Assembly (NCBI GenBank): GCA_043785265.1
Contig: JAYVXK010001173.1
Span: 1 to 10,005 of the forward strand
Reading direction: 5' to 3'
Source: Myxococcales bacterium
GTDB taxonomy: Bacteria > Myxococcota_A > Polyangia > Polyangiales > Polyangiaceae
Length of the DNA stretch: 10,005 bases
Made by a program: the position numbers and the translations under genes. The notes below the pieces were generated by a model. The model did not search any database and had not been told where the DNA came from. It was given only the letters and a program-made list of their open reading frames with translations. Shown piece after piece: positions 1 through 10,005 of this stretch (its first letter is position 1; the number at the start of each line of letters is the position of its first letter).

Positions 1-664
1 ACGGCAGTTGACCTGTCAACGCGTGATACATGCACGCGCCAACGGCATAGAGATCGCTTCGCGCATCGACGCGTGTACCCCGCGCTTGCTCCGGCGCCAT
101 GTACGCTGGCGTGCCCAACATCGCGCCGGCCTTCGTCAGCCGACCGGCTTCTTCTTGAAGCTGTGCAACGCCGAAGTCGAGCAGCTTGACCATCTCACCA
201 AGCGAAGGCACCTCGGTGAGAAACACATTGTCTGGCTTCACGTCGCGATGGATGATCCCGGCACGGTGCGCGGCGGCGAGACCATCCAGCATTTGCGAAG
301 TGATCGTCGCCAGGCGCGCGCAATCGATTCGTCCAGACCGCTCGATGAGTTGTCCCAGCGATTGCCCGTGCAAGTGCTCCATCACCAAGAACGCGGGCTC
401 TCCTTCGATGGCTTGAAAGTCGGTCACCTGTACGATGTTGGGATGACCAAGAGCCGCCGCGGCGCGTGCCTCGCGCTGGAATCGCTCGATTTGCATCGAG
501 TCGAATGACAGCGATCGATCGAGCACTTTGACAGCGACGCGTCGACCCAGATCGATCTGCGTCCCGTCGTAGACCGCGCCCATTCCACCCTGCCCGAGAA
601 GAGGTCCGAGCTTGTAGCGTCCACCGAGCGTATGACCCGTGAGCAACTGCGCTGAGAGAGTCAC
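1..664 (-). CDS. Hanks-type Ser/Thr protein kinase, N-terminal ~220 aa; the gene continues past the window start. Start codon uncertain (GTG at 664 or TTG at 646; no in-frame ATG before the G-loop).
   Basis: Reverse-strand translation was done by hand; this frame is not in the ORF track because it lacks an ATG and a stop. It gives [20 protein letters not shown] (glycine loop), VAVKVL (VAIK lysine), [11 protein letters not shown] (catalytic loop HRDxKxxN), LLDFG (DFG) and GTPAYMAPE (activation segment). The listed + ORF 8..508 is antisense to this. Confidence 0.8.
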
Positions 665-720
665 TCCAACACGATATCCGAATCTCGTCAGCGCGCGCCG
701 TTGTCCATTTAGTCGGGCCT

Positions 721-2766
721 CTAGCCGCGGACCTCGAAGATTCTCACGCGGCGTTTGCGTAGATCCACGTCGAACGAGCCCTCTTTCTTTTTGAGCACGG
801 GCGCGTCTGGGTTGGGCCATACCTCCGCGAGTTCGTGGACACCCGGCAGCGCGAATTTGGCCGCGAGCGCCACGGGATTTGGGTTCATCACGAAGACCAC
901 GCGTGGGTTGCCGCTCGCGTCTTCGTGGACCGACACGTGCGCATCGGCGGGCGAGACGGGGTAGGTGGGTAGAGAGAGTTCTTCGATGCGTCGCGCCACG
1001 AGCAGATCTGCGATGGCGATGTCAGTCATGGGTTCGTGCTCGAGCCCCGCGATGTCGTGTGGACGCTCCATCGTGCGCATCGATCCGTCGCGCGTAGGAA
1101 TCACTGGACCGAACGTCACGCGCACTCCCGTGTTGGCAGCCTGTCGGAGCGCACCAAAGATCTCTGGTTTTAGGCCTGCTGCTGTCACGCACACGATCCA
1201 CTGCGCACGCGCGGTGCTCGCCTCGAGACTCTCGCCACCTGCGTACGCGAATGGAACTCCGCGCGCGAGAAGCGCCCGCTCGAACGCGCGCACCCACGCT
1301 TCGCCGGCCACATGGGGTGCTCGCTCCATTTGATCGTCGAGACTTTCTTCGAAGCAACTCACCTCGAAGCCGGCGCCAAGAATGTTGAACAGCGCTGGCG
1401 TCAGCGGACTCAACGCATGTGTCGCCCGTGCGAGTCGACGCAGTGTGCGCGGAACGAGCAGGCGCACGGGGGTGCGTCTCACCAATCCGTAGAAGCCGAC
1501 TTTGTCGAGCGCCGCCACGAGCGCTTTGTACGAATCGGCCATTTTTCTGGGCCGTCCGATCGGATCGATGGGCGCGCCGATCCAACGGTCACGCTCGACC
1601 GCCATGTACAAGTTGAACCCGCGCAGTCCGTACGCGAGCGCGCAAGTCAGCGCGTACAGTGAGTCCTTCTCGTCGAGCGTCGCAAAGAACGGCGGGAAGC
1701 CCGCACCCACTTCTGCACCAAACGCGGGAGCCCCATCACCTTCTGTGCGCGCGGCGAGCTCACTCGTGCGACGCATGATCATCATGTGCTCACCGGGAGC
1801 TGCGCGATGGTAGTAGTCGAGCGCGACGAGATCGATCGAGTTGGCCATGCGCGCAGCGTTGAGCGGAGTGGCAGCCTCGCCCAACGGGAAGTTGTGCATC
1901 GTCGGAATACCGGTGAGACCAGCGTCCGAGAGTGCCGACGCGAATCGCTCCATCGCGGTCGCGAGCAAGTGTTCGTGAAACTCGATCCAATCCATGTGCC
2001 GCGTGACTTCGTCGAGAGACTTCGCGTCGAAGCGGGTCGGCGGATTCACGGTTGCAAAAGTGACTTCATCGGCAGAGTCGCCTTCGAGTCGCCACGCCAA
2101 TCGCAATGCAGTCGGTCGCTTGTACTTTGCACGTAAAAACTGGCGAAAAAGAGCCACCGAATCGGGGTGATAGTCCTGATCATAGGGACCGTCGCGGAAG
2201 TACATCGCGCCTTCGTTGTCGATTTGAAGGAGCACGATCGGTCCCTTGGGCCACACGTGTTTGCTCAACACTTTGGCGCACGCGGTGAGCCACTTCTCGA
2301 CTTCGGCATGGAAGGCTTCGCTGGCATAACTCGGCACAGGAAAACCAACAGGCACCATCGGCAGCATCACCGGATTGTCGCGCGGCGTGCGCGCCTGACA
2401 CGCACGATCCCAAACCACTCGCTCCGGCAATCCGAAGTACGTGAGCTCCGCGTTGATGTGCGGCCCAGGTCGGATCACCGCGCGCATGCCGCGCTCGTGG
2501 ATCATGTCGAGGAAGCGCGACACATCGAGACGCGGATCAGTCTCGCCAAAGTCGAGCGCGCCCGCGGGATTCTCATGCACTCCCCACGGGACGTAAGTAT
2601 CGACCAGCTTCATGCCCATAGCTTTCATCGCATCGAGGCACGCACCCCAGTCGCGCGGATCGTGCCGCCAGTAGTGCATCGACCCGCACACGAGCGGCAA
2701 GATCTCAGCACCTGAGAGAGAAAGCCCCTGCGGATGCAGGCTAACCGTGGCGTTTGGGCGGGGCAT
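721..2766 (-). CDS. Glycoside hydrolase family 35 beta-galactosidase, ~681 aa, no signal peptide apparent.
   Basis: ORF 721..2835(-) aligns with GH35 (human GLB1-like) blocks: GSMHYWR...[36 protein letters not shown], and [13 protein letters not shown] (GH35 GGP[LIV]xxxQxENE acid/base motif). Similarity begins after the internal Met at 2766. That Met lies 4 nt past the stop of the upstream lipoprotein gene, so the start is set at 2766 rather than 2835. Confidence 0.8.
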
Positions 2767-2770
2767 CGAA

Positions 2771-3148
2771 TCAGTCGAAGGTGACAGTGCCCGTGTAGGG
2801 ATTGCTCTTGAGACCACCTTGGTCGGTGAGCACAAACCCGTAGTCGAACGTCTTGCCTTTGTAGGCCGCCGCGAGTCCGACGCTCACCGTTTGAGTGAGC
2901 GCGTTCGCCTGTGTCGCGACATTGGTGGTCGTCGACTTGCCGTTCGCGGTGAAGGTGATCACCAGCAGCACCGCATAGTCATCGGCGTCGGAGTAGCTGT
3001 ACTTCACGGTCCACGTATAGCTGCCATCTGCCGACGCGGTCACGTGTGTAGGGGCGTCGAACGAGACCCATGTTGGCGGCACGGATCGCTGCGGGCTCGA
3101 ACATGAAAGGAGCAATACGGAGGACAAGACCAGGGCGCGCACGACCAT
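2771..3148 (-). CDS. Small secreted lipoprotein of unknown function, 125 aa, Thr/Ser/Tyr/Val-rich, probably beta-rich.
   Basis: Begins MVVRALVLSSVLLLSCSS: positive N-terminus, hydrophobic core and a lipobox-like LLSC (PROSITE lipobox pattern satisfied). The rest is T/S/Y/V/A-rich. Stop 4 nt upstream of the GH35 start suggests co-transcription. No family recognised. Confidence 0.55.
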   Translation of the reverse strand: MVVRALVLSSVLLLSCSSPQRSVPPTWVSFDAPTHVTASADGSYTWTVKYSYSDADDYAVLLVITFTANGKSTTTNVATQANALTQTVSVGLAAAYKGKTFDYGFVLTDQGGLKSNPYTGTVTFD

Positions 3149-3202
3149 CGGAGTCTACGCCGCTTTCAGCCATGTCGGGCGGCTCAATGCGCTGCTTTCG
3201 CG

Positions 3203-3271
3203 CCGTCCACCCGTCGCCGTCCGCCGTCCCCGTCCCCGTTCGCGTCCCCGTCCCCGCTCCCGTCCCCGCTC
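3203..3271 (-). repeat. Degenerate hexamer tandem array, G-rich on the minus strand: (GGGGAC/GGGAGC/GCGAAC/GGCGAC)n, ~11 units, in the divergent intergenic region between the lipoprotein and hemL.
   Basis: Plus strand reads ccgtcgccgtccgccgtccccgtccccgttcgcgtccccgtccccgctcccgtccccgct; its reverse complement is GGGGAC-type period-6 repeats. Same family as the arrays at 6017-6158 and 9478-9656. Confidence 0.75.
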
Positions 3272-3291
3272 TGATGCTACGGTGGCGCTCC

Positions 3292-4575
3292 ATGACAGCT
3301 CAGAAATCGCACGACCTCTTTGTGCGGGCGCAACGCGTGATTCCCGGTGGTGTGAACAGTCCGGTTCGCGCGTTTCGCGCAGTCGGCGGCGATCCGATTT
3401 TCATCGCGCACGCTGCAGGCGCGTACTTGCACGACGCAGACGGCACTCGATACACCGACTACGTCGGCTCCTGGGGGCCCATGATTCTTGGGCACGCGCA
3501 TCCAGATGTGGTGCGCGCAATCACCGACGCTGCTGCCCGTGGGACGAGCTACGGAGCGCCTACTGAACTCGAAGTGACGTTCGCCGAGAAAATTTGCCAG
3601 ATGTATCCGTCGATCGAAATGATGCGTGCAGTGTCGAGCGGCACTGAAGCGACCATGGCTGCGATTCGTGCGGCGCGCGGGTTTACGGGACGCGATGCGA
3701 TCGTGAAGTTCGAAGGTTGCTATCACGGGCACGCAGACTTCTTGCTCGTCAAGGCGGGCAGCGGCGCAGCCACCTTGGGAGTGCCGGACTCGGCGGGTGT
3801 GCCGGCAGCGGTCGCAGCCAACACAGCGACGCTTCACTACAATGACGTGCCCGCGCTCGAAGCGTTGTTTCGGGCGCGTGGCAAAGAGATCGCGGCTGTG
3901 ATCGTGGAGCCTGTCGTGGGCAACATGGGTTGCGTTCCACCCGAAAAAGGCTTCCTCGAGGCGATGGTTGCATTGTGCAAGCAATACGGAGCGGTCTCGA
4001 TTTTCGATGAAGTGATGACGGGATCGCGTGTGGCTCGCGGTGGCATGCAGTCACGTGCGGGCATCAACCCAGACATGACCTGTCTAGGGAAAATCATCGG
4101 TGGTGGATTGCCGCTCGCTGTTTATGGTGGCCGGCGCGACATCATGGAAAAGATCGCGCCTCTCGGTCCCGTCTATCAAGCCGGCACGCTCAGCGGAAAC
4201 CCAGTCGCGGTGAGCGCAGCGCTGGCCACCATTGCTCATCTCGATGACGCGCTCTATGCGCACCTCGAGGCGCTCGGAGCGCGACTCGAAGCTGGGATGA
4301 ACGCCTCGATCAAGAAGCACAACCTCGCAGCGTGCGTGCAGCGCGTCGGTTCGATGATCACACTCTTCTTCGCGAAGGGTCCTGTGCGCTCGTGGAACGA
4401 CGCGAAAGACGCCGACACCGCGCGCTTCGGCAAGTGGCACCGTGGGATGCGCGAAAGAGGCCAATATTGGCCTCCATCTCAGTTCGAAGCCGCGTTCATC
4501 AGCGGCGCGCACACGAACACGGACATCGACGCGACGATCCAAGCTTGCGACGAATCACTCGCGATCAATTCGTGA
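3292..4575 (+). CDS. hemL: Glutamate-1-semialdehyde 2,1-aminomutase (PLP-dependent class III aminotransferase), 427 aa.
   Basis: MTAQKSHDLFVRAQRVIPGGVNSPVRAF matches the HemL N-terminus. Class III aminotransferase blocks follow (GSWGPMILGHAHP, FDEVMTG, MTCLGKIIGGGLP with the PLP lysine). The track ORF starts at 3070, but 3070-3291 is a translation of the hexamer repeat (PVPVRVPVPAPVP). Start set at ATG 3292 from the homologue N-terminus and typical length. Confidence 0.9.
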   Translation: MTAQKSHDLFVRAQRVIPGGVNSPVRAFRAVGGDPIFIAHAAGAYLHDADGTRYTDYVGSWGPMILGHAHPDVVRAITDAAARGTSYGAPTELEVTFAEKICQMYPSIEMMRAVSSGTEATMAAIRAARGFTGRDAIVKFEGCYHGHADFLLVKAGSGAATLGVPDSAGVPAAVAANTATLHYNDVPALEALFRARGKEIAAVIVEPVVGNMGCVPPEKGFLEAMVALCKQYGAVSIFDEVMTGSRVARGGMQSRAGINPDMTCLGKIIGGGLPLAVYGGRRDIMEKIAPLGPVYQAGTLSGNPVAVSAALATIAHLDDALYAHLEALGARLEAGMNASIKKHNLAACVQRVGSMITLFFAKGPVRSWNDAKDADTARFGKWHRGMRERGQYWPPSQFEAAFISGAHTNTDIDATIQACDESLAINS

Positions 4576-5272
4576 CGGGCACGACCGCGTCGATCGAGAG
4601 TTTCGCGCGAACCTCTTCGAGCGTCATGGACCACATCGTCTCGAGCCAGACCGACGGCAAGAATGCTGCGCGCTTGCCTCGACGATAACCGTCGATCGAC
4701 TTGGCGATGATCCCAGGATGTTTGGGTGTGAACCTGAGTGATCCAACGAACGCGATGAGTAGCGACAGTGGTGTGCCGGTCTGCGCGTAACTAAAAGCCT
4801 GCAGAGCAATCTCACCCGCCACGTCTGGCGTGTAGCCCGTCAACACATGCCAGATGTCGTGAGTCTGTCGCATGCGCTGCGAGACATACGCGGGGATCTG
4901 CGGCAGGCCAGGCGGCGCCTGAAAGAGATCGGGGTCGAGATGATTGGTGTCGAGGAAACGCACATACTCGCGACCTAGTGTGCCGTTCGGTAGCGCGCGC
5001 AGAGCGTCGTAGTCGACATGCTTGGAGTCGATGGAGGGTTGCTCGCGAATCATTCGTCCGCCTTCGTCGGTGATGACCATGCGAGTGAGCAAATGCGGCA
5101 ACGCACGGCGACCCGTCGCGACTCCTAGCAAGAAAACCTGCTTGGTATCATCTGGATCGCGCATCAACGATACGAGAGCGCGCGCTGCGATTTTGGCTCG
5201 CTGGAGCGCGGTGCCGGTAAGAGCGGTGCGGGCGGCAAGCAACTCGTCTTCGTGTGTGACAGCGGATTCCAT
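4565..5272 (-). CDS. Coq4-family protein (ubiquinone biosynthesis protein COQ4-like), 235 aa.
   Basis: Carries the Coq4 zinc-ligand motif HDxxH-x11-E as HDIWHVLTGYTPDVAGEIAL. AGGAGG lies 6 nt upstream of the ATG at 5272. Its 3' end overlaps the hemL stop by 11 nt (convergent). Confidence 0.65.
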   Translation of the reverse strand: MESAVTHEDELLAARTALTGTALQRAKIAARALVSLMRDPDDTKQVFLLGVATGRRALPHLLTRMVITDEGGRMIREQPSIDSKHVDYDALRALPNGTLGREYVRFLDTNHLDPDLFQAPPGLPQIPAYVSQRMRQTHDIWHVLTGYTPDVAGEIALQAFSYAQTGTPLSLLIAFVGSLRFTPKHPGIIAKSIDGYRRGKRAAFLPSVWLETMWSMTLEEVRAKLSIDAVVPVTN

Positions 5273-5294
5273 GAGGCGCCTCCTGTTGGCAACG

Positions 5295-5325
5295 TTGACA
5301 ATAGGACCTCTTTGCTTGTTGTCAA
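5295..5325. promoter_or_regulatory. Candidate TetR operator or divergent-promoter element: inverted repeat TTGACAA-N17-TTGTCAA, flanked by partial outer repeat TTGGCAA...TGCCAA (5286-5334).
   Basis: TTGACAA at 5295-5301 and its exact reverse complement TTGTCAA at 5319-5325, centred in the 80-bp gap between the divergent Coq4-like (start 5272, -) and TetR (start 5353, +) genes. TTGACA also matches the -35 consensus. Confidence 0.4.
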
Positions 5326-5352
5326 GCGTGCCAATAGCTTACACTGTCATTC

Positions 5353-6012
5353 ATGCCGCGCACTCGCCCACGCATTCGACGCACCCCCGAAGAAGCCCGA
5401 CGGGTGATCCTGGATGCCGCGCTCCGATTGTTTGCCGACGAAGGTCCCGACGCCGTGGGCTTGAAGGAAGTCGCGAAAGCCGCCGGCGTGAGCCACGCAC
5501 TGGTCACGCACTACTTCGGTACGTATGACGGCCTCGTGGAAGCCGCGTTCTCCGATCACACGCAGCGCATTCGTGCAGAAACAATTTCACGCATCGCAGA
5601 GATCACGAGCGGCGGACCGCGCGCCTGGATCGAACACGGCGCCAAGCAACTCGGCCATCCCCTCTACGGCAGACTCATGGCGTGGTCGCTGCTCACGAAC
5701 CGTGTCAATCAAGCTGATTTTTTTCCGCGGCGCGATCAGGGTTTTCGCAAGCTCGCCGATGTCATCGAGATGCGTCTCGCGTTCGAGAAAAAAGAGCGAT
5801 CACGCGACGACATCGAGTTCTTTCTGCTTCTCGTGCTCAGTTCGCTGATGGGTTACACCGTCGGCGGTCGCGCGCTTTGGGCCGGTCTCGGCAAAGACGC
5901 GACCGAGGAGCGCGACGCGTGGTTTCGGGAGAGACTCGCGACGGCGATCGAACAACTCTCGGGCCTAGGGCCGGAGCCGAAACCGAAACCGAAACGGAAA
6001 CGGAAAGCGTAG
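5353..6012 (+). CDS. TetR/AcrR-family transcriptional regulator, 219 aa, with an unusual lysine-rich C-terminal tail.
   Basis: N-terminal HTH EARRVILDAALRLFADEGPDAVGLKEVAKAAGVSHALVTHYFGTYDGL is typical TetR. It ends GLGPEPKPKPKRKRKA, encoded by (CCGAAA)3(CGGAAA)2 at 5975-6006, followed by the TAG at 6010-6012. Confidence 0.85.
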   Translation: MPRTRPRIRRTPEEARRVILDAALRLFADEGPDAVGLKEVAKAAGVSHALVTHYFGTYDGLVEAAFSDHTQRIRAETISRIAEITSGGPRAWIEHGAKQLGHPLYGRLMAWSLLTNRVNQADFFPRRDQGFRKLADVIEMRLAFEKKERSRDDIEFFLLLVLSSLMGYTVGGRALWAGLGKDATEERDAWFRERLATAIEQLSGLGPEPKPKPKRKRKA

Positions 6013-6158
6013 CCAACGGGGGACGGGGACGGGGACGGTGCGGCGAGGGCGACGGGTACGGGTGCGGGTGCGGCGACGGGGACGGGGACGTCTCTCCGCG
6101 TCCGTCTCCGTGTCCGTGTCCGTCTCCGTCCGTCTCCGTGTCCGTCTCCGGTGCGCGG
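6013..6158. terminator. Putative bidirectional factor-independent terminator, or cruciform, formed by the inverted G-rich arrays between convergent TetR and MVP.
   Basis: Long imperfect GC-rich inverted repeat sits immediately after both stop codons. There is no U-tract, so function is inferred. Confidence 0.3.
6017..6158. repeat. Composite inverted hexamer array. G-rich arm on the + strand (6017-6090, GGGGAC/GGGTAC/GGGTGC/GGCGAC units), ~6-nt spacer, then an arm that is G-rich on the - strand (6097-6158, GGAGAC/GGACAC units). It fills the entire gap between the TetR stop (6012) and the MVP stop (6159).
   Basis: Read directly: gggggacggggacggggacgg...ggcgacggggacggggacg tctctc cgcgtccgtctccgtgtccgtgtccgtctccgtccgtctccgtgtccgtctcc. 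The arms are imperfectly complementary (G:U wobbles in RNA). Many consecutive G-runs are present. Confidence 0.8.

Positions 6159-10005: not shown

Follow-up and report, generated by a model that had tools for sequence, protein, structure and literature searches.

A head-to-head pair of imperfect G-rich hexanucleotide arrays makes up most of a convergent TetR-MVP spacer in a Myxococcales bacterium and is predicted to fold into a hairpin

The spacer between a TetR-family regulator gene and an MVP-like gene of a Myxococcales bacterium was found to consist mainly of two period-6 arrays in opposite orientation. The whole stretch of DNA analysed, hereafter the window, is the complete contig JAYVXK010001173.1 of an NCBI MAG, 10,005 nt long. 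The TetR-family gene occupies 5353-6012 on the + strand (Pfam TetR_N, E 8e-15) and the MVP-like gene 6159-8186 on the - strand (Pfam MVP_shoulder, Vault_3 and Vault_4; E 7e-30). The two genes are convergent, and the TAG stop of TetR (6010-6012) and the TGA stop of MVP (6159-6161) form the left and right edges of a 146-nt spacer, about 90% of which is made up by the arrays. The identification of this spacer as a head-to-head pair of imperfect hexanucleotide microsatellites, belonging to a G-rich (CGGRRA)n family, is well supported. Overall, the spacer is an inverted repeat of lineage-specific microsatellites with the potential to form a hairpin, and nothing found points to a new mechanism.

The composition of the two arrays was determined with Tandem Repeats Finder and by unit parsing. 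The left array, B1, is an imperfect (CGGGGA)n run at 6017-6093 on the + strand with a mean G4Hunter score of 1.6. It begins 5 nt past the TetR stop and is G-rich on the TetR-sense strand. Tandem Repeats Finder reported it as 6019-6090, with period 6, 12.2 copies, 80% matches and the unit GGGGAC. Splitting at every CpG gave four CGGGGA units plus one CGGGGGA, and the middle units were the variants CGGGTG, CGGGTA and CGG-CGA. The right array, B2, is an imperfect (CGGAGA/CGGACA)n run at 6094-6150 on the - strand, reported as 6095-6150 with period 6, 9.7 copies and 76% matches. On its G-rich, MVP-sense strand, CGGAGA occurs four times and CGGACA three times, appearing as GTCTCC/GTGTCC on the + strand. 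No unit was common to B1 and B2 in the unit parsing, indicating that the arms are complementary only via G.U pairs; the best Watson-Crick stretch between them was 18 nt at 83%. The observation of inverted hexamer arrays filling the convergent spacer is confirmed. The original prediction had described the spacer as entirely inverted G-rich arrays, with (GGGGAC)-type units from 6017 and GTCTCC/GTGTCC units reaching 6158. Both kinds of unit are present, but an exact CGGGGA is seen in no more than about 5 of the 12 B1 units, and B2 ends near 6150, leaving 6151-6158 outside the repeat. Two Logan assemblies that come independently from other sequencing runs (L001 and L002) have this TetR-arrays-MVP junction base for base, indicating that it is no chimeric assembly join. 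Array copy number was the same in all three assemblies, which may stem from one population.

Further members of the array family were located in the contig. When CGGGGACGGGGA was searched with up to 2 mismatches, 28 matches were obtained in the window against 1.5 expected, and 26 of the 28 fell inside arrays A, B1 and C. Array A, a (CGGGGA)n run at 3201-3268 on the - strand, lies in the divergent GH35/hemL spacer and ends 24 nt ahead of the hemL start. Array C, with about 28 units of CGGGGA/CGGGAA/CGGGAG at 9482-9651 on the + strand, begins 5 nt past the APH stop and ends 45 nt short of the next gene (both from Tandem Repeats Finder). By Tandem Repeats Finder and by motif count, head-to-tail 6-nt copies were far above chance, as expected of hexanucleotide microsatellites. 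Arrays were present in 3 of the 4 contig spacers longer than 140 nt, and none was found at the short or overlapping junctions kinase/GH35, hemL/Coq4 and Coq4/TetR. The other convergent pair in the contig is hemL/Coq4, whose genes overlap by 11 nt and have no hairpin, indicating that a hairpin is not generally required at convergent ends here. The stretch 2-508(+) of the window is the antisense of a Ser/Thr kinase gene. No exact-protein database record was found for APH (start at 8431) or for P0001.

The folding of both transcripts was predicted with ViennaRNA and compared with shuffle controls. The TetR-sense RNA of 6005-6170 gave an MFE of -106.2 kcal/mol (z -4.5), and none of 200 dinucleotide shuffles was as good. 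For the TetR-sense RNA of the spacer alone (6013-6158) the MFE was -99 kcal/mol, with 57 pairs divided into 37 G-C, 8 A-U and 12 G.U. The predicted hairpin of 57 bp spans 6016-6152 on the + strand and has a 4-nt loop near 6090-6093. It was better than nearly all within-arm shuffles (z -3.4, 2 of 300 as good) and unit-order shuffles (z -2.6, 2 of 300 as good). The MVP-sense RNA reached -66 to -70.5 kcal/mol with 47 pairs and no G.U (z -0.8 to -1.7), and this fold is weaker because each + strand wobble pair turns into an A.C mismatch. The original prediction had both transcripts folding into a long, imperfect, G.U-containing stem and had named RNAfold on both as the check. The outcome, -99 kcal/mol with 12 G.U for the TetR-sense RNA versus -66 kcal/mol without G.U for the MVP-sense RNA, bears this out for the former, while the latter did no better than its shuffles. 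With DNA parameters, the + strand folded at -43 and the - strand at -37 kcal/mol (z -1.4 each). Because these folds were no better than shuffles, a cruciform is not specially favoured; moreover, B1 and B2 do not provide the near-perfect Watson-Crick arms with a short spacer that a cruciform calls for, their best stretch being the 18 nt noted above. The suggestion of a recombination-prone cruciform is therefore not supported.

Chimeric folds were used for comparison with the real pair. B1 joined to the unrelated array A gave -113.6 kcal/mol, and the last 81 nt of C joined to array A gave -130.6 kcal/mol. Both were better than the real B1/B2 pair, indicating that any two members of the family, once placed in opposite orientation, have the potential to pair into a hairpin. 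In these models, the hairpin is a generic outcome of opposed family members and no specially evolved structure. The unit register deserves mention beside this. The B1 variants GGGTAC and GGGTGC face GTGTCC in B2, producing U.G wobbles and not G.G clashes, so that the predicted fold loses about 11 kcal/mol when the unit order is permuted. This register may be taken as a weak hint of fine-tuning, drawn from few independent events.

The distribution of the arrays among relatives was then compared. The MVP-like protein had 764 homologs, mostly in Myxococcota-type MAGs (Labilithrix, Haliangiales, 'Deltaproteobacteria'). The MVP relatives L003, L004, L005, L127 and L128 were 67-72% identical (nearest 70-72%) and none was syntenic; no comparable array was found in these loci (about 80 kb together). 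In two of them, L127 and L003, a conserved 2.2-kb region that is ORF-free and highly structured adjoins MVP. The closest syntenic relative, L129 (ENA contig OFCD01000287), was found by a metagenome scan with TetR. It carries orthologs of HemL (85%), Coq4 (81%), TetR (75%) and APH (80%) in the same order and orientation. In L129, APH starts 51 nt past the TetR stop with no MVP between, and GH35 lies elsewhere. No hexamer array was found upstream of its hemL, after its TetR or after its APH. The only period-6 repeat in L129 was a 23-nt mini-array (GACCGT/GCCCGT) at 142-164, in another convergent spacer. The lack of comparable arrays in L129 indicates that the window arrays are young, and their absence at the L129 TetR, hemL and APH junctions agrees with rapid turnover. 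Each of the three spacers with arrays is a junction at which the window and L129 differ, and the two junctions conserved between them have no arrays. That the arrays are young, lineage-specific and located at a rearrangement junction absent from L129 is well supported.

Related hexamers were also searched for more widely. The motif (GGGRRC)4 proved widespread in high-GC bacteria. Among the matches listed for it in genome contigs were Streptomyces, Micromonospora, Planctomycetota, Myxococcota and others, many of them coding, where the coding or non-coding calls for arrays in other taxa are rough ones from a GC3-based gene caller. In two Myxococcota proteins (L047 and L013), family hexamers encode (GD)n and (TG/TE)n linkers, and in L032 a 165-nt non-coding hexamer array lies upstream of a gene. 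A second, independent inverted pair, (TCCCGT)5/(CGGGAR)9, was found past a stop codon in L082, a delta-proteobacterial MAG, with folds of -93.6 and -92.5 kcal/mol on its two strands. It was rejected as a second case of strand-asymmetric pairing because both strands fold equally well. The orientation of arrays relative to the upstream gene was mixed across taxa in a rough count. A rule that the G-rich strand is the sense strand just past a stop held in 3 of 3 cases in the window and was rejected, with about 4 cases for and 5 against in other taxa. A literature search on GGGGACGGGGAC or hexanucleotide repeats in myxobacteria found nothing relevant.

We tentatively favour a role of the hairpin as a generic 3′-end barrier or insulator made of fast-evolving microsatellite DNA. 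According to this model, the opposed arrays would make any transcript crossing the spacer fold back on itself. The TetR-sense RNA would form a very stable 57-bp, G.U-rich hairpin, and the MVP-sense RNA would form one that is mismatch-riddled yet still strong. Such a structure at the 3′ end would block 3′-to-5′ exonucleases. It would also slow or obstruct RNA polymerase, with the effect that less read-through runs antisense to the neighbouring gene. Given that no U-tract is present, transcript release would probably need Rho, for which the C-rich antisense of B1 could serve as a rut-like element on the MVP transcript. By composition scan, this stretch (6016-6093, - strand) is C-rich and G-poor and would be rut-like if unpaired. 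In the MVP transcript it covers +66 to +143, where C/G is 2.88 over 78 nt, within the top 1% of the window; in the TetR transcript C/G reaches just 1.33. In the predicted fold the C-rich stretch is partly paired with B2. Counted against a barrier role are the missing U-tract, the lack of in vitro termination at such hairpins described below, the hemL/Coq4 pair without a hairpin and the shuffle-level fold of the MVP-sense RNA. Moreover, conservation of the arrays was seen in no relative, and their only other copies, in L001 and L002, are identical.

Almost as likely as the barrier role is a neutral origin, possible though on balance doubtful, where the arrays and a 230-bp dyad (5977-6205) are a by-product or scar left from the joining of MVP and TetR. 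Fold-back or template-switch synthesis would have created an inverted duplication, which slippage and transitions would then have altered with no selected RNA role. The location of A, B and C at junctions differing from L129, with the two conserved junctions empty, favours this explanation, as do the generic hairpin potential of any array pair and the lack of array conservation in relatives. The dyad itself, which runs into both lineage-specific coding tails, gives additional support. A coding hexamer repeat, (CCGAAA)3(CGGAAA)2, lies at 5977-6006 on the + strand (Tandem Repeats Finder, period 6, 5 copies, 95% matches) and encodes the lineage-specific TetR tail PKPKPKRKRK. The TetR C-terminus reads ...PEPKPKPKRKRKA in the window versus ...PKDVKKTRKKRA in the L129 ortholog, which has no repeat. 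The MVP C-terminus reads ...RPTETEVPRDKRRQPP in the window versus ...MTPKSKA in L127. An inverted-repeat search found a perfect 12-nt inverted match between these tails. Its left arm, ACCGAAACGGAA at 5988-5999 (+), is in the TetR tail, and its right arm, TTCCGTTTCGGT at 6192-6203 (+), codes for TETE in the MVP tail, which is likewise lineage-specific; the distance to the dyad centre is about 100 nt for the left arm and 104 nt for the right. Shuffling both sides gave an inverted match of at least 12 nt in 3 of 2000 trials, and shuffling only the MVP side gave one in 0 of 2000. Moreover, an alignment of the sense-strand ends of TetR and MVP scored z 3.8. The 12-nt arms form the outermost helix of the predicted 5970-6210 fold, at -138.7 kcal/mol. 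This extended dyad is compatible with an old event at the junction, whether inverted duplication or template switch, and equally with selection for a longer stem.

Several results do not sit easily with a neutral scar. Since B1 and B2 have no unit in common, an inverted duplication must be old or was never exact. The MVP/APH junction at 8187-8439 is a fourth novel junction and has no array. The three kinds of arm difference (G3.U4, U4.G3 and G5.U2) all keep pairing in the + strand RNA, and the real unit order beats permuted orders, only 2 of 300 of which were as good; together these hint that the RNA stem is under weak selection. No statistical weight attaches to the link with breakpoints, since there are just four arrays.

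It is unlikely that the spacer works as a self-sufficient bidirectional intrinsic terminator without a U-tract. The predicted GC-rich hairpin is strong and comes right after both stops, with the stem starting 4 nt past the TetR stop and 7 nt past the MVP stop. Canonical terminators were found at no gene end in the contig: a consensus terminator scan gave 9 sites versus 7.1 expected, all within genes, and none at 6000-6200. Moreover, 5 of the 6 relatives examined carry a GC-rich hairpin within about 10-45 nt downstream of the MVP stop, and several of these hairpins lack a U-tract. A 3′ hairpin is thus usual at that position, which the array pair fills here, and these relatives count in favour of the barrier role favoured above as well as of termination without a U-tract. 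Against it, neither an A-tract nor a U-tract lies beside the stem. No U-tract follows the stem on either strand; the tail past it is GGUGCGCGGUCACGG on the + strand and GUUGGCUACGCUUUCC on the - strand, the latter with 3 U among its first 8 nt, instead of the 7-9 nt U-tract right 3′ of the stem of an intrinsic terminator. Known terminators have compact stems of about 5-20 bp with 3-8 nt loops; the stem here far exceeds that, at 57 pairs in 137 nt, and is interrupted by many bulges. In the MVP sense, the stem is rich in mismatches and does not outperform shuffles.

In E. coli, SEnd-seq/Term-seq work has described bidirectional intrinsic terminators, where one hairpin serves both strands of convergent genes. 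The spacer resembles these in its location between convergent stops, in a hairpin that is possible in both transcripts and in a presumed anti-interference role. It differs in having no A-tract or U-tract, in its microsatellite stem of about 57 bp and in its strongly strand-asymmetric stability, since a bidirectional terminator has comparable hairpins flanked by an A-tract and a U-tract and the predicted folds here are -99 versus -66 kcal/mol. The proposed 'I-shaped' terminators of high-GC bacteria are alike in being GC-rich hairpins without a U-tract directly past a gene. It is disputed, however, whether such hairpins are terminators, and they may rather be signs of 3′ ends that were processed or protected. 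In vitro, hairpins without a U-tract caused no termination by mycobacterial RNA polymerase, whether or not NusA and NusG were added (PMC3993855), a result that opposes U-tract-less termination in the spacer. That study was the only direct biochemical test of U-tract-less termination in high-GC bacteria found in the literature search.

A G-quadruplex element is rather improbable as the function of the spacer. In this explanation, a DNA or RNA G4 of B1 on the TetR-sense strand would stall polymerase or shield the 3′ end, and would compete with the hairpin as a G4-hairpin-duplex switch. A regex and G4Hunter scan, in which a motif needed at least four G3+ runs with loops of 1-7 nt or a G4Hunter score of 1.5 or more, found one canonical G3+ motif in the spacer, GGGCGACGGGTACGGGTGCGGG at 6047-6068 on the + strand, with B1 G4Hunter scores of 1.7-2.2 at the motif. 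All G4Hunter matches in the window except one fell within arrays A, B1 and C, and array C contains a pG4 cluster at 9535-9619. On its own MVP-sense strand, B2 has GG runs only, with a mean G4Hunter of 0.38, and a three-tetrad G4 is impossible. The original prediction that each transcript retains a G4-capable 3′ tail is thus kept for the TetR transcript, where B1 alone has the capacity, and lost for the MVP transcript, so that G4 formation gives no symmetric explanation of the array pair. B1 RNA folded alone was predicted to form a G4. However, when ViennaRNA was run on the spacer with G4 energies on, the hairpin was kept at -99 kcal/mol and no G4 appeared in the MFE structure, so that in the prediction the hairpin wins by a wide margin. 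Nor is the pG4 kept in relatives.

The G4 explanation has a published counterpart in E. coli. G-quadruplex/hairpin/duplex 'switch' motifs there are intergenic and near gene 3′ ends (Kaplan et al. 2016, PMC5100583), and 6 of 16 in one group lie between convergent pairs (PMC5100583). By analogy, this motif is the closest published concept to the spacer, both being intergenic, 3′-proximal and G-rich, with duplex, hairpin or G4 forms possible. Unlike the spacer, where imperfect tandem arrays are not conserved and one arm is G4-capable, the E. coli motifs are short, conserved and dispersed. Work on bacterial SSRs (hexanucleotide microsatellites) and intergenic pG4 enrichment (PMC12563890) is comparable in its period-6, head-to-tail, lineage-specific, G-rich intergenic arrays, with the unit also used in coding linkers.

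A further idea, very unlikely, is that the arrays delimit rearranged blocks of the genome instead of acting in transcription. This idea is based on their alternating outward orientation, on their coincidence with synteny breakpoints relative to L129, on the head-to-head meeting of B1 and B2 and on the reach of the dyad into both coding tails. The G strands alternate as A (-), B1 (+), B2 (-) and C (+), and point 5′-to-3′ outward from the blocks hemL-Coq4-TetR and MVP-APH. If it were true, a repair or recombination process of the lineage would make or expand G-rich hexamers at DNA ends, or alternatively the hexamer arrays would serve as inverted-repeat recombination substrates. The human 2q13 locus is a head-to-head telomere-repeat fusion site. 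The likeness is one of structure only, with two G-rich hexamer arrays whose G strands run 5′-to-3′ towards the junction. Unlike at 2q13, arrays A and C are unpaired and the window holds no enzyme candidate. To our knowledge, no bacterial system adds such hexamer repeats. The chance of a chimeric join at low-complexity DNA, or of missed coding for GD/TG-type tails, is close to negligible: low-complexity repeats are able to mislead assemblers and family hexamers do encode linkers in L047 and L013, but two independent Logan assemblies have the identical junction, each gene stops in frame at a length like that of its homologs, and the ORFs across the arrays are antisense to MVP and non-protein-like.

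Other known elements were also compared with the spacer. The repeats of classical contingency loci are perfect and length-variable, while those of the spacer are imperfect, with 76-80% matches, and do not vary among three assemblies. REP/BIME/REPIN elements are alike in being intergenic, often 3′ of genes, and in forming hairpins from inverted pairs. An assignment to REP/REPIN was rejected because there is no conserved palindromic unit of 20-40 nt and because A, B1 and C lack common flanks, with only the hexamers in common. No RAYT transposase was found in the window. An integron attC site was rejected as well, since R″/R′ core sites were absent at the spacer ends by inspection and the ORF/Pfam survey of the window contained no integrase. 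CRISPR-like, coding and read-through readings were likewise rejected. An Rfam 15 gathering scan gave no match in the window and nothing relevant in related loci; at E up to 1, the 5850-6350 region gave only two sub-threshold eukaryotic miRNA models.

With either a barrier role or a neutral scar, the spacer element is not a new kind of system. If neutral, it is a cautionary case, where opposed low-complexity arrays give a hairpin of about -100 kcal/mol by composition alone. Because so large a hairpin can come from composition alone, stability or z-score is not evidence of function. If, on the other hand, the hairpin acts on transcripts, 3′-end structures would arise fast via microsatellite expansion at new gene junctions, which would bear on how high-GC lineages that rarely use canonical terminators punctuate transcription.

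The orientation of the four G-rich hexamer arrays was compared along the window. The G-rich strand alternates, lying on the - strand at 3201-3268, on the + strand at 6017-6093, on the - strand at 6094-6150 and on the + strand at 9482-9651, so that the arrays point outward from two blocks, hemL-Coq4-TetR and MVP-APH. Each of the three spacers that hold arrays forms a junction unlike that of L129, the closest syntenic relative; this pattern of orientation and junctions comes from four arrays in the window, too few for statistics. At the left end, the - strand of 1-665 codes for the N-terminal portion of a Ser/Thr protein kinase, with motifs HRDVKPDN and GTPAYMAPE recognized by eye; a + strand ORF at 8-508 in the ORF listing was rejected as an antisense shadow of this gene.

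The window contains a second convergent pair, hemL (+) and Coq4 (-), whose genes overlap by 11 nt at 4565-4575. No spacer, hairpin or array was found at this junction, indicating that convergent genes of this organism have no general need of a structure between them. At the TetR/MVP pair, both proteins carry lineage-specific low-complexity C-terminal tails, PEPKPKPKRKRKA for TetR (5977-6006) and RPTETEVPRDKRRQPP for MVP (6159-6209). Part of each tail is encoded by CCGAAA-type hexamers, on opposite strands, and the two tail coding sequences share a 12-nt perfect inverted match. Repeat arrays were also observed in L032, a Myxococcales MAG, where a (GTC)n triplet array (L032:3113-3160) lies immediately 3′ of a stop codon and a 165-nt (CGGGGA/CGGCGA) array (L032:3391-3555) and a 13-nt repeat follow about 230 nt beyond it; all three share a single long spacer upstream of a gene.

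In two contigs with non-syntenic MVP relatives, L127 and L003, a 2.2-kb stretch without ORFs follows the MVP-like gene (L127:2747-4920 and L003:12023-14300). The two copies are 69% identical at the DNA level. Only 6 of the 39 gaps in their alignment are divisible by three, the mismatches showed no codon periodicity, and an Rfam search of the region returned no match. On the strand antisense to MVP, RNAalifold gave -800 kcal/mol versus -548 ± 12 in column shuffles, with 88 compensatory pairs versus 48 ± 5.5. At its end, adjoining the MVP stop, the region carries a canonical hairpin and U-tract. The region is a candidate structured non-coding RNA of very large size, in convergent orientation to bacterial MVP. 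It is absent from the window and from L004, L005, L128 and L129. Two short-read Logan contigs, L157 and L158, carry an MVP homolog (P0005) and upstream genes as in L003. Both end about 40 nt past the MVP stop, at the position where the ORF-free region begins in L003; a repeat or a coverage change may have caused this break.

The position of the MVP-like gene was also compared. In the window it occupies 6159-8186, flanked by TetR and APH, while the TetR-APH gap of L129 measures 51 nt (L129:4230-4282) and holds no MVP copy. The neighbourhoods of MVP homologs differ in every relative examined, and the MVP-like gene therefore appears to move around between genomic positions.
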